Assembly (NCBI GenBank): GCA_965601925.1
Contig: OZ271854.1
Coordinates: 736,001 to 800,000 of the forward strand
Direction: 5' to 3'
Length of the DNA stretch: 64,000 nucleotides
Source: Alkalispirochaeta sp.
Lineage (GTDB): Bacteria > Spirochaetota > Spirochaetia > DSM-27196 > Alkalispirochaetaceae
In this document: piece by piece, positions 1 to 64,000 of the stretch
Position numbering within the stretch: position 1 is the first letter of the stretch
Layout of the letters: each line of letters begins with the position of its first letter
Position numbers and translations under genes: made by a program
The notes under the pieces: generated by a model
Told to the model about the DNA's origin: nothing
The model's database searches: none
Seen by the model: only the letters and a program-made list of their open reading frames with translations

Positions 1-2
1 AT

Positions 3-1346
3 ATTCGGTCGATCCGCCTTGATCTCGTCGGCGACGTTCCGAGAACCGTGCAAATCCGATACTTGCGCGAGATGCCGGTGTGGAAAACGAGCTATCGTGC
101 CGTCGTTGATGGGGAGCGTGTGCTGCTTCAGGGGTGGGCGCATCTGGACAATACCGGCACGGTTGACTGGGACGACGTCGAGGTGCATCTTGTATCGGCC
201 TCTCCCGAAACGTACCGGATCGATCTCTATCCGCCGCGCTACGTGAGACGCGCCGTCGTACCGGATCGGCCCGCGGCGGCACCGGAAGGCCTCTCACCGA
301 GTCGACGATCGAACGCCGCGGACGGATTCGCTCAACGTATCGACGAACAGCAGATAACCAATCTGAACCTCGCGGTGCGAGAGAGCGCCGAGGCACACCG
401 GCAACGATCGGGTACGAGTTTCGTTCTCGCCGATCCGGTAACGATCGCACGCGGCGAGTCGGCGATGGTCGGGCTCATCAACCGTTCGTTTCCCGTGGAG
501 ATCATCCGCTCATTCGACCCCACTCGCGATTCCGTCGGTCCGCGCCTGTCGGTCTCGTTCGAGAACGACTCGCCGATTCAACTCCCGGCCGGTCCGGTCA
601 CTATCTATGAGGGCGACCGCTACGCCGGCGACTCGAGCCTGGCGATTCTTCTGCCCGGTGGAAGCGCGACCCTTCCCTACGCCGCGGACCTGGAGCTCAC
701 CGTAGAGAGGGAGACGCGGTCGGCCGTCGAGGAGCTCGAAACCATACGGGTCGTCGACGGTTTGTTGGTAACCGAGCGCCGGGCCAGAGTCAGCACCGTA
801 TATCGTATCCGGGAGACCGGTGAGGCACCGCGTCCCTTTCCCTCGGTACGGATCGCTCACCCGTCGCGACCGGGCTGGGAGTTGGTTTCTCCTACGCCGA
901 TCGAGCGCCGCGCCGATACGGTGGAAATCGAGAGCACGGGAAGGGAGGTCGTCGTCGTGGAAGAGCAGATCCGCGAGCAGCGCTACGCCCTGGGATCGAT
1001 GGCGCGGGACGCCCTCGTCACCTTCAGCAGCAACCGACTGATCGTGCCGCGAGTGCGCCGCATACTGCAAAATGTTCTGCAACTCCGCGACGAACTCGTC
1101 GAGAAGGAACGGGAGCGTCAGGAACTCGAGAGAGAAGAGGGCGCAATTTTCCGCGATCAGGCGCGCATTCGTGAGAATATGGCCAACCTCGATCGGGATT
1201 CTCGTCTGTACCTCCGCTATGTGGCCGATCTATCGGCTCAAGAGACGATGCTGGAGGATCTCGAGGAGAGTCTACGGCTCGCCCGCGAAGCCGAGGAGGC
1301 GGCACGCACCGCCCTCGAGGGGTATCTGCGCTCCCTCGACTCGTGA
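3..1346 (+). CDS. DUF4139-type domain protein, 5'-truncated by the window edge
   Basis: Frame is open from base 3; motifs WKTSYR, LQGWAHLDNTGTVDW..V.LVS and LPAGPVTIY; C-terminal coiled coil DQARIRENM. Confidence 0.75.
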   Translation: MRSIRLDLVGDVPRTVQIRYLREMPVWKTSYRAVVDGERVLLQGWAHLDNTGTVDWDDVEVHLVSASPETYRIDLYPPRYVRRAVVPDRPAAAPEGLSPSRRSNAADGFAQRIDEQQITNLNLAVRESAEAHRQRSGTSFVLADPVTIARGESAMVGLINRSFPVEIIRSFDPTRDSVGPRLSVSFENDSPIQLPAGPVTIYEGDRYAGDSSLAILLPGGSATLPYAADLELTVERETRSAVEELETIRVVDGLLVTERRARVSTVYRIRETGEAPRPFPSVRIAHPSRPGWELVSPTPIERRADTVEIESTGREVVVVEEQIREQRYALGSMARDALVTFSSNRLIVPRVRRILQNVLQLRDELVEKERERQELEREEGAIFRDQARIRENMANLDRDSRLYLRYVADLSAQETMLEDLEESLRLAREAEEAARTALEGYLRSLDS

Positions 1347-1377
1347 CGATAGGCGCGTAAAAGAGGCGAACGCCGTT

Positions 1378-2499
1378 TTATCGACGTATCTCGACGACCG
1401 ACGACGAGTTGTGAACGGCAAGACGGTTCCAGCGCACCAACACGTCGGCGCCCGCGGATAGGTGCTCCAGCGGCCCTCCGGCGACGTGCACGAGAAGCTC
1501 CTCTCCCGACTCTTGCTTCGATTCGTCGGACGCGCGGAGACGAAGGTGCAGGGCGAATACCGAACCGAGATAACGCACATCCACGACCCGAGCGTTAGTC
1601 TCCTCGTCGCGACACGGGCCGCATATGACCGTCAGCTGGTGAGGACGCACGACCGCCAGTCGCTCCCGTCCCGTCTCGTCGGCGGCGACGGTAGCGACCT
1701 CATGGGGAACGGGCCCCAACAGAGAGTGCCACCCGGTGTCGGCCTGTCCGTCGTCGCGATCCGTCCAGATACGCACAAATGAAGCTCCGCCGGAAAACTC
1801 GGCGACCTCACGGCTCGCCGGAGACGCATAAATCTCCTCGGCACTTCCCAACTGTTCCAGGCGGCCCTCCCGCAGCACCGCAATTCGGTCGGACAGGGTG
1901 AAGGCTTCGTATCGATCGTGAGTGACCACTACCGCGGTGGTGCCGCTGGTCTTAATGAGCTGGCGCGTCTCGGCCAGCAGTCGGTGCGTGCACGTATGAT
2001 CAAGATTGCTGAACGGCTCGTCGAGGAGAATGATCTCCGGTTTGGGGGCCAAGGCGCGGGCCAACGCGACCCGTTGCTGTTGGCCGCCGGATATCTCATG
2101 CGGGTAACGCCGCGCCAACTCCGCAATCCCCGCCATATGGAGCAGCTCCGCGGCTCTCAGACGCTGACGCCGCCCCGGCTGCTCCGAAAGTCCGAATGCG
2201 ACGTTCCGCTCGACGGTAAGGTGAGGGAAGAGGGCAAAATCCTGAAACACGACGCCGACATTGCGCCGCTCGGGGGCCAAAAACGTACGATTGTCCGCCA
2301 AGACCCTTCCACCGACGACGATCGATCCGCCGTCGGGACGATCGAAACCCGCGATCAACCTGAGAGTCGTCGTCTTCCCCGAGCCGCTTGCCCCCGCAAG
2401 AGCAACAATCTCTCCGGCGTCGATATCAAGATTGAGGCGGTCGACCGCGGGACGGTTCATCCCCGCAAATCGACGCGTGAGTTCTCGAAGTCGTATCAC
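1378..2499 (-). CDS. fbpC: Fe3+ ABC transporter ATP-binding subunit
   Basis: Walker A GASGSGKT, VFQDFALFPHLTV, signature ISGGQQQRVALARAL, LLDEPFSNLD, TOBE-like C-terminus; overlaps permease stop. Confidence 0.9.
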   Translation of the reverse strand: MIRLRELTRRFAGMNRPAVDRLNLDIDAGEIVALAGASGSGKTTTLRLIAGFDRPDGGSIVVGGRVLADNRTFLAPERRNVGVVFQDFALFPHLTVERNVAFGLSEQPGRRQRLRAAELLHMAGIAELARRYPHEISGGQQQRVALARALAPKPEIILLDEPFSNLDHTCTHRLLAETRQLIKTSGTTAVVVTHDRYEAFTLSDRIAVLREGRLEQLGSAEEIYASPASREVAEFSGGASFVRIWTDRDDGQADTGWHSLLGPVPHEVATVAADETGRERLAVVRPHQLTVICGPCRDEETNARVVDVRYLGSVFALHLRLRASDESKQESGEELLVHVAGGPLEHLSAGADVLVRWNRLAVHNSSSVVEIRR

Positions 2500-4214
2500 T
2501 GAGCGGAAGCTCCTTTCGAGCGTCGTCGCACCGGTCGCATAATAAGTCCTATAGTAAAAATTCCGACGGCGACCAGCAAGAGCGCTCGTGGAGCCGCCTC
2601 AGGCAGACGCTCGTCGGAGGCGAGACGATACACTTCCACCGCCAGCGTGTTGAAATCGAAGGGACGCAGAAGCAGCGTCATCGGGAGATCCTTAATGACG
2701 TCGATCGCGACGATAAGGGCGGCTCCCGCCAGAGTGGGCCGAAAGACCGGCAGCACGACGCGGGCCAGCACATCCGCCGGACGCCGTCCCAGGGAGCGCG
2801 CGGCGTCTACGGTACTCCGATGGTGGCGAGCAAAGGCGGCGTGGAGGGGTTGCATCGCTACCGCCAAATACCGCGCGGTATAGGCAAAGAACAATCCCGC
2901 TACCGATCCGAACAAGAAAAGCCGGTCGCTTACGGCGCTGAGACTTCGAAACACTGCGAGCACACCGATCGCCACAACCGTTCCTGGAACCGCATAGCCA
3001 ATGCGCGCTCCGTGTAACATCGCCTCCGTAGCGCGCCCGGGCCGTAGATAGGCCGCAAAGTTGAGAAGCAGCGCTACAATCAGCATCATGAGGGTGGCCC
3101 CGGCCGCGAGCGCGACCGTACGAGCTGTGGAGGTCAAAATCCCATCGACTCCCGCGCCGCCGATTCCGAGAATCGACCACCATCCGAGTTGCAGAGTCGG
3201 TAAGACGAATCCCGCCGTCGGCGGTATGACGAGGATCACGACGAAGACCACTCGCTTTAAGGGGCCAACGAACTTTCGCCGCGGGAGGGCGCCGGCTGCG
3301 GCGGTATAGCGGCGGCGCCCCCGTAAATACTGTTCGGCTACGATAAGCCCCAGCATGGAAAGAAGCACAAACGCCGCGAGCGTCGTTGCGGTTTCCAGAT
3401 CGCCCAAACCGAACCACGTGCGAAACACTCCGGTCGAAAGCGTCTCGACTCCCAGATACACCGGCGTCGCGTATGAGTTCATGACTTCCATCGCGACCAG
3501 ACTCGCGCCGCCCACGATCGCCGGACGCAGCGACGGAAAGACGCCGCGCCGGAGGCGTCGCCAGTAGTGGAGGCGATCGACGACGCCAACGAGCAACACG
3601 CCGAGTCCGACTCGCGCCGACGACATTCCTCGTATATCCCGCAGACGGTACGATTCTTGGGAGGGTTGGGCGCCGAGCGGCGATACCCTACTCGCCGTCG
3701 CGCCGCTTAGCGCCGCGACGACCTCGAATAGGACGCGGGAGTTCCCCATGAGCGCGCCGCGGACGGTCAGATACACGTAGGGATACAGGCCGGTACTCAG
3801 AATAAACACCGCCGCCGGCCAACCCGAGAAGGGGATGATCCGTCCGACGAGGCGACTCACCGGCCCGCCGAAGCCCAGTATGCCTCCCCACGTGAAGGTG
3901 CTGATGTACACCGGCAACGCCAGGGGAGCAACCACCAGTATCTCGAGGATACGCCGCCCCGGAATCTCGTACCGTTCCAGAATCCAGGCTCCGGCGACTC
4001 CCAATGAAGTGGCAAACAGGACCGAGAGTCCGACGAGAATCACCGTATTTCCGATGTATCGGAGCAATACGGTGTCTCGTACGTGGTCCCAGCTCTCGCC
4101 GCCGCCCGAAAATAGGCTTCCGGCGAGGGGAATGTAGGGAGTCAGGAGAACCGCCGTGATGCAAAAAGCGGCCGCCGTCCACCACGGATAGCGACCGCTG
4201 TCTGAGAGACCCAT
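2496..4214 (-). CDS. fbpB: Fe3+ ABC transporter permease (two fused halves)
   Basis: Multi-TM; LYPYVYL, DAARSLG, KDLPMTLLLRPFDFNTLA motifs typical of iron(III) permeases. Confidence 0.9.
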   Translation of the reverse strand: MGLSDSGRYPWWTAAAFCITAVLLTPYIPLAGSLFSGGGESWDHVRDTVLLRYIGNTVILVGLSVLFATSLGVAGAWILERYEIPGRRILEILVVAPLALPVYISTFTWGGILGFGGPVSRLVGRIIPFSGWPAAVFILSTGLYPYVYLTVRGALMGNSRVLFEVVAALSGATASRVSPLGAQPSQESYRLRDIRGMSSARVGLGVLLVGVVDRLHYWRRLRRGVFPSLRPAIVGGASLVAMEVMNSYATPVYLGVETLSTGVFRTWFGLGDLETATTLAAFVLLSMLGLIVAEQYLRGRRRYTAAAGALPRRKFVGPLKRVVFVVILVIPPTAGFVLPTLQLGWWSILGIGGAGVDGILTSTARTVALAAGATLMMLIVALLLNFAAYLRPGRATEAMLHGARIGYAVPGTVVAIGVLAVFRSLSAVSDRLFLFGSVAGLFFAYTARYLAVAMQPLHAAFARHHRSTVDAARSLGRRPADVLARVVLPVFRPTLAGAALIVAIDVIKDLPMTLLLRPFDFNTLAVEVYRLASDERLPEAAPRALLLVAVGIFTIGLIMRPVRRRSKGASAQ

Positions 4215-4219
4215 ACGGT

Positions 4220-5302
4220 CTACTGCCAGCCGACCTCGTCAAAGATCATCGTTGCCCGGCGTGCATTTGCTCCGAGAGCTTCCAATGACAGTGTGTCCGC
4301 CACGAACTCTCCCCAAGCCGCCACTTCCGGGGCCAGAGCGATCCCGTCGCGCACCGGATACTCGTAGTTGGCCCGGGCAAAGAGGCCCTGCGCCTCGTCG
4401 CCGAGCAGGAACTCGAGGAGCTGAACCGCTCCGTCGACATTGTCGGCGTGGCGCGTCACACCGGCCCCGCTGATGTTGATGTGCGTACCGCGTTCGCTTC
4501 CTCCGGAACCGGGTTGGTTGGGAAAGAAGACACCGACCCGTCGCGCGACTTCGACCTCCGCAGGATCGGTGGAGGTGAGCATCCGTCCGACGTAGTAGGT
4601 GTTCACGACCGCAAAGTCCGCCTCACCGCCGGCGACCGCTCGCAGTTGATCGCGATCGTTTCCTTGGGGGGCGCGGGCGAAACTGCGCGTCATGCTCTGC
4701 GCCCAATCGAGTGCGGCATCTTCACCGAGGTTGGCAATGATGGAGGAGAGGAGAGAGATGTTGTAGATGTTGCTCGACGACCGAATGGCGATCGACCCTT
4801 CAAACTCGTCGCCGGTCAGCGCTTCGTAGGTTGAGAGCATCGAACGATCGGCGCGCTCCTGGTGATAGGCGATGATGCGCGCTCGGATAGTGAGGGCGTA
4901 CCACTCCCCATCGGGATCGCGTAAGTGCTCGGGGAGAAGCGAATCGACGGTTTCCGACTCGATCGACTGGAGCAGGTCCTGCTCCGCCGCCTGATAGAGT
5001 CGCCCCGCGTCGACGGTAATCAACAGATCCGCCGGCGTGTTCTCGCCTTCGGCCGCTAAGCGCTGAATCAACTCGTCGGCGCCCGCCTCGACCACCTGAA
5101 CCTCGATACCGGTCAGCTCTTCGAAGCGATCGAAGAGCGCCTGATCGGTATCGTAGTGGCGGTGAGAATAGACGTGGACGACATTCGCCTCCTCTTCTTG
5201 TCCGCCGCCGGCGAATATATGAAGCGGAGCAAGCAGTAGCACCAAAACCGCGATCAAAGCGGAAGATATACGCCTACTCTGCGTTGTGTTGAGAAAAAAC
5301 AT
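4220..5302 (-). CDS. fbpA: Fe3+ ABC transporter substrate-binding protein (FutA/FbpA type)
   Basis: VYSHRHY, PADLLITVDAGRL, RSSSNIYN, NTYY iron-ligand tyrosines, NYEYPV; signal peptide; AGGAG RBS. Confidence 0.92.
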   Translation of the reverse strand: MFFLNTTQSRRISSALIAVLVLLLAPLHIFAGGGQEEEANVVHVYSHRHYDTDQALFDRFEELTGIEVQVVEAGADELIQRLAAEGENTPADLLITVDAGRLYQAAEQDLLQSIESETVDSLLPEHLRDPDGEWYALTIRARIIAYHQERADRSMLSTYEALTGDEFEGSIAIRSSSNIYNISLLSSIIANLGEDAALDWAQSMTRSFARAPQGNDRDQLRAVAGGEADFAVVNTYYVGRMLTSTDPAEVEVARRVGVFFPNQPGSGGSERGTHINISGAGVTRHADNVDGAVQLLEFLLGDEAQGLFARANYEYPVRDGIALAPEVAAWGEFVADTLSLEALGANARRATMIFDEVGWQ

Positions 5303-5323
5303 GGTGAAGCTCCTTAGGCATTG

Positions 5324-5337
5324 TTAGTCTTGGCTAA
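5324..5337. promoter_or_regulatory. Putative DtxR/IdeR-family metal-responsive operator
   Basis: TTAGtcttggCTAA inverted repeat in AT-rich DNA about 20 bp upstream of the iron-uptake operon. Confidence 0.5.
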
Positions 5338-5444
5338 TAATTATAACACAAACCTAACTCAGTCAAGCCTCCGGGTAGAAAAGATCCACCGTGGTGTGCC
5401 CGAGACGGTGTGATATGCATCATTGTCGTATCGATATCTTTTTC

Positions 5445-5473
5445 TTGACACGCCGTCACAACAATGGTACCGT
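5445..5473 (+). promoter_or_regulatory. sigma70-type promoter of the DedA-family gene
   Basis: TTGACA-17 bp-TACCGT with extended TGn; flanked by two GTATCGATAT copies (5428-5437, 5480-5489). Confidence 0.6.
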
Positions 5474-5537
5474 TCCGATGTATCGATATTGTTCCCAATA
5501 TCACAATAAAACTCCCTAACTCATGAAGGAGACTCTT

Positions 5538-6305
5538 ATGTCGCGCACGTCGATAATCAAAGCGACCGTAGCGGTGGTTCTCATCGCCGGTCTAATCGTA
5601 CTTGGAAGAGTATTCGATGTTCCCACGTATCTACGCCAAGCGATGCTTTGGATCGACGGGCTCGGATTCGTCGGAGTATTCGTATTCATAGCGTTGTACG
5701 CTACGACCACGGTACTGCTTGTACCCGGAACGATACCGACCTTGGCGGCGGGCGCGATCTTCGGCCTCGCACAAGGAGCCGTGTACGTCTCGTTGGGGAG
5801 TACGATCGGCGCGACTCTGGCGTTTTTCGTCGGTCGCTATCTCGCTCGTGACGCCGTCGCCGGAGCGGTCGGCAAGAACCCGCGCTTTGCCGCGATCGAT
5901 GAGGCGATCGGACGCGAGGGCTGGAAGATCGTCGGCCTCCTCAGGCTCTCGCCCGTGGTACCGTTTAGCCTCTCGAACTACTTCTACGGCATCACCAGCG
6001 TAAAGCCCGCCGGCTATGTGCTATCGTCGTGGATCGGCATGATGCCGGGTACGATCATGTACGTATACATCGGCACGCTTCTCGGCATGGCGGCGACCGG
6101 TGGCGGTCAGGACGGTATGACAACGGGCCAGTGGATCATGACCATCGTCGGCTTAGCGGCAACGGTCGTCGTGACCGTCTTCATTACCCGCGTCGCAAAG
6201 AAAGCGATCGATGAGAAGATGGGCGGCTCAAGCGACGCCGCCGTAGCCACCGGCATGGCGGCCGAGAGCAGCGCCGAATCCCAGGATTCCAAGATCAAAG
6301 CGTAA
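5538..6305 (+). CDS. TVP38/TMEM64 (DedA superfamily) membrane protein
   Basis: LLVPGTIPTLAAGAIFG, GATLAFFVGRY, LLRLSPVVPFSLSNY; start placed at the ATG after AAGGAGA. Confidence 0.88.
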   Translation: MSRTSIIKATVAVVLIAGLIVLGRVFDVPTYLRQAMLWIDGLGFVGVFVFIALYATTTVLLVPGTIPTLAAGAIFGLAQGAVYVSLGSTIGATLAFFVGRYLARDAVAGAVGKNPRFAAIDEAIGREGWKIVGLLRLSPVVPFSLSNYFYGITSVKPAGYVLSSWIGMMPGTIMYVYIGTLLGMAATGGGQDGMTTGQWIMTIVGLAATVVVTVFITRVAKKAIDEKMGGSSDAAVATGMAAESSAESQDSKIKA

Positions 6306-6322
6306 CCCCAAAGAGGTACGCC

Positions 6323-7117
6323 CTACATCGCCTTCCAGAACTTATAGTTGGTCTTTTCAATATCCCGATGCGGCGGCATCCGAAAGAAACGATACTCGCC
6401 GTGCCGGGCAAACATGAATCCGTGTCGCACCATGCGATACGGAATGGTGTCGAAGCTGGAGTCCAGCAGGAGCCCCTTCGTCTTCTTTCGTAGCGAGCTG
6501 GACAGCTCGCCGAGCGCGTCGCGCAATTTGGACGGATGTACCTTGGGCACCGGGGGCGGTAGCATCGGATTGAGTTCGAAGTCGGTCAAAAAAGCATCGG
6601 CGTCAAACTCCAGTTGGGTATAGAAGAGCGCCGGCACGTTGCGCAACACCGACGGATTGGTAACGAGGTCTCCGAACTCCAGAAAGTTCATGCGCGTGAG
6701 CACGAGCATACGCACGGGGTTGATCTCGGCAAAGATACGCACCAATCCGGGTTGTCGCGTCTGCACCTCCTCGCTCGCCTCCAAGGCCAGGGTCGCCGCT
6801 TCGGGTGTCGTTAGGTAGAGCTTCCTGATACGCGAGAAGTCCAGATGCTCCAGGACGCGGTAGACGCTGATGAACTTCGTCGCCTTGGGTCGCCCGTCCT
6901 CATGGGGAACGACGTCCTTCATGAACTCATCGATATGAAAGTATTCGTGGTTGAAGTCGGAATCGAGTTGGGCAAAGATCACCTTGCCCGAGTAGTGACG
7001 GATTGAACCGGCGAGATAGTGACGGGCGAAGCGATCCGGTTCCAATTGCGAAGCGATCAGCGCCGGACTGGGGTGCATAATCGCGTATAGGTGTGTTTCG
7101 TAATGATCGCGACCCAT
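6323..7117 (-). CDS. Hypothetical soluble protein, tightly coupled downstream of hppA
   Basis: 264-aa ORF with globular composition, 2 bp after hppA stop, GGAGG RBS inside hppA end. Confidence 0.75.
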
Positions 7118-7119
7118 AA

Positions 7120-9180
7120 TCAGCCTCCCATCCTCAGAATCGGCGCGATCACGAGCGCCACGACGGACATCAACTTGACGAGGATATTGATCGCGGGGCC
7201 CGCGGTGTCCTTAAACGGGTCGCCGACGGTATCGCCGACCACTGCGGCCTTGTGCGCGTCGCTCCCCCGGCCGCCGGCCTCTCCCGCCTCGATCATCTTT
7301 TTCGCGTTGTCCCACGCGCCGCCGGAGTTCGCCATGAAGATCGCAAGCACCACCCCCGCGGCGGTCACGCCGACGAGAAGCCCGACCAACATGTCGATAC
7401 CGCCGGCAAAACCGACCAACACGGGGGTACCGACGGCGATGAAACCGGGAAGACGCATCTGCTCCAACGCGGATCCCGTCGAGATCGCGATACAACGATC
7501 GTAATCCGGCGATTCGTCGCCGTCCAGTATCGCCGGCGTCTCTTTGAACTGTCGCCGCACTTCCTCGATCATCTGAAAAGCGGCGGTTCCGATCGCGTTC
7601 ATCGCGAGGGCGCTGAACAGGTACGGAATCACGGCTCCGATGAGCACGCCGATGAGTACGTTAACGTTGGTCAGATCGATCGACGCGACGCCGGCCGATT
7701 CGCGGAAGCTGGAGAGCAGAATAATCGCCGTGAGAGCCGCCGAGCCGATGGCAAAGCCCTTACCGACCGCCGCGGTCGTGTTGCCGACACTATCGAGCTC
7801 GTCGGTGATGTCCCGCACCTCCGACGGAAAGTCGCTCATCACCGCCAGGCCGCCGGCGTTGTCGGCGATCGGCCCGTATGCGTCGACGGAGAGCTGTACC
7901 CCGAGGGTGACGAGCATCCCGACCGCCGAGGTGGCGACGCCGTACAGTCCGGCAAAGCTATGGCTGGCGAAGATCGTTATCGCAATGAGGGCGATGGGAA
8001 AGAGTGCCGAGAGCATGCCGATGCCCATGCCGGTAATGATCGTCGTCGCCGGCCCGGTAATCGCCGAGCGTACGATCGCCTTTACGGGGCGCTTACCGGT
8101 GCCGGTAAAGAGCTCGGTCACCGCACCGATACCCATACCGGTCACCAGTCCGAAGAGGACCGACCAATAGATGCCCCACATAGAGACTCCGGCGGGCATC
8201 ACCGATCGACCGAAGAGCGCAACCAACAACGGAATCGCACCGAGGGCGGCAAGGAGCGCCGCAGCGAAGCTACCGAGGTTGAGCGCCGCCTGGGGTGATC
8301 GCTTTCCACCGGTACGAACCATGAATATACCGACCGCGGAGGCGAGCATACCGATGACGCTCAACCCGATTGGAAAGACCATCAGGCGCACCTTGATGTC
8401 GTAGTCGGCCTCAACCGCAAAGGCGAGGATCATTGCACCGACCAAGGACCCGACGAAGGATTCGAAGAGGTCGGCGCCCATGCCGGCCACGTCCCCCACG
8501 TTGTCGCCCACATTATCGGCGATCGTGGCCGGGTTGCGCGGGTCGTCTTCGGGAATGCCGGCCTCTACTTTGCCCACCAAATCGGCACCGATGTCGGCGG
8601 CCTTGGTAAAGATGCCGCCGCCGACCCTGGCAAAGAGGGCGATCGAGGAGGCGCCCAGACTGAAGCCGCTCATTACCGGGAGAACGGTCGTGACCATCGC
8701 GGTCTCGTCGGCGCCGATTCGATTCACACCGATCCATAGCACCACCGAGACGCCTGCAAGCACCAAACCGACGACACTCATGCCCATGACCGCGCCGCCG
8801 GAAAAGGCGAGACGGAGCGCCGGGTCCATACCGCTCAAGGCCGCGTGGGTAGTGCGCACGTTACTCTGCGTCGCAATGCGCATGCCGAAAAAACCGGCCG
8901 CCGCGCTTGCCACGGCTCCGATCAAAAACGAGACCGCCTGTAGGCGCAGGTATCCGTCGTTTCCGATGTAGAGGAAGGCCGCCACGACGATGACGAAGGG
9001 TGCCAACGCCTGATACTCTTTGTTGAGAAAGGTCATCGCCCCACTACGTACAAATCCGCCGATCCGCTTCAATCGCTCGCTCTCGACGTCCTGCTTGAGA
9101 ATCCACCGGGCGCGGCCGGCGGCAAAGAGCAACGCGAAGCACCCCCCGACCAGCCCAACGACAATTGCTACGGTGATCAT
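7120..9180 (-). CDS. hppA: Membrane-integral pyrophosphatase, K+-dependent, probably Na+-translocating
   Basis: [35 protein letters not shown] (Ala = K+-dependent), [21 protein letters not shown]. Confidence 0.95.
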
Positions 9181-9188
9181 GGTATTTC

Positions 9189-9217
9189 AAGCTACCTCGC
9201 ACGCTACGAGGGGGCAA
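9189..9217 (-). promoter_or_regulatory. sigma70-type promoter of hppA (leaderless geometry)
   Basis: TTGCCC-17 bp-TAGCTT on minus strand, 8 nt before ATG. Confidence 0.5.
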
Positions 9218-9299
9218 GCAAAATGCTATACCGCGAGGAAATGTAATCGGTTAATCAGCCGACGGGTGGTAAAAGAGAGTCGGAGCGACGGGGATCGGA

Positions 9300-10019
9300 T
9301 CAATTCTCCGGTGCTTGGGAGGTATCCGCCGAGGAAGGCTCCTCGTCGCCGGCGGACTCAATGGAATCGAGCCACCGAGCAACGGTGCCGGACGTCGTCG
9401 CGACCGTGCCCGGCTTCGGAATGATGAAGAGGTAGGCCCGTTCGCGGTGCGGCACGAGCGCTGCATGGCGGAGCGTTCCCGGCTCCGAGAGATCATCCAT
9501 GAGGCGATGCATCCACGCGCGCGATCGCTCGGACGAGCTGTACAACAAGAACGCGCGCTCCCCCCACCGGAGCTCTTCGCGATCGAGGCTCTCGGCGTTT
9601 TCGATCGAGTTGCCCATGGTCTTTGAGAAGCGCGCTTCGATGAGATGCGCCTCCTCGCGTATCCGTTTACCGCGCTTATTGAACTCAAAGGTCATCTGCA
9701 TTCGATCGAACCGACGCACCAGGAGTGAGAAGGGGAGATAGAGCCAGCTCTGGCGCGGTAACAACGTGATGGTGATGTCGACTTTGCGTACGGTGCGAAT
9801 GTTTCCCGGTACGATCGTCGCGTGGAAACCGGTCTGCCCGCCGATGTTGGTAAACTGCTGGTCACGCGCCTTGAACACTTCTAAGAGCGGATCGAGCGCA
9901 TTGACCAACACCCGTCGATTCCACCGCCGTCCCCAACTGTATCCCAGGGTCAGGACGATGGTAAGCGAGACGAGAAAGTAGAACGCGGGCTGGTATATGA
10001 TCTCTTCGTACGCGAACAT
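9300..10019 (-). CDS. Single-pass membrane protein of unknown function (CCDC47-like by eye); paralog of 13167-13832
   Basis: N-terminal TM then GRRWNRR, TLLPRQSWLYLP..L..RFD; GGAGGAGG RBS; directly after arsA-like gene. Confidence 0.8.
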   Translation of the reverse strand: MFAYEEIIYQPAFYFLVSLTIVLTLGYSWGRRWNRRVLVNALDPLLEVFKARDQQFTNIGGQTGFHATIVPGNIRTVRKVDITITLLPRQSWLYLPFSLLVRRFDRMQMTFEFNKRGKRIREEAHLIEARFSKTMGNSIENAESLDREELRWGERAFLLYSSSERSRAWMHRLMDDLSEPGTLRHAALVPHRERAYLFIIPKPGTVATTSGTVARWLDSIESAGDEEPSSADTSQAPEN

Positions 10020-10040
10020 GGGTCCTCCTCCGACCGTCGA

Positions 10041-10961
10041 TCAGGCAAACAAGGTGCACAGATCGTACCCGATCTCGTACGCTTTTTCACGACGGTACGG
10101 CTCCCACGGAACGCGTACCACTTCAGGCGCATCGTTCATCTTCGCGAAGAGCTCTCGTTCCATCTCGTCGGCGATCGTCTTGAGTCCCGGGGTGTACTTA
10201 TTGTTTATGGCGACCTGGGCCGAGAGCTTGAGATCGGCAAGGCCGACGAAGATGCGCTCGCTCTCGCGCAAGCTCAGATAATCGGGGTTGAAGACCACGG
10301 CGATCCGGTTGCCATCCCCTTCGAGGTGCTGCGCCACGGCTACATACCGCTCAAAGAGCTCCCTCAGCTTCTGCATCACCCGATCGTCCTTCTCTTCGTA
10401 GGCGAGCTTCTGCCCCTGTTCGTCGTAGACCCCGGTAATCGCATGCACCGTGTGGCGCTTGTCGAGGATATCGCGCCGAATACGACGCAGTCGGTCGATC
10501 CACGTGATCGAGATGCGCGGCAGAGCGAGAATACGCAGCGTCAGACCGGTCGGCGGAGTGTCGACAACCACCACGTCGTACTCATCTGAGGTGCGTAAGA
10601 GCTCCTCCAACGCGGTGAGAACGGCGTATTCCTCCACACCGGGAGAGTGGCGCAGAACTTTGAAATAGCGATCGAGATTGAACGCCCGCGTGTAACTGTA
10701 GACCTCCGTGAGGATGTCGGTGTTCTTTTTGATGTACTCCTGCGCCGAGCGCTCCAGATCGGCTTCGCGGAGGTCGAGATTGGCGGAAAAACGGGTCGGT
10801 TTATGACCGAGCTTCACGCCGAAGATATCGCCGAGATTGTGGGCAGGATCGAAGGATATTGCAAGGACGCGCCGCCCCGCCTGGGATAGTTGCCACGCGG
10901 CGGCGGAGGCCATCGTCGACTTGCCGACCCCGCCCTTTCCGGTAAAAAAAATCGTCTTCAC
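10041..10961 (-). CDS. ArsA/Get3-family ATPase, single NBD
   Basis: Deviant Walker A GKGGVGKST, DPAHNLGD, SPGVEE, DTPPTGLTLRIL; only one Cys. Confidence 0.9.
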   Translation of the reverse strand: MKTIFFTGKGGVGKSTMASAAAWQLSQAGRRVLAISFDPAHNLGDIFGVKLGHKPTRFSANLDLREADLERSAQEYIKKNTDILTEVYSYTRAFNLDRYFKVLRHSPGVEEYAVLTALEELLRTSDEYDVVVVDTPPTGLTLRILALPRISITWIDRLRRIRRDILDKRHTVHAITGVYDEQGQKLAYEEKDDRVMQKLRELFERYVAVAQHLEGDGNRIAVVFNPDYLSLRESERIFVGLADLKLSAQVAINNKYTPGLKTIADEMERELFAKMNDAPEVVRVPWEPYRREKAYEIGYDLCTLFA

Positions 10962-10997
10962 GCGGTTATTCCTTTGTTGGAGTGCAAAACGGCGGAC

Positions 10998-11318
10998 CTA
11001 CGCATCCGCGTCGAGGCTTCCCATGATTTCGGCGAGCGCGTCCGTGGAACTCTCGGCGCGTCGGTTCAGAACGCGAATTTCATGTTCCAGATGCGGTAAC
11101 AGCTCGACCGCCAAAAACGACGGGGGCGAAGGCATGCCGGCAAACGAACCGAGGAGGAGCAACACGAACATGTTTTCGAGCTCCCGCGCTTCATACGCGG
11201 TGAGAGACGTCATCTTCTCGCGGTGGGCACGATCCAATCCGCGAAAAAACGAGATCACCAACTGTCCTATCCGTCGTACCGCGCCGATTGCTCGACGCGA
11301 AGATCGATCGCGCGCCAT
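10998..11318 (-). CDS. Small conserved-type protein between cstA and the ArsA-like ATPase
   Basis: 106 aa, GAGAGGA RBS, ELENMFVLLLLG..AGMPSPP...ELLP motif recalls small proteins of cstA-arsA operons. Confidence 0.75.
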   Translation of the reverse strand: MARDRSSRRAIGAVRRIGQLVISFFRGLDRAHREKMTSLTAYEARELENMFVLLLLGSFAGMPSPPSFLAVELLPHLEHEIRVLNRRAESSTDALAEIMGSLDADA

Positions 11319-11344
11319 ATAGGTCCTCTCTCGAAATACAGAGA

Positions 11345-11390
11345 GGGCCCTACCCCGCGCCGTACTAATCGACGCGGGAGGATAGGGCCC
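11345..11390. other. Intercistronic stem-loop downstream of cstA
   Basis: GGGCCCTA...TAGGGCCC outer stem with inner CCCGCG/CGCGGG stem; no U-tract. Confidence 0.55.
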
Positions 11391-11410
11391 CGATGAAACG
11401 TGGAGACGGA

Positions 11411-13138
11411 TTAGGCCTCGGAGGCCTCCGGAGCGGGATCGTTACGCGTCTTCACGAAGTCGATAATGAACACGATGTTCAGAATGAGCATGATCGCCTC
11501 GATGATGAACACGACCGTGTTGGTTACCGCATTGGCCTGAATCGCCGGCAGCACGACGATGAACATGTGCCACACAATCGCGGCGGTAACGGTGATCCAC
11601 AAGAGATACGCGGGAATCAGCGCCATGGTCGCCTTGGTCTTGAGTCGTTTGGCGACCCACGCCGTACCGGTCAACAATGCGATCGACGCGATCAACTGGT
11701 TACCGGCACCGAAGCTGGGCCACAGAATACTGAACGTACCGGACCACGCGAGGTAGATTCCCAACGCCGCGGGAATGGCCGAAGCGACCCACCGGTTCGT
11801 CAAGAAGTTGTAGACGCTCTCGCTCCTGTCTTTCACGGGTAGTGCGATCTCGGCAAGAGTGTAGCGCGCCAGACGGTTGGTCGTGTCCAGCGTCGTCATC
11901 GCGAAGGAGGCGACCCACATACCGGCGATCGTCCTGACGAAGGTCGTGGGTAAAAAGCCCAACCACGTCGAGTCGACCATGGCGGCGTAGGCGGTAGTGA
12001 ACATACCCGCACCGCTCAACCCCGCGGCGGCGCCGGCGGCGAGATAACGCTCGCCCCACGTAGCGGCGGTGATATCCTGTCCGGCGTTTACCAGAAGCGT
12101 CATCCCGTAACCGGCGATGGTCACGACGACGATGGTGGAGAGAAAACCCTCAAAAAGCATACCGCCGTACCCGATCGTAAGGCCCGAACTCTCTTTGTCG
12201 AGCTGCTTGCTCGTGGTACCCGATCCTACGAGGGAGTGGAATCCGCTCAAGCTACCGCAGGCGATAATCAGCGGAATGACCGGCCAGAACGGGCTCGGCT
12301 GACCGCCGGAGACGATCGGCGCAAAGCTGGTAAAGGCCGGCGCGGTGAAGCTGACGCCGCTTGAGATCGCCGCAACGGCGCCGATCGCGAGGCCGAGGTA
12401 GAGGAGCCAGCTGTTAAGGTAGTCCCGCGGCTGCAGGAGAACGTTCACCGGAATGGCCGAAGCGATAATGATGTAAAAGAACATCACGACGAACCACACA
12501 CTCCTGGGAGCTGCAATCGGGAATGCGATACCGCCGAAGATCGCCGCAATCAACAGCACCACGCCGATAACCGTCGCAACGGTGAAGTTCATCTTCACCC
12601 GATACATCAACACACCCAATATCAACGCGGCAACGAGGGTGAGCAGATAACTGGACGGAACCGAGGGGTCGCCGACGAACATATTGCCGAGGACCGCACC
12701 GAAAGCGCCGACGATCAGGACGAGAATCAGGAACACGAGCCAATAAAAGAGTTTCCCGGTTCGCTTGGTGATCAGATCCGAGGCGACGAACTGGATCGAC
12801 TTTCCGTCATAGCGCACCGAAGCCATGATCGCCAGGTAATCGTGGACGGCACCGATGAAGATGTTGCCGAACCAGATCCACGCGAGTGCCGGAACCCAAC
12901 CCCACGCCATGGCGATGACGGGCCCGATAATCGGAGCCGCACCCGCAACGGACGCGAAGTGATGGCCGAATAGCACCGGCGCCTTTGCCGGAACGTAGTC
13001 GACACCGTCGTACAAGCGATTTGCCGGAGTCTGGATGCTGTCGTCGGCCTTAACCACATTCCGCTCTAACTTTTTTCCATAAAGAAAGTAAAGCGCAATA
13101 TAGACGACGACACCAACCAGCACAACAATTGAGGACAT
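11411..13138 (-). CDS. cstA: Carbon starvation protein A family transporter (peptide/pyruvate)
   Basis: DGVDYVP, LFGHHFASVAGAAPIIGP, GAVHDY, LLQPRDYLNS, IACGSLSGFHSLVGSGTTSKQL, TTLDT..RLARY. Confidence 0.95.
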   Translation of the reverse strand: MSSIVVLVGVVVYIALYFLYGKKLERNVVKADDSIQTPANRLYDGVDYVPAKAPVLFGHHFASVAGAAPIIGPVIAMAWGWVPALAWIWFGNIFIGAVHDYLAIMASVRYDGKSIQFVASDLITKRTGKLFYWLVFLILVLIVGAFGAVLGNMFVGDPSVPSSYLLTLVAALILGVLMYRVKMNFTVATVIGVVLLIAAIFGGIAFPIAAPRSVWFVVMFFYIIIASAIPVNVLLQPRDYLNSWLLYLGLAIGAVAAISSGVSFTAPAFTSFAPIVSGGQPSPFWPVIPLIIACGSLSGFHSLVGSGTTSKQLDKESSGLTIGYGGMLFEGFLSTIVVVTIAGYGMTLLVNAGQDITAATWGERYLAAGAAAGLSGAGMFTTAYAAMVDSTWLGFLPTTFVRTIAGMWVASFAMTTLDTTNRLARYTLAEIALPVKDRSESVYNFLTNRWVASAIPAALGIYLAWSGTFSILWPSFGAGNQLIASIALLTGTAWVAKRLKTKATMALIPAYLLWITVTAAIVWHMFIVVLPAIQANAVTNTVVFIIEAIMLILNIVFIIDFVKTRNDPAPEASEA

Positions 13139-13166
13139 ATGGACCTCCTGATGGGTGTGATGTGGT

Positions 13167-13832
13167 TTAGCCCACGGTAACCCGGGTTTCAGGAGCGGTC
13201 AAGGAAAATAGTGCCGTTGCGACGGTTTCCAATTCCATTTTTATTGTATTGGTACAAGGCGTCAAAAAAATGGTAATTGTCCCACGTCTTGAATCGACGC
13301 CGATTTGGTTAATATTCGGCGCGGGAATGAGGTGCGGTACCGTCTCGCGCAGTCTGCTCGCCACTACGGCATTGAAGGAGAAGAGACGAAATCGCCGTCC
13401 CTCGGTAACCAGGCGCTCCTCGTTCCACTCTTCGTCTCGTTCTACCGCCGACCACCGCGATCGGTGAGCCGTTTCGTGTACAAGAGTACCGACTCCGGGC
13501 GGCAACACGTCTCGGCAAAAAAAAGTCAACTTGAGCAGGTCACTGCGACCGAGGAGTCGGGCGATCGGCATATAGAGCGGCGCATAGCGCGGCAGCGTCG
13601 TGACGACGCCGTGGAGAGACGCAATCGGACCGTCCAGATCGTACTCGAACCCGTAGCCGATTCCCCGTCCCAGCGGGACGTAGTCGGTCCGCCGGGGGCG
13701 AAAGCACTCCTCGACGGCCGTTATGATCGCGGTCGTGAGGCGTGCATTGTGACGAAGGCCGAGTCTGAACGCTACCGCAAACGCGAGGGCCGACACGACG
13801 AAGAACGCAGCCATGGGTGGAAGATACCGCAT
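13167..13832 (-). CDS. Single-pass membrane protein, paralog of 9300-10019
   Basis: C-terminal 221 aa of the 13167-14483 ORF: TM then GLRHNAR, TTLPRYAPLYMP..L.GRSD; start inferred (13814 is an alternative). Confidence 0.75.
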   Translation of the reverse strand: MRYLPPMAAFFVVSALAFAVAFRLGLRHNARLTTAIITAVEECFRPRRTDYVPLGRGIGYGFEYDLDGPIASLHGVVTTLPRYAPLYMPIARLLGRSDLLKLTFFCRDVLPPGVGTLVHETAHRSRWSAVERDEEWNEERLVTEGRRFRLFSFNAVVASRLRETVPHLIPAPNINQIGVDSRRGTITIFLTPCTNTIKMELETVATALFSLTAPETRVTVG

Positions 13833-13892
13833 TACGAACCGCAGGACCACGATCGGCGACACCGCCGGTATCCTCGTGTACAATTCCACGCG

Positions 13893-14549
13893 ATGCAATC
13901 CGTTATATTCGATATGGACGGCGTTATCGTCGACAGCGAGCCGACGCATTTTCGTCTGGAGCGGGAACTCTTTCACAGGTTGGGACTGGTCATAGATGAC
14001 GCCGAGCACGAGCGTTACGTCGGCACGAACGCTCGGGGTATGCTCGAAGAGATCGCCCGTCGCCATGGAGCCGCGTGGGAACGTCACGGTATGACGATCG
14101 ACGATGTAGTAGAGGACGAGTATCGTCGCTATCAGGAGCAATTGATCGCCGGAGCGGTGCCCTTCGTATCGGGTGCCGTGGAGGTGATACGCGATCTCTC
14201 CCGTGCGGGTTGGAAACTGGCGATCGCCTCCTCGGCGCCGCACAGCCAGATAGACGAGGTGGTACGGCAAGCCGAGCTCGACGATATCGTCGAGTGTCGG
14301 ATAAGCGGCGACGATGTGGAACGTAGCAAACCGGACCCTGCCATCTTTCTGAGGACGGCGGCGTGTCTCGGTAGCGCGCCGTCGGAGTGTTGGGTGGTCG
14401 AAGACTCGGAAAACGGAGTGCGCGCCGCTGTTGCCGCCGGAATGGTATGCATCGGCTTCCGCAACGGTAGCTCGGGCCGTCAAAACGTGAGCGCCGCCGC
14501 CTACGTGGCCGATACCATGCCGGAGGTGGCGCGCATTCTCGCGATATAG
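13893..14549 (+). CDS. HAD-superfamily phosphatase (beta-PGM/CbbY-like)
   Basis: IFDMDGVIVDSE, ASS, KPDPAIF, VEDSENG; start trimmed to MQSVIFD, TACAAT 8 nt upstream. Confidence 0.9.
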   Translation: MQSVIFDMDGVIVDSEPTHFRLERELFHRLGLVIDDAEHERYVGTNARGMLEEIARRHGAAWERHGMTIDDVVEDEYRRYQEQLIAGAVPFVSGAVEVIRDLSRAGWKLAIASSAPHSQIDEVVRQAELDDIVECRISGDDVERSKPDPAIFLRTAACLGSAPSECWVVEDSENGVRAAVAAGMVCIGFRNGSSGRQNVSAAAYVADTMPEVARILAI

Positions 14550-14668
14550 CGCGAGAGTTCGAGTCTTCGCATCCCTTGGTGTATCTTAGTGACGTCGCCC
14601 GGCAGGAACACTCCTTCTTCGTATCGGGCGACGACTCGAAGGTATCTTTGGAATAGGAGCGTAGTATC

Positions 14669-15433
14669 ATGAGCACCGCATTATTCTCTCTGGACGGCAA
14701 GAGGGCGCTCGTAACCGGATCGACCCAAGGCATCGGACGGTCGCTCGCCCGCGGGCTTGCCGAGGCGGGGGCGACGGTGATTCTCAACGGAAGGACCGCA
14801 GCGAAGGTAGACGCCGCCGTCGAGGAGTTGCGCGCCGAGGGACTATCGGCCGAGGGTGCGGCGTTCGACGTGACGGATGAGAGGTCGGTGACGCGGGGTA
14901 TCGAGGAGATCGTATCGAGCGGAACGATCGATGTCCTCGTGAACAACGCCGGCGGCACGGTGCGCAAGCCGGTCCACGAACTCTCGTTCGACGAGTGGCG
15001 TCGCGTCCTGGACCTCAACCTCAACGGCGCATTTCTCACGACCCGCGCCGTGGTGCCGTCTATGATCGAAGGCAAGGCGGGCAAGATCATCAACACGTGT
15101 TCTCTCATGAGCGATATCGCTCGCGAACAGAACACGCCGTACGCCGCGAGCAAGGGCGGGATGCGCATGTTCACCCGCGCCTTGGCGGTGGAGCTCGGTC
15201 CTCACAACATCCAGGTGAACGGCATCGGCCCGGGCTACTTCGTCACCCCGCTTACGAAAGTCCTCCAGGAGAACCGTGAGTTCGACTCCTGGCTCAAGCG
15301 GCGCACCCCTATGGCGCGATGGGGCAGGGTCGAGGAACTCGTGGGGGCGGCGGTGTATCTGGCGAGCCCGGCGAGCAGCTTTGTGTCGGGACAGATTCTC
15401 TATGTGGACGGGGGATTCACCGCGGCGATGTAA
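14669..15433 (+). CDS. idnO: Gluconate 5-dehydrogenase-like SDR
   Basis: TGSTQGIG, NNAG, YAASKGG, QVNGIGPGYF, RTPMARWG, GQILYVDGG; AGGAG RBS. Confidence 0.8.
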   Translation: MSTALFSLDGKRALVTGSTQGIGRSLARGLAEAGATVILNGRTAAKVDAAVEELRAEGLSAEGAAFDVTDERSVTRGIEEIVSSGTIDVLVNNAGGTVRKPVHELSFDEWRRVLDLNLNGAFLTTRAVVPSMIEGKAGKIINTCSLMSDIAREQNTPYAASKGGMRMFTRALAVELGPHNIQVNGIGPGYFVTPLTKVLQENREFDSWLKRRTPMARWGRVEELVGAAVYLASPASSFVSGQILYVDGGFTAAM

Positions 15434-15694
15434 GCGGCGCTGTACGAAGGGATGTTCGGACCGAGGTTGAGACCGCTCGAGTGATCTGTAACGGGCGTTT
15501 ATCCCGTTATTGAAAAGACGAGATGCGTCGACGAACCGCTACCCCTCCGCCATAACGAAGAATGGAGAACGGCGAGAGAATCCCCGACGAATCTGTCCGG
15601 TCTGCTCGTCAAAAGCAAGCACGGGATGCGTATGCCACCGGAGTCCGTCGGTGTATCGGCCCGGAGCAACGCGTCCGGGCTCTCTATCAACTCC

Positions 15695-16218
15695 TCAACT
15701 AAAAAGGAAAAAAATCCAAGCGCCGCTGCTGGTCGGCGTAGTGGCCGTATATACTTCCTAATTCCCTGAGACGCTATAAATGACTGCATTCCAGCCTGCG
15801 GAAAGAGCCATGTTGTCGAGTATCGTCGCCTGGGTCATTTTGGCATTTGTGTTCGAACTAGTAACATCGATACTAAACTCCTCGGCAGTTGTGCCGAGTT
15901 CACTTTCATTGGGGGCATCGCCGGATAAGATCAGGATAGCGTCGTCGCTACTGTCGGTATCAAGTGTCTCAGTATTTGTCGAAAGAAAAAAGTACGTCCC
16001 GGCGCGTGTTCATGAGCTCCATATGTGGTGATAACATCACCATCGAATTCGGCTTGAGTCGGGATCGTTACATCGGTATCAAGTGTATCGCCTACGGCCC
16101 CGGGGCCCAGCCCTCCCCAGCCCACGCCGTTCTCGTCGTCCTCACCTAAGAGATCGCACGCTGAGAGTCCGACGAACGTGACCAAACAGAGCGCCACAAG
16201 CTTAAGATGGTTTCGCAT
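15695..16218 (-). pseudogene. Decayed paralog of the adjacent lipoprotein
   Basis: Starts MRNHLKLVAL..GLSACDLLG; frameshift at T6 run (15986-15991); continues LDTDSSDDAIL...LSAGWNAVIY; about 41-aa internal deletion; in-frame TAG at 15758-15760 before GAWIF. Confidence 0.8.
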
Positions 16219-16700
16219 CAGTGATGCCTCCTGGTGTGTCGTGCTGAAGATTCTTAATGTGTCGTGATCGAACGTCAATGTATCGCGACAGAAAAAAATA
16301 GGTATTTTTATTAATTTAAATTAATTTATATTATAATTTTTTAGCGTCGTTTTCAATGATCATAGCGTTCCGACTGACGGCGGCAGCCAAGTCGAAATCG
16401 GTCTACTCAGTGTTACTCCCGTTAGTGTCAACCACGCGCTATTACACTCGCCACCGGATATGTGAAAGCACTCGAACTCTCTCGACAGTGCTCAGATAAC
16501 CGAGATCAAAACGGTGTCAGTTCGCCGCATCCGTTACTAAAGACTCAAAGAGCATAGGAAGTTCGACAAGCTTGCCTTTAAGGTGATGAAATGAGGAACA
16601 AATATGACAAGCGAGCGCACCAAAAAAACTCCTGTGGCATATGATGATCACACCACAGGAGTGTCTTGTCACTAATCGGTGAATTGATTCAATCGCAACC

Positions 16701-17351
16701 TTAGGGCTCGAAGGTCCAAGCGCCGCTAATACCGGACGGTATAGAGTTGGTATACCCGCTACTGTCAGGTGAGGACACATAAATCACGACATTCCAGCCG
16801 GCAGCAAGCGAAATGTTGAAGTCATCGAACCCATCACTGCCGCCAAGCTCCGTTGCCTCCGATGAGTATATATATACCTCGTAGTATTCAGTAACGGTAC
16901 TGAAAACGGCGTGATAAAAACGGACAGGATCAAAAGTGTCACTCTCAATCTCCGCCTCAAGAATTCTCGCGTCCGTGTTAGTACTGGTCACACCAACCCC
17001 AAAAACATTAGCTGGAGTATCTAAAAGAGTAGCGTCCGGCACACCCGTCGAGAGCATAAGGACGGCGTCATCCGACGTATCGGTATCAAGAATCGTGAAG
17101 CTTCGGGCGTCGAACAACTCGTAGTCGCGGCCCGGCGTGTGCTGATACGCAACAAATAACTCATCTTGGGAAGTTCCATCGAAATTGACTTCGCGCGTCA
17201 CCGTCGCGTTGATACTGAGCGTATCGCCCAAAGCCCCGGGTCCAAGTCCTCCCCAACTCGCGTCGTCGTCATCGTCGCCGAGAAGATCGCACGCCGAAAG
17301 TCCTATAAAGGTGATCAGCAAAAGCGCCACAAGTTTAAGATTGCTTCGCAT
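16701..17351 (-). CDS. Acidic lipoprotein of unknown function
   Basis: Lipobox GLSA-C, acidic tether DDDDD, beta-rich mature part with LAAGWN; AGGAGG RBS. Confidence 0.85.
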   Translation of the reverse strand: MRSNLKLVALLLITFIGLSACDLLGDDDDDASWGGLGPGALGDTLSINATVTREVNFDGTSQDELFVAYQHTPGRDYELFDARSFTILDTDTSDDAVLMLSTGVPDATLLDTPANVFGVGVTSTNTDARILEAEIESDTFDPVRFYHAVFSTVTEYYEVYIYSSEATELGGSDGFDDFNISLAAGWNVVIYVSSPDSSGYTNSIPSGISGAWTFEP

Positions 17352-17662
17352 CAGAGATGCCTCCTGTTGTGTGTTGTTGAACGTTATTAACTTGCAGTGA
17401 TCGTCGGTAGTATATCGTAGCCCGATCTTTATTCAAGATATTTATGTTTATTTTTTCTTTTTCACAGCATGATTCATTACTGTGAAAATATTAGTTTTGT
17501 GTTAAATCCGTGCGCTTTTCATAGAGTAACCGAAGTGCAGAAGGGACGGTGCGGCGCGTCGACGACTCCGCAACGGTATAGATCCCGCGACTATCGAGGT
17601 TGGGGAGGAGCTCACCTCGACTCACCCCTTGTCTCCTCCGAGCGCGTCCGATATCGTGGAGT

Positions 17663-18232
17663 ATGTCCGCCAAATATTATTTCAGTTACCGTCAGATTCA
17701 CAAAACCGTTAAGAGCCTCGCCGAGGCGATAACCGCCGACGGCTACGACCCGGACGTGATCGTCGCGATCGGTACCGGTGGATTCATACCCGCGCGCATC
17801 CTCAAGACGTTTATCGATCGGCCGATTCTCACCGTCGGTATCCGGTACTACGACGAGAACAACCGACCGACGGACCGTCCGCGCAAAATTCAGTGGATCG
17901 ATGAGGTGGAGAAGAAGCTCACGGGTCGCAAGATCCTCTTGGTGGACGAGGTAGACGACACGCGCACGACCCTCGAGTATTGTCTGAACGAGCTCCTCTC
18001 CCACCACCCCGCCGAGACGGCGGTCGCGGTGATGCATAAGAAAAACAAGCCGAAGCGAGGGGCGATTCCGGCAGCCGTGAGCCGCTACTACGTCGGGAAA
18101 GAGGTTGAGGATATCTGGGTCGTCTACCCGTGGGACGCCGAAGATATCGACGCCCATTGTGATAGAGCCGAACGCCGCGAGACGGCTAGCGGCGCGGTAA
18201 CGGTAGATTCCGCGCCTTCCGTTGGGTCGTAA
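17663..18232 (+). CDS. Purine (hypoxanthine/xanthine/guanine) phosphoribosyltransferase
   Basis: VAIGTGGFIPARIL, PRPP loop LLVDEVDDTRTTL, WVVYPWD. Confidence 0.85.
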   Translation: MSAKYYFSYRQIHKTVKSLAEAITADGYDPDVIVAIGTGGFIPARILKTFIDRPILTVGIRYYDENNRPTDRPRKIQWIDEVEKKLTGRKILLVDEVDDTRTTLEYCLNELLSHHPAETAVAVMHKKNKPKRGAIPAAVSRYYVGKEVEDIWVVYPWDAEDIDAHCDRAERRETASGAVTVDSAPSVGS

Positions 18233-18265
18233 CCGGTCCTGCGAGGTTCGTTGAGCGTCGCTCAG

Positions 18266-18643
18266 CTACAGCCATTCGGGATCGTAGACCGTCAACTCGC
18301 TTTCGACGGCACCGGTATTGCGGGTGCCGGCCGGTTCAAAGAGGAGTATCTCGCACTCTTCGTCCGCGATGGGGCGGTGTTCTCGGCCGCGGGGAACGAC
18401 GTAGATATCGCCGGGCCCCAAATCGACTGCGCCGTTGCGAAACTCGAGGCGTAGCGTACCCCGATGTACGAAAAAGAGTTCGTCGGTATCCTCGTGGGTA
18501 TGCCACACGAACGCGCCCTGAATTTTGGCCGCTTTGACGTGATAGTCGTTGACTTGCGCAACGATTCGCGGTTGCCATCGGTCGGAAATACGCGCGAACT
18601 TCTCTTTGAGATGTATCGCGCCCGAGACGTCGTCGGTTTTCAT
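18266..18643 (-). CDS. Cupin domain protein
   Basis: FVWHTHEDTDELF, VVPRGREHRP cupin motifs. Confidence 0.88.
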   Translation of the reverse strand: MKTDDVSGAIHLKEKFARISDRWQPRIVAQVNDYHVKAAKIQGAFVWHTHEDTDELFFVHRGTLRLEFRNGAVDLGPGDIYVVPRGREHRPIADEECEILLFEPAGTRNTGAVESELTVYDPEWL

Positions 18644-18724
18644 AGTGTGTAGCATAGAGCCGGAAACGCGACCGATCAATCGACCCGTACCGAAGGTCAA
18701 CGACGGAGCGCGTTACCCGCGACG

Positions 18725-21007
18725 CTACTCACTCGCCTCATCGTCGAGTCGAAACGAGGAGACGAGGGACTCCTGAAAGGAGGCCATCGCCGAGAGTTCC
18801 TGCGCCGTGAGGGCGACGGCGTCGATCTGACCGTGTAGCTTCTCGCCGGCGTCGCTTACCGCATCAAATTGTCTACCGTTCTCACGGTGAATTTCGGTTA
18901 ACGATTTGATCGTCGTTGCAACGCTCTGCGCGTTCTCCTCCATCTGCGAGAGGTCTCCAAGCACACTCTGCATCTTGGTGCGATTCGTTGACGCACTCTC
19001 GTCGATGGCGAGGAGCCGCTTCTCCGCTTCGGAGACGCTCTCGGCGCTGGAGGAGATCACCTCGATCTCCTCTTCGGCGCGCTCCGCGGTCTGTTCGGTT
19101 GCGCTCACGATCTCCTCCAAAAGGCCCGTAATCCGCTCCGTCGCACGACTCGATTGCTCCGAGAGGGCGCGTATCTCGTGGGCGACGACGGAAAACCCGG
19201 CTCCCGCCTCACCGGCGCGTGCCGCCTCGATCGATGCGTTCATTGCGAGCAAATGCGTTTGAGCGGAGATACTTTCGATCGTGCCGATGGTGGTACGAAT
19301 CTCCTGCGAGCGATCAACGAGTTTGTCGATCAGATCCCGCGTCGCATGCGCCGAGACCGAAACGCGTTCGCCGGCGGTCCGTGACGCCAGAATGGCTTCG
19401 CGACCGGATCGAGCAGTCTCGGCTACCCGCTCCGCACGTTGTGCGGCGGCTCGCGTCTCTTCGGCGACGTTGCCCACCAGTTGTACCAACCGCTCCATCG
19501 CTGCGTCGGCATCTTCAACGCGCTCCTGTTGATCGTTGAGCGCCGCGTGGACGCTCCGGAGGGTCGTATCGATACGCGCGGTTGCGGCTTGCGACTCGCC
19601 GGCGCCGGCGTTGAGCACATCACCGATCTTGGCCACGCGCCCCGCCTGCTCCTCGACCCCCAGGATCATGCCGCGTAAGTTGGACGGTTCCTGATTGTAG
19701 GTCGCCACGCGCAGGCCACGTTTGGCCGCGCGATTTACGATCGGGATGAGACGATCGCTGAAGATGGGAATCGCAAATCCGTCGAAACGCTCCGCCTCCA
19801 ACCGCTCGACCATCTCGGTCCATGAGGCTATATCGTAGGCGCTACGGCTCTTCGGCGGTAGCACAACCTCCACGGTACAGCCGCGTTCGACCAAAAGACG
19901 TTGCGCCGCAAGGGCCCCTTTGTAGACCGGCGGCCAAAAATCGTGGTTTTTGGGAATGAGAAAGGCGAGTTTGAGATGTCGGGCACTCGTCGGATTCACC
20001 GCCTCGGCGAGTCCAACCGATTCCTCGTCGACTCCCAAGAGAGTGCGAAAGTTTTCGGGGGTAATGACCGTGGGCGATACGAGCAGCTTCGGTTTCTCCG
20101 GATGCCAGGAGGAGGAAAGTGTGTTGTACAGATGTATCAGCGGGTTATACCCCTGCAGGTAAGGGCTTTGGGTTATCGTCCGCGTAAGGTACCCGGACTC
20201 GAAATACGGGGCGAACTCCGATCGCTTTCCGTGTCCGAAGAACGGTATCGTCCCGGGCTTGGCGCCGTTCATAAGAGCGTTGAGACCCGCGATCGTCGTC
20301 GCCTCCTCCAGCTGATAGATCGCCGACAAATCGGGATGACGCCGGAGGAGATCCTCGATACCGGCCGTCGTCTTCGCGGCGTCGCGGTCGGTGTGTACGG
20401 TGCCCGCGATCGTGACGTGCGGAAAGCGAGTCCCCACGGCGTGGACAAAACCCCGTTCGCGGAGTACCGAATAGTTCGTATCGTCATTGACCGCGACAAT
20501 GCCGACGCTCCCGCGGCCGCCGAGAAACGAACCGACTATCGTTCCCATGCGTTGGCCGTGTTGATAATCGTCGATGCCGGTATAACAGACGCGCCGGATC
20601 GGCTCGCCGGTGAGGCTGTTGAGCCCTTGCGCCGCGCGTTCCACCGCCTCTCCGGCGGCGGCGAGGGAGCGATGCACCGTTGAAAACTCACGCGGTCGTG
20701 ACGAGGCGAAAGCCGAAACGTCGACCGAGGCGGTGACGCACATATTGCCTCGGGCGATCTCCCACACGGCGCGCCCGAGCGGCTCGACTCCCGAGGTTCT
20801 GAGCGTTTCCATCGCGTCGTGAAGGGCGCGGACACCGCGCAGGTAGCGAAAAAAGAGAAGCCGCAGCGCCGCTAACAGGCTTATGACGGATACAAGCGCG
20901 AAGCCTACGATCACCACATCCGGACCCATACGAACAATCGAACGCGCCAGCAATACGAGGACGCCGAGCAGCGCCGCCGGCAGGTAGACGAATACCTTTT
21001 TACCCAC
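18725..21007 (-). CDS. Methyl-accepting chemotaxis protein with internal permuted sugar-binding domain
   Basis: 2 N-terminal TMs, HAMP-like segment, RbsB-like halves, MA hairpin [36 protein letters not shown], acidic C-terminal tail. Confidence 0.9.
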
Positions 21008-21040
21008 TGATGTAACCTCACATACGTGATGTTACATCAG
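21007..21040. promoter_or_regulatory. Long inverted repeat over the RBS/promoter of the MCP gene
   Basis: CTGATGTAAC-c-TCAC-atac-GTGA-t-GTTACATCAG; minus-strand TTTACG-17-TATGCT promoter abuts it. Confidence 0.65.
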
Positions 21041-21180
21041 CATAACACGACCCCTATACGCCGTAAACGACAAAAGTTCACCAAGAAATAACAGACGTTC
21101 AACATGAAATCGATCCGAACTGAGGGGGCCCGCGAAGCGGTAAAAGGGCGTGCGGCGTGTCGCGACATCAACGTACGCAC

Positions 21181-22026
21181 CTACAGACGCATCTCCATCT
21201 CATATTGAGAGACGTAGCGGCGAAAACCGAGACGCACGATACCGTCGTTGGTCTTCCGATCCGCCTCGTCGATGTTCAGCGCCTTGATCTCCGACGCCGT
21301 CGAGAGAGTCGCCGCAGTGGCGACGACGCGCCGTGCACTCTCGATATCGCGCCCTTCCCATCCTACTTGCATGACGTTCCCGGTCGACGGCACGAACACG
21401 GCGTACGCCGACGGCCCCACACCGTAGTGTATGACCAGACACTCCTCGACGGTGGATACGGCCGCCTCGACGGTGTTCTGCCACGACGGACGGTGGCCCA
21501 GAAGAGGGATGAATCGAGCCATCTCATCGGCGCTTGGGCGGCCGATCGTGACCCCTTCATAGTGACGGGCGAGTACGGTTCGGTCCGCAACGTAACAATG
21601 GAGTGTTCGTACCGCCGCAAGTCCCTTTCCCGTGTACAGCGCGATCGCGGTACCATTCCCGGTAAGAACTTCCAAAAGATATCGACGGTAGTCGAGAGCT
21701 CGCAACGCGTCCGCCGCACGGTCGAAGAGTTCGGTCCCGAGCCCTCTCCCTTGACGGCTCCGGCGCACCCCCGTACCGGAGTCGTACGCTACCAACTCGC
21801 CGTCGACAATGCGGCTGCCGTTCAACACAAACGCCACCACGCTATCGCCCTCCGCAAAGGCAAACGAGTGGTCGAGGCGTACGCTACGGGCGGCAATCAT
21901 AGAAGAGAGACGCTCGACGGTCATATTGATGGGAACTTCATACTCCGAGAAGGCGTCGTTGAACGCGCCGACGATCGCAGGTAGAGGCATGCGTGCCAAG
22001 GTGACGAAATCCATACGGTTACTCAA
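21181..22026 (-). CDS. GNAT-family N-acetyltransferase (tandem-type)
   Basis: AFNDAFSEY, GTGVRRSRQGRGLG, LEVLTGN..AIALY; second degenerate GNAT half; start may be 22014. Confidence 0.85.
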   Translation of the reverse strand: MSNRMDFVTLARMPLPAIVGAFNDAFSEYEVPINMTVERLSSMIAARSVRLDHSFAFAEGDSVVAFVLNGSRIVDGELVAYDSGTGVRRSRQGRGLGTELFDRAADALRALDYRRYLLEVLTGNGTAIALYTGKGLAAVRTLHCYVADRTVLARHYEGVTIGRPSADEMARFIPLLGHRPSWQNTVEAAVSTVEECLVIHYGVGPSAYAVFVPSTGNVMQVGWEGRDIESARRVVATAATLSTASEIKALNIDEADRKTNDGIVRLGFRRYVSQYEMEMRL

Positions 22027-22086
22027 AGAGACCTGCTTTCCGGGAGTAGTTCCACCGCAGCTCTCGATCGACGTGTAGTCGCGCCG

Positions 22087-22581
22087 TCACGAAGACTCGC
22101 TCTCGGTGCATCGCGAATCGCTCGCGTACATAAGATCGCCGACGAGGACGCGTACGCCGGGCTTCGCCTTCGCGGCGAGTCGTTGCAACAGCCAACGCCG
22201 TTCGTCAGGTGTCAAGTGATGCAGCGCGTAGGTGGAGACTACGAAATCGAACACGCCGAGATGGGTCCGATCGACGTACTCCATGATATCCGAATGTACG
22301 AATGAGACGGCACGGTGCTCGATCTTTGTCCGGGCAATGCGGGTCATCTCGACCGACACGTCGACGGCGGTCACGACACATCCAGCGGGAAGCGCCAGAA
22401 TGGTATTGCCCGTTCCCGTCCCGAGGTCGAGCACCGTGCCGCCCGGAGACACGTGTGCGCCTATCCATTCCAGCGTGGCTCGATAGCCCGTGCGAATCGG
22501 GTGCTCTTCTCGGGTGACGTCCGTGTCATAGTTCGCGGCGTCCCGATCGTGGTTGAAGTAGTCCGCATCGGCACTTCTCAT
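22087..22581 (-). CDS. Class I SAM-dependent methyltransferase, possibly C-terminally truncated
   Basis: VLDLGTGTGN, VDVS, FDFVVSTYALHHL; GGAGG RBS; ends soon after GDLMY. Confidence 0.75.
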   Translation of the reverse strand: MRSADADYFNHDRDAANYDTDVTREEHPIRTGYRATLEWIGAHVSPGGTVLDLGTGTGNTILALPAGCVVTAVDVSVEMTRIARTKIEHRAVSFVHSDIMEYVDRTHLGVFDFVVSTYALHHLTPDERRWLLQRLAAKAKPGVRVLVGDLMYASDSRCTESESS

Positions 22582-22721
22582 GGTACACCTCCGACGTCGC
22601 TCATTGTACGGAGCGTGAGGCGGTACGGACAAGTCACGATCCTCGACGGCGTCGCGTTGCGAGAACGTGGAATACACACTACACCCCGCCGGGGCTCCGG
22701 GCTTCGCAAGGCCGTCGCGCG

Positions 22722-23126
22722 CTATCGGCGTCGAAACGCGGCCTCGTTCAGCCGCCGCACCAATCCTTCGCGGTCCATGGAATAGATGACGAACGGGGTT
22801 CGGTACGCCGGATTACCGTGGTAGACGTGAACCGCTTTGCCGAACGAGGCGGCAAAAACGCTTCGCTCATTTTCGACTCGTTCGATCTCTTGGAGCCGCA
22901 GTACGATTTTCTTGGCGGCACCGACGACGAGTATATCGTCGTACAGGGCAAGTCGCGCAAAGGGCCAACTGTACTTGGTCCATCGGAACCGACCGCCGCA
23001 CGTCTCGGTATACAGCGCCTCTCGTCTCCCCTCCTCCGGGGCCGCTCTTTGAGCGGCGATCACCGAGTACGCGAGAAAGGCAACAATCAGGACGAAGACC
23101 GCAATGAAGGAGACCAGAGGGAGCAC
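22722..23126 (-). CDS. Hypothetical single-pass membrane protein
   Basis: N-terminal hydrophobic helix then small beta-rich domain; 9 bp after DUF1566 gene. Confidence 0.65.
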   Translation of the reverse strand: MLPLVSFIAVFVLIVAFLAYSVIAAQRAAPEEGRREALYTETCGGRFRWTKYSWPFARLALYDDILVVGAAKKIVLRLQEIERVENERSVFAASFGKAVHVYHGNPAYRTPFVIYSMDREGLVRRLNEAAFRRR

Positions 23127-23135
23127 GTGGAGCGC

Positions 23136-24464
23136 CTATCGCCCGCGAGGAGGCTGTCGCGCGCCCTCTCCCGGACGTCGTCCTCCCGAGGGGCCGCCCG
23201 GTGGACGCCGATCGTCGCCGAACCCTTGGTGTGACCCGCCGCTCATGAATCCCAACGCCTCACCGAATGCGAAATAGACTGCGGATCGTCCCGCGCCCTC
23301 GGAATCGGCGTGCGTCGTCGAGGTCCAGTAGAACGGGTAGTTCGTTCCACCGCCCTCATCGACGATGGCAGCGACGGAAAAAATCGGATCGATCGCCGCC
23401 GAATCGGTCGTATCGGGCGATCGCGCATAGTCGACGATACTTTGGAGCTCTTTGGCATCCGGTACGCGCCAGTCATCATACCCGGCGGCCTCCAGCCCCT
23501 CGGCCCACGCCAACGCCGCAGCCCATTCCACCGGGCCGTAATCGTCTTGCAGCCACATGAGTCCGGTGGCGAGATCGGTGACGGTTCCATCGCCGTTGTC
23601 GACGAAGTCGTTCATACCGTAGGCTTCGTTACCGCGAACGAGGAGCACGAAAAACGCGGTCTCTCCGCCACGCTGAGTCTCTATCGGATAGCCTTTGATA
23701 CGCCCGTCGGCAAAGTTCACGCCGAAGACCGTCTCGTCGCCTCCCATGGTCGTGGAGACGTAGCGGGTCGATGAGAGAAACTGCGAATCGATAATCCGTT
23801 CACCGGCCGATTCGTCCCCATACTCAAAGGCAAAAAATTCGGTATTCAAGAAAGGCACGAACGTTCCGGAACCGGTGCGCATGGATACACTGACGTCCCG
23901 TCCCCGGAAATCGATAAGGGAGTACAGCTCCTTGATGGAGGGCAGCCGCCAATCGTCGTGGTCGGCGAGCGTGAAATCGCCCACCGCGGCAAGCGCCTCG
24001 CTCCACGTCATCTTCGCTCCGGCGTCCCGTTGCCACGTGAGTCCGGTCACCTCGTCGGTGACCGTTCCGTCGCCGTTGTCCCGATACCGGGGAGCGACGC
24101 CCCGGTAGTGGGCGTCCTGTCCGTAGAAGGCGTCGCCCTCGCCGGGGCGCGTTATCGTCCCCCGTTCGTCGAAGAACGAAGCTTGCGCGGTATCCACGAT
24201 TGCGTAGGGACGTTCGGCGGACGAAGTCGATCTGACGGGTCGAACGTAGTTGTATATCCGAACGACATCGCCTTGGGGACCGTGTCCCGAAGGGTAGTCC
24301 GCCGGATCACCGCTCTTCGGATCGCTACGCTGCGCCCCGGCTCCGTGGACGTCCAGTAGCTCCGGCTCGGCGGAAGGAGCCGTGGAACCGCGAGGCGCGC
24401 CTTGGGCCTCGAGCCCTCCCGTCACAAGAGAGATCACACACGTCACAAGAACGATTTTACGCAT
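23136..24464 (-). CDS. Secreted DUF1566 (Lcl C-terminal) repeat protein
   Basis: Signal peptide; two DNGDGTVTD..TGL.W / DWR.P..KEL.S repeats. Confidence 0.85.
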   Translation of the reverse strand: MRKIVLVTCVISLVTGGLEAQGAPRGSTAPSAEPELLDVHGAGAQRSDPKSGDPADYPSGHGPQGDVVRIYNYVRPVRSTSSAERPYAIVDTAQASFFDERGTITRPGEGDAFYGQDAHYRGVAPRYRDNGDGTVTDEVTGLTWQRDAGAKMTWSEALAAVGDFTLADHDDWRLPSIKELYSLIDFRGRDVSVSMRTGSGTFVPFLNTEFFAFEYGDESAGERIIDSQFLSSTRYVSTTMGGDETVFGVNFADGRIKGYPIETQRGGETAFFVLLVRGNEAYGMNDFVDNGDGTVTDLATGLMWLQDDYGPVEWAAALAWAEGLEAAGYDDWRVPDAKELQSIVDYARSPDTTDSAAIDPIFSVAAIVDEGGGTNYPFYWTSTTHADSEGAGRSAVYFAFGEALGFMSGGSHQGFGDDRRPPGGPSGGRRPGEGARQPPRGR

Positions 24465-24645
24465 CGCCTACCCCCGAACTCGGTTCTGTCGATAAGTGTA
24501 GCACTTTTTCGTGGAGCGAGCGCGGGAGGCGGCACTGTTCACATAACGGGGTATTTCGATAAAAAAATAGTGAATAAAGCTATACATGATCTGATCTGTA
24601 ATGTACAGTCACGCCCGGGCATATCTGCCCAAAAAGGAGTAACGC

Positions 24646-25185
24646 ATGAAAAAGATCATGCTGATGATGCTGCTCATGAGTGCAGCGGTACTCGCCTTTG
24701 CAGGCGGCCAGAGCGAGGGCCAGGAGTCAGCCGGCGCATCGACACCCGACGCCATGGCGCGACCGACTCAATACGTGATCGAAAGCCCGGCGGACGTTCA
24801 GGCGGCGGTCGGACCCGACGGAGCGTGGATCATCATTTTTCAGGGTGACGTCGCGGTCGACTCGAGCGTCGTCGTGTCCGGCGAGGTAAGCCAGGAAGAG
24901 GGAGAGGCGCCTCGACGCAAAGTCGCGCTATATACCCAAGACTCGGATCGCAACGTTACGGAGCGATATACCTTGACCGTGCCGGAGCTGGTCGTCCAGC
25001 ACGTGAATGTGCGGATTCAGTCGGGCACCGTCGCCGGCGACGTCTATGTAGAGAGTGAAGGATTTCATCTCAGAGACGCGACGATCGACGGCAACGTCTA
25101 TTTCGCGACGCAGGACCTTCTGGACGGATTCGTCATGGACGAGACGTCGATGGTTACCGGCGAGATCGCCGTCGCGAGCATGTAA
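24646..25185 (+). CDS. Exported acidic protein of unknown function
   Basis: AAGGAG RBS, signal peptide ending AFAGGQSE, GTVAGDVYV / ATIDGNVYF beta-solenoid-like repeats. Confidence 0.8.
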   Translation: MKKIMLMMLLMSAAVLAFAGGQSEGQESAGASTPDAMARPTQYVIESPADVQAAVGPDGAWIIIFQGDVAVDSSVVVSGEVSQEEGEAPRRKVALYTQDSDRNVTERYTLTVPELVVQHVNVRIQSGTVAGDVYVESEGFHLRDATIDGNVYFATQDLLDGFVMDETSMVTGEIAVASM

Positions 25186-25210
25186 GGATATCGCTCAGGC
25201 GATACTCGTG

Positions 25211-25238
25211 GCAGGGGCGTCAGGCCCCTGCTTTTTTT
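25211..25238 (+). terminator. Rho-independent terminator
   Basis: GCAGGGGC-gtcag-GCCCCTGC followed by T7. Confidence 0.85.
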
Positions 25239-25250
25239 GGCTCCTCTTCA

Positions 25251-26807
25251 TCAATGTTCGCGAATACTGATGACGCCGGCAGTTGCGCCCATCGGACGGA
25301 AATCGCGTCGCTGCGCGGCGGCCCGCCAGTCCACATTGTCGGTGTAATACTCCAGAACGAGATTGTCGTGTCCGTGCACGAAACTCCCTAGAAGAGCCCC
25401 GATCTCCTCTCTGAGTTGCGCCACCGCGTTTCCGATCAGCCGACCGTTGAACTCTCCGTCGCCGAGCGCCACGGTCCAGTCGATAGCGGTAACGCGGCTG
25501 AAAATGCGCCCCAAATCGACGCGCTTGCGCTGAGGTAATGTATCGTCGACGGAAAAGTTCAACATATCCCTGACGTACTCGATGCCGCGCCGGGTTAATG
25601 GATGATCCGAAAGGAACCGAGCGACGTTATGCTCCGCAACGCGCGCCATTGACTTCAGAAAACCGTCGGCCACCTGTTGGTAGATCACATCGTTGGAACC
25701 CTCGAAAATCTGGAACGGGCGCGTATCGTTGGTCGATCGACCGGCAAAATGGTCCTGTCGGTATCCCTTGGCTCCCACCAGCTGGAGAACGCTCTGAGAC
25801 GCCTGCTGCATGTAGTCGCTCATGAGCGTCTTTTGAATGTTGGCGACGAGACCCTCTTTGACGAGATTCAGCTCGATACCGGAACGCTTCGCCGCCTCGC
25901 GACAAAAAGCGCTGGCCGTCGTGAACCACCCCTGGAGCTGCGCAAGGCGTCGCTGCACTTGATCGAAGGTATGCAACGCCTTTCCGCCTATAAGACGGTC
26001 GCGACAGTGGTTGAGTGCCTCGTCCAGGGAGCGACGAATGAATCCGAGCGCCATGCCGGGGAAACGCATTCGACTCCGATGGAGAAGATCCTGCATGAGC
26101 TTCGTTCCACTGCCCTCGAAACTGAGTTTATGAGCGGCGGGGACCGAGAGCTCGATACGATTGCGCCCGTAGGGGATCATATAGAGTCCGAGATTGTTAT
26201 AGTACTCCTCGACGTGAATCAACTGGTCGGGCTGCCGTGAATCGCAGAAGAAGAAGTCGATCGCCCGGTTGAGCGTCCCGTCCTCCCGCTCGCGGCGTGC
26301 GGTAACCAACCAATAGTCGGCCCAACCGGTGAGACCGGCCCAGTGCTTCTCACCGCTGATCGTAAACCGTCCACCGTCTTCGCGATAGTGCGTACGCATA
26401 CCGAGCGCATCGGTGCCGTACTCGGGCTCGGTAATCATAAGCCCACCCAACGCCCCGTCATCGCGTAGGCGCGCAAAAACCGGCGCGGCGATCGCACCGT
26501 CGGCGTACTTGGCCATAGGCTCGGCGAACAAGGCGCCGCTTATGGCGAGCATGAGGGAGAGCGGCAAGGACTCGTATGCGCTCGCCTCCAAAACTGAGAG
26601 AATCTCACCGGGATCGGCACCTCGGCCCCCGTGGATCGTCGGTATCGACGCGTCTAAGGGTTTTGCCGACAGGATCTCCTTCAAAAAGTAGGGTGGAAGG
26701 CCGCGAACGAGATTTTGCCGATCTGGATCGAGTCGCTGATTGAATAGAAAATGCAGTTTTTCTTTGAAACGCGTCATAAACGCGGCGAAGGGCTCAGAGG
26801 AATACAT
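25251..26807 (-). CDS. Acyl-CoA dehydrogenase family protein
   Basis: GGLMITEPEYGTD, GEKHWAG, R.IGGK.L..FDQVQ, QLVGAKGY, IFEGSND. Confidence 0.85.
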   Translation of the reverse strand: MYSSEPFAAFMTRFKEKLHFLFNQRLDPDRQNLVRGLPPYFLKEILSAKPLDASIPTIHGGRGADPGEILSVLEASAYESLPLSLMLAISGALFAEPMAKYADGAIAAPVFARLRDDGALGGLMITEPEYGTDALGMRTHYREDGGRFTISGEKHWAGLTGWADYWLVTARREREDGTLNRAIDFFFCDSRQPDQLIHVEEYYNNLGLYMIPYGRNRIELSVPAAHKLSFEGSGTKLMQDLLHRSRMRFPGMALGFIRRSLDEALNHCRDRLIGGKALHTFDQVQRRLAQLQGWFTTASAFCREAAKRSGIELNLVKEGLVANIQKTLMSDYMQQASQSVLQLVGAKGYRQDHFAGRSTNDTRPFQIFEGSNDVIYQQVADGFLKSMARVAEHNVARFLSDHPLTRRGIEYVRDMLNFSVDDTLPQRKRVDLGRIFSRVTAIDWTVALGDGEFNGRLIGNAVAQLREEIGALLGSFVHGHDNLVLEYYTDNVDWRAAAQRRDFRPMGATAGVISIREH

Positions 26808-26886
26808 ACTACGAAGATACGGAAAGGCGCCGACAAAGAACAGTATTTATCGGTCAGCGCCCGACGATATCGATCGAAGTCAAACA

Positions 26887-26915
26887 TTGACCGCCGATAT
26901 GCGCCTCAGTATCGT
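26887..26915 (+). promoter_or_regulatory. sigma70-type promoter of lysE-like gene (leaderless geometry)
   Basis: TTGACC-17 bp-TATCGT, 7 nt before ATG 26923. Confidence 0.65.
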
Positions 26916-26922
26916 ATGCGGC

Positions 26923-27540
26923 ATGGATATCTCCCGCTATCTGGCATTTCTTTCGGCCGCATTCGTCATTATCATCATTCCCGGCCCGACGAATCTCGTC
27001 ATACTATCCGATAGCCTCCGTTCCGGATTTCGCAAAGCCGTATGGACGGTCGCCGGCGCGGCGCTGGCCCATGCACTGTTCCTCACGGCCTTCACCGCCG
27101 GTTTCGCCACGCTCGTCGAGACGTATCCCCGCGCGATCGAGTACATACGCGTGTTCGGCGTAGTGTATCTCGCGTGGACCGGATTGAAGCTCATCGTCTC
27201 TTCGCCGTCGAGTGCGGCGGAAGCACACGAGCGGGCGGGAGCCGGCAATCCGGCCGGATATCTCCTGCGGGGATTTCTCGTTAACGCTACCAATCCGAAG
27301 GCGCTTCTTTTCTATGCGGCCTTTTTTCCGCCCTTCATCGCGACGAGCGCGCCGGTCGGACCGCAGTTGGTCGTGTTAGGCCTCACTTTTCTCGCCATCT
27401 TCGTAGCGGTCGGTCTATTGCATGCGTTTGTTCCCGAAGTGATCCATCGCCGCAGCACGAGTCGACGGGCGCGCAGACGCGTGAACGTCGTCGCGGGCAG
27501 TGCCGCAATCGGCGCCGGGATCTGGCTTGCAACGCGGTAA
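26923..27540 (+). CDS. LysE/RhtB family amino-acid exporter
   Basis: IIPGPTN, GVVYLAWTG, GFLVNATNPKALLFY. Confidence 0.9.
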   Translation: MDISRYLAFLSAAFVIIIIPGPTNLVILSDSLRSGFRKAVWTVAGAALAHALFLTAFTAGFATLVETYPRAIEYIRVFGVVYLAWTGLKLIVSSPSSAAEAHERAGAGNPAGYLLRGFLVNATNPKALLFYAAFFPPFIATSAPVGPQLVVLGLTFLAIFVAVGLLHAFVPEVIHRRSTSRRARRRVNVVAGSAAIGAGIWLATR

Positions 27541-27566
27541 ACTCGACAAAGCGTTATATTCTGCCA

Positions 27567-28832
27567 ATGACTGACGGAGCTCGTACCGACACGATGAATG
27601 GAGAACCGCGCCACATCCAACGGGTGTACCTTCTCTTGACGCTATTGTCGACTTTGGCGGCGTCGTTTATCTGGGGCATCAACACGCTGTTTCTGTTGGA
27701 CGCAGGGTTGAGTAACACCCAGGCTTTTGCCGCCAACGCCTTTTTCACCCTCGGCCAGGTCGTCTTTGAAATTCCGACCGGCGTCGTCGCCGATTCCTGG
27801 GGGCGTCGTTCGTCGTACCTGCTGGGCGCGGTCACGTTGCTCATTTCGACGTTGCTCTATCTCCTTATGTGGCGGTTGCAGGCGCCCTTCTGGGGTTGGG
27901 CGGCAAGCTCCGTCTGCATCGGCCTCGGATTCACCTTCTTTTCCGGTGCAACCGAGGCGTGGCTCGTCGATGCGCTGGCGTTTTCGGGATACGAGGGCGA
28001 GTTGGATCCGGTCTTTGCGAAAGGACAATCGGTCGCCGGCGTCGCCATGCTGACCGGGTCGGTCGCCGGCGGCTACATCGCCCAAATCACGAATCTCGGC
28101 GTACCCTACATTGCGAGGGCGGCCATGCTCTCCCTAACCGTTCTCGCCGCATTCCTGTTCATGAAGGATCTCGGTTTCGAACCGGACACGAGTATGTCCC
28201 TGTCGCGGAGAATGAAAACGATCTTCCGCTCGTCCATCGACAACGGGCTCAAACGACCCGCCGTGCGGTGGTTGATGCTGGGCGCGCCCTTCACCGCCGG
28301 AGCAGGATTCTTCGCGTTCTACGCGATGCAGCCCTATCTGCTTGAACTCTACGGTACGTCGAGCGCGTACATGGTGGCCGGTCTTGCCGCGGCCGCGGTT
28401 GCGGGGGCGCAGATCGTAGGCGGCCTTTTGGCGGGACGGATTCGCCGTCTCTTCTCACGGCGGACGCACGTCATCATACTCGGCGTCGTCGCGAGCGCAG
28501 CGGCGCTGGCACTGATCGGATTCACCGACAGCTTTTGGGTTGCCGTTACGGTACTGGTCGTCTGGGCGATTATTTTTGCGGCCGTAACCCCTATTAGGCA
28601 GGCGTACCTGAACGGGATCATCCCATCGAAACAGCGCGCGACGGTTCTTTCCTTCGACTCGTTGATGGGTTCTTCGGGGGCGGTGGCGACGCAGCCGGCC
28701 TTAGGTCGCGTTGCCGACGTGTGGGGATACTCGACCTCGTACTTCGTCTCTTCGATCATACAACTCGCGGCGTTGCCGTTCGGCGTGTTGGCGCGGAGAG
28801 AGAACGCTTCCTCCGATCCGATAGAGCATTAG
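27567..28832 (+). CDS. MFS transporter
   Basis: 12 TM; FEIPTGVVADSWGRR motif A, SGATEAW, RATVLSF. Confidence 0.9.
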   Translation: MTDGARTDTMNGEPRHIQRVYLLLTLLSTLAASFIWGINTLFLLDAGLSNTQAFAANAFFTLGQVVFEIPTGVVADSWGRRSSYLLGAVTLLISTLLYLLMWRLQAPFWGWAASSVCIGLGFTFFSGATEAWLVDALAFSGYEGELDPVFAKGQSVAGVAMLTGSVAGGYIAQITNLGVPYIARAAMLSLTVLAAFLFMKDLGFEPDTSMSLSRRMKTIFRSSIDNGLKRPAVRWLMLGAPFTAGAGFFAFYAMQPYLLELYGTSSAYMVAGLAAAAVAGAQIVGGLLAGRIRRLFSRRTHVIILGVVASAAALALIGFTDSFWVAVTVLVVWAIIFAAVTPIRQAYLNGIIPSKQRATVLSFDSLMGSSGAVATQPALGRVADVWGYSTSYFVSSIIQLAALPFGVLARRENASSDPIEH

Positions 28833-29010
28833 ACGCGTCACGGGAAAGACCTGAGACCGTCCGGTGTGAGAACCGCTCCGGGCGGCCGGCGTGCGATACG
28901 GCGCGTTACGCGGCCGGACCGACTCGCCGTCACCGTCGATTTCGCGTCCGTACACGTAGTGCGCGAAAAGCGCAATGCGCTATGATGGCCGTATCGCACG
29001 GGGGTGAGCA

Positions 29011-30123
29011 TTGACTACTACGAGCGGCGAACTACACCTACGAACGATGCGGGACGACGAGGCACAGTCGGTTCGACGGGTGATGAAAAACGCCTTTCCG
29101 TTTCTCCTGCGACTCTTCTTCACCATTACGAAGGAGACGTTTGTCGCCGAGCAAGACGGCGCGCTTCTGGGCGGGGTGGTTACCAAAACATTCAGGATCA
29201 ACCGTGAGAAAAAAGGCGGCCTCATCGCATTCATATTCACGAGCGATGCGGCTCGCGGTCGAGGCCTCGGCCAAAAGCTTCTGGATCACGCGCTCACATA
29301 CTTAGCGGAACGGGGGTGTGATGAGGTATTCGCGTCGGTCGAAGGCACCAATACAAGCTCGAGTAAGATGTTTTTGACCCGAGGATTCGCGCTCGCCTCC
29401 GGCGGCCGTCTGATCACGCGGTACGGATTCAATATCTTCAGAATACTGTTTTGTACGTCCCATACGATCGATGTGGGCCATTTTCTCTGGATAAAACCGC
29501 TGGAGAACTATCGGGAGCGGCCCACGATGCAATGGATCGCGAACGTGCTGCTCAACACGCTGTTCTGGACGGCGGCGTATGCGATGCGACAAGGCTCGGC
29601 TCTCGAGGATGTGCCGCGCAGTGCGCTGTCGATCTTCATATCCATGGTTCTTCTTTTTGGGGTGCGCGATCTATCGACGATCGCCGGGTCGAAGCTCTTC
29701 GGTATTCCCATGCAGTACCGGTTGTGGGAAACGAGTCTGTTACTGAACGCCGCCATCTCGCTCGTGTTTCGGGGCTCTTTTATCTCCACGGGATCGTTCT
29801 ATCCGATACGCAAAGATTGGCGCTACAAGGACGAGTACGCCCGCCTCGGCACGATCGCCTATACTTCGTCCCTTGTGATGCTTGCAACCCTCTACGGCGC
29901 GTTTTTTCTGCAATACCTCCTCGTGTTACCGCCACTAATGTCGGCAGCGGTAGCGATGCTTCTCTTTGTCGGTACGGTGTTCACCATATTCGATATTCTC
30001 GTGCCGATATTCCCGCTCTATTCCGGTAACGGTGGGCGCGTGTACCATTGGAGCAAACCGTTATGGGTGACGATCGCCCTCCCGGGTGTCGGATTGATCC
30101 TCATGCGAGCGTTGCTACTCTGA
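29011..30123 (+). CDS. GNAT acetyltransferase fused to a multi-TM domain
   Basis: ARGRGLGQKLL acetyl-CoA motif, N..S.KMF..RGF; hydrophobic C-terminal half. Confidence 0.8.
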   Translation: MTTTSGELHLRTMRDDEAQSVRRVMKNAFPFLLRLFFTITKETFVAEQDGALLGGVVTKTFRINREKKGGLIAFIFTSDAARGRGLGQKLLDHALTYLAERGCDEVFASVEGTNTSSSKMFLTRGFALASGGRLITRYGFNIFRILFCTSHTIDVGHFLWIKPLENYRERPTMQWIANVLLNTLFWTAAYAMRQGSALEDVPRSALSIFISMVLLFGVRDLSTIAGSKLFGIPMQYRLWETSLLLNAAISLVFRGSFISTGSFYPIRKDWRYKDEYARLGTIAYTSSLVMLATLYGAFFLQYLLVLPPLMSAAVAMLLFVGTVFTIFDILVPIFPLYSGNGGRVYHWSKPLWVTIALPGVGLILMRALLL

Positions 30124-30403
30124 AAGCGAGACCGGCGTGCCGCTCACTACACGCCGTGAATCGTGCGTTCGCGGCATCTCGATCGATGAAGAGAGTGCGG
30201 CATCTTGACCGTCGCGATCGCAGAGCGTATTTTTAGAACGATCGGTAACTAAATCCGCACCTCGACAATGGCGGCTCTACGGGAAGTCACGGCGTGGAAC
30301 TACGAGTGCCGGAGTCGGCAACGGGCACCGCAGCCGAGCCGACCGCCGGAATCGGCGGCATACTTCGAGCGAGGCGGCGGGTAGTACAGGGGGTAACGAC
30401 GAT

Positions 30404-30958
30404 ATGGCGGAGTTTCAATCGTACTGCGACGCGGTGCGTAATGTAGACGAGGGCGACGTACACCGCATTTACCACGATACCGAATACGGATTTCCCCTGG
30501 AATCCGACGACGCCTTATTCGGCCGACTCATCCTGGAGATCAACCAGGCGGGACTATCGTGGACGACGATCCTCAACAAGAAAGAGCAGTTTGAGCGGGC
30601 GTATGCCGGCTTCGATATCCGGAGGATCGCGACGTTTGACGACGTGGATCGAGAGCGGCTGTTGAGCGATGCGGGTATCATACGCAACAAGCTCAAGGTC
30701 GACGCGGCGATTTACAACGCCCAGAGGGTCGTGGAGCTGCAGCGGGAATACGGCTCCTTTAAGCAGTGGCTCGACCACCACTTTCCCAAAACGAGAGAGG
30801 AATGGGTAAAACTGTTCAAGAAGACCTTCAAGTTTACCGGGGGCGAGATAACCAACGAGTTTCTGGTGAGTACCGGCTACCTCCCGGGCGCTCACGAGCC
30901 GTCGTGCCCGATCTGGAATCGAGTGCTTCGCGAACGGCCGCGGTGGTATGTCAGTTGA
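30404..30958 (+). CDS. tag: DNA-3-methyladenine glycosylase I
   Basis: YHDTEYG, LEINQAGLSWTTIL, GIIRNKLK, FKFTG, H..SC zinc ligands. Confidence 0.93.
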   Translation: MAEFQSYCDAVRNVDEGDVHRIYHDTEYGFPLESDDALFGRLILEINQAGLSWTTILNKKEQFERAYAGFDIRRIATFDDVDRERLLSDAGIIRNKLKVDAAIYNAQRVVELQREYGSFKQWLDHHFPKTREEWVKLFKKTFKFTGGEITNEFLVSTGYLPGAHEPSCPIWNRVLRERPRWYVS

Positions 30959-31012
30959 CGATCGACCGCACGGTGGCGGTTCATTCGGACCGGGGTGCGT
31001 TACGGCGCCGGT

Positions 31013-31603
31013 CTACACGCCGAGGCTCATGAACGCCCCGACCGCGTGCTCGGCGATCGCAACCAGATCGGCTGGGCGCGGAAGGGGATCGATACCGAGG
31101 AGAATGCGCATCTCCCGGTCGCCGCGAAGGAGTGAGAAAAACAACTCTGCGCTGCGTTCGGCGTCCGGGACGGCGATGTCGCCGGCATCATTTCGCTCGC
31201 CAAGAAATGCCGCGATTTGACGGATGAGTTCCGCGGGTCCCTCGTCGTAGTATTGCTTTGCAACGTCGGGAAACCGCTGCGACTCCGCGACGACGATTCG
31301 AAATAGATGGAGCGACCTTTTACAGTAGAGCGCGGTAAGGAGCTCCACCCCCAACAGAATGAGCGCTTCGCGCGTATCGTCCGGTGCAACTTCGCGAAAA
31401 CGGGTTAATGAAAAGTCGATCTCATGACGAATTTTCGCCAGCGCCTCGGCAAAAAGGATACGTTTGTCGCGAAAATGCGCGTATACGGTGCTCTTCGAGC
31501 CGCCGACTCTGTCGACGATGGTATCGATCGACGTTCCGTCGTACCCGTGTTGCAAAAACGCCTCTTCGGCGGAATGCAGAATACGCTCGCGTTTAGACGG
31601 CAT
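31013..31603 (-). CDS. TetR/AcrR family regulator
   Basis: FLQHGYDGTSID...GGSKSTVYAHF.DK; ESQRFP C-domain. Confidence 0.9.
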   Translation of the reverse strand: MPSKRERILHSAEEAFLQHGYDGTSIDTIVDRVGGSKSTVYAHFRDKRILFAEALAKIRHEIDFSLTRFREVAPDDTREALILLGVELLTALYCKRSLHLFRIVVAESQRFPDVAKQYYDEGPAELIRQIAAFLGERNDAGDIAVPDAERSAELFFSLLRGDREMRILLGIDPLPRPADLVAIAEHAVGAFMSLGV

Positions 31604-31662
31604 AACGATACCAGTATGACACACCTCGGCGGAAGATACCCGCCGAGGGACGACGAGCTTTG

Positions 31663-32289
31663 TTATTGGGCGAGAAGAAGGCTCACGCTGTTGTCGACGA
31701 TCATCTCCCTCAGCGCCTGCAACTCACGATTGAGCATCCGGTCGAACGCCCGTGTGGTACCGGTCGCGCCGGTAATTCCGTCGATCCGCGCGTTCTCCGC
31801 ATCGTAGTCGCCCGGGCCCCGCGTCTGGACAAAGACGCCGTCCGGGCCGATGCGCTCGCCCCGCAACTGGTCGAGAAAGGGCCGCCCGGTGACGCGACCG
31901 CCGAGTCCAGGGGTCTCATTTTGATCCAGAATCTCCACACCGATGATACGCGTCACGTCGGCGTTGACGCTCACGACCGCGACGATATCGCCCCACACAC
32001 CGGGACCGCTGAACTGCCGCGCAATGATGGGCTCGCCCTCGCCGCTGTACAGATAGAGACCCGGTCCGCCCTCCTCAAGCAGTTCGAGGTCGGCGTAGGC
32101 GGAGAATATCTCCTCGGTGGAATCGGCACCGATACCGATCGCCGACAGCACCGTCGACTTGCGACGTTCTAACTCGTTGCGTTCAACCATATCGATCGTA
32201 GAGGTGTGCGCCGCCGAAAGCAGTATTCCCATCGTAAACGTCACAATGAACGTAAACGCGATGACGTATACCATACCTTCTTTTTTCAT
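31663..32289 (-). CDS. Stand-alone NqrC/RnfG-like FMN-binding protein
   Basis: N-terminal TM, GPGVWGDI, ETPGLGG, flavinylation motif IDGITGAT. Confidence 0.85.
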   Translation of the reverse strand: MKKEGMVYVIAFTFIVTFTMGILLSAAHTSTIDMVERNELERRKSTVLSAIGIGADSTEEIFSAYADLELLEEGGPGLYLYSGEGEPIIARQFSGPGVWGDIVAVVSVNADVTRIIGVEILDQNETPGLGGRVTGRPFLDQLRGERIGPDGVFVQTRGPGDYDAENARIDGITGATGTTRAFDRMLNRELQALREMIVDNSVSLLLAQ

Positions 32290-32317
32290 AAACACCCCCC
32301 ACTCTTTGAATTGCATT

Positions 32318-32336
32318 GTACCGTACCGGACGGTAC
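32318..32336. promoter_or_regulatory. Putative TetR operator
   Basis: GTACCGT-N5-ACGGTAC inverted repeat 28 bp upstream of the FMN-protein/TetR pair. Confidence 0.6.
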
Positions 32337-32408
32337 CGGTGTACTGAATAGTACAATTCATGAGTGGGATGGTCAAGTTTTTTCGTTCCGGGAAAATATA
32401 CTCGTCTT

Positions 32409-32852
32409 TCAGGAGACGAAGATGGAGTAGAGCTCCTCGTTACTCTTCGCTTTGAGCATCCGCTTGCGTATCTTGTTGTCCTTTAAGAGACGGCTCACCT
32501 CGGCCAGAAATTGCACGTGCGGTCCGGTACCGTCGCGGGGAGAGAGCGTCATCACGAATATCTGCGACGGTTTGCGATCCAGGCTGTCGAAGTCGACCTT
32601 TTTTCGCGTCACACCGATGCACGCGACGAGCGCATCGACGGCATCGGTCTTCGCGTGCGGGATGGCGATACCGTGTTCCATGCCGGTAGACGTATTGTTC
32701 TCGTGATCCAATACGTCGGCAAGGGCGGTCTCCGCGTCGGCCAGGCCGCCGTGCTCTACGAGGATCGCGATGAGCGATTCTATGACCGAACGCTTGTCGG
32801 TCCCGGCCAGGTCGGTTGTCACAAGATCGGGTGTCAGTACCTCTCGAAGCAT
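32409..32852 (-). CDS. PTS EIIA (fructose/Ntr-type) domain protein
   Basis: STGMEHGIAIPHAK phospho-His motif, DFDSLD, H.QFLA; TTGACC-18-TACGCT promoter 7 nt before ATG. Confidence 0.9.
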   Translation of the reverse strand: MLREVLTPDLVTTDLAGTDKRSVIESLIAILVEHGGLADAETALADVLDHENNTSTGMEHGIAIPHAKTDAVDALVACIGVTRKKVDFDSLDRKPSQIFVMTLSPRDGTGPHVQFLAEVSRLLKDNKIRKRMLKAKSNEELYSIFVS

Positions 32853-32929
32853 GTCAAACAGCGTAGTGGGAAGCGCATCATACGGTCAAGATTGGCCGCA
32901 CCGGCAAATAGAGCGTATATTCAGGTGAA

Positions 32930-33424
32930 ATGGTAGCGTCGGCATTTCGATATGTGCGCAACGTGGTAGTGCTAACCGCGGTATGGGTCGTACTCAATGA
33001 GCGGCTCACACCCTCGATTCTCCTTGCCGGCGTCGTCGTTTCTGCAATAGCGCTTTTAACGACGAATCGCCTCATTCTCAAGGGAAGCTATCGACGGCAG
33101 TACCCATTTCGTCTCCGCAGCGCCGCGATGTACGTCGTACGTCTCGTCGTCGCGATCTACGTCGCCGGTTTTCACGCCGTGCGTCACATGATGACCGGCA
33201 ACGTAAGCGTGCGCGTCGTGGACGTTACGACGGACTTGGCAAACGATTTCGCCGTCTCGTTGTTGGCGAACTCGATCACCCTCACGCCGGGTACCGTTAC
33301 GTTGGATCGCGAAGGACAGTGCCTACGCGTACTGTGGCTCACCACCGAGGTGCCGGATCAAGAAGAGACCAACGCCCAGGTAAAGGGTCAGTTCGAGCCC
33401 CTTCTCCGAGAGGTGACGCGATGA
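32930..33424 (+). CDS. mrpE: Na+/H+ antiporter subunit E
   Basis: LLANSITLTPGTVT motif. Confidence 0.9.
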   Translation: MVASAFRYVRNVVVLTAVWVVLNERLTPSILLAGVVVSAIALLTTNRLILKGSYRRQYPFRLRSAAMYVVRLVVAIYVAGFHAVRHMMTGNVSVRVVDVTTDLANDFAVSLLANSITLTPGTVTLDREGQCLRVLWLTTEVPDQEETNAQVKGQFEPLLREVTR

Positions 33425-33681
33425 CGTTTCTCCAGGCGAGTCTGATCGCCATCTTTCTCCTCTCCGTCGGCGGCATCCTCAGGATACTCATCGGACCGAC
33501 GGTGTGGGACCGACTCCTCGGCATGAGCTTGATCTCCTCGAAGATTATCGTCGCGATCGTAGTCGCCTCGGTTATCACCGATCGGTCGTTTCTGATGGAT
33601 ATCGCAATCATCTACAGCCTTCTCGGATTTCTGTCGAGCGTGCTTATCGCGCGCTTCATAGAGCGAAAGGGCGAGTCGTGA
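33421..33681 (+). CDS. mrpF: Na+/H+ antiporter subunit F
   Basis: GPTVWDR, DIAIIYSLLGF; ATGA overlap. Confidence 0.88.
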   Translation: MTFLQASLIAIFLLSVGGILRILIGPTVWDRLLGMSLISSKIIVAIVVASVITDRSFLMDIAIIYSLLGFLSSVLIARFIERKGES

Positions 33682-33989
33682 TCGTAGCACTCGGCAGAGC
33701 GTTAGTCCTGCTCGGACTTCTGTTTGTCGCCGCGGGCGTGTACAGCGTGTTGCGCTATCGCGAGTTCTACTCCCGCATCGTCATTACGGCCAAGGTCGAT
33801 ACGGTCGGCTTCATCACCCTCATGGTGGGGCTAATGCTTCTGGAAGGCGCGACGTTCGCCTCCTTGAAGGTGCTTATCATCATCGTGTTCGAGATGCTCA
33901 CCTCGCCGTTATCGACACACGCGATCGCCCATTCGGCGTACGCCGCCGGATATCGCATCGAACGCGAAGAGGATCGCGATGGGCGTTGA
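33678..33989 (+). CDS. mrpG: Na+/H+ antiporter subunit G
   Basis: FYSR, K.DT.G, LTSPLSTHAIAHSAY; GTGA overlap. Confidence 0.88.
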   Translation: MIVALGRALVLLGLLFVAAGVYSVLRYREFYSRIVITAKVDTVGFITLMVGLMLLEGATFASLKVLIIIVFEMLTSPLSTHAIAHSAYAAGYRIEREEDRDGR

Positions 33990-34533
33990 CGCGATTCTCC
34001 TGTTACTGGTCGTGGTACTGGCGGCCGCGACGATCTGGACCCGCATCTTGCGTCACGCGATCGTGTTCGTCGGCGTATTTTCTCTGATCATTTCGTACCT
34101 GTATCTCTACTATGGAGCCCCGGACGTCGCAATCGCCGAGGCGGTAATCGGGAGCGGGTTGGTGATGCTCCTCTATCTGACGGCGATCAAGCGCTATCGC
34201 ACGTACACCGTGTGCGTCGTGGACGAGACGGTCGACCGCATCGAGGACGCGACGATCTACGACCTGTCGGTGTCGCGGCAAGGTCGGGTACTGGAGGAGA
34301 TCGAACGCTTCTGTCTCTCCCGTGAACTCGAACCGCAGATCGTCTTCACCCCCGAGACGGTGGAGTCGGTACAGCAGGACGGGCGCTACGACCTCATCGT
34401 CCGTCGCGAGGCCGATGACGTAACCGTGATGGGTCGTAACGATAACTTCCTGGTGGACGAGCTCGAAATGCTGTTCATTCTCCATTCTCAAGAGCTCTCG
34501 TGTTCCTTCGTGCGATTTGGAGAGGAACCGTGA
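33979..34533 (+). CDS. DUF4040 (MrpA C-terminal/MbhD-like) subunit with soluble C-terminal extension
   Basis: APDVAIAEAVIG motif in 3-TM N-part, then about 110 acidic soluble residues. Confidence 0.8.
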   Translation: MGVDAILLLLVVVLAAATIWTRILRHAIVFVGVFSLIISYLYLYYGAPDVAIAEAVIGSGLVMLLYLTAIKRYRTYTVCVVDETVDRIEDATIYDLSVSRQGRVLEEIERFCLSRELEPQIVFTPETVESVQQDGRYDLIVRREADDVTVMGRNDNFLVDELEMLFILHSQELSCSFVRFGEEP

Positions 34534-34817
34534 TTCGATCGATTCTCGTTTCGTTGCTTGTGACGACGGCCTTTGCCGGCGTCATGTACCTCAGCATCGC
34601 TCACCCCGACACGGTCAATACCGGAGAGGTGACGCGCTACTTCGTGGAGAACTACGAGGACGATACCGGAGCGCGCAATGCGGTGGCGGCGATCTATCTG
34701 AACTACCGCGTCTACGACACGCTGTTCGAGGCGCTGCTCCTGCTGATCGCGATCGTCGGTATCGTACACTTCTTCAAGATCGGAGCGCCAAACATGAAGG
34801 AAAAACGCGATGAATGA
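34530..34817 (+). CDS. MrpB-related small subunit (MbhE-like)
   Basis: TGARNAVAAIYLNYRVYDTLFE motif. Confidence 0.85.
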   Translation: MIRSILVSLLVTTAFAGVMYLSIAHPDTVNTGEVTRYFVENYEDDTGARNAVAAIYLNYRVYDTLFEALLLLIAIVGIVHFFKIGAPNMKEKRDE

Positions 34818-35199
34818 ATCGCATAGCTTCGTATCCACGATGACGGGATTTCTCTATCCGTTCGTAATCGTCTTCGGGTTCTACGTCATTCTGAACGGGC
34901 ACAATACGCCGGGCGGCGGCTTTCAGGGCGGCGCTATTCTGGCCACTCTGTTCATCGGCCGCTTTATCGTTAATCCCCTGAACGATATCGACGCACACCT
35001 CCTCCACGATATCGAGCAGGCACTCTTTTCGCTCATCATCGCGGTGCCGGTCCTCTTTCTCTTCTATCAGGTCAATCGGGCGTATCCGGTGCTCAATGAG
35101 GCGTTTTTGGTGTTGATGAACGTGCTTATCGGAATCAAGGTGTGCCTCGGCCTCACGATCGTAGTGTTTCGGTTCGGCTTCGACGAGGAGTCGCAGTAA
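34810..35199 (+). CDS. mrpB: Na+/H+ antiporter subunit B
   Basis: GHNTPGGGFQGG motif. Confidence 0.9.
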   Translation: MNESHSFVSTMTGFLYPFVIVFGFYVILNGHNTPGGGFQGGAILATLFIGRFIVNPLNDIDAHLLHDIEQALFSLIIAVPVLFLFYQVNRAYPVLNEAFLVLMNVLIGIKVCLGLTIVVFRFGFDEESQ

Positions 35200-35200
35200 G

Positions 35201-35569
35201 ATGAACGTCATATCGTCAATCGGTCGCTACGTCACCGCCCAAAACGTGAGCATCCTCTTGTTTTTCATAGGTGTGCTGGGACTGGTGCTGCAAAAGAACA
35301 TTTTCAAGACGATCATCTCGATCAACATCATGGACGCTGCAGCGATTCTGTATCTCATCACCGTCAATTATATTCCCGGCAGCGTCCCGCCGGTGAGTCC
35401 GCACGGAGCGGGTCCGGTCGCCGATCCTCTGCCCCAGGCGCTGATGATAACGGCAATCGTGATCGGGATTTCGGTGAGCGCGGTCAGTCTGGCGATCTTC
35501 ATCAGTCTCTTTCGACGCTACGGCTCGGCGGATTGGGAGACGGTACTCAAGCGGGCATATAGCAAGTGA
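35201..35569 (+). CDS. mrpC: Na+/H+ antiporter subunit C
   Basis: DPLPQALMITAIVIG motif. Confidence 0.9.
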   Translation: MNVISSIGRYVTAQNVSILLFFIGVLGLVLQKNIFKTIISINIMDAAAILYLITVNYIPGSVPPVSPHGAGPVADPLPQALMITAIVIGISVSAVSLAIFISLFRRYGSADWETVLKRAYSK

Positions 35570-37176
35570 CGCTGTTATGGATACCGGTCCTCGCGCCCAT
35601 ACTCGTGGCGGCGGTCGGATACTACCTCCCTAGACGCGTGTTGCGCTACGTGCAGCTGGCGTTTCAACTCATTCAGGTGTCCTTGGTGACGCGTCTGGTG
35701 ATTGCGGTGCGCACGAGCGGGCCGCTCAGGACGGTGCTGGGGCTGTGGCCGGACGGAATCGGTGTCTCTCTGGAGGCCGACATCGTCGCGGCGGTCTTGG
35801 TAGCGCTCGTCGGATGGTTGTATCTCTTTCTATTGCTCTTCAACCACCGCAAGCTATACATGAATCGTCTCTTTCAGTTTCTTTTGGGTGCGTTGCAGGG
35901 ATTGCTGATCGCCATCTTCGTCTCCGGCGATCTATTCAATATCTACGTGCTGCTCGAGCTGTCCACGCTCGTGATCAGCATTCTGATCATGTACAAACGC
36001 GACAAGCAGGCGATTTACAACGGGATGGTCTACGTGATGATCAACCTGGCGTCGATGTCGTTCATGCTTCTGGGCGTGGGCATGGTGTATCGCGTCTTCG
36101 GGACGCTCGATCTTTCGCTCATCGCCGACGGAGTGCGCCGCGCAGGTGATCTGCGGGCACTGATCATACCCTACACCCTCGTGATGACCGCCGTGGGAGT
36201 GAAGTCGGCGTTGTTTCTGCTCTTTGCCTGGTTGCCCCCAGCACACGGTGCGCCGAGTGCACCGTCGATCGTGTCGGCAATTCTGTCCGGTCTCCAGGTG
36301 AAAGCGGGTGTATATCTCTTCATTCGGCTCCAGGCGATGTTCGCGCCTGCATTCTCCAACGAGACGTACTTTCTCATCATAGGGGTTCTCACCTCGGTTA
36401 CCGGCTTTTTGTTCGCAATCGCCCAGAAGGATATTAAGCTCATTCTCGCGTATCATACGGTGTCGCAGGTGGGCCTGATCATCGTGGGGTTGAGTGCGGG
36501 TACCAGCGAGGCGTGGTGGGGCGGTGTGTACCACATCGTCAACCATGCGTTATTCAAGGGACTCCTCTTCCTTACCGCCGGCCTCATCACCCACGTCTAC
36601 AAGACGCGCAACGTCGCAGAGATTCGCGGTGTCTTCCGGCGCATGCCGCTGGTCACTTCGGCGGCGATCGCCGGTGTGCTCGGCATAACCGGCGCGCCGT
36701 ACTTCAACGGTAGCGTCAGCAAGTACCTGATTCAATCGGGGTGGAGAATGTCCGCGGGCGAGATTGCGATTCACGTGATCAATCTGGGAACGGCGATCTC
36801 ATTCACAAAGTTTTCCACGATCTTCTTCGGTAAGCCGCCTGAGGCGGTACGTGCTCGTCGACGCCAACCCGACCCGTTCACTACGACCGTTGCGTTGATA
36901 ATGGGCGGCGCATGTTTGGCGGGAGGCGTCGCGGCCGCGCCGATTTTGCGCGCGTTGTTCGGTACGAACATGAGCGTCGACGGCGCCTACTACGCCGAGA
37001 AGACGCTCTTCTTTGCCGCGACGGTCGCTATTGCGGTAGCGACGTACGTGCTGGTCGTCAAACGCACCACATTATTCGATTCCATACGGCGTATGCACTT
37101 TGCATTCAACGATATCGTGGCGGGAGTATTGGTGTTCTTCGTCGCCACCGCAGCGTATCTGTACTTCACCGTGTGA
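35566..37176 (+). CDS. mrpD: Na+/H+ antiporter subunit D, copy 1
   Basis: DLFNIYVLLE, KSALF..WLP.AH, SGLQVK, HALFK, FNGSVSK. Confidence 0.9.
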   Translation: MTLLWIPVLAPILVAAVGYYLPRRVLRYVQLAFQLIQVSLVTRLVIAVRTSGPLRTVLGLWPDGIGVSLEADIVAAVLVALVGWLYLFLLLFNHRKLYMNRLFQFLLGALQGLLIAIFVSGDLFNIYVLLELSTLVISILIMYKRDKQAIYNGMVYVMINLASMSFMLLGVGMVYRVFGTLDLSLIADGVRRAGDLRALIIPYTLVMTAVGVKSALFLLFAWLPPAHGAPSAPSIVSAILSGLQVKAGVYLFIRLQAMFAPAFSNETYFLIIGVLTSVTGFLFAIAQKDIKLILAYHTVSQVGLIIVGLSAGTSEAWWGGVYHIVNHALFKGLLFLTAGLITHVYKTRNVAEIRGVFRRMPLVTSAAIAGVLGITGAPYFNGSVSKYLIQSGWRMSAGEIAIHVINLGTAISFTKFSTIFFGKPPEAVRARRRQPDPFTTTVALIMGGACLAGGVAAAPILRALFGTNMSVDGAYYAEKTLFFAATVAIAVATYVLVVKRTTLFDSIRRMHFAFNDIVAGVLVFFVATAAYLYFTV

Positions 37177-37324
37177 GGCGCCGGTGTGCCGCGAAAAGGG
37201 GCCGCGGTATGTCGATGAGCTCCGTTTTTCGCTATCTTTGTAGGATGAAACGCACCGTGCCGGCTCCTCCGTATGCACCGCAACGTCGCTACTCGACAGT
37301 GCGCCGACGGACGCGTAAACGCCG

Positions 37325-38953
37325 ATGATTCCCTTGTGGATACCCGCCGTCGCTCCGATACTCGCCGCGGCGGTCTTCTATTACCTCCCGCGAAACGCGA
37401 TGCGCCGCTGTATGCTCGCGTTTCAGCTGGTCCAGGTAGCGCTCGTCACACGCCTCTTGGTTGCAGTACGGGCGAACGGACCGATACGAACGATCATCGC
37501 CGGTTGGCCCGATAGCGTCGGGATTGCACTGGAGGCGGACATCGTCGCGGCGCTTCTGGTGTCTCTGGTCGCGTGGATCTACGTGGCGTTGCTGATCTTT
37601 GCCACGCGTAAGCTGTACGCCGACCGGTTGTTTCAGTTCCTGTTGGGCACGCTCCAGGGCGTATTGGTGGGTATCTTTCTATCCGGCGACCTCTTTAACA
37701 TATACGTACTGTTGGAACTCGCGACGCTCGTTACCGGCATTCTCATCATGTATAAGCGGAGCAAGCAGGCGATATACAACGGCATGATCTACATCATGGT
37801 CAACCTGTCGTCGATGTCGTTCATGCTCATGGGTATCGGCATGCTCTATCGCGTCGTCGGGTCGCTGGATCTGCTCCAGATTGCCGCGGCGGCGCAGACC
37901 GTCGACGGTCGTGCTCTCGTCGTGCCGTACGCTTTTTTGATTACCGCAATCGGGATGAAATCGGCGCTCTTCTTCCTCTTCGGCTGGCTGCCGCCGGCTC
38001 ACGGTGCGCCCAGTGCGCCGTCGATCATATCGGCAATCCTATCGGGCCTACAGATTAACACCGGCATCTATCTGTTCATCCGTATGCAGACGCTCTTCGC
38101 GCACGCGTTGGCAACCGACGAGCTATTTCTGATCGTCGGCACCCTGACCTCCGTCGCCGGCTTTCTGCTCGCCGTCGCACAATCCGATATTAAGTTGACT
38201 CTCGCCTACAGCACTATCTCCCAGGTAGGACTGATTATCGTCGGTCTGACCCTCGCCGATGAGACGGCGTGGTGGGGGGCGGTCTATCACATCGTGAGCC
38301 ACGCCCTGTTCAAGGTGCTCCTCTTTCTGAGCGCCGGGGTGATCGTCCACGTGTATCATACGCGGGAGATATCCGCGATTCGCGGCGTCTTCCGTCGCAT
38401 GCCGCTTGTCGCCGTGGCGATGGCGGCCGGACTCTTGGGAATCACCGGCGCCCCCTACTTCAATGGAAGCGTCAGCAAGTACCTCATCGGGACCGGATGG
38501 CCCGCCGGATTCGGCGAGATCGTCATGCATGTGCTCAACGTGGGAACGGCGCTGTATGCCGTCAAGTTGGCGACGGTGCTCTTCGGGCCCGTATCCGAGA
38601 GTGCACGGCAACCGACAACCGACGGCGCACAGGTACCTCGGCAGCCCGACCCGTTTACTACCTCGGTGTTGTTGATCCTCGGCGGTGCAGTGTTCGTCGG
38701 CGGATTCGCGGCCGGTCCGATCGTGCCGAACCTGCTCGGCGTAGCGCCATCCGTGGACGGCGCCTTCACGACGGCAAAGGCGATAACCTACGCCGCTACC
38801 ATGGTGGGTGCGCTCGTCATATACGCCGCGATCGCCCGCTTCGAGGCCCTACCCGAGCGCGTCCGTCGATTTCACTTCTCCTTTAACGACATGATCGCGG
38901 GAGTGTTACTCTTCTTCGGCATCACGACCGGATACCTGTACTACGCGCTGTAG
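37325..38953 (+). CDS. mrpD: Na+/H+ antiporter subunit D, copy 2 (central Lys replaced by Asn)
   Basis: Colinear end to end with copy 1; SGLQINTG instead of SGLQVKAG. Confidence 0.88.
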   Translation: MIPLWIPAVAPILAAAVFYYLPRNAMRRCMLAFQLVQVALVTRLLVAVRANGPIRTIIAGWPDSVGIALEADIVAALLVSLVAWIYVALLIFATRKLYADRLFQFLLGTLQGVLVGIFLSGDLFNIYVLLELATLVTGILIMYKRSKQAIYNGMIYIMVNLSSMSFMLMGIGMLYRVVGSLDLLQIAAAAQTVDGRALVVPYAFLITAIGMKSALFFLFGWLPPAHGAPSAPSIISAILSGLQINTGIYLFIRMQTLFAHALATDELFLIVGTLTSVAGFLLAVAQSDIKLTLAYSTISQVGLIIVGLTLADETAWWGAVYHIVSHALFKVLLFLSAGVIVHVYHTREISAIRGVFRRMPLVAVAMAAGLLGITGAPYFNGSVSKYLIGTGWPAGFGEIVMHVLNVGTALYAVKLATVLFGPVSESARQPTTDGAQVPRQPDPFTTSVLLILGGAVFVGGFAAGPIVPNLLGVAPSVDGAFTTAKAITYAATMVGALVIYAAIARFEALPERVRRFHFSFNDMIAGVLLFFGITTGYLYYAL

Positions 38954-38980
38954 ATTGTCGTACGTAATCGCGACACGCAT

Positions 38981-39550
38981 CTACGCAAACCGTCCCTGTA
39001 AGAATCGATCGACATGACCTTCCGGATCGATGTCGGGGACTCGGTGCGCCCCGAACGCGCTACGGAGGAGGGTGGAAAACACCAACGGCCCGAACAGCGC
39101 AGTGATGCCGCTCATCGGCGCTTCCGGTCGCAGGACACCCTCGTCTTGGTATCGCCCCAAAAGATCGCCGATCCGTGAAAACACACCGAAGGGCGCCTCC
39201 AACGCGTGCACGAGGTTGGGGACGCGCTCGATCTCGGAGAAGATTACCAGCAATAGTCGGCTGTTGCGTACCGCCGCCGTCCGATACGTCGTCACGACCC
39301 GCGATAGATCGGCGCGGATATCGCCGGTGTACGTCGACGCACTCCGTAACTCGTTCCACGCCGGTAACGCCGCCACCGCCCGTTGTATCAACTCCTCTTT
39401 ACTTCCGTAGCGCCGAAAGAGCGTCACTTCGCTCATATCGGCCGCAGCCGCCATATGAGCGGTCGTCGCTCCGGTATACCCCCGCTCCGCTACAACCCCA
39501 ACTACGGCAGCATAGACCGCCTCGTCGGCAATAATCTTCGGCACTTCCAC
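38981..39550 (-). CDS. TetR/AcrR family regulator
   Basis: GYTGATT..MA..A.MSEVTLFRRYGSKEEL. Confidence 0.9.
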   Translation of the reverse strand: MEVPKIIADEAVYAAVVGVVAERGYTGATTAHMAAAADMSEVTLFRRYGSKEELIQRAVAALPAWNELRSASTYTGDIRADLSRVVTTYRTAAVRNSRLLLVIFSEIERVPNLVHALEAPFGVFSRIGDLLGRYQDEGVLRPEAPMSGITALFGPLVFSTLLRSAFGAHRVPDIDPEGHVDRFLQGRFA

Positions 39551-39571
39551 CCCCTTCTTTCATCGTATCAT

Positions 39572-39630
39572 ATGAAAGTATTGACTTACAATAAAGCACC
39601 GCCTATGCTTATGTTAGTAATTACTAACAT
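39572..39630. promoter_or_regulatory. Divergent promoter with two TetR-type operators
   Basis: Perfect 20-bp palindrome ATGTTAGTAATTACTAACAT (39611-39630), 14/20 copy at 39572-39591, TTGACT-17-TATGCT. Confidence 0.8.
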
Positions 39631-39642
39631 TAGGAGGTCGCT

Positions 39643-40626
39643 ATGAAGGTGCTCAGTACCGTAAAACATGCGATTCAGTCGCAGATCATCAAGGTTCCGC
39701 TGGCGATCATGGACGGTGTAGAGCGAAGGACGCGAGAGGCGCCCGGCTCTATTCACGGCACTGAGGACTCACCCATGCGGTTCGATATCCTCCGAGAGGG
39801 GATGCGGCTGGAGGAGGAGCACCCGCCGGTCGCGGGGTTTCCTCGTACCGTTCCCCATATCATGGGAAGCATGCGGAACATCGTGAAATCGGTCGCCGAT
39901 TTTCGCAAAAATCCCGAGCGCGGGCGAACGACGATCGATCCCGAAGAGCTGAAGGAGTTGCGTACGTTTGCAAAAACGGTGGGGGCGGATACGGTCGGCT
40001 TCGCGAGGGTACCCCGTGAGTGGGTGTTTCGGAACACCGCAGTGCTGTACGATCGCGCCGTCGTGCTTGTGATGGAGATGGATAAACGGCGTATGGCCAA
40101 AGCGCCGAACCCGGACACGGCCGTCATGGTGCACGAAACTTACAACGCCCTGGGGCAAACCTCCAACAAAGTGGCCAACTGGCTACGCGAGCGCGGCTTT
40201 CGAACCCACGCCGGCCACCCCCTCTCGGGCATGGCACTCTATCCGCCGATGGCCGCCGCCGCGGGACTCGGCGCGCGGAGCTTAGCCGGCCTCCTCATCA
40301 CTCCTGAGTTCGGCCCGCGTGTCCGCCTCGCGGCCGTATTCACCGAGATCGAGAACCTGCCGGTCTATCAGGGCGACGATCACGACTGGATCATGGACTT
40401 CTGTAAACGGTGCGGTATCTGCGTCAAACAATGCCCGGCGGGAGCGATATTCGACGATCCGGTTCCGCACAAGAACGGGTTGTTCACCTGCGTCGACGAC
40501 GGAGAGTGCTTTCGTTACTTCGCCACGAACCACGGGTGCTCGGTGTGTATCAAAGTATGTCCGTTCAACAACCGCCCATACAACGAGTTGAAGGCTGCGT
40601 TCGAAAAGCACGGTGAGCAACGATAG
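39643..40626 (+). CDS. Reductive dehalogenase/QueG-like cobalamin-2x[4Fe-4S] protein, no Tat signal
   Basis: AKTVGADTVG, AAAAGLG..S..GLLITPEFGPRVRL, FCKRCGICVKQCP and C-x8-CSVCIKVCPF. Confidence 0.8.
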   Translation: MKVLSTVKHAIQSQIIKVPLAIMDGVERRTREAPGSIHGTEDSPMRFDILREGMRLEEEHPPVAGFPRTVPHIMGSMRNIVKSVADFRKNPERGRTTIDPEELKELRTFAKTVGADTVGFARVPREWVFRNTAVLYDRAVVLVMEMDKRRMAKAPNPDTAVMVHETYNALGQTSNKVANWLRERGFRTHAGHPLSGMALYPPMAAAAGLGARSLAGLLITPEFGPRVRLAAVFTEIENLPVYQGDDHDWIMDFCKRCGICVKQCPAGAIFDDPVPHKNGLFTCVDDGECFRYFATNHGCSVCIKVCPFNNRPYNELKAAFEKHGEQR

Positions 40627-40947
40627 GAGTCATACTCGCCGGAGTCGAGCGCTCGCCCACCGAGGCGAAGCGTGCCTCGTCCTCGCACCGACTTCGGCCT
40701 CGTTCAGTCCACAATCCGACGACCGTCGTCTTTTCGCGTTCGATCGAAACCGCGCGATACCGGCGCGATCCGTGAACATCTTCTTCCGTACGTAACCCTT
40801 GACGGAACGGAGTGTCCGGACGTCACGCTCATCCGTGCGCAGGCCGTGGAGGACGAGTTCACGCACGTCCGTCCACCGCGCGTACTCACAGCGGAATCGC
40901 AACAACGGTCAAGACGAAGGCGCGTAACGGTAGTACTTTTGCATTAG

Positions 40948-41883
40948 ATGGCGATCACATTTCGGACCGTGTTGGCCCTCCTCGCGGAAGTCCAACGAGA
41001 CGTGCGAAGGAGAACCGACCTCAAGACGCTCGCCGAACGCGCCTCTCGCACGCCGACTCATTTCCAACGCGTCTTTCGCGCGATGATCGGCGAGAGCGCC
41101 AAAACGATCGTCGCACGGACCGCGATGGAACGCGCCGCAGCGGCGCTCCTTACGACCGACGCGTCGATCCTGGAGGTGGCGTTGGACAGCGGGTTCGAGA
41201 GTCACGAGGGATTCACCCGCGCATTTCGACGCCATTTCGGACAAAGCCCGGCTCAGTACCGACGGCGCGGATTCCGCGGCGTCGGAAACGAGAAGCTCGC
41301 GGGAGACCGCGCCGTGCGGCATCGCGATATCGCGGGTGCCGTAGCGCCGTGTCTCGGCCTCTTCCGCACGTCGATTTCGAAACGAATTTCAAGGACTACC
41401 CACGACAGGAGGATCCTAATGGAATACACGATCGAAAAGAAACACATTCCCGAGACGCACGTCCTCGTTATGCGCAAACGCACGTCACCCGACGGTATCG
41501 CGGATACGCTGGCGGAGGTGCTGCCGCAGGTCTTCACATATGCGACCGGCAAGGGTGTGCCGCTCGCGGGTCCGCCCTTTTGTCGCTACCGCGACTGGAA
41601 CGCGAGTGGCGTCACCGTCGAGGCGGGGCTACCGGTGGGGGCACCGGCAGAGGGTGCGGGCGATATCGTCGGAGATACGATTCCGGCCGGAACCGTCGCC
41701 TCGACGATTCACATCGGCCCGTACGACACCCTCAACGAGGCGTATGCGGCGGTCGAAGCGTGGATGAAGAGACACACCCTGACGGCCGCCGACGATCCGC
41801 ACGAAGTCTACCTCACCGATCCGGGACAAGTGCCGGACCCCGCGCAGTGGCGGACTGAGATAGTGTGGCCGTTGGCGGAGTAG
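40948..41883 (+). CDS. AraC family regulator with GyrI-like effector domain
   Basis: HFQRVF, VALDSGFESHEGFTRAFRRHFG.SP..YR; HIGPYDTL, EVYLTDP. Confidence 0.9.
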   Translation: MAITFRTVLALLAEVQRDVRRRTDLKTLAERASRTPTHFQRVFRAMIGESAKTIVARTAMERAAAALLTTDASILEVALDSGFESHEGFTRAFRRHFGQSPAQYRRRGFRGVGNEKLAGDRAVRHRDIAGAVAPCLGLFRTSISKRISRTTHDRRILMEYTIEKKHIPETHVLVMRKRTSPDGIADTLAEVLPQVFTYATGKGVPLAGPPFCRYRDWNASGVTVEAGLPVGAPAEGAGDIVGDTIPAGTVASTIHIGPYDTLNEAYAAVEAWMKRHTLTAADDPHEVYLTDPGQVPDPAQWRTEIVWPLAE

Positions 41884-41979
41884 CGGCGGTGGGACCGACG
41901 CCATCATCCCGACCGACCCGCGAGAAGGTCGGCCGGCTGCGACCGATACGATAGGTCGCCGCATGGTGGACGTCTACTC

Positions 41980-43350
41980 TTAGGCCGCCTCGACGGGTCG
42001 GGCGTTCATCACGGTTCGCAACGTGGCGCGATACCACAGGTGCGCGACGAGTCCGGAGATGAGATTCGCGACGGCCAGTCCGAAGAAGATACCGGCGACG
42101 GCAAAGAAGCGCTCCCCTATCACGGCAAGAGGGATCGCCAGAGCGAACATGCGAATGAGCGACAGTGCGGCGGCGGGCATCGGCCTGCCGAGGGCGCTGA
42201 ACGCCGTATTGACGAGGAGCATAGTGCTTTGACCGGCGTAGGACGCGCCGACGATCAGGAGATACAGGACCGTTACGCGGGTGATGCCCGGCTCGCCCCT
42301 GTTGAAGAGCGCCGCGATGGGCTCGGCGGCAAAGAGAAAGAGCACCAATATCAACGCGCTCCACACGATCGAATAGAGCGTCGCGTACCGCATACCTTGT
42401 TGGGCGCGCTCCGGCTTTCCGGCGCCGATGTTCTGCCCGGTGAATGGGCCGATGACGGCGCCGAGCGCCATAACGAATGTGAGGGCGAACATCTCTATTC
42501 TCGAGGCCACTCCGTAGCCTGCAACCGCCTCGGGACCGTGTGAAGCGACCAGACGCGTCAAGACGCCGATCGAAACGGGGATGATTACGTTCGTCGCGGC
42601 GGCGGGAAGCCCGACGAAGAGTACGCGCCGCCACGAGTCCACTACCTCTTCGACCGTCGGAGCGGCGAGCGTTATCATCTTTTGCTTCACGGATAAGATG
42701 ACGAGCGAGACGACCAGGGTCGTCGCTCGCGCCAAAACGGTCGCAAAAGCGGCGCCGAAGAGACCCCACTCGGGGAACGGACCGATGCCGAAGATGAACA
42801 GCGGATCAAGCACGAGATTCACCAAGACGGCGACGAGCATGACCACCGACGGGGTGAGGGTGTCGCCGGTGGAGCGGATCGCGTTATTCCCTACCATGGG
42901 AATGACGACGAACGGTACGCCGATGTACCACATAACCATGTACCGCCGGATGAGGGGTATCAGCCGGGTGTCGGCGCCCAGGGCGCGAAAGAGAGGATCG
43001 ATGGTGAGAATACCGACGACCACCACGACCGCTACGATCAGCACCGACAACACCAACGCGTCGGTCGTGAGACGTTGGACATCTCGCTTGTTACCCTGAC
43101 CGATCGCGCGCGAGACGACCGAAGAGGTTCCGATACCGAGTCCCAACGCGATGCTTTGGACGACAAGCACGACCGGAAACGTGAAACTCATCGCCGCAAG
43201 CTCGTCGCCGCCCAACCTGCCGACAAAGTACGTGTCGACGAGGTTGAACATCACCATGCCGAGCATACCGAGGATCATGAATCCGGTGAGGGTGAGGATC
43301 GTCGGGCCGATGGAACCGGCAACGAACCGGTCGCGCCGCGGTTGTGTCAT
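41980..43350 (-). CDS. MATE family efflux transporter
   Basis: NLVDTYFVGRLG, RSTGDT..P, NLVLDPLFIFG, GAAFAT. Confidence 0.92.
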   Translation of the reverse strand: MTQPRRDRFVAGSIGPTILTLTGFMILGMLGMVMFNLVDTYFVGRLGGDELAAMSFTFPVVLVVQSIALGLGIGTSSVVSRAIGQGNKRDVQRLTTDALVLSVLIVAVVVVVGILTIDPLFRALGADTRLIPLIRRYMVMWYIGVPFVVIPMVGNNAIRSTGDTLTPSVVMLVAVLVNLVLDPLFIFGIGPFPEWGLFGAAFATVLARATTLVVSLVILSVKQKMITLAAPTVEEVVDSWRRVLFVGLPAAATNVIIPVSIGVLTRLVASHGPEAVAGYGVASRIEMFALTFVMALGAVIGPFTGQNIGAGKPERAQQGMRYATLYSIVWSALILVLFLFAAEPIAALFNRGEPGITRVTVLYLLIVGASYAGQSTMLLVNTAFSALGRPMPAAALSLIRMFALAIPLAVIGERFFAVAGIFFGLAVANLISGLVAHLWYRATLRTVMNARPVEAA

Positions 43351-43360
43351 GGGATCTCCT

Positions 43361-43801
43361 TTACAGTAATGCGACGATATGCGCGTGAATCGTTTCTACG
43401 ATCCGTTTGGCGTCGGCTTGTTCCTCCGGAGAGAGCGCCCGGGCGATGGAGTCCTCAAGCTCGCGTCGAAACCGGCGTATTGCCGGCAGCAACCGGTCGG
43501 CCGCCTCGGTCGTGTGTAACCGGCTTACTCGTGCATCGGCGACATCCCGCACGCGACGCACCAGCCCGGCGCGCTCCATACGCCGAATCATCTTGGCGAC
43601 GGTAGGCTGCCGAACGCCCGCCACTTCCGCGAGCTGCACTTGGGTCATACCGGGCGTCTCGTGCAAGCGCTGGATGATCGTGTGTTGACCGGGATGGAGT
43701 CCGAGGCGCGCCAACCGCTCGGAAGCAAGATGCCGCATATCGCGACACAGCATCGCAAGAGCAAAACTTAAGCTTTCGTCCCACGCTTCGGTATCGTCCA
43801 T
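43361..43801 (-). CDS. MarR family regulator
   Basis: TQVQLAE...VRQPTV..MIRRMERAGLVRR..D..DAR. Confidence 0.92.
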   Translation of the reverse strand: MDDTEAWDESLSFALAMLCRDMRHLASERLARLGLHPGQHTIIQRLHETPGMTQVQLAEVAGVRQPTVAKMIRRMERAGLVRRVRDVADARVSRLHTTEAADRLLPAIRRFRRELEDSIARALSPEEQADAKRIVETIHAHIVALL

Positions 43802-43810
43802 ACAGTCGCC

Positions 43811-43856
43811 ATTATATAGCCGGCTATATAATAGTTACCCGTAACCGCCACGTCAA
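43811..43856 (-). promoter_or_regulatory. marR-MATE promoter with perfect 22-bp operator
   Basis: ATTATATAGCCGGCTATATAAT (43811-43832) overlapping the -10 of TTGACG-17-TATTAT. Confidence 0.85.
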
Positions 43857-43940
43857 ACACGTCGTACTCCTCTGCCGCCGTGGGTGGTGATAAACGCAGC
43901 GGTGTTCCACGGCGCGAACGGTTCACCCGGTTCGACGCCC

Positions 43941-45365
43941 CTACGGAATGAAGTTCATCGCATGGACGCCGCGAACCACCGGCAGCCGGACGGCCGTGCG
44001 CTCCAGACGCGGCCGGCTCCCGTCGCGCGCTACGTTCCAGAACTCGATAGCACCGGGCCCCATGGGATCTTCGTGGTCGTTGTAGATCACGACCGCCAAG
44101 GAATCTCCGTCGGCGTCAAACATCGCCGCCTCCGGTAGAGCGCCCTCGAACCCGTACTCGTCGGTCACCCACGTCAGCTCACCGGTATCGCGATCGAAGG
44201 TCAAGAGAGACAGTGAGTTCATCCGCGCTCCGGGCCAGAACGAGAGGACGTCAGGGAGGTAGGTACGTCCCATGTTAACGGTCACGACGAGGTCCTCGGC
44301 TGCGTTTACGGCGAAGCTCTCCGCACTCTGACCGACGGGAATCCGCGAGACCAACTCGTGCGCCGCCGCATCGCTCCGGTCGAAGCGGATGGACCACATC
44401 TCGCTGGGCGGATTAATGAGATTTCTCAGAGGCGGCGGAAATCGGTCCCAGTTGATCTCGGCGGTGAGGTAAAACCGTCCGTCGGCGGTAAATTGGCCGT
44501 AGGTGACGGTATATCCGCCGGTAATACGCTCGCCGTGAGGTTCTATCGATATCCCCTCCTCGCCGTTGCGACGTACCCGGTAGAACAGAACCTCCCCTGC
44601 GTTGATCCCGACGGCGAGGAAGTCGCCGGACGGATGCCAAAAGACCGAACTCACCTCTCGGGCCGGCTCGCCGGCCGCGTCGAAAACGGGGAAAAAGCTG
44701 AACGTCGCGGGGTCGTCGAGCGTCGCAGTCGGCAACACGGCCAACTGGCGGCCTACCTCCGTACCGCCGACCGCGAGATACGCTCCGTCGGAGCTCACGG
44801 CGATGTGCGATACCCCGTCCGCAACCTCCACGGTCATAACGTCGGCCGCCTCAACACCGGCGCCGATATCGACGACCGTCAGCGTCCGCCCCGGTGGGAA
44901 CTGATCGATCGGAAGCACCTCCACCGCGTCGTCGATTCGTCCCGCCGTCTCCACCACGTAGATCGTCTCACCGTTCGGGGAAACGGCGATGATCTGCGGC
45001 CACGATGTTACCGAGTTGGACGCCGGTATCTGCGCTACGCGAGCATTTGTATCGACAAGGGGCAGCTCGATCACCGAGAGGGTGTCCTCGTCGCCGGGAA
45101 CCTGGCGTAGCAGACCGTCGGCGTACGCCGCCGCGATCATGTCCGCGTCCGACGCGGCGAGAAGATAGCGCCCGTCAAATCGAGTCGTCTCGGCGATAAC
45201 GGGAGCCGAGGAAGCACGCCGAAGATTGACCGCCGCAACGGCAACGGTGCTGACGAAAACGAGCAACACAACGACGACGAGCCCCGCCGGCACGGCGAGG
45301 ATGATCAGCAATCGGCGGCGAGCCGTCCACTTCTTCGGTGTCGATTCTACGGAATAGTGATCCAC
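43941..45365 (-). CDS. Membrane-anchored beta-propeller (lactonase-like) protein
   Basis: GTG after GGAGGA; TM anchor; repeats VSPNGETIYV, VSSDGAYLAV, WHPSGDFLAV, FTADGRFYL, FDADGDSLAV. Confidence 0.8.
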   Translation of the reverse strand: MDHYSVESTPKKWTARRRLLIILAVPAGLVVVVLLVFVSTVAVAAVNLRRASSAPVIAETTRFDGRYLLAASDADMIAAAYADGLLRQVPGDEDTLSVIELPLVDTNARVAQIPASNSVTSWPQIIAVSPNGETIYVVETAGRIDDAVEVLPIDQFPPGRTLTVVDIGAGVEAADVMTVEVADGVSHIAVSSDGAYLAVGGTEVGRQLAVLPTATLDDPATFSFFPVFDAAGEPAREVSSVFWHPSGDFLAVGINAGEVLFYRVRRNGEEGISIEPHGERITGGYTVTYGQFTADGRFYLTAEINWDRFPPPLRNLINPPSEMWSIRFDRSDAAAHELVSRIPVGQSAESFAVNAAEDLVVTVNMGRTYLPDVLSFWPGARMNSLSLLTFDRDTGELTWVTDEYGFEGALPEAAMFDADGDSLAVVIYNDHEDPMGPGAIEFWNVARDGSRPRLERTAVRLPVVRGVHAMNFIP

Positions 45366-45576
45366 GATGGTCCTCCACAAACGTAATGGTACCGGCAGTG
45401 TACGCATCGCTCGTACATGTCGGCCTCCGCCGGAGTATAGATTTTGCCGCCCGCCGGGATGACGGCGGTGTGCTACGATCGCCGTATATCGCACGGCGCA
45501 TAGACGTTCTATCGCAGGACGCATGACGCGGCGTGATGATGCGTGTTACGTTCCAGTCGGTCGCCGGTGAGTACCA

Positions 45577-46836
45577 ATGAAGAAAAACCGAGTATCCGTC
45601 GATGCTCCGACGTACGCTGCGGAGTCGGCCTCCGGCAGGCTTCGACTCACGACATCGGGAAGCATTACCGCGCTGTTGGGGATCGTGTGTGTAGCCGCCC
45701 TCCTCTTGAACGCTGTCGGTTCCCACGAGGCGGTGCGCCTCAGAGATCCGATCCTCGCATCGTTGGCAGTAATCGTGCTTCTGATCCTCGATCGATTCGT
45801 CGAAGGTCGCTACGGCGCTCGTCCCTCACGTACCGTCGGAGCGATTGCGGTGGCGGCACACGCGCTACTGGTGGAGGCGGTCACGTGGACCGACGGCCTG
45901 ACCTATACGCTCGTTCTCTATCTGACGCTCCCGTTTCCCGCTTTTTTTCTGCTCGGCAAGCGCGTAGGTATCGCGATGAGCGCCGGTCTATTCTCGTGGT
46001 TCACCCTAAAGTTCGCGCTCTTCAAGCCCGGTTGGATGAGCGATCCGGCGACGATGAACACGTACCTCCTCTTTTGTATCTGTCTGGCCGTCATCACCGC
46101 AATGGCGCTCGTCGTCCGCCGAGAGCGACGGCATCGAATGCGGACCGAGGAGTTGTTGCGCGAGCTCGAGGCGTCCCATACAACACTTGAACAGTATGCG
46201 GGCCGAGTCGCCGAGCTGGCAAAGACAGAAGAACGCAACCGTTTAGCGAGGGACATACACGACAGCATCGGGCATTATCTCACCGTGGTCGGTGTCCAGC
46301 TGGAGAAGGCGCTCGCCGTCGCCGCGGAGAGCCCGGACGAGGCGCTTGAGGCGATTCGGACCGCGAAGCGGCTCAATGACATTGCGTTAACCGATGTTCG
46401 CCGCTCGGTCGGCACCCTCCGCACGAGCGCTGCACCGTTCAAGCTGCGCCCCGCCCTGGAGACGCTGATCGCGGATCTGGAGGGGCTTCCGTTTCGCGCG
46501 GAGTTGGAGTTCGACGGCGACGAAAACCGTCTGTCGACGCAAGAGCTCATCGCGCTCTACCGTTCGGCACAGGAAGGGCTGACGAATGTCCAAAAGCACG
46601 CACGCGCCGACAACGTGCGCATCGCGGTGAAGGTAGGACAAGAGAGCGCAACGCTCTCGGTCGACGACGACGGGATCGGATTCTCTGCAACGGGGCGTGT
46701 GGGCGGCGGTTTCGGACTCCAGGGAGTACGCGAACGGTTGGAGACGCTCAGCGGTCGTCTCACGGTATCGAAGAGCGCTCTGGGCGGCATGCGGATGCAC
46801 GCCGTCATTCCGCGCATCAACCGATCCGGTACATGA
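45577..46836 (+). CDS. Membrane sensor histidine kinase (HisKA_3)
   Basis: EERNRLARDIHDSIGH, QEGLTNVQKHA, DDGIGF, GFGLQGVRER. Confidence 0.93.
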   Translation: MKKNRVSVDAPTYAAESASGRLRLTTSGSITALLGIVCVAALLLNAVGSHEAVRLRDPILASLAVIVLLILDRFVEGRYGARPSRTVGAIAVAAHALLVEAVTWTDGLTYTLVLYLTLPFPAFFLLGKRVGIAMSAGLFSWFTLKFALFKPGWMSDPATMNTYLLFCICLAVITAMALVVRRERRHRMRTEELLRELEASHTTLEQYAGRVAELAKTEERNRLARDIHDSIGHYLTVVGVQLEKALAVAAESPDEALEAIRTAKRLNDIALTDVRRSVGTLRTSAAPFKLRPALETLIADLEGLPFRAELEFDGDENRLSTQELIALYRSAQEGLTNVQKHARADNVRIAVKVGQESATLSVDDDGIGFSATGRVGGGFGLQGVRERLETLSGRLTVSKSALGGMRMHAVIPRINRSGT

Positions 46837-46851
46837 AGGAGGCGAGTCGGA

Positions 46852-47529
46852 ATGGAAGAACACAACGACATTCGCGTGATGGTGGTCGATGATCAAGAGT
46901 TAATGCGTGACGGCCTCATTGCCGTGCTTCAGCGCCAATCGGGAATCGCGGTGGTCGCGTCGGCCGCCGACGGAAAAGAGGCGCTCCAGCGGGCCCAGGA
47001 GGCGCAGCCGGACGTCGTGCTGATGGACGTCAGAATGCCGGTCATGGACGGTGTGCGGGCCGCCGCCGAGTTTCGCGAGCGTATGCCCCACATCGGTATT
47101 CTCATGCTCACCACCTTCGATGACGAAACCTACGTTGTGGAGGCGTTGCGCGCCGGAGCGGTGGGATACATTCTCAAAAACATTCCCGCAAGCGATCTGG
47201 CCGATGCGATACGCATGGCGCACAAACGCATCGTGCAGCTCGATGAGGCGGCGGCCCAGCGTGTGGTTGACGCGCTCGTATCCAAACGAGTCGAGGAGAG
47301 ACGCCCATCAATGCCGACCGGGGCGGCGGAAAGTTTGACCAAACGCGAGCAAGAAGTCATGCATCTGGTCGCCGAAGGGGAAAATAACCGCGAGATCGCC
47401 GAGCAGCTGTTCATCTCCGAGGGTACCGTTAAGAGCCACATCTCGAGCATCCTCGGCCGTCTCGGGTTGCGAGACCGTACGCAAATCGCGGTGTTCATGT
47501 ATAGAAACGGGTCTCGCACCGAAGAATGA
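46852..47529 (+). CDS. NarL/LuxR family response regulator
   Basis: VVDD, LMDVRMP, LTTFDD, LT.REQEV...N.EIA..LFISEGTVKSH. Confidence 0.95.
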   Translation: MEEHNDIRVMVVDDQELMRDGLIAVLQRQSGIAVVASAADGKEALQRAQEAQPDVVLMDVRMPVMDGVRAAAEFRERMPHIGILMLTTFDDETYVVEALRAGAVGYILKNIPASDLADAIRMAHKRIVQLDEAAAQRVVDALVSKRVEERRPSMPTGAAESLTKREQEVMHLVAEGENNREIAEQLFISEGTVKSHISSILGRLGLRDRTQIAVFMYRNGSRTEE

Positions 47530-47720
47530 GACGCGTCGCACGCGGCTATGGGCTCCGCCGCCCTGCCGGGACGCCGCGAGTCGCATCGGTCGGTGCATTG
47601 CCGCGACGCGTGCCCCAGGTCGCCCGAGTAGCCTCATCCGTATCGAGTCTGGTCATCACACCTTCCACATGATTTTCGAACATCGCCCGTGCTAAGCTCG
47701 ACCCTGAGGAACGCGAAGCA

Positions 47721-48446
47721 TTGGATATCTTCATCTTTCGCCACGCACAGGGTCACAACAACCTTCCGGTCTCGTCGCTCCCGCTCTCCGCCGACGAGAT
47801 ACGACACCGTTTGGACGCACCGCTTACCGAACGCGGGCACGAGCAGGCGCGTCATCTCGCCGACTACGTATCCGCACGATGGAGCGAGGAGGAGTACGGC
47901 GAATACGGCCGCGTATCGTTTTGGTTCTCTCGCCTCTATGCGTCGCCCATGCACAGAACCGCCGACACCGCTAATGCACTCTCACGAAAGCTCGGTATCC
48001 CGATAACGTTCGAGCCGCTAATCCACGAGTGCGGCGGGCTCTCACATCGCGAGGAGGACGGTACGGTCATTACCGTGCCGGGACTATCGCGATCGTTCTA
48101 CCGGAAGCACTACGAAGACGCGGTGATTCCCGATGAGATTACCGAGGACGGCTGGTGGAAGACCGAGCGTCCCGAGACGTCGGCCGACTGGGACGAACGG
48201 GCGCGCGTGTGGTTGCTCAAGGCGAAGGAACTTCACGGCGGTGAGGACGAGAGCATCGCGATCGTCACCCACCAGGGGTTCTTTCAAGCCCTTATGCGAC
48301 GCCTGTTGGATGCCGTGGGCGAACCGCTGTGGTTCACCATGCTGAACACCGGCGCGACTCGCGTGCATTTGGGGCCCGACGGTCAGACGGTCTTCCGCTT
48401 TGTAAATCATCTCTCTCACTTGCCGAACGACCTCATAACCGGATGA
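47721..48446 (+). CDS. Histidine phosphatase superfamily protein
   Basis: RHAQG, LTERGHEQA, ASPMHR, VTHQG. Confidence 0.88.
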   Translation: MDIFIFRHAQGHNNLPVSSLPLSADEIRHRLDAPLTERGHEQARHLADYVSARWSEEEYGEYGRVSFWFSRLYASPMHRTADTANALSRKLGIPITFEPLIHECGGLSHREEDGTVITVPGLSRSFYRKHYEDAVIPDEITEDGWWKTERPETSADWDERARVWLLKAKELHGGEDESIAIVTHQGFFQALMRRLLDAVGEPLWFTMLNTGATRVHLGPDGQTVFRFVNHLSHLPNDLITG

Positions 48447-48560
48447 TCGGGGAGCCTCGGTAACGCCGTCACCTCCGAGGTGGCGTGCCGGCACGGCAGC
48501 GTGGGAGGGAGACGCCCGGGCCCGCTGTCATCACCCCGAGAATAGCGGCATAATGCGGTT

Positions 48561-49478
48561 GTGGAACGGTTTCAACGCATAGCGATACCCGAGGGCGAGT
48601 CACCTCTCACAAAGCATATCGATCGATTTCAGCGATACTCCGAGCAGCCGATTGCGGTCTACCAGGATAATGCGGACTCCGAGGCCGAGCTGGCGCGCCG
48701 CATCGGCGAGGCGGACTGCGTACTGATCGGATGGGGTTCAAGACTGTCGCGAGAGACGATCCTGGCGTGTAGTCGTCTTTCGTACATCGGTTTGGCCGCG
48801 ACGTTATTTTCCGGCCCCGGATCAAACATCGATCTGGAGACGGCTCGAGAGCGCGGCATTGCAGTTTCGGGCGTCTCGGACTATGGAGATATCGGCGTCG
48901 TCGAGTTCGTCCTGTGCGAGATCATACGGCACATTAAGTACGGAGCGGAGAACACGGAACTCGGCAGTCACTGCGTGGGTATCGTCGGCGCAGGTGCGAC
49001 CGGCTCGAAGGTGGCACACGCGCTACATAGCCTGGGTGCCGACACCCGCTATTTCAGCCGTAGCCGCAAGCCGGATTTGGAGCGTCTGGGCGTGCGATCG
49101 ATGCCGCTCGCGGAGTTGCTGCGCAATGCCGACGTCGTCTCCCTCCATCTCCCGCGAAACACGCATCTTTTGACGGAACGAGAGATGCGCGTCTGGACGG
49201 GGCACAAGCTCTTGATCAACACATCTCTGGGCTTACCCGTCGAGCGCTCGGCAATGGTGAGGTGGTTACAGGATCCCACCAATAGATTCGTCGCCGACGC
49301 CGACGGGGCGGTGGGCATACGCGATATCGCTGCCCACCGAGATAATGCGTTCTTATACGAACACTACGCGGGACTCACCAGCGAGGCGCAGGGGCGCCTG
49401 ATCGATAAGGTGGAGCAGAACATCACGCAGTTTCTACGAGACGCGGCGTCTCATCCCCGCCCGAATAGATCCAGCTGA
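48561..49478 (+). CDS. Divergent D-2-hydroxyacid dehydrogenase-like protein
   Basis: NIDL..ARERGI.V, GIVGAGATG, DVVSLHLP; catalytic-region motifs degenerate. Confidence 0.75.
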   Translation: MERFQRIAIPEGESPLTKHIDRFQRYSEQPIAVYQDNADSEAELARRIGEADCVLIGWGSRLSRETILACSRLSYIGLAATLFSGPGSNIDLETARERGIAVSGVSDYGDIGVVEFVLCEIIRHIKYGAENTELGSHCVGIVGAGATGSKVAHALHSLGADTRYFSRSRKPDLERLGVRSMPLAELLRNADVVSLHLPRNTHLLTEREMRVWTGHKLLINTSLGLPVERSAMVRWLQDPTNRFVADADGAVGIRDIAAHRDNAFLYEHYAGLTSEAQGRLIDKVEQNITQFLRDAASHPRPNRSS

Positions 49479-52400
49479 CTCTCGGGCGCCTTGGGTGGCC
49501 GCGCCGGCTCCGGTTGGAGGCGATCAAGCAGGTCCCGTTCTATGTCGTCTAAGAAGGGACTCCGCGCGTTGGTGTACTCCCGCCCGAAGAGGACTCGACG
49601 CGTCGCGTTGGTGAGGTAGAGATATCGCTTTGCGCGGGTCATCGCAACGTATAAGAGCCGACGCTCCTCCTCAATATCGGTCCGGTCGCGAAAGAGCGTG
49701 TACGGGAGGAGTCCGTCCTCGCAGCCGACGACGAACACGGCGGCAAACTCCAACCCCTTGGCGGCGTGCAACGTCATGAGCGTCACCTTCTCACCGGCGC
49801 GCTCGTATCGATCGAGATCGCTTCCGATATCGATGGATCGCAAAAAGCGGTCGTGATCACCACCGAAGCGATCGGCAACGCTGAGGAGTTCCCGGATCTC
49901 TGCGTCATCCGACTCCTTCCCGACGATCGGGTACTCCGCACGCAAGACCGACAACGCCTTGGTCACCGATATCTCCTCGAGGCGACGGCCGCCGGTACCG
50001 AAGAGCTTGCGATTCGGTTCGATCCCCTCGCGGGCAAGACGCAACGCGACGACGCGGTTACGGGGGTTGCGATAATGTGTAAGAAGAGTGATGAGACGGC
50101 TCGCACCGCCTGATCGAAATCGCGGTCCGGTGTCGATGCGTTGATACGGTACGTGGTGGTCCAAAAGCGCCTTTTCGATCGTCGACATTTGGCGCCGCGT
50201 GCGACAGAGTACGGCAAAATCGGAGAGACTCTCGATTCCGTTGGCGGCGTCGCCGGCGGCAACCTCCGAGTCCATGGAGAAAAACTGCAACCCGCCTAAC
50301 AGGTCCTCGATCGTGCGGGCAACGAACTCAGCCTCGCTCCGGTCGGTGCGCGCCTCCACGATCCGGACATTGACGCCCGTAGCGACGCCCTCAAGGCCGT
50401 TCTCCGATTCAACGTCGAGAACTTGGGTGGAGGCGTTCAGAATGCGAGCGGAACAGCGGTAACTCGTGGTCAGGTGATGCACCCGCGCATCGGGATAGTC
50501 GGTTTGAAATTCGCGGATATACCGTACCATCGCTCCCCGGAATCCGTAGATCGCTTGGTTAGGGTCGCCGATGACGCAGAGGTTGGCGTCGTGTTCCGGC
50601 GCCAGGGTACGGAGAAGGCGATACTGTGCCTTGTTTACATCTTGGTACTCGTCGACCAATATCCATCGCACGCGTTCGCGATAGCGCCGCCGAAACGCCG
50701 AGTCGTTCTCGAGTCTGAGGATCGGCAGTCGAAGGAGATCCTCCAGATCAAACGCGTTGATTTCGCGCAGTAGCTGCTCGTAGGCGTCAAAGAGCTCGGC
50801 GAAGAGTGTATCGTCATACGCGATGTCCTCAGCGGACGCAAGCTCTTCCTTCGCGGTCCCGATACGATTCGACAGCGCCGAACGTTCACGCGATGAGGTG
50901 TGTGTACCGATCGACGGCACCTCACGCAGCAACTCGGCCCGCTCCGTAGCGTTAATTATGGAGAAGGTCGCATCTCTCCCGAGTTCCGACGCACATTCCC
51001 GCAGAATCGAGAGCCCGAAGGCGTGGAAGGTCGCGATCGTCGGCTCGGTACGCTCCGACGGGGCGGCCCGATCGGCCAGGAGTGCCCGGAGCCGTTCGCG
51101 CATCTCGGTCGCCGCTTTGTTGGTAAAGGTGAGAGCCAGAATTGAGGCGGGGTGAACGCCGGCCTCGATGAGGTGGGCGACGCGGGTGGTCAACGTCTTG
51201 GTCTTGCCGGTTCCCGGCCCCGCGAGGATCAAGGCGGGTCCGTTATAGTCCGTAACCGCTTCGCGCTGGGCCGCATTCAGCCCCTCCGTAAGACTCGTCG
51301 GGACGCCTTCTGCCGCCGCTCCGTCGCGGGAGTCGGCCTCCTCGCCCGCGGCGGCTCGGTCGATTGGCTCGCGTGCCGTCGGCGCGGGTGTCTCCGCCGG
51401 GCCGGCGTCCGCCGCGGCGTCTACGGACGTCGGAGGCTCTTCCCGGTCGTCCATTCCCGTCTTGAGCGCGTGCAACGCCGAGAGATCGAACTCTACCAAC
51501 GCTAAGGGAGCCGGCGGCGGAACGCGCGCGATATCGGCGAAGAGCGAATCCTGGTCGCGACTCGACGGCCGCTCTCCTTTCGCAAATACGCGAACACGCC
51601 CGTACTCGCCGTCGTATCCCTCATCGACGACGACCTCCCGTCGCCGAACGCGACGTATCGCCTCGGCAAAGTGCTCGCCGCCTATCGCCTCGCACCGAGA
51701 TGCGTCGGCTTCCCGCAGAATGGAAAGCTCGCTACCCCCCTTCGTGAGGATCGCCTGATACGCTTGGGCCACGCGTTTTGATGCGGGCCCGACGCCGAGG
51801 AGTTCCGAGAGTATCTCCTTTAAGGGTACGAGAGGGTAAAACGGTGTCTTATGCGATCGCCCGTCGACGGAATCGCGGTCGGCAAGCTCCGCAACGCGGC
51901 TGAGCACCCCCTGCGTCACCGGCTTACCGCACACCGAACAGATGCCGCCGTGGCGAATCGTCTCCACCGGGTCCCATCGAATATTGCACTTTCGGTGGCC
52001 GTCGAAGTGATACTTCCCTTCCTGAGGAAAGAACTCGATCGTTCCCAGAAAGCCGGCATTCTCACCACGTCTCATCGCCTCGACGATTCCCGCGTACGAA
52101 CGCTCGGTGTCGAAGAGATTGGCCTCGCGCCCCAGTTTCTCCGGGGAGTGGGCGTCGGAGTTGGAGACCAGCGTAAAGCGGTCCAGCACACTGCACATCC
52201 AGTTCATCGGGGGGTCGGACGAGAGCCCCGTTTCCACGGCGTGAATGTGGTGCGAGAGGTCGCGAAAACACTCCTCCACGGAGTCGAAACCCGACTTCGA
52301 TCCGAGGGTGGAGAACCAGGGAGTCCAGACGTGAGCGGGAATGAAGAAGATATCCGGTGAGGCCTCCAACACGATTTCCAGAAGATCGCGCGAATCGAGC

Positions 52401-52813
52401 CCCAGAATCGGACGTCCGTCGGAGGTAATGTTGCCGATACGCGACAGGCTCGCCTGGATCTTCTCGACCGTCTCGAAGTCCGGCGCGCATATGACGTGGT
52501 GAACCTTTCGTACGCGCCCGTCGAACTTATAGATACAGCTGATTTCGGACGTCAGCATGAATCGCACGTCGCCCGGCACCGACGGCTCGCGATCGATGAG
52601 ACGATACTCGGGCCGCAGCGAGAACAGCCCCTCTTCGGCCGGCTCGAACTTCTCCTTGAGCTCAGCGGTCCACGCGGGATGCGTGAAGTCTCCGGTACCG
52701 ACGACGCCGATACCCTTTACCCGCGCCCAATAATCCAGGTGTTCCGGGGTGAGATCCTTGCTGGTTGCCCGCGAGTAGTGCGAATGGATGTGGAGATCGG
52801 CGATAAACTTCAC
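49451..52813 (-). CDS. Endonuclease Q-like PHP domain fused to UvrD/PcrA-type helicase
   Basis: ADLHIHSHYSRATS, GTGDFTHP, NSDAHS, GKYHFDGHRKC, CSVCG; then AGPGTGKT, TFTNKAA, VDEYQD, GDPNQAIYGFRG, TLHAAKGLEF, EERRLLYVAMTRA; start GTG 6 nt after TTGATG-17-TACCGT. Confidence 0.92.
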   Translation of the reverse strand: MKFIADLHIHSHYSRATSKDLTPEHLDYWARVKGIGVVGTGDFTHPAWTAELKEKFEPAEEGLFSLRPEYRLIDREPSVPGDVRFMLTSEISCIYKFDGRVRKVHHVICAPDFETVEKIQASLSRIGNITSDGRPILGLDSRDLLEIVLEASPDIFFIPAHVWTPWFSTLGSKSGFDSVEECFRDLSHHIHAVETGLSSDPPMNWMCSVLDRFTLVSNSDAHSPEKLGREANLFDTERSYAGIVEAMRRGENAGFLGTIEFFPQEGKYHFDGHRKCNIRWDPVETIRHGGICSVCGKPVTQGVLSRVAELADRDSVDGRSHKTPFYPLVPLKEILSELLGVGPASKRVAQAYQAILTKGGSELSILREADASRCEAIGGEHFAEAIRRVRRREVVVDEGYDGEYGRVRVFAKGERPSSRDQDSLFADIARVPPPAPLALVEFDLSALHALKTGMDDREEPPTSVDAAADAGPAETPAPTAREPIDRAAAGEEADSRDGAAAEGVPTSLTEGLNAAQREAVTDYNGPALILAGPGTGKTKTLTTRVAHLIEAGVHPASILALTFTNKAATEMRERLRALLADRAAPSERTEPTIATFHAFGLSILRECASELGRDATFSIINATERAELLREVPSIGTHTSSRERSALSNRIGTAKEELASAEDIAYDDTLFAELFDAYEQLLREINAFDLEDLLRLPILRLENDSAFRRRYRERVRWILVDEYQDVNKAQYRLLRTLAPEHDANLCVIGDPNQAIYGFRGAMVRYIREFQTDYPDARVHHLTTSYRCSARILNASTQVLDVESENGLEGVATGVNVRIVEARTDRSEAEFVARTIEDLLGGLQFFSMDSEVAAGDAANGIESLSDFAVLCRTRRQMSTIEKALLDHHVPYQRIDTGPRFRSGGASRLITLLTHYRNPRNRVVALRLAREGIEPNRKLFGTGGRRLEEISVTKALSVLRAEYPIVGKESDDAEIRELLSVADRFGGDHDRFLRSIDIGSDLDRYERAGEKVTLMTLHAAKGLEFAAVFVVGCEDGLLPYTLFRDRTDIEEERRLLYVAMTRAKRYLYLTNATRRVLFGREYTNARSPFLDDIERDLLDRLQPEPARPPKAPESQLDLFGRG

Positions 52814-52934
52814 GCCACAACGGTAGATGTTCTCGCCTATGACATCAAGGTCGCCGGTGCATCCGCCTCGAGTGTCAGAAGGCGCCGCACTGGGACGCGA
52901 TCGGGCCGTTCTTTTCCACCGGGAGCCACGCCCA

Positions 52935-52984
52935 TTGTCAAGTATCGAGCATTGTTCTATATTATAAAAAAAGAACAACGTTCT
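52935..52984 (+). promoter_or_regulatory. Promoter with two putative TetR operators
   Basis: TTGTCA-17-TATATT; AGAAC-N3-GTTCT at 52972-52984 and a degenerate copy at 52946-52958. Confidence 0.65.
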
Positions 52985-53006
52985 ATGTTTCAGAAGGAGT
53001 ATCAAG

Positions 53007-53426
53007 ATGGAAATTCGATCGGAACCTATCGCGGAGCGGATAGAGGGAACCACCCGAACGGGGACGTCGGGAGTCGGTGGACCGCACGTTTTTTTGCGCC
53101 TCGACGGCCTGTCCACGCTCGTCGCCGCGACCATCGTATATCGAACGGTGGGCGGGAGATGGTCGTTGTTTGCACTTCTCTTCCTGGCGCCCGACCTCTC
53201 GATGGTCGGATATCTCGCGGGGCCGCGAATCGGCGCGATAGCGTACAACCTCTTCCACGGCATCCTGCTCCCGGTGACGGTTGTGATCTTCGGGGTCGTC
53301 TCGTCGTATCAGCTCGCGATCCATATCGGACTGGTCTGGTTGGCCCACATTGGACTGGATCGCGCGATCGGATACGGGTTCAAATACCCGACGGCGTTTC
53401 GGGATACCCATTTTCAACGGGTATGA
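53007..53426 (+). CDS. DUF4260 family membrane protein
   Basis: LRLDG, LAPDLSMVGY, GA..YN..H, WLAHIGLDRAIGYGFKY..F.DTH. Confidence 0.88.
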   Translation: MEIRSEPIAERIEGTTRTGTSGVGGPHVFLRLDGLSTLVAATIVYRTVGGRWSLFALLFLAPDLSMVGYLAGPRIGAIAYNLFHGILLPVTVVIFGVVSSYQLAIHIGLVWLAHIGLDRAIGYGFKYPTAFRDTHFQRV

Positions 53427-53439
53427 AGGGGAAAGAACA

Positions 53440-54087
53440 GTGGCGTACAGACGCACGGAATCGCGGCAACGCCATATAGCCGCCGTACGGGATACGATGA
53501 TCGAAGCGGCGACGGCACTCGTGCGGGAGGACGGACTCTCGGCGCTCACCGTCCGAGCCGTGATTGGTCGCGCAGGGTCGTCAATCGGCAATTTCCACCA
53601 CTACTTCGGCGACAAGGCGGGGCTCATACGAGAGGTGCTCAACCGCGTCATCGACGAGATATTCGCGACCGTCGATCGCGCCGCCGGTAACGAACCACCG
53701 GGTCCGCGACAACTCGCGGTAATGGTATACACCGGTATCACTGAAACCATGAAACAACGGCGTCTCGCGAGCGCATTATTTGCCGGAGAGCCGGGAGAGG
53801 CGACCCGAAGAGTGGTAACGCAGCGCCTCGTCCAACGGGTTGAAACGACGTTTGCCGCGTACGAGTCGTCGGGACGGCACGATTTCCCTGCCGAGTCGCC
53901 GCTTGCCGCGGCGATGTGGCAGGGAACGATCACGATGGTAGTAGAAGTGCTCCTGTCCGGGGATTTGAGCATCGACGCACATTCGGCGGCGTGCTCGTGC
54001 GCAGCGTGGAATCTCCGAGCGATCGGCGTGAGCGACGGCGCTGTGGAAGATGCAGTCGCCCGGCTTGAAGCGGTCCGGACGGCGTAG
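53440..54087 (+). CDS. TetR/AcrR family regulator
   Basis: G...LTVRAV..RAGSSIGNFHHYFGDK. Confidence 0.88.
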   Translation: MAYRRTESRQRHIAAVRDTMIEAATALVREDGLSALTVRAVIGRAGSSIGNFHHYFGDKAGLIREVLNRVIDEIFATVDRAAGNEPPGPRQLAVMVYTGITETMKQRRLASALFAGEPGEATRRVVTQRLVQRVETTFAAYESSGRHDFPAESPLAAAMWQGTITMVVEVLLSGDLSIDAHSAACSCAAWNLRAIGVSDGAVEDAVARLEAVRTA

Positions 54088-54296
54088 GGGAGCCGCAGCC
54101 GGGAATCGCCGCACGGGAGTCGTCTTATCCGCCCGAACCGTCCGACGGCGCCGTGGCCTCGATGACCGCTACGGCGCGGTTTCGGGCGCCGTCGCCACAC
54201 CTCTCGTTGAACGCCTCACCATGAACAGCTACCGAAATCGAAGGACGCACTGAAACCGTAATTCGTCATCGTGTGACCCTTTACCTGAATCGTAAC

Positions 54297-54341
54297 TTGA
54301 CAATGTAAACTTCTTTAGCGATACTGAGTTGACAGTGTCTA
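54297..54341 (+). promoter_or_regulatory. Promoter with two TTGACA-N-TGT(C/A) operators
   Basis: TTGACAATGTAAA and TTGACAGTGTCTA; TTGACA-17-GATACT. Confidence 0.7.
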
Positions 54342-54359
54342 CCAAGGAGGGACGTAGCG

Positions 54360-55160
54360 ATGAGAAAACGTGAACGGTGGGTCGCAAAGTTCGGACCGTG
54401 GGCGGTCGTGACCGGCGCGTCGGACGGGATAGGGCGTGCGTGTGCGTACACCCTTGCGGAACGGGGTATGAACGTCGTACTGGTCGCCCGACGGCGGGAG
54501 GTTCTCGATGAGATCGCCGGTGACATCGAGCAACGTCACGCGGTGAACACACGCGTCGTGTCGGTGGATCTGGGGGAGCGCTCCTCATTCGATCTCCTCG
54601 CCCGCGAGACGGCGGATATCGACGTGGGTCTCCTTATCGCCTCTGCCGGATTCGGTACTTCGGGACCCTTCATCGAGTCGGATATCGAGACCGAACTGTC
54701 CATGGTCGACTTGAACTGCACCGCATTGATGGCCCTTACCCACCACTACGGTAGACGCTTTGCGAGTCGGCGACGGGGCGGCATCGTACTCATGAGTTCC
54801 ATCGTCGCGTTTCAAGGCGTGCCCTTTGCGGCCGACTATGCGGCGACCAAAGCGTACGTCCAGACGCTGGCCGAGGGTCTCCGTCTGGAGTTGAAGCCCT
54901 ACGGCGTCGACGTGCTCGCCTCGGCTCCCGCCCAGGTACACAGCGGATTTGCCGCACGAGCCGATATGCGCATGGGTCGGGCGCTCACTCCCCACCACGT
55001 GGCGCGCGGTACCATCAACGCTCTGGGCCGACGCGCGACGGTACGCCCCGGTTTCCTGTCGAAGTTTCTCGAGGCGGTTCTGAAGCTGCCGCGCGCGTTA
55101 CGAACGCGGATCATGAAGGTGGTAATGGGCGGTATGACCGCACACCGCCGTGCCGCGTAA
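54360..55160 (+). CDS. Short-chain dehydrogenase/reductase
   Basis: TGASDGIG, SS, YAATK; AAGGAGG RBS. Confidence 0.92.
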   Translation: MRKRERWVAKFGPWAVVTGASDGIGRACAYTLAERGMNVVLVARRREVLDEIAGDIEQRHAVNTRVVSVDLGERSSFDLLARETADIDVGLLIASAGFGTSGPFIESDIETELSMVDLNCTALMALTHHYGRRFASRRRGGIVLMSSIVAFQGVPFAADYAATKAYVQTLAEGLRLELKPYGVDVLASAPAQVHSGFAARADMRMGRALTPHHVARGTINALGRRATVRPGFLSKFLEAVLKLPRALRTRIMKVVMGGMTAHRRAA

Positions 55161-55770
55161 GGGCCGAACACCCGGCGATCTCCGCGAAGCGTGCGTCGCC
55201 GAGGCGTTACGGATCGTGGAACGCGAGGGAGTAGAGAGCCTGAGCATGCGCGAAGTCGCGAGAAGACTCGGCGTGTCCCATCAGGCGCCGTACAAGCACT
55301 TCGCGAGTCGCGACCACATTCTCGCCGAGATCGTTGCGCGCGCCTACGGGAGCTTCGTGGAGTATCTCGAGGCGATACCCGAGACCGATAACCCGGCGGA
55401 AGATATGGCCGAGATGGGACGCAGGTACGTGAGATATGCGCTGACGCATCCTCTTCAGTACCGCCTCATGTTCGAGAGTCCCTTACCGGAGCCGCGTCGC
55501 CATCCGGAGATGATGCGTCGCGCCGATCGCGCGTTTACGCTTCTTCGCACATGCCTGAAACGAATGCCGGATCGGTGGACGAACGCCCTCGGCGACGACG
55601 CCACCGATACCGATGCACTGTTCGTATGGGCGACTCTGCACGGTTTGGCGAGCATATCACGCTCCTCGGCACTCCATACACTGACGCTTCCCGACTCGGT
55701 TATCGAGAATGCGGTACGCGATGCATTGATCAGAATCGGTGTCGGTATCGGAGTGGAGGGGCGATCGTAG
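55150..55770 (+). CDS. TetR family regulator (WHG-type C-domain)
   Basis: LSMREVARRLGVSHQAPYKHF, YRLMF, WATLHG. Confidence 0.92.
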   Translation: MPRKGRTPGDLREACVAEALRIVEREGVESLSMREVARRLGVSHQAPYKHFASRDHILAEIVARAYGSFVEYLEAIPETDNPAEDMAEMGRRYVRYALTHPLQYRLMFESPLPEPRRHPEMMRRADRAFTLLRTCLKRMPDRWTNALGDDATDTDALFVWATLHGLASISRSSALHTLTLPDSVIENAVRDALIRIGVGIGVEGRS

Positions 55771-55816
55771 GTCGCGCTCCTTGTCCCGCCCCATTGAAAG
55801 TCGTACTTTCGTGACG

Positions 55817-57211
55817 ATGAACAGCCGAACTTCCCGCCTGGGCACCGACCCGACCCACCGTGTTCTGATGCGCCTGGCGCTTCCCGCCACCGCGAGCCTC
55901 CTCATCAATGCGACTTACAACGTCGTCGACTCCCTCTTCGTCGGACGCTTCGTCGGCACCGCCGGACTCGCCGCCGTCGGCCTCAACTTCCCGTTGATGA
56001 TCATGCTCATCGCAATGGGCATACTCGTCGGTGTGGGCGGTTCGGCACAGATTTCGCGACGTCTCGGCGCGGGCGATCCCGAGCGCGCCAACCGCGCCTT
56101 TGGTAGTTCATTGCTCTTGATTGCGACGCTCGGCGGATCCGTCATCGCTTTCGGTTCGCTCTTCTCACCCTTTTTGGTGCGCGTACTCGGTGCAAGCGAC
56201 GCGGTCTTTCCGATGGCACACCGGTACTTCGTGATCATCGTGTTGGGCTCGCCGCTGTTGATCGCCAACCAGGCACTCAACAACGTAGTGTACGCCGAAG
56301 GTGCCGGGACGGTAGGATTCGCGGCGCTTAGTATTTCGAGCATCATGAACATCGTACTGGACTGGCTCTTCATCGTCCGTTTCGGGTGGGGTGTCGGAGG
56401 CGCCGCGTGGGCTACGGTCATCAGCCAGGGTGTGGCGACGGCGATCATGCTCGGGTACTTCGCACTGCCGTACAGTCAACTCCGCCTCCACGTCTGTATG
56501 TGCCGCGCCGATATGTGGGAGACGGTGCGCGTCGGATTTTCCGCGTCGGTACGCACCTTGTCTGTCGTCTTTATGGCGCTGGTCATCAACCGAGCGGCGT
56601 TTCGAGCCCAGGGAGACCTGGGGATCGCGGTGGCGTCGGTGGTGTTTCGGGTCGTTAGCATCGTGGTACTTCCCGCGTTCGGCATCAATCAGGCGTATCT
56701 GCCGGTGGCGGCGTACAACTACGGCGCGGGAAAACACAAGCGCATGGTCAGCGCTACCTGGCAGTCGATTTTAATGGCCCTGGCGATCTGCTTTACGGCG
56801 AGCATCGCAATATCGATTCTGTCTATACCGATTGCGGAGCTGTTCAATAACGACGAAGCGTTCATCGCTACAGCGTCGCGGGGATTCCGCCGTTCCTTCA
56901 TCCTCACGCCCTTTATCATTTTTAACTTGGTCGGCGCGGGGCTCTTTCAAGCGCTCGGCGACGCGCGACGCAGCTTGTTGATCTCTCTTTCGCGCATGGT
57001 CTTTTTCATGTTGCCGCTCCTTGTGGTACTTCCGCGCTTTTTCGGCCTGGACGGCATCTGGCACTCGTTCCCGATCGGGGAGTTCTTCTCGGCGGCGTTT
57101 GCCACGGCCGTCACCCTCCCCCACTTGATGCGCCTGAACGGACACGGCGCGCTCGACGGATCCGCCGCCACGCCCTTAGACTCCGCGGAACCGGTGGCGA
57201 AGCGGGCGTAG
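55817..57211 (+). CDS. MATE family efflux transporter
   Basis: YNVVDSLFVG, NIVLDWLFI, GVGGAAWAT, YNYGAG; TTGTCC-17-TACTTT 7 nt before ATG. Confidence 0.9.
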   Translation: MNSRTSRLGTDPTHRVLMRLALPATASLLINATYNVVDSLFVGRFVGTAGLAAVGLNFPLMIMLIAMGILVGVGGSAQISRRLGAGDPERANRAFGSSLLLIATLGGSVIAFGSLFSPFLVRVLGASDAVFPMAHRYFVIIVLGSPLLIANQALNNVVYAEGAGTVGFAALSISSIMNIVLDWLFIVRFGWGVGGAAWATVISQGVATAIMLGYFALPYSQLRLHVCMCRADMWETVRVGFSASVRTLSVVFMALVINRAAFRAQGDLGIAVASVVFRVVSIVVLPAFGINQAYLPVAAYNYGAGKHKRMVSATWQSILMALAICFTASIAISILSIPIAELFNNDEAFIATASRGFRRSFILTPFIIFNLVGAGLFQALGDARRSLLISLSRMVFFMLPLLVVLPRFFGLDGIWHSFPIGEFFSAAFATAVTLPHLMRLNGHGALDGSAATPLDSAEPVAKRA

Positions 57212-57351
57212 AACTGCGTGAAGACTTCGCCGCTGCACGAAGCGATTCGACTGCGCGCGCACGATGTCGGCGGACTCGTCCCCGGAGGCCGTTGTGATCG
57301 AGTTCTCGGATGCCCCGGCGAAGCCGGTGCAGGCCGAACACTGGAGTAGCG

Positions 57352-58299
57352 CTAACCCAACCGTATCCGCGGATTAAGCAGCGCAAAGAGCAGATCGGCG
57401 GCCAAATTTGCCAGGGAGTAACACAACACGATCAGCACGGAGATCGCTTGGAGCACCGGCAGGTTCTTCTGTGTCACGGCAGTAACCAGCAGCGATCCGA
57501 TTCCCGGGTAGTTGAACACACTCTCGATAACGACCAATCCACCCATGAGCCAACCGATCGACAAAGCGATAACAGCGATAGTCGGCAGGAGCGCATTGCG
57601 CAGCACGTGACCGAGCACGACTCGGCGACGCCGTAGTCCCTTAACGATGGCGGTACGCACGTACGGTTTTTTAAGCTCCTCCAGCATTCCGGCTCTCGTG
57701 ATGCGGGTGATATACCCGACAAGCACCAATCCGGCCGTAGCGGCAGGCAGCGCCAGCGTGCGTAGCCATTGCCACAACGACATATCGGAACCGATTGAGG
57801 TAGTAGCCTGAAACCATCCCAAGCCGATCGCGAAGACGTTGATCAGAAAGACCCCGGTGACGAACTCGGGCAACCCGACTACCGAAAGCGACAGTACCGA
57901 GATGACGTTGTCGACCCACGTGTCCTCCCATAGCGCGGCAACCAGCCCTAAGGTCAACGACAGCGGCACGATGAGTATGAGCGTAAACCCGGCCAAACGC
58001 AGCGAGTTTCCCAGCCGCGCAACGACCAACGGTCGGACCGGCGGGTTTCCGGCGGTGAAGGAGCGCCCCCAGTCGGCGGTGACGAAACCGCCAAGCCAGT
58101 TAAGATAACGCCGGAGCGGGGGTGTATCGAGACCGAACTCGGCGTTGAAGTTCGCCACGGCAACCGGTGAGGCGTCCCGGCCAAGCACCAATCGTGCGAC
58201 GTCGCCCGGTAGTAGACTGGTAAGGGCGTAGATGACGAAAGAGGTCACCAGTAACGTCAACACCAACAACAAAAGACGCCGTATGACGTAGTTGGTCAT
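57352..58299 (-). CDS. Peptide/nickel ABC transporter permease (DppB-like)
   Basis: LPGD.A, DWGRS, YVRTAIVKGL, HVLRNALLP, ESVFNYPGIG, LNPRIR. Confidence 0.92.
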   Translation of the reverse strand: MTNYVIRRLLLLVLTLLVTSFVIYALTSLLPGDVARLVLGRDASPVAVANFNAEFGLDTPPLRRYLNWLGGFVTADWGRSFTAGNPPVRPLVVARLGNSLRLAGFTLILIVPLSLTLGLVAALWEDTWVDNVISVLSLSVVGLPEFVTGVFLINVFAIGLGWFQATTSIGSDMSLWQWLRTLALPAATAGLVLVGYITRITRAGMLEELKKPYVRTAIVKGLRRRRVVLGHVLRNALLPTIAVIALSIGWLMGGLVVIESVFNYPGIGSLLVTAVTQKNLPVLQAISVLIVLCYSLANLAADLLFALLNPRIRLG

Positions 58300-60389
58300 C
58301 CGGGCGCCCCCGAGTGGGGCCGGTGTGAAGCCTGCATCGCCCGGAGCTGATCCAGTCGGTAGTGACAACGAATCTCAAGGCCGTTGGCGGTAGTGCGCGT
58401 CGGCGGTGCGGTCGTCTCGCAGATCGAACCGATCTTACGGGGACAGCGGGTGTGAAACGCGCAGCCCGTTGGACGATTTCTCGGCGACGGAGCCTCCCCG
58501 GTAAGGGCGATCGGGTGCCGCCTGACGCGGGGATCCGGGAGCGGAATCGCCGAAAGCAGCGCCTCGGTGTAGGGGTGCGAGGGCGCGGCCAACACCGCAT
58601 CGGTCGGACCCTGCTCCACAATCTCGCCGAGGTACATCACCGCGATGCGATCGGCCAGATAGCGCACGACCGCCAAATCGTGGGAGATGATCACATACGA
58701 AATACCCTCGCGGGCGCGTAGATCCTTCAATAGGTTGAGAATCACCGCTTGGACCGAAACGTCCAGCGAGGAGGTCGGCTCGTCGGCGACGATCAGCGCC
58801 GGCTTAGATGCAAACGCCCGCGCGATCGCCACCCGTTGTTTTTCGCCGCCGGACAGGCGCGACGGCAGACGATCGTAGTACTTCGCGGGTAACCCGACCG
58901 CGTTCAACAGCGCCTCAACGCGCGAGCGCAGCTGCGTTCGATCCGCCGATTCCGGCGCAAGCTTGCGGATCGTCCTCCCGATCGTCTGGCCGACGGTACG
59001 GTACGGATTGAGCGAATCGTCCGGATTCTGAAACACGATGCGCAGATTGCGGAGCGTTTCACGCTCGCGATCACCGAGGCGCAGCGCGATGGGCCGATCC
59101 ATGAGGCGAAGCGAACCGCGGTCCGCCTCCGCAAGCGCGAGAATTGAGCGTGCCAGCGTCGTCTTGCCGCTACCGCTCTCGCCGACCAGGCCGAACGTCG
59201 AACCTGCGGCGACACGAATTGACGCTCCGTTGAGCGCTTGAACGACGTCGCGTGTGGCGCGGCCGGGCAACAACGACGTTCGACGCGGGGCGAACCACTT
59301 GACGATATCGGTCGCTTCCAGCACCGGCGGCCGCGCCGACGACGACCGGACGGCGTGCCGTCTATTCGGCAGCTCCGCGCCGGGTAACGAAGTGTCGCGC
59401 CAGTGCCAGCAGCGAACCGTGCGCCGGTCTTCGATGGGCTCCAAGGGCGGCTTCTCGGCGTGACACTTGGCCGTCGCCAGGGGACAGCGCGGGGCGAATA
59501 CGCACGCCGAGCTGCGCTCCGCCAAGGACGGCGCTATCCCCGAGATCGTCGTCAGCCGCGAATCGTCGCCGGTCGCCGCACTGGGAAGGCACGCGAGCAA
59601 GCCCGCAGTGTACGGGTGGCGCGGCGCGGTAAAGAGCGCGTCGACCGGGGCGCTCTCCATTACCTCGCCCGCGTACAACACCGTGACGTAATCGCACAAC
59701 TGCGCTACGGCGCCCAAATCGTGGGACACGTAGAGCGCTGCGGCGTGTTCGGCGGCGATAAGGTCGCGCAGCAGATCCAGAATCACCGCCTGGGTCGTTA
59801 CGTCGAGTGCGGTCGTCGGCTCGTCGAGCACCACGAGCGCGGGACGGGTGCTCAGCGCCATCGCGATCATGACCCGCTGCAGCATACCGCCGGACAGTTG
59901 GTGCGGATAACGCCGTATCACGCGCTCCGGATCCGCAATCTGCACCTGCCGCAGCGCCGCGACGGCTCGGTCAATCGCCGCGGACTCCGAGAGGTGGTCG
60001 TGACGCCGCGTAGTCTCGGTCATCTGTCTCCCGATACGCAACGACGGATTCAGCGCCTCCATCGGGTTTTGCGGCACCAGCGTGATCCGGGAACCCCACA
60101 CCCCCTCGAGCTCGCGATCGGTCATCGTGTGTAAATCGGCATCGCCGAACCGGATGCTACCCTTGGTGATTCGCGCGTTGTGGGCCAAGTAGCGCATGAT
60201 CGCCAGGCCGAGGGTCGATTTTCCGCTCCCGCTCTCACCGACCAAACCGTGCGTCTGTAACGGCAAGATTTTTAGATCGACGTCCCGAATCGCGTCGAAC
60301 CACCGCCTCCCGATCTTGTAGCCGACCGAAAGGCCGGCTACGTCGATGACCGGTCGTGGGGCCACATCAGTCCTCGTTACGTAAGACAC
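58296..60389 (-). CDS. Peptide/nickel ABC transporter fused double ATPase (DppD-DppF)
   Basis: Two GESGSGK Walker A, LSGG signatures, HPYT and C.F..RCP oligo-HPY domains; start uncertain. Confidence 0.92.
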   Translation of the reverse strand: MSYVTRTDVAPRPVIDVAGLSVGYKIGRRWFDAIRDVDLKILPLQTHGLVGESGSGKSTLGLAIMRYLAHNARITKGSIRFGDADLHTMTDRELEGVWGSRITLVPQNPMEALNPSLRIGRQMTETTRRHDHLSESAAIDRAVAALRQVQIADPERVIRRYPHQLSGGMLQRVMIAMALSTRPALVVLDEPTTALDVTTQAVILDLLRDLIAAEHAAALYVSHDLGAVAQLCDYVTVLYAGEVMESAPVDALFTAPRHPYTAGLLACLPSAATGDDSRLTTISGIAPSLAERSSACVFAPRCPLATAKCHAEKPPLEPIEDRRTVRCWHWRDTSLPGAELPNRRHAVRSSSARPPVLEATDIVKWFAPRRTSLLPGRATRDVVQALNGASIRVAAGSTFGLVGESGSGKTTLARSILALAEADRGSLRLMDRPIALRLGDRERETLRNLRIVFQNPDDSLNPYRTVGQTIGRTIRKLAPESADRTQLRSRVEALLNAVGLPAKYYDRLPSRLSGGEKQRVAIARAFASKPALIVADEPTSSLDVSVQAVILNLLKDLRAREGISYVIISHDLAVVRYLADRIAVMYLGEIVEQGPTDAVLAAPSHPYTEALLSAIPLPDPRVRRHPIALTGEAPSPRNRPTGCAFHTRCPRKIGSICETTAPPTRTTANGLEIRCHYRLDQLRAMQASHRPHSGAPG

Positions 60390-61263
60390 GGCGCAGTCCG
60401 TCGGACATCAAGTTGACGCTGATGATCAGCAACGCGATCGCCGCCACCGGATACCACAGCTCCCACGGTGCATCGGCAAACTGGGTACGGGCGTCGAGCA
60501 CCATCCGGCCCCATTCCGGCGACGGTGGTTGCACGCCCAACCCGAGGAATCCGAGGGAGGTCACCAAGATGATCGCGTAGGAGAAGCGGAGCGCGGCCTC
60601 GACGATAACGACCGGCCACACGCCGGGCAGAATCTGGCGCAGCACGATGTGTCCGATCCGCTCACCGCGTAACCGCGCCTCTTCGATGTAGCCGCGATCG
60701 CGTATCGAGAAGGTCGCGCTCCGGGTAACGCGAGCGATAATGGGGACGTACACAATGACAATAACGGCGGTAAGGCTGATATTCTGTGCGCCCAACAACG
60801 GGACGATCCCGGTTTCGCGGGCCGAGAGGACCGGAACGATCGTCGAAATCGCAACCAGTGCGAGCACCATGGTAGGGATGGACACCAAACCGTCGAGCAC
60901 ACGAGAGGCGATATCGTCCACGACGCCGCCCACATAGCCCAAGAGTAGTCCTAACGGCGCGCCGAGCACTACCGAGAGCGCGGTGGCGACCAGAGGCAAT
61001 CCGATCGTCTCCCGCCCACCCCACAGTAGGCGACTCAACACATCGCGCCCGCGCTGATCGGTTCCCAGGCGGAAGGTCTGCGACGGCGCCTGGCTGACCA
61101 GTGCGCGGCGACTCTCGAGTCCGATGTCGGTACCGCGGATCACCCGGTCGAAGGGATACGGAGCGAGCGACGGACCGAGCACCGTGACCACGAGAAAGAA
61201 CGCTACGCCCACACTGCCCGCCAGAATCGACGGGCGTGCGAGCAACGTTTTGACGACCGTCAT
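60367..61263 (-). CDS. Peptide/nickel ABC transporter permease (DppC-like)
   Basis: LGTDQRGRDVLSR, YIEEARLRG, LGFLGLG.QPP.PEWG, DGLR. Confidence 0.92.
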   Translation of the reverse strand: MTVVKTLLARPSILAGSVGVAFFLVVTVLGPSLAPYPFDRVIRGTDIGLESRRALVSQAPSQTFRLGTDQRGRDVLSRLLWGGRETIGLPLVATALSVVLGAPLGLLLGYVGGVVDDIASRVLDGLVSIPTMVLALVAISTIVPVLSARETGIVPLLGAQNISLTAVIVIVYVPIIARVTRSATFSIRDRGYIEEARLRGERIGHIVLRQILPGVWPVVIVEAALRFSYAIILVTSLGFLGLGVQPPSPEWGRMVLDARTQFADAPWELWYPVAAIALLIISVNLMSDGLRRVLRNED

Positions 61264-61271
61264 TGTACCGA

Positions 61272-62882
61272 CTACCTGACGCTTACCTCGCGAAAATCGG
61301 TCCGTCCGGGAAATGGATGCATATCTAAGCCGACGACCCTGTCGTTGTGCGCACCGACGACGGGGCGGAAGTAGGGGATGAGGATCGGACCCTCGGCGAG
61401 GAAAATACCGCTTATTGCGTCGTACAGCTGCGCTCGCTCCGTGAGGTCGGCCGTTCGAGACGCCTCGGCCGCGAGTCGATCCAACTCCGCATTGGACCAC
61501 GCGGACTCGTTGAACGCGGCACCGGTCGTGTAGGCGACGCTCAAGTACTCCTGCGGCGTCGGCCGCTCGCCCCAGGCGGTCATGCCCAACTGGGTGTTGA
61601 TCCAGTTGTTGTCGCCGTCGGCGTAGTAGACGTTCTCCGGCACAACGGTGAGATCCACGAAGATGTTCGATTCGCGCCACTGCTGTTGGAGGAACTCCGC
61701 AACAAGACCGTACTCCCACGTATCCCCGACGTAGAACTCGACTTCGATACGAGCCTGCCCGTCGACCGTGCGTACGTAGCCGTTGCCGGTACCGTCCGCG
61801 GCAACTTGAGCAATCAACTCTCGGGCGCGTGCGGGATCGTGCGGTTGATTCTCTTGCGGGTTGTAGAGCGCACCATACGTTGGACCGATTGGATCGTTAT
61901 TGCCGACCACGCCCGCGCCGTCCAGCGCATCGAGGTTGATCAGCTCGCGATCGGTAGCGTATTTGAACGCCTGTCGAATCCGCACGTCTTCTCCGATCGA
62001 GCCGTCGTCGGCACGCAAGCGAACGACCGGATGGGTGTTGGTCGGTCGATTGAGCACCGTCGCGTCCGGTACGCGTGATAGCGCTGCGACCAAATCGTCG
62101 GGAACCTTGATGATGAAGTCCAAAGCGCCGCTGCGAAACGCGTCGAGCTGTGACTGATCGTCGTCAAAGAATACCAACTCAACGCGGTCGAGTGCCGGCC
62201 GACCGGCCCAGTAGTCTGCATTGGCGTTGAACACGGCGCGCTCGTCCGGCGCATACTGTTCCAAGACAAATGCACCGGTACCGTTGAAGTTGACGTACGG
62301 ATCCGCGCCGTCGGCGATCACGTTGACCGCCTCACTTTGGCTGGAAAGAATTAGCGAGAAGCGCGACGCGACGCCGAAGAGGAAATCGGCGTTCGGTTCT
62401 TCGAGTCGAAAGACCACCGTTAGCTCGTCGAGCGCTTCGACGGTCCACGACGCGCTTCCGTCCTCGCGCGTCCCCAACAGTCCTACGATCGACGAGCCCT
62501 CGCGCACTAATCGGTCGAACGTAAAGACGACGTCCTCGGCGTCGAACGACGATCCGTCTTGGAAAGACACATCGGGTCGCAAGAAGAACGTGAACGTACG
62601 GCCGTCCGCACCGGTCTCCCATCCGGTCGCGAGGCTGGGCGCCAATGAGCCGTCCGGCAAGATTTCGACCAGGTAGTCGTACTGTAATCGGTTGAACATC
62701 ACCTCCGGATCGTTGGCGCCGAGCGCCGGATCGATTGTGGTGAGTTTACGCAGCCCGACGCGAAGCACCTGCTCAGGTGCGGCCTCCGATTCCTCCTCGG
62801 CACTCGGCGCCGCGTACAGGGCAAAGGATACGAACAGGAGGAACAATGGGGTAAGAAGCCGCAACAAGCGTGTATTGTGCAT
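61272..62882 (-). CDS. Peptide/nickel ABC transporter substrate-binding protein (family 5)
   Basis: Signal peptide; PSLATGW, FQDGS.FDAEDVVFT, GTGAF, D.RIRQA. Confidence 0.92.
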   Translation of the reverse strand: MHNTRLLRLLTPLFLLFVSFALYAAPSAEEESEAAPEQVLRVGLRKLTTIDPALGANDPEVMFNRLQYDYLVEILPDGSLAPSLATGWETGADGRTFTFFLRPDVSFQDGSSFDAEDVVFTFDRLVREGSSIVGLLGTREDGSASWTVEALDELTVVFRLEEPNADFLFGVASRFSLILSSQSEAVNVIADGADPYVNFNGTGAFVLEQYAPDERAVFNANADYWAGRPALDRVELVFFDDDQSQLDAFRSGALDFIIKVPDDLVAALSRVPDATVLNRPTNTHPVVRLRADDGSIGEDVRIRQAFKYATDRELINLDALDGAGVVGNNDPIGPTYGALYNPQENQPHDPARARELIAQVAADGTGNGYVRTVDGQARIEVEFYVGDTWEYGLVAEFLQQQWRESNIFVDLTVVPENVYYADGDNNWINTQLGMTAWGERPTPQEYLSVAYTTGAAFNESAWSNAELDRLAAEASRTADLTERAQLYDAISGIFLAEGPILIPYFRPVVGAHNDRVVGLDMHPFPGRTDFREVSVR

Positions 62883-62933
62883 AGCAATTCCTTTAGAGGC
62901 GGTGTGTCGCCCGCGCCCGAGTTTTGATTTGAG

Positions 62934-62947
62934 CTGTACTAGTACAG
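62934..62947. promoter_or_regulatory. Perfect 14-bp palindrome, putative operator of the ABC operon
   Basis: CTGTACTAGTACAG about 50 bp upstream of the SBP start. Confidence 0.55.
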
Positions 62948-63083
62948 TTGTAACTCGGCGTGTTATTGCAATATACCCTCGCCGAGCGCCCGCGGTGAAG
63001 CCGAAGCGGCCGGAGATTGAAGTTTCAACGCCGCGACGGTGAGCGGCGGGAGCGGCCGGCGGCGAAGCGGGCGTAGTACCGCA

Positions 63084-63956
63084 TTACGTCGTAAACCGAG
63101 GATCGTGCGGTCGCGCTACAACCGCCGAAAGGGCTCGAACGGCGGGAAACTCGGCGACGTCTTTCCGGTGCACCCAGTAGGTTCGCACAACGGGGAGTCT
63201 CGTCGTCGGTTCCACGATACGTACCGAGTGGCGTGACGCTTCGGCAATGACTCTTGGAAGCGCCGTTATTCCCATACCGGCAGCGGTACAACCGAGCACG
63301 GCATCGAGTCCTCGAAACTCCTGCGTGCTCCGTGGATGAATGCCGGACGCGGAAAACCACTCCTCGAGAGCGGATCGATATCTACACCCTCGCGGAAACG
63401 CAATGATAGCATCACGCTCGCCGGGTGGACCGGGAGCACGTTCGAGTGACGTAACGAGGACCAGTTCGTCCTCTCGTACGAAGTGACGTTGCAGCGCCTT
63501 GTCGGTGGCGTCGCTCTCAATAAAGGCGGCGTCGAGCCGATAGTCGAGCAGTCCCTCGATAAGCGTTGCGCTTTCCTGCGTATCGATCGAAAGCCTGAGG
63601 TGCGGTAACGCCGAATGGACGGTCCGGGCGACGTGCGGAAGGTGCACCGCCGCGAATGTGTCGGTCGTCCCGATTCTCAGCTCGCCGGAGAGGTCGTTCC
63701 CCAGAGCAAAGGTACGATGAATCTGTTCAACCGTTCCCAGGAGCTTCTCCGCGTGAGGAAGGAGTCGACGGCCACTCGGGGTGAGCTCCATACCGCGACT
63801 CTTGCGAAAGAAAAGCTGCGTTGAGAGCGTTTCCTCAAGTTGAGCGATCCGAGCCGATACGTTCGGCTGCACGTAATGCAGCGCCTTAGCGGCCGCCGAA
63901 ACCGATCCCAGTTTCGCCACCGTTGCGAAGACGCGAAGCAGTCCGATTTCCACCAT
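63084..63956 (-). CDS. LysR family regulator
   Basis: GSVSAAAKALHYVQPNVSARI.QLE..L...LF.R..RG..LT..G. Confidence 0.93.
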   Translation of the reverse strand: MVEIGLLRVFATVAKLGSVSAAAKALHYVQPNVSARIAQLEETLSTQLFFRKSRGMELTPSGRRLLPHAEKLLGTVEQIHRTFALGNDLSGELRIGTTDTFAAVHLPHVARTVHSALPHLRLSIDTQESATLIEGLLDYRLDAAFIESDATDKALQRHFVREDELVLVTSLERAPGPPGERDAIIAFPRGCRYRSALEEWFSASGIHPRSTQEFRGLDAVLGCTAAGMGITALPRVIAEASRHSVRIVEPTTRLPVVRTYWVHRKDVAEFPAVRALSAVVARPHDPRFTT

Positions 63957-63971
63957 GATATGAGATAATAT

Positions 63972-63986
63972 ATCACCGAAAATGAT
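63972..63986. promoter_or_regulatory. LysR box (T-N11-A)
   Basis: ATCA-N7-TGAT just upstream of lysR. Confidence 0.6.
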
Positions 63987-64000
63987 GGATAGATACATTA

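Follow-up and report, generated by a model that had tools for sequence, protein, structure and literature searches.

A gene in the window (the whole stretch of 64,000 nucleotides analysed here) raised the question of how a sugar-binding protein can lie inside a chemoreceptor with its two parts in reversed order, and what such a receptor would sense. The gene (18725-21007, minus strand), recognised from its open reading frame and Pfam, encodes a methyl-accepting chemotaxis protein (MCP) of 760 amino acid residues and starts with GTG, with GAGG 8 nt upstream. The order of its parts was two transmembrane (TM) helices, HAMP, the C-part of a periplasmic binding protein (PBP; aa 137-324), a linker, the N-part of the same fold (aa 345-441), and the methyl-accepting rod. 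The rod, a coiled-coil hairpin delimited by Pfam, arm lengths, and a structure model (aa 444-752; 18752-19678, minus strand), turns at E600 and has a C-terminal arm of 152 residues. MCPsignal of Pfam matched aa 554-705 with 92.9 bits (curated cut-off, 34.6), and one match to a methylation-site consensus was found at aa 627-636; no C-terminal pentapeptide was seen at the end of the receptor. The protein was the sole one of its kind among the 38 MCP-like ORFs of the genome, which carries three matches to the CheA dimerisation domain, nine to the CheW domain, and three CheD. Of the contigs from three runs of one sample, two covered the stretch unbroken and without differences; as this sample may be the source of the DNA itself, they were given no weight as support.

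Around the receptor start, a 36-nt hairpin (stems of 11 and 4 bp; 21006-21041, minus strand) overlaps the ribosome site (GAGG) and extends into the GTG start codon, and a region of 111 nt was more stable than all of 200 shuffles (folding z = -3.7). The hairpin was unique in the genome and absent from the upstream regions of eight orthologues. A sigma-70 scan returned no promoter. Six orthologues (L004-L006 and L008-L010) carry TTGCAC-17 nt-TAAC about 40 nt upstream of the start, ending about 10 nt before ATG; this element appears promoter-like and would be nearly leaderless. An imperfect TCAC-N4-GTG palindrome within its spacer was considered as an operator and rejected, no genome-wide enrichment being found in the source genome.

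The original prediction had been that of a natural circular permutation of a type I binding protein folding as one two-lobed domain, and the eight motifs it quoted were all present (aa 139-151, 183-187, 220-231, 277-287, 314-319, 346-365, 409-413, and 427-438). Two partial Peripla_BP matches in reverse order, which it had foreseen, were obtained with Peripla_BP_4 of Pfam: aa 136-289 corresponded to model positions 92-246 (E of 3.8e-27 for the whole protein), and the later piece, scanned alone, to positions 8-93 (E of 3.9e-5; 23.7 bits, under the cut-off of 35.1). When a profile of the clade (ten sequences) was aligned with GanP (6gq0), profile positions 28-181 corresponded to residues 125-277 of the chain and positions 232-332 to residues 27-122; the two pieces, both significant, abut in swapped order. 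The canonical C-part (20036-20599, minus strand), which contains strand 5, the whole C-lobe, and the hinges, was assigned by Pfam, PDB, and structure alignment, and the canonical N-part (19685-19975, minus strand), which contains strands 1-4 of the N-lobe, by Pfam, PDB, and the model.

An AlphaFold model of aa 51-480, built with 132 alignment rows, gave the single two-lobed domain that had been anticipated (pLDDT, 95.7; pTM, 0.91). In an order-dependent alignment, a permutation is expected to leave canonical proteins partially aligned and to let TpMglB-2, itself a permutant, align across both halves. Canonical binding proteins aligned on model residues about 86-275 (~185 residues; Z of 22-24), and glucose-bound TpMglB-2 (6bgc) over residues 77-379 (280 residues, or 282 in a second alignment; rmsd of 3.2 Å; Z of 22.1). 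The Foldseek TM value was 0.52 for the glucose-bound TpMglB-2 chain and 0.44 for the apo form (5jx2), so that the model appears closed-like; since AlphaFold is inclined to holo states, as PMC11213343 states, this carries no information on binding. Two alpha/beta lobes with a hinged cleft (the Type I, Cluster B fold) were seen in the model and the structure alignments. On the other hand, the canonical strand order, with N-lobe strands 1-4 first, was reversed, and the domain was not an extracytoplasmic stand-alone chain, but was fused between HAMP and the rod. In a noisy covariation analysis (effective depth of 189) whose alignment shared sequences with the model input, 32 of the top 100 pairs joined the two halves; covarying pairs were C141-A435 across the cut and Q280-N438 and Q280-F357 in the pocket. 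The best ESM Atlas scores were 0.75-0.76, which, being below 0.9, serve as leads only, and two of the clusters carried MCPsignal together with Peripla_BP_4. No solved structure with the same cut was present among the top 50 matches of the structure searches.

Hydrophobic segments were confined to aa 1-56 (maximum KD19 of 2.52, versus 1.32 for the rest). By hydropathy, TM helix 1 spans aa 2-26 (20930-21004, minus strand) and TM helix 2 aa 30-52 (20852-20920, minus strand), the latter followed by basic residues; a full-length model had helices at aa 2-26 and 31-85 joined by a loop of 4 residues, in accordance with the two adjacent TM helices and nearly absent periplasmic loop described originally. 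The HAMP-like segment noted after them was also borne out, as a divergent HAMP that covers roughly aa 70-123 and whose second helix continues to aa 132 (20612-20800, minus strand; family segments, profile, and model): 53 of 60 aligned family segments matched PF00672 at E up to 0.1 (best, 8.6e-9), although the query's own segment had no Pfam HAMP match. A profile of these family segments matched HAMP-containing structures and fell right after the last TM helix of other receptors in the genome. The N-part runs straight into the coiled coil, as originally described, the helix of the full-length model being continuous from aa 444 to the tip.

A signalling tip must be cytoplasmic to bind CheA and CheW. 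Among the 76 full-length relatives that passed filters (from the first 155 proteins), 70 had a hydrophobic segment before HAMP and none had one between the domain and the tip; therefore, the domain is placed in the cytoplasm, as the original prediction held. An artefact or a periplasmic domain, in favour of which nothing was seen, is hardly credible: there is one open frame, the same order was found in nine other genomes of the order and in other phyla, and no membrane segment separates the domain from the tip. We regard it as practically certain that the domain is permuted, folded, and cytoplasmic.

The permuted module comprised about 140 clusters at 50% identity from at least six phyla, and a profile search returned 143 representatives at E up to 1e-30. 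A full-domain match was found in 9 of 98 other genomes of the order, all in the source family; one further genome of this family had a partial match, and another family of the order contained a diverged member. Close cluster members were named Alkalispirochaetaceae or Spirochaetaceae. Of 158 proteins, 120 consisted of C-part, N-part, and MA and 22 of C-part and N-part, and the remainder were fragments or canonical or tandem proteins. In a genome scan, 241 related stretches of 273 were collected, of which the best 79 loci held 74 complete ORFs of permuted order, while the other 162 may include canonical proteins; these 79 loci, all metagenome bins, were from Bacteroidota/Ignavibacteria/Kryptonia, Chloroflexota, Acidobacteriota, Fibrobacterota, and KSB1 records. 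The permuted order was kept in 114 of 114 further matches. At two of the 79 loci (L039:4944-7321 and L059:4472-7045), the receptor gene lies in two frames or pieces, either by assembly error or as a pseudogene.

Among 30 proteins scanned for other outputs, the module preceded GGDEF (four, one with GAF), kinase-receiver-AraC (one), SpoIIE (one), and AraC (two), each joined through the helix after the N-x-E junction, and a further search yielded at least eight more AraC fusions. This placement upstream of GGDEF, kinase, SpoIIE, and AraC outputs is as would be expected of a portable input. P0105, P0145, and P0295-P0302 were membrane-anchored AraC regulators with HAMP and the permuted domain, and nine top matches shared this Pfam set. 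P0015 and P0040 are near kin with the same, apparently TM-less N-terminus and with MCP and SpoIIE outputs, respectively, an apparent case of output swapping; P0040 is on a 2.6-kb contig, and part of its C-half is missing.

Neighbourhoods gave no clue to the ligand: no conserved transporter or sugar enzyme was found among the 79 loci, and the best sugar-related neighbour cluster, a FGGY kinase, was present at 5. The largest neighbour cluster was of receiver-domain/two-component genes (22/79 loci), and CheW was found at 5/79. The neighbours in the window (cupin, GNAT, methyltransferase, phosphoribosyltransferase, SDR, and HAD) were not common to the related loci. At 13305-15433 (plus strand), 3-5 kb from the receptor, lie a gene for a HAD-family hydrolase and then one for a short-chain dehydrogenase, which are absent from related loci; the latter resembles gluconate 5-dehydrogenase. 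Two related lipoprotein-like genes with near-identical N-termini were found at 15780-17351 (minus strand), the 216-aa copy having no Pfam match, and the second (15931-16278) appears split from 15780-16031.

The break lies in the strand-4/strand-5 loop, as had been proposed, and could be located more closely. In the numbering of E. coli MglB, N91-K-E-P closes the N-part, and residue 104 is the first of the C-part. The input junction, T133-x-x-P136-x-x-R139 (20591-20611, minus strand), which would derive from the intact loop of an unpermuted ancestor, had a T133-R139 spacing of 6 in 126 of 126 rows having both residues; the output junction, T436-x-N438-x-E440-P441-x-x-L444-R445 (19673-19702, minus strand), had a T436-R445 spacing of 9 in 127 of 127. 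When the two junction motifs were sought without an alignment, 97 and 86 of 132 proteins matched and no shifted form was seen, and conservation of the two junctions (0.62 and 0.61) was similar to that of the signalling tip (0.62). The circularising linker from the old C-terminus to the old N-terminus (aa 325-344; 19976-20035, minus strand), on the other hand, varied in length, N319-L347 spanning 26-41 residues across the family; it resembled the N-terminal tether of unpermuted relatives. Invariant spacing and conservation at the junctions, against a variable linker and TM region, fit rigid coupling.

Unpermuted near kin were found by profile search, and a further search enlarged the set to 624 proteins (E up to 1e-40), 120 of them being examined. 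Judged by sequence, the closest are Chloroflexota sugar ABC binding lipoproteins (named members from Anaerolineae and Caldilineae; P0110 and P0166-P0284). With the family profiles, they reached 220-230 bits for the C-part and 105-110 bits for the N-part, equalling or exceeding the query itself (197.5 and 105.9); they differ in their canonical order and mostly lipoprotein-like leaders (53 of 80 single-domain unpermuted rows). Their N-x-E-T-x5-R loop was intact in 133 of 133 loop matches, with a T-to-R spacing of 6. Because this spacing is the same in the receptor, the ancestral chain was opened exactly between the equivalents of E440 and T133, without loss of any residue. A quick C-part tree was built from 77 rows, including six outgroups and 54 permuted rows out of 127 that qualified (38 of the 54 chosen at random). 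Permuted and sister rows grouped against the outgroups (97); the unpermuted sisters fell together on a single branch (99) in the midst of the permuted rows, and a long branch led to the query clade. Grouping the permuted rows together was not rejected (p-AU, 0.60), and the tree thus allows a single origin of the module.

If the halves were remnants of a tandem duplication, or were exchanged between the subunits of a dimer, no domain would arise within a single chain. Tandem duplication is frequent in the unpermuted relatives (122 rows held 27 full and 10 partial cases), and a domain swap would be compatible with a monomer model; however, the pieces are exactly complementary, with neither overlap nor gap at the cut, their order is fixed in the 120 proteins, 74 ORFs, and 114 matches given above, and the pTM of the model is high, which together make this explanation very improbable. 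Dimer prediction for aa 51-480 scored 0.21 against a mark of 0.42 and counts neither for nor against a swap. The extant tandem duplicates were also considered as the direct intermediate and rejected: their repeats are nearly identical, suggesting recent duplication, and the inter-repeat linker is 35-53 residues, versus mostly 25-31.

The only match listed that aligned across both halves, TpMglB-2 (Tp0684; 5jx2 and 6bgc), founded the "Type Ic / Cluster Bc" circularly permuted binding proteins, as described in PMC4990184. In both TpMglB-2 and the receptor, the fold is type I and strands of the N-lobe have been transferred to the C-terminal end, and TpMglB-2 demonstrates that a permutant of this kind is capable of sugar binding and closure. 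However, three strands were moved in TpMglB-2, leaving N19 (equivalent to N91 of MglB) near the N-terminus, according to PMC4990184, and four in the receptor family, with N438 (also equivalent to N91) at the C-end. The structural alignment stopped at aa 429 of the receptor, identity was 18%, and two sequence searches returned no match to TpMglB-2. TpMglB-2 is a stand-alone periplasmic ABC lipoprotein, whereas the permuted domain is part of a signalling protein, with no conserved ABC genes nearby. Of the features of Type Ic / Cluster Bc, the receptor has the N-lobe permutation, but neither the cut before strand 4 nor the ABC tethering, and the two permutants likely originated independently.

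What the domain binds was approached through ten glucose contacts of E. coli MglB tabulated in PMC4990184, which were mapped by profile alignment, the D14 and F16 positions via the RbsB piece and its extension. The resulting putative pocket comprises T177, Y179, R183, R208, E234, G260, and Q280 in the C-part (within 20036-20599) and D356, F357, W358, and N438 in the N-part. D356, W358, N438, R183, and Q280 match MglB or are conservative, and T177, Y179, R208, E234, and G260 differ. In the ten closest rows (42-88% identical), 10 of 10 pocket positions were invariant, versus 58 of 295 other columns (Fisher p, 1.8e-7). In 122 farther rows, by contrast, the ten positions as a set were not above background conservation (p, 0.17): R183 was kept in 119, D260 in 117, Q280 in 99, and N438 in 98 of 118, together with an aromatic residue at 358, while the equivalents of D14, H152, D154, and W183 varied and the C-lobe aromatic was absent family-wide. 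The same pattern at R183, D260, Q280, N438, and 358 was seen in 118 sister domains.

In the spirochaete clade, the equivalent of D236 is Gly260 (10 of 10 close rows), at a position where 117 of 122 farther rows and all 118 of the unpermuted relatives carry Asp, and the equivalent of W183 is Arg208. Besides Gly260, Arg208, Glu234, Tyr179, and Asp356 in the pocket, the clade has invariant Lys353, His259, Glu235, and Arg262. In RbsB, ribose is reportedly no longer bound when the corresponding Asp is lost (PMC5557919). The remodelled but invariant pocket suggests that the ligand in this clade is probably neither glucose nor ribose, and may be read as selected to fit another ligand. The basic residues gained point weakly to an anion, although the added acids blur the net charge; if binding occurs, an anionic ligand is possible, though doubtful. 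The replacement of Asp and of the aromatic, together with the long branch of the clade, could alternatively mean that the domain no longer binds a small molecule here and has become a structural spacer or a protein-docking surface. However, invariance of all ten pocket positions against 20% of other columns fits selection for a new ligand and not decay, and R183, Q280, N438, F357, and W358 are kept; we consider loss of binding quite unlikely and binding of a small molecule probable. The original prediction of a receptor for an intracellular sugar or metabolite held for the cytoplasmic location, but with Gly260 and Arg208 at the D236 and W183 positions, "sugar" is less safe than "small polar metabolite".

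The rod differs from those of the other receptors of this host. The distance from the tip to the terminal Phe was 152 residues in the permuted receptor and in no other MCP-like ORF, versus 165-166 in 22 of the 38, the rod being two heptads shorter per arm than in those 22. By arm length, we take the permuted receptor to be 44H and the longer ones 48H. The genome holds three CheA systems; 48H receptors go with F2 and 44H with F1, according to bioRxiv 2022.05.07.491037. The distances from the HAMP Asn to T133 (17) and from P441 to the tip (159) add up to 176, and three longer receptors gave 176-177, as estimated by eye; since the 159/152 form is the commonest in the family (35/72), this match may be due to chance.

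The best explanation, which we favour as reasonably likely, is a cytoplasmic metabolite-reading receptor with a permuted clamshell in its signalling rod. A membrane-anchored chemoreceptor without an outside sensor would gauge how much of a small polar metabolite the cytoplasm contains. As sequence and model show, a type I sugar-binding protein was opened between strands 4 and 5 of the N-lobe, its old ends were joined by a linker, and the permuted domain was inserted where the output helix of HAMP would otherwise pass into the methyl-accepting rod. The ligand, probably a neutral monosaccharide in most of the family and probably a different, possibly acidic or phosphorylated, sugar-like metabolite in the spirochaete clade, would close the cleft. 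Since Asn438 is six residues before the output helix and the strand after the input helix enters hinge 1, closure would shift the register or packing of both helices and of the N-lobes in the receptor dimer, and this shift would change CheA activity. LacI-type dimers, in which inducer shifts N-lobe packing, would be an analogue. We consider control of the kinase by ligand binding likely.

The original prediction had put the new ends side by side near the hinge, and they do lie close to the first hinge strand; its suggestion that closure could move the helices directly calls for refinement. Within the N-lobe, strand 4 lies next to strand 5, so that both new ends are on adjacent strands of one lobe and clamshell closure alone would not part them. 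We infer that coupling proceeds through the ligand-contacting Asn438 and the hinge strand or through dimer packing, the likely levers being Asn438, D146 (equivalent to the RbsB hinge residue D104), and lobe packing in the dimer.

In a receptor with two inputs, the main signal would instead arise at the membrane hairpin, from a partner membrane protein or the membrane state, and pass via HAMP, with the permuted domain as relay or modulator. The TM pair and HAMP are retained in most members (the N-terminal hydrophobic segment in the 70 of 76 noted above), spacing is no less rigid at the input than at the output junction, and P0036 carries an N-terminal MASE11 and a weak PAS ahead of the module. 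However, the TM region is the least conserved part of the receptor (modal frequency, 0.27), the number of TM helices differs between members (one, two, several, or apparently none), and no conserved neighbouring membrane gene was found among the 79 loci; we judge this alternative unlikely.

Chemoreceptors, type I binding folds, and one natural permutant with a different cut are already known. Canonical Peripla_BP_4 proteins (GanP 6gq0, the Thermotoga glucose/xylose-binding 2h3h/2qvc, XylFII 5xss, and E. coli RbsB and MglB) were the best sequence and structure matches and share the pocket Arg, Asn/Asp, and Gln and the N-lobe aromatics, but are unpermuted, extracytoplasmic, separate chains acting on transporters or receptors from outside. 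Aer resembles the receptor in having a membrane anchor without a periplasmic sensor, and Aer2 in having a sensor in line with HAMP domains; both use PAS domains with FAD or haem, whereas the insert here is a 305-residue clamshell. In the engineered PBP domain-insertion switches of PMC6335823, circular permutation and insertion likewise couple ligand binding to output, but these are artificial and mostly have the output inserted into the PBP, whereas the receptor has a permuted PBP in a host helix. PMC9602780 acknowledges SBP-like domains as sensors of signalling proteins in general terms. The architecture had originally been put forward as one not known to have been characterised; consistently, no description of the cut or the in-line architecture was found in the main texts of the largely open-access literature searched, and passages of PMC8050422, PMC8547431, PMC8694067, PMC12268683, PMC9602780, PMC11213343, and bioRxiv 2025.06.24.661292 contained none of the module, although domain-architecture tables in supplements or subscription papers could list the fusion.

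In the known route, solute-binding proteins drive chemoreceptors from outside the cell as separate partners; here, a solute-binding protein was brought inside, re-threaded, and built into the signalling rod. More tentatively, and with somewhat less than even confidence, the module may be an undescribed portable cytoplasmic cassette (HAMP, permuted clamshell, and output helix). Such a cassette would have arisen a single time, from a sugar ABC binding protein of the Chloroflexota type, and would give chemoreceptors, diguanylate cyclases, kinases, phosphatases, and membrane-bound AraC regulators a reading of sugar-metabolite pools inside the cell. In this clade, it would have been adapted to a charged metabolite and adjusted in length so as to join the main 48-heptad arrays of the host; it would then be a natural counterpart of the engineered domain-insertion switches. 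With the cut located exactly, an unpermuted sister family at hand, and a pocket specific to the clade, ligand and coupling are open to direct testing. If binding and signalling are true, the receptor would provide a direct molecular route to metabolism-dependent taxis for sugars, a new sensor-domain family hidden in Pfam as a partial Peripla_BP_4 match, and, for the construction of kinases, cyclases, and transcription factors gated by ligands, a cut site and a junction geometry already tried out in nature. The module is shared by several kinds of signalling protein and may be a general way of sensing internal metabolites.
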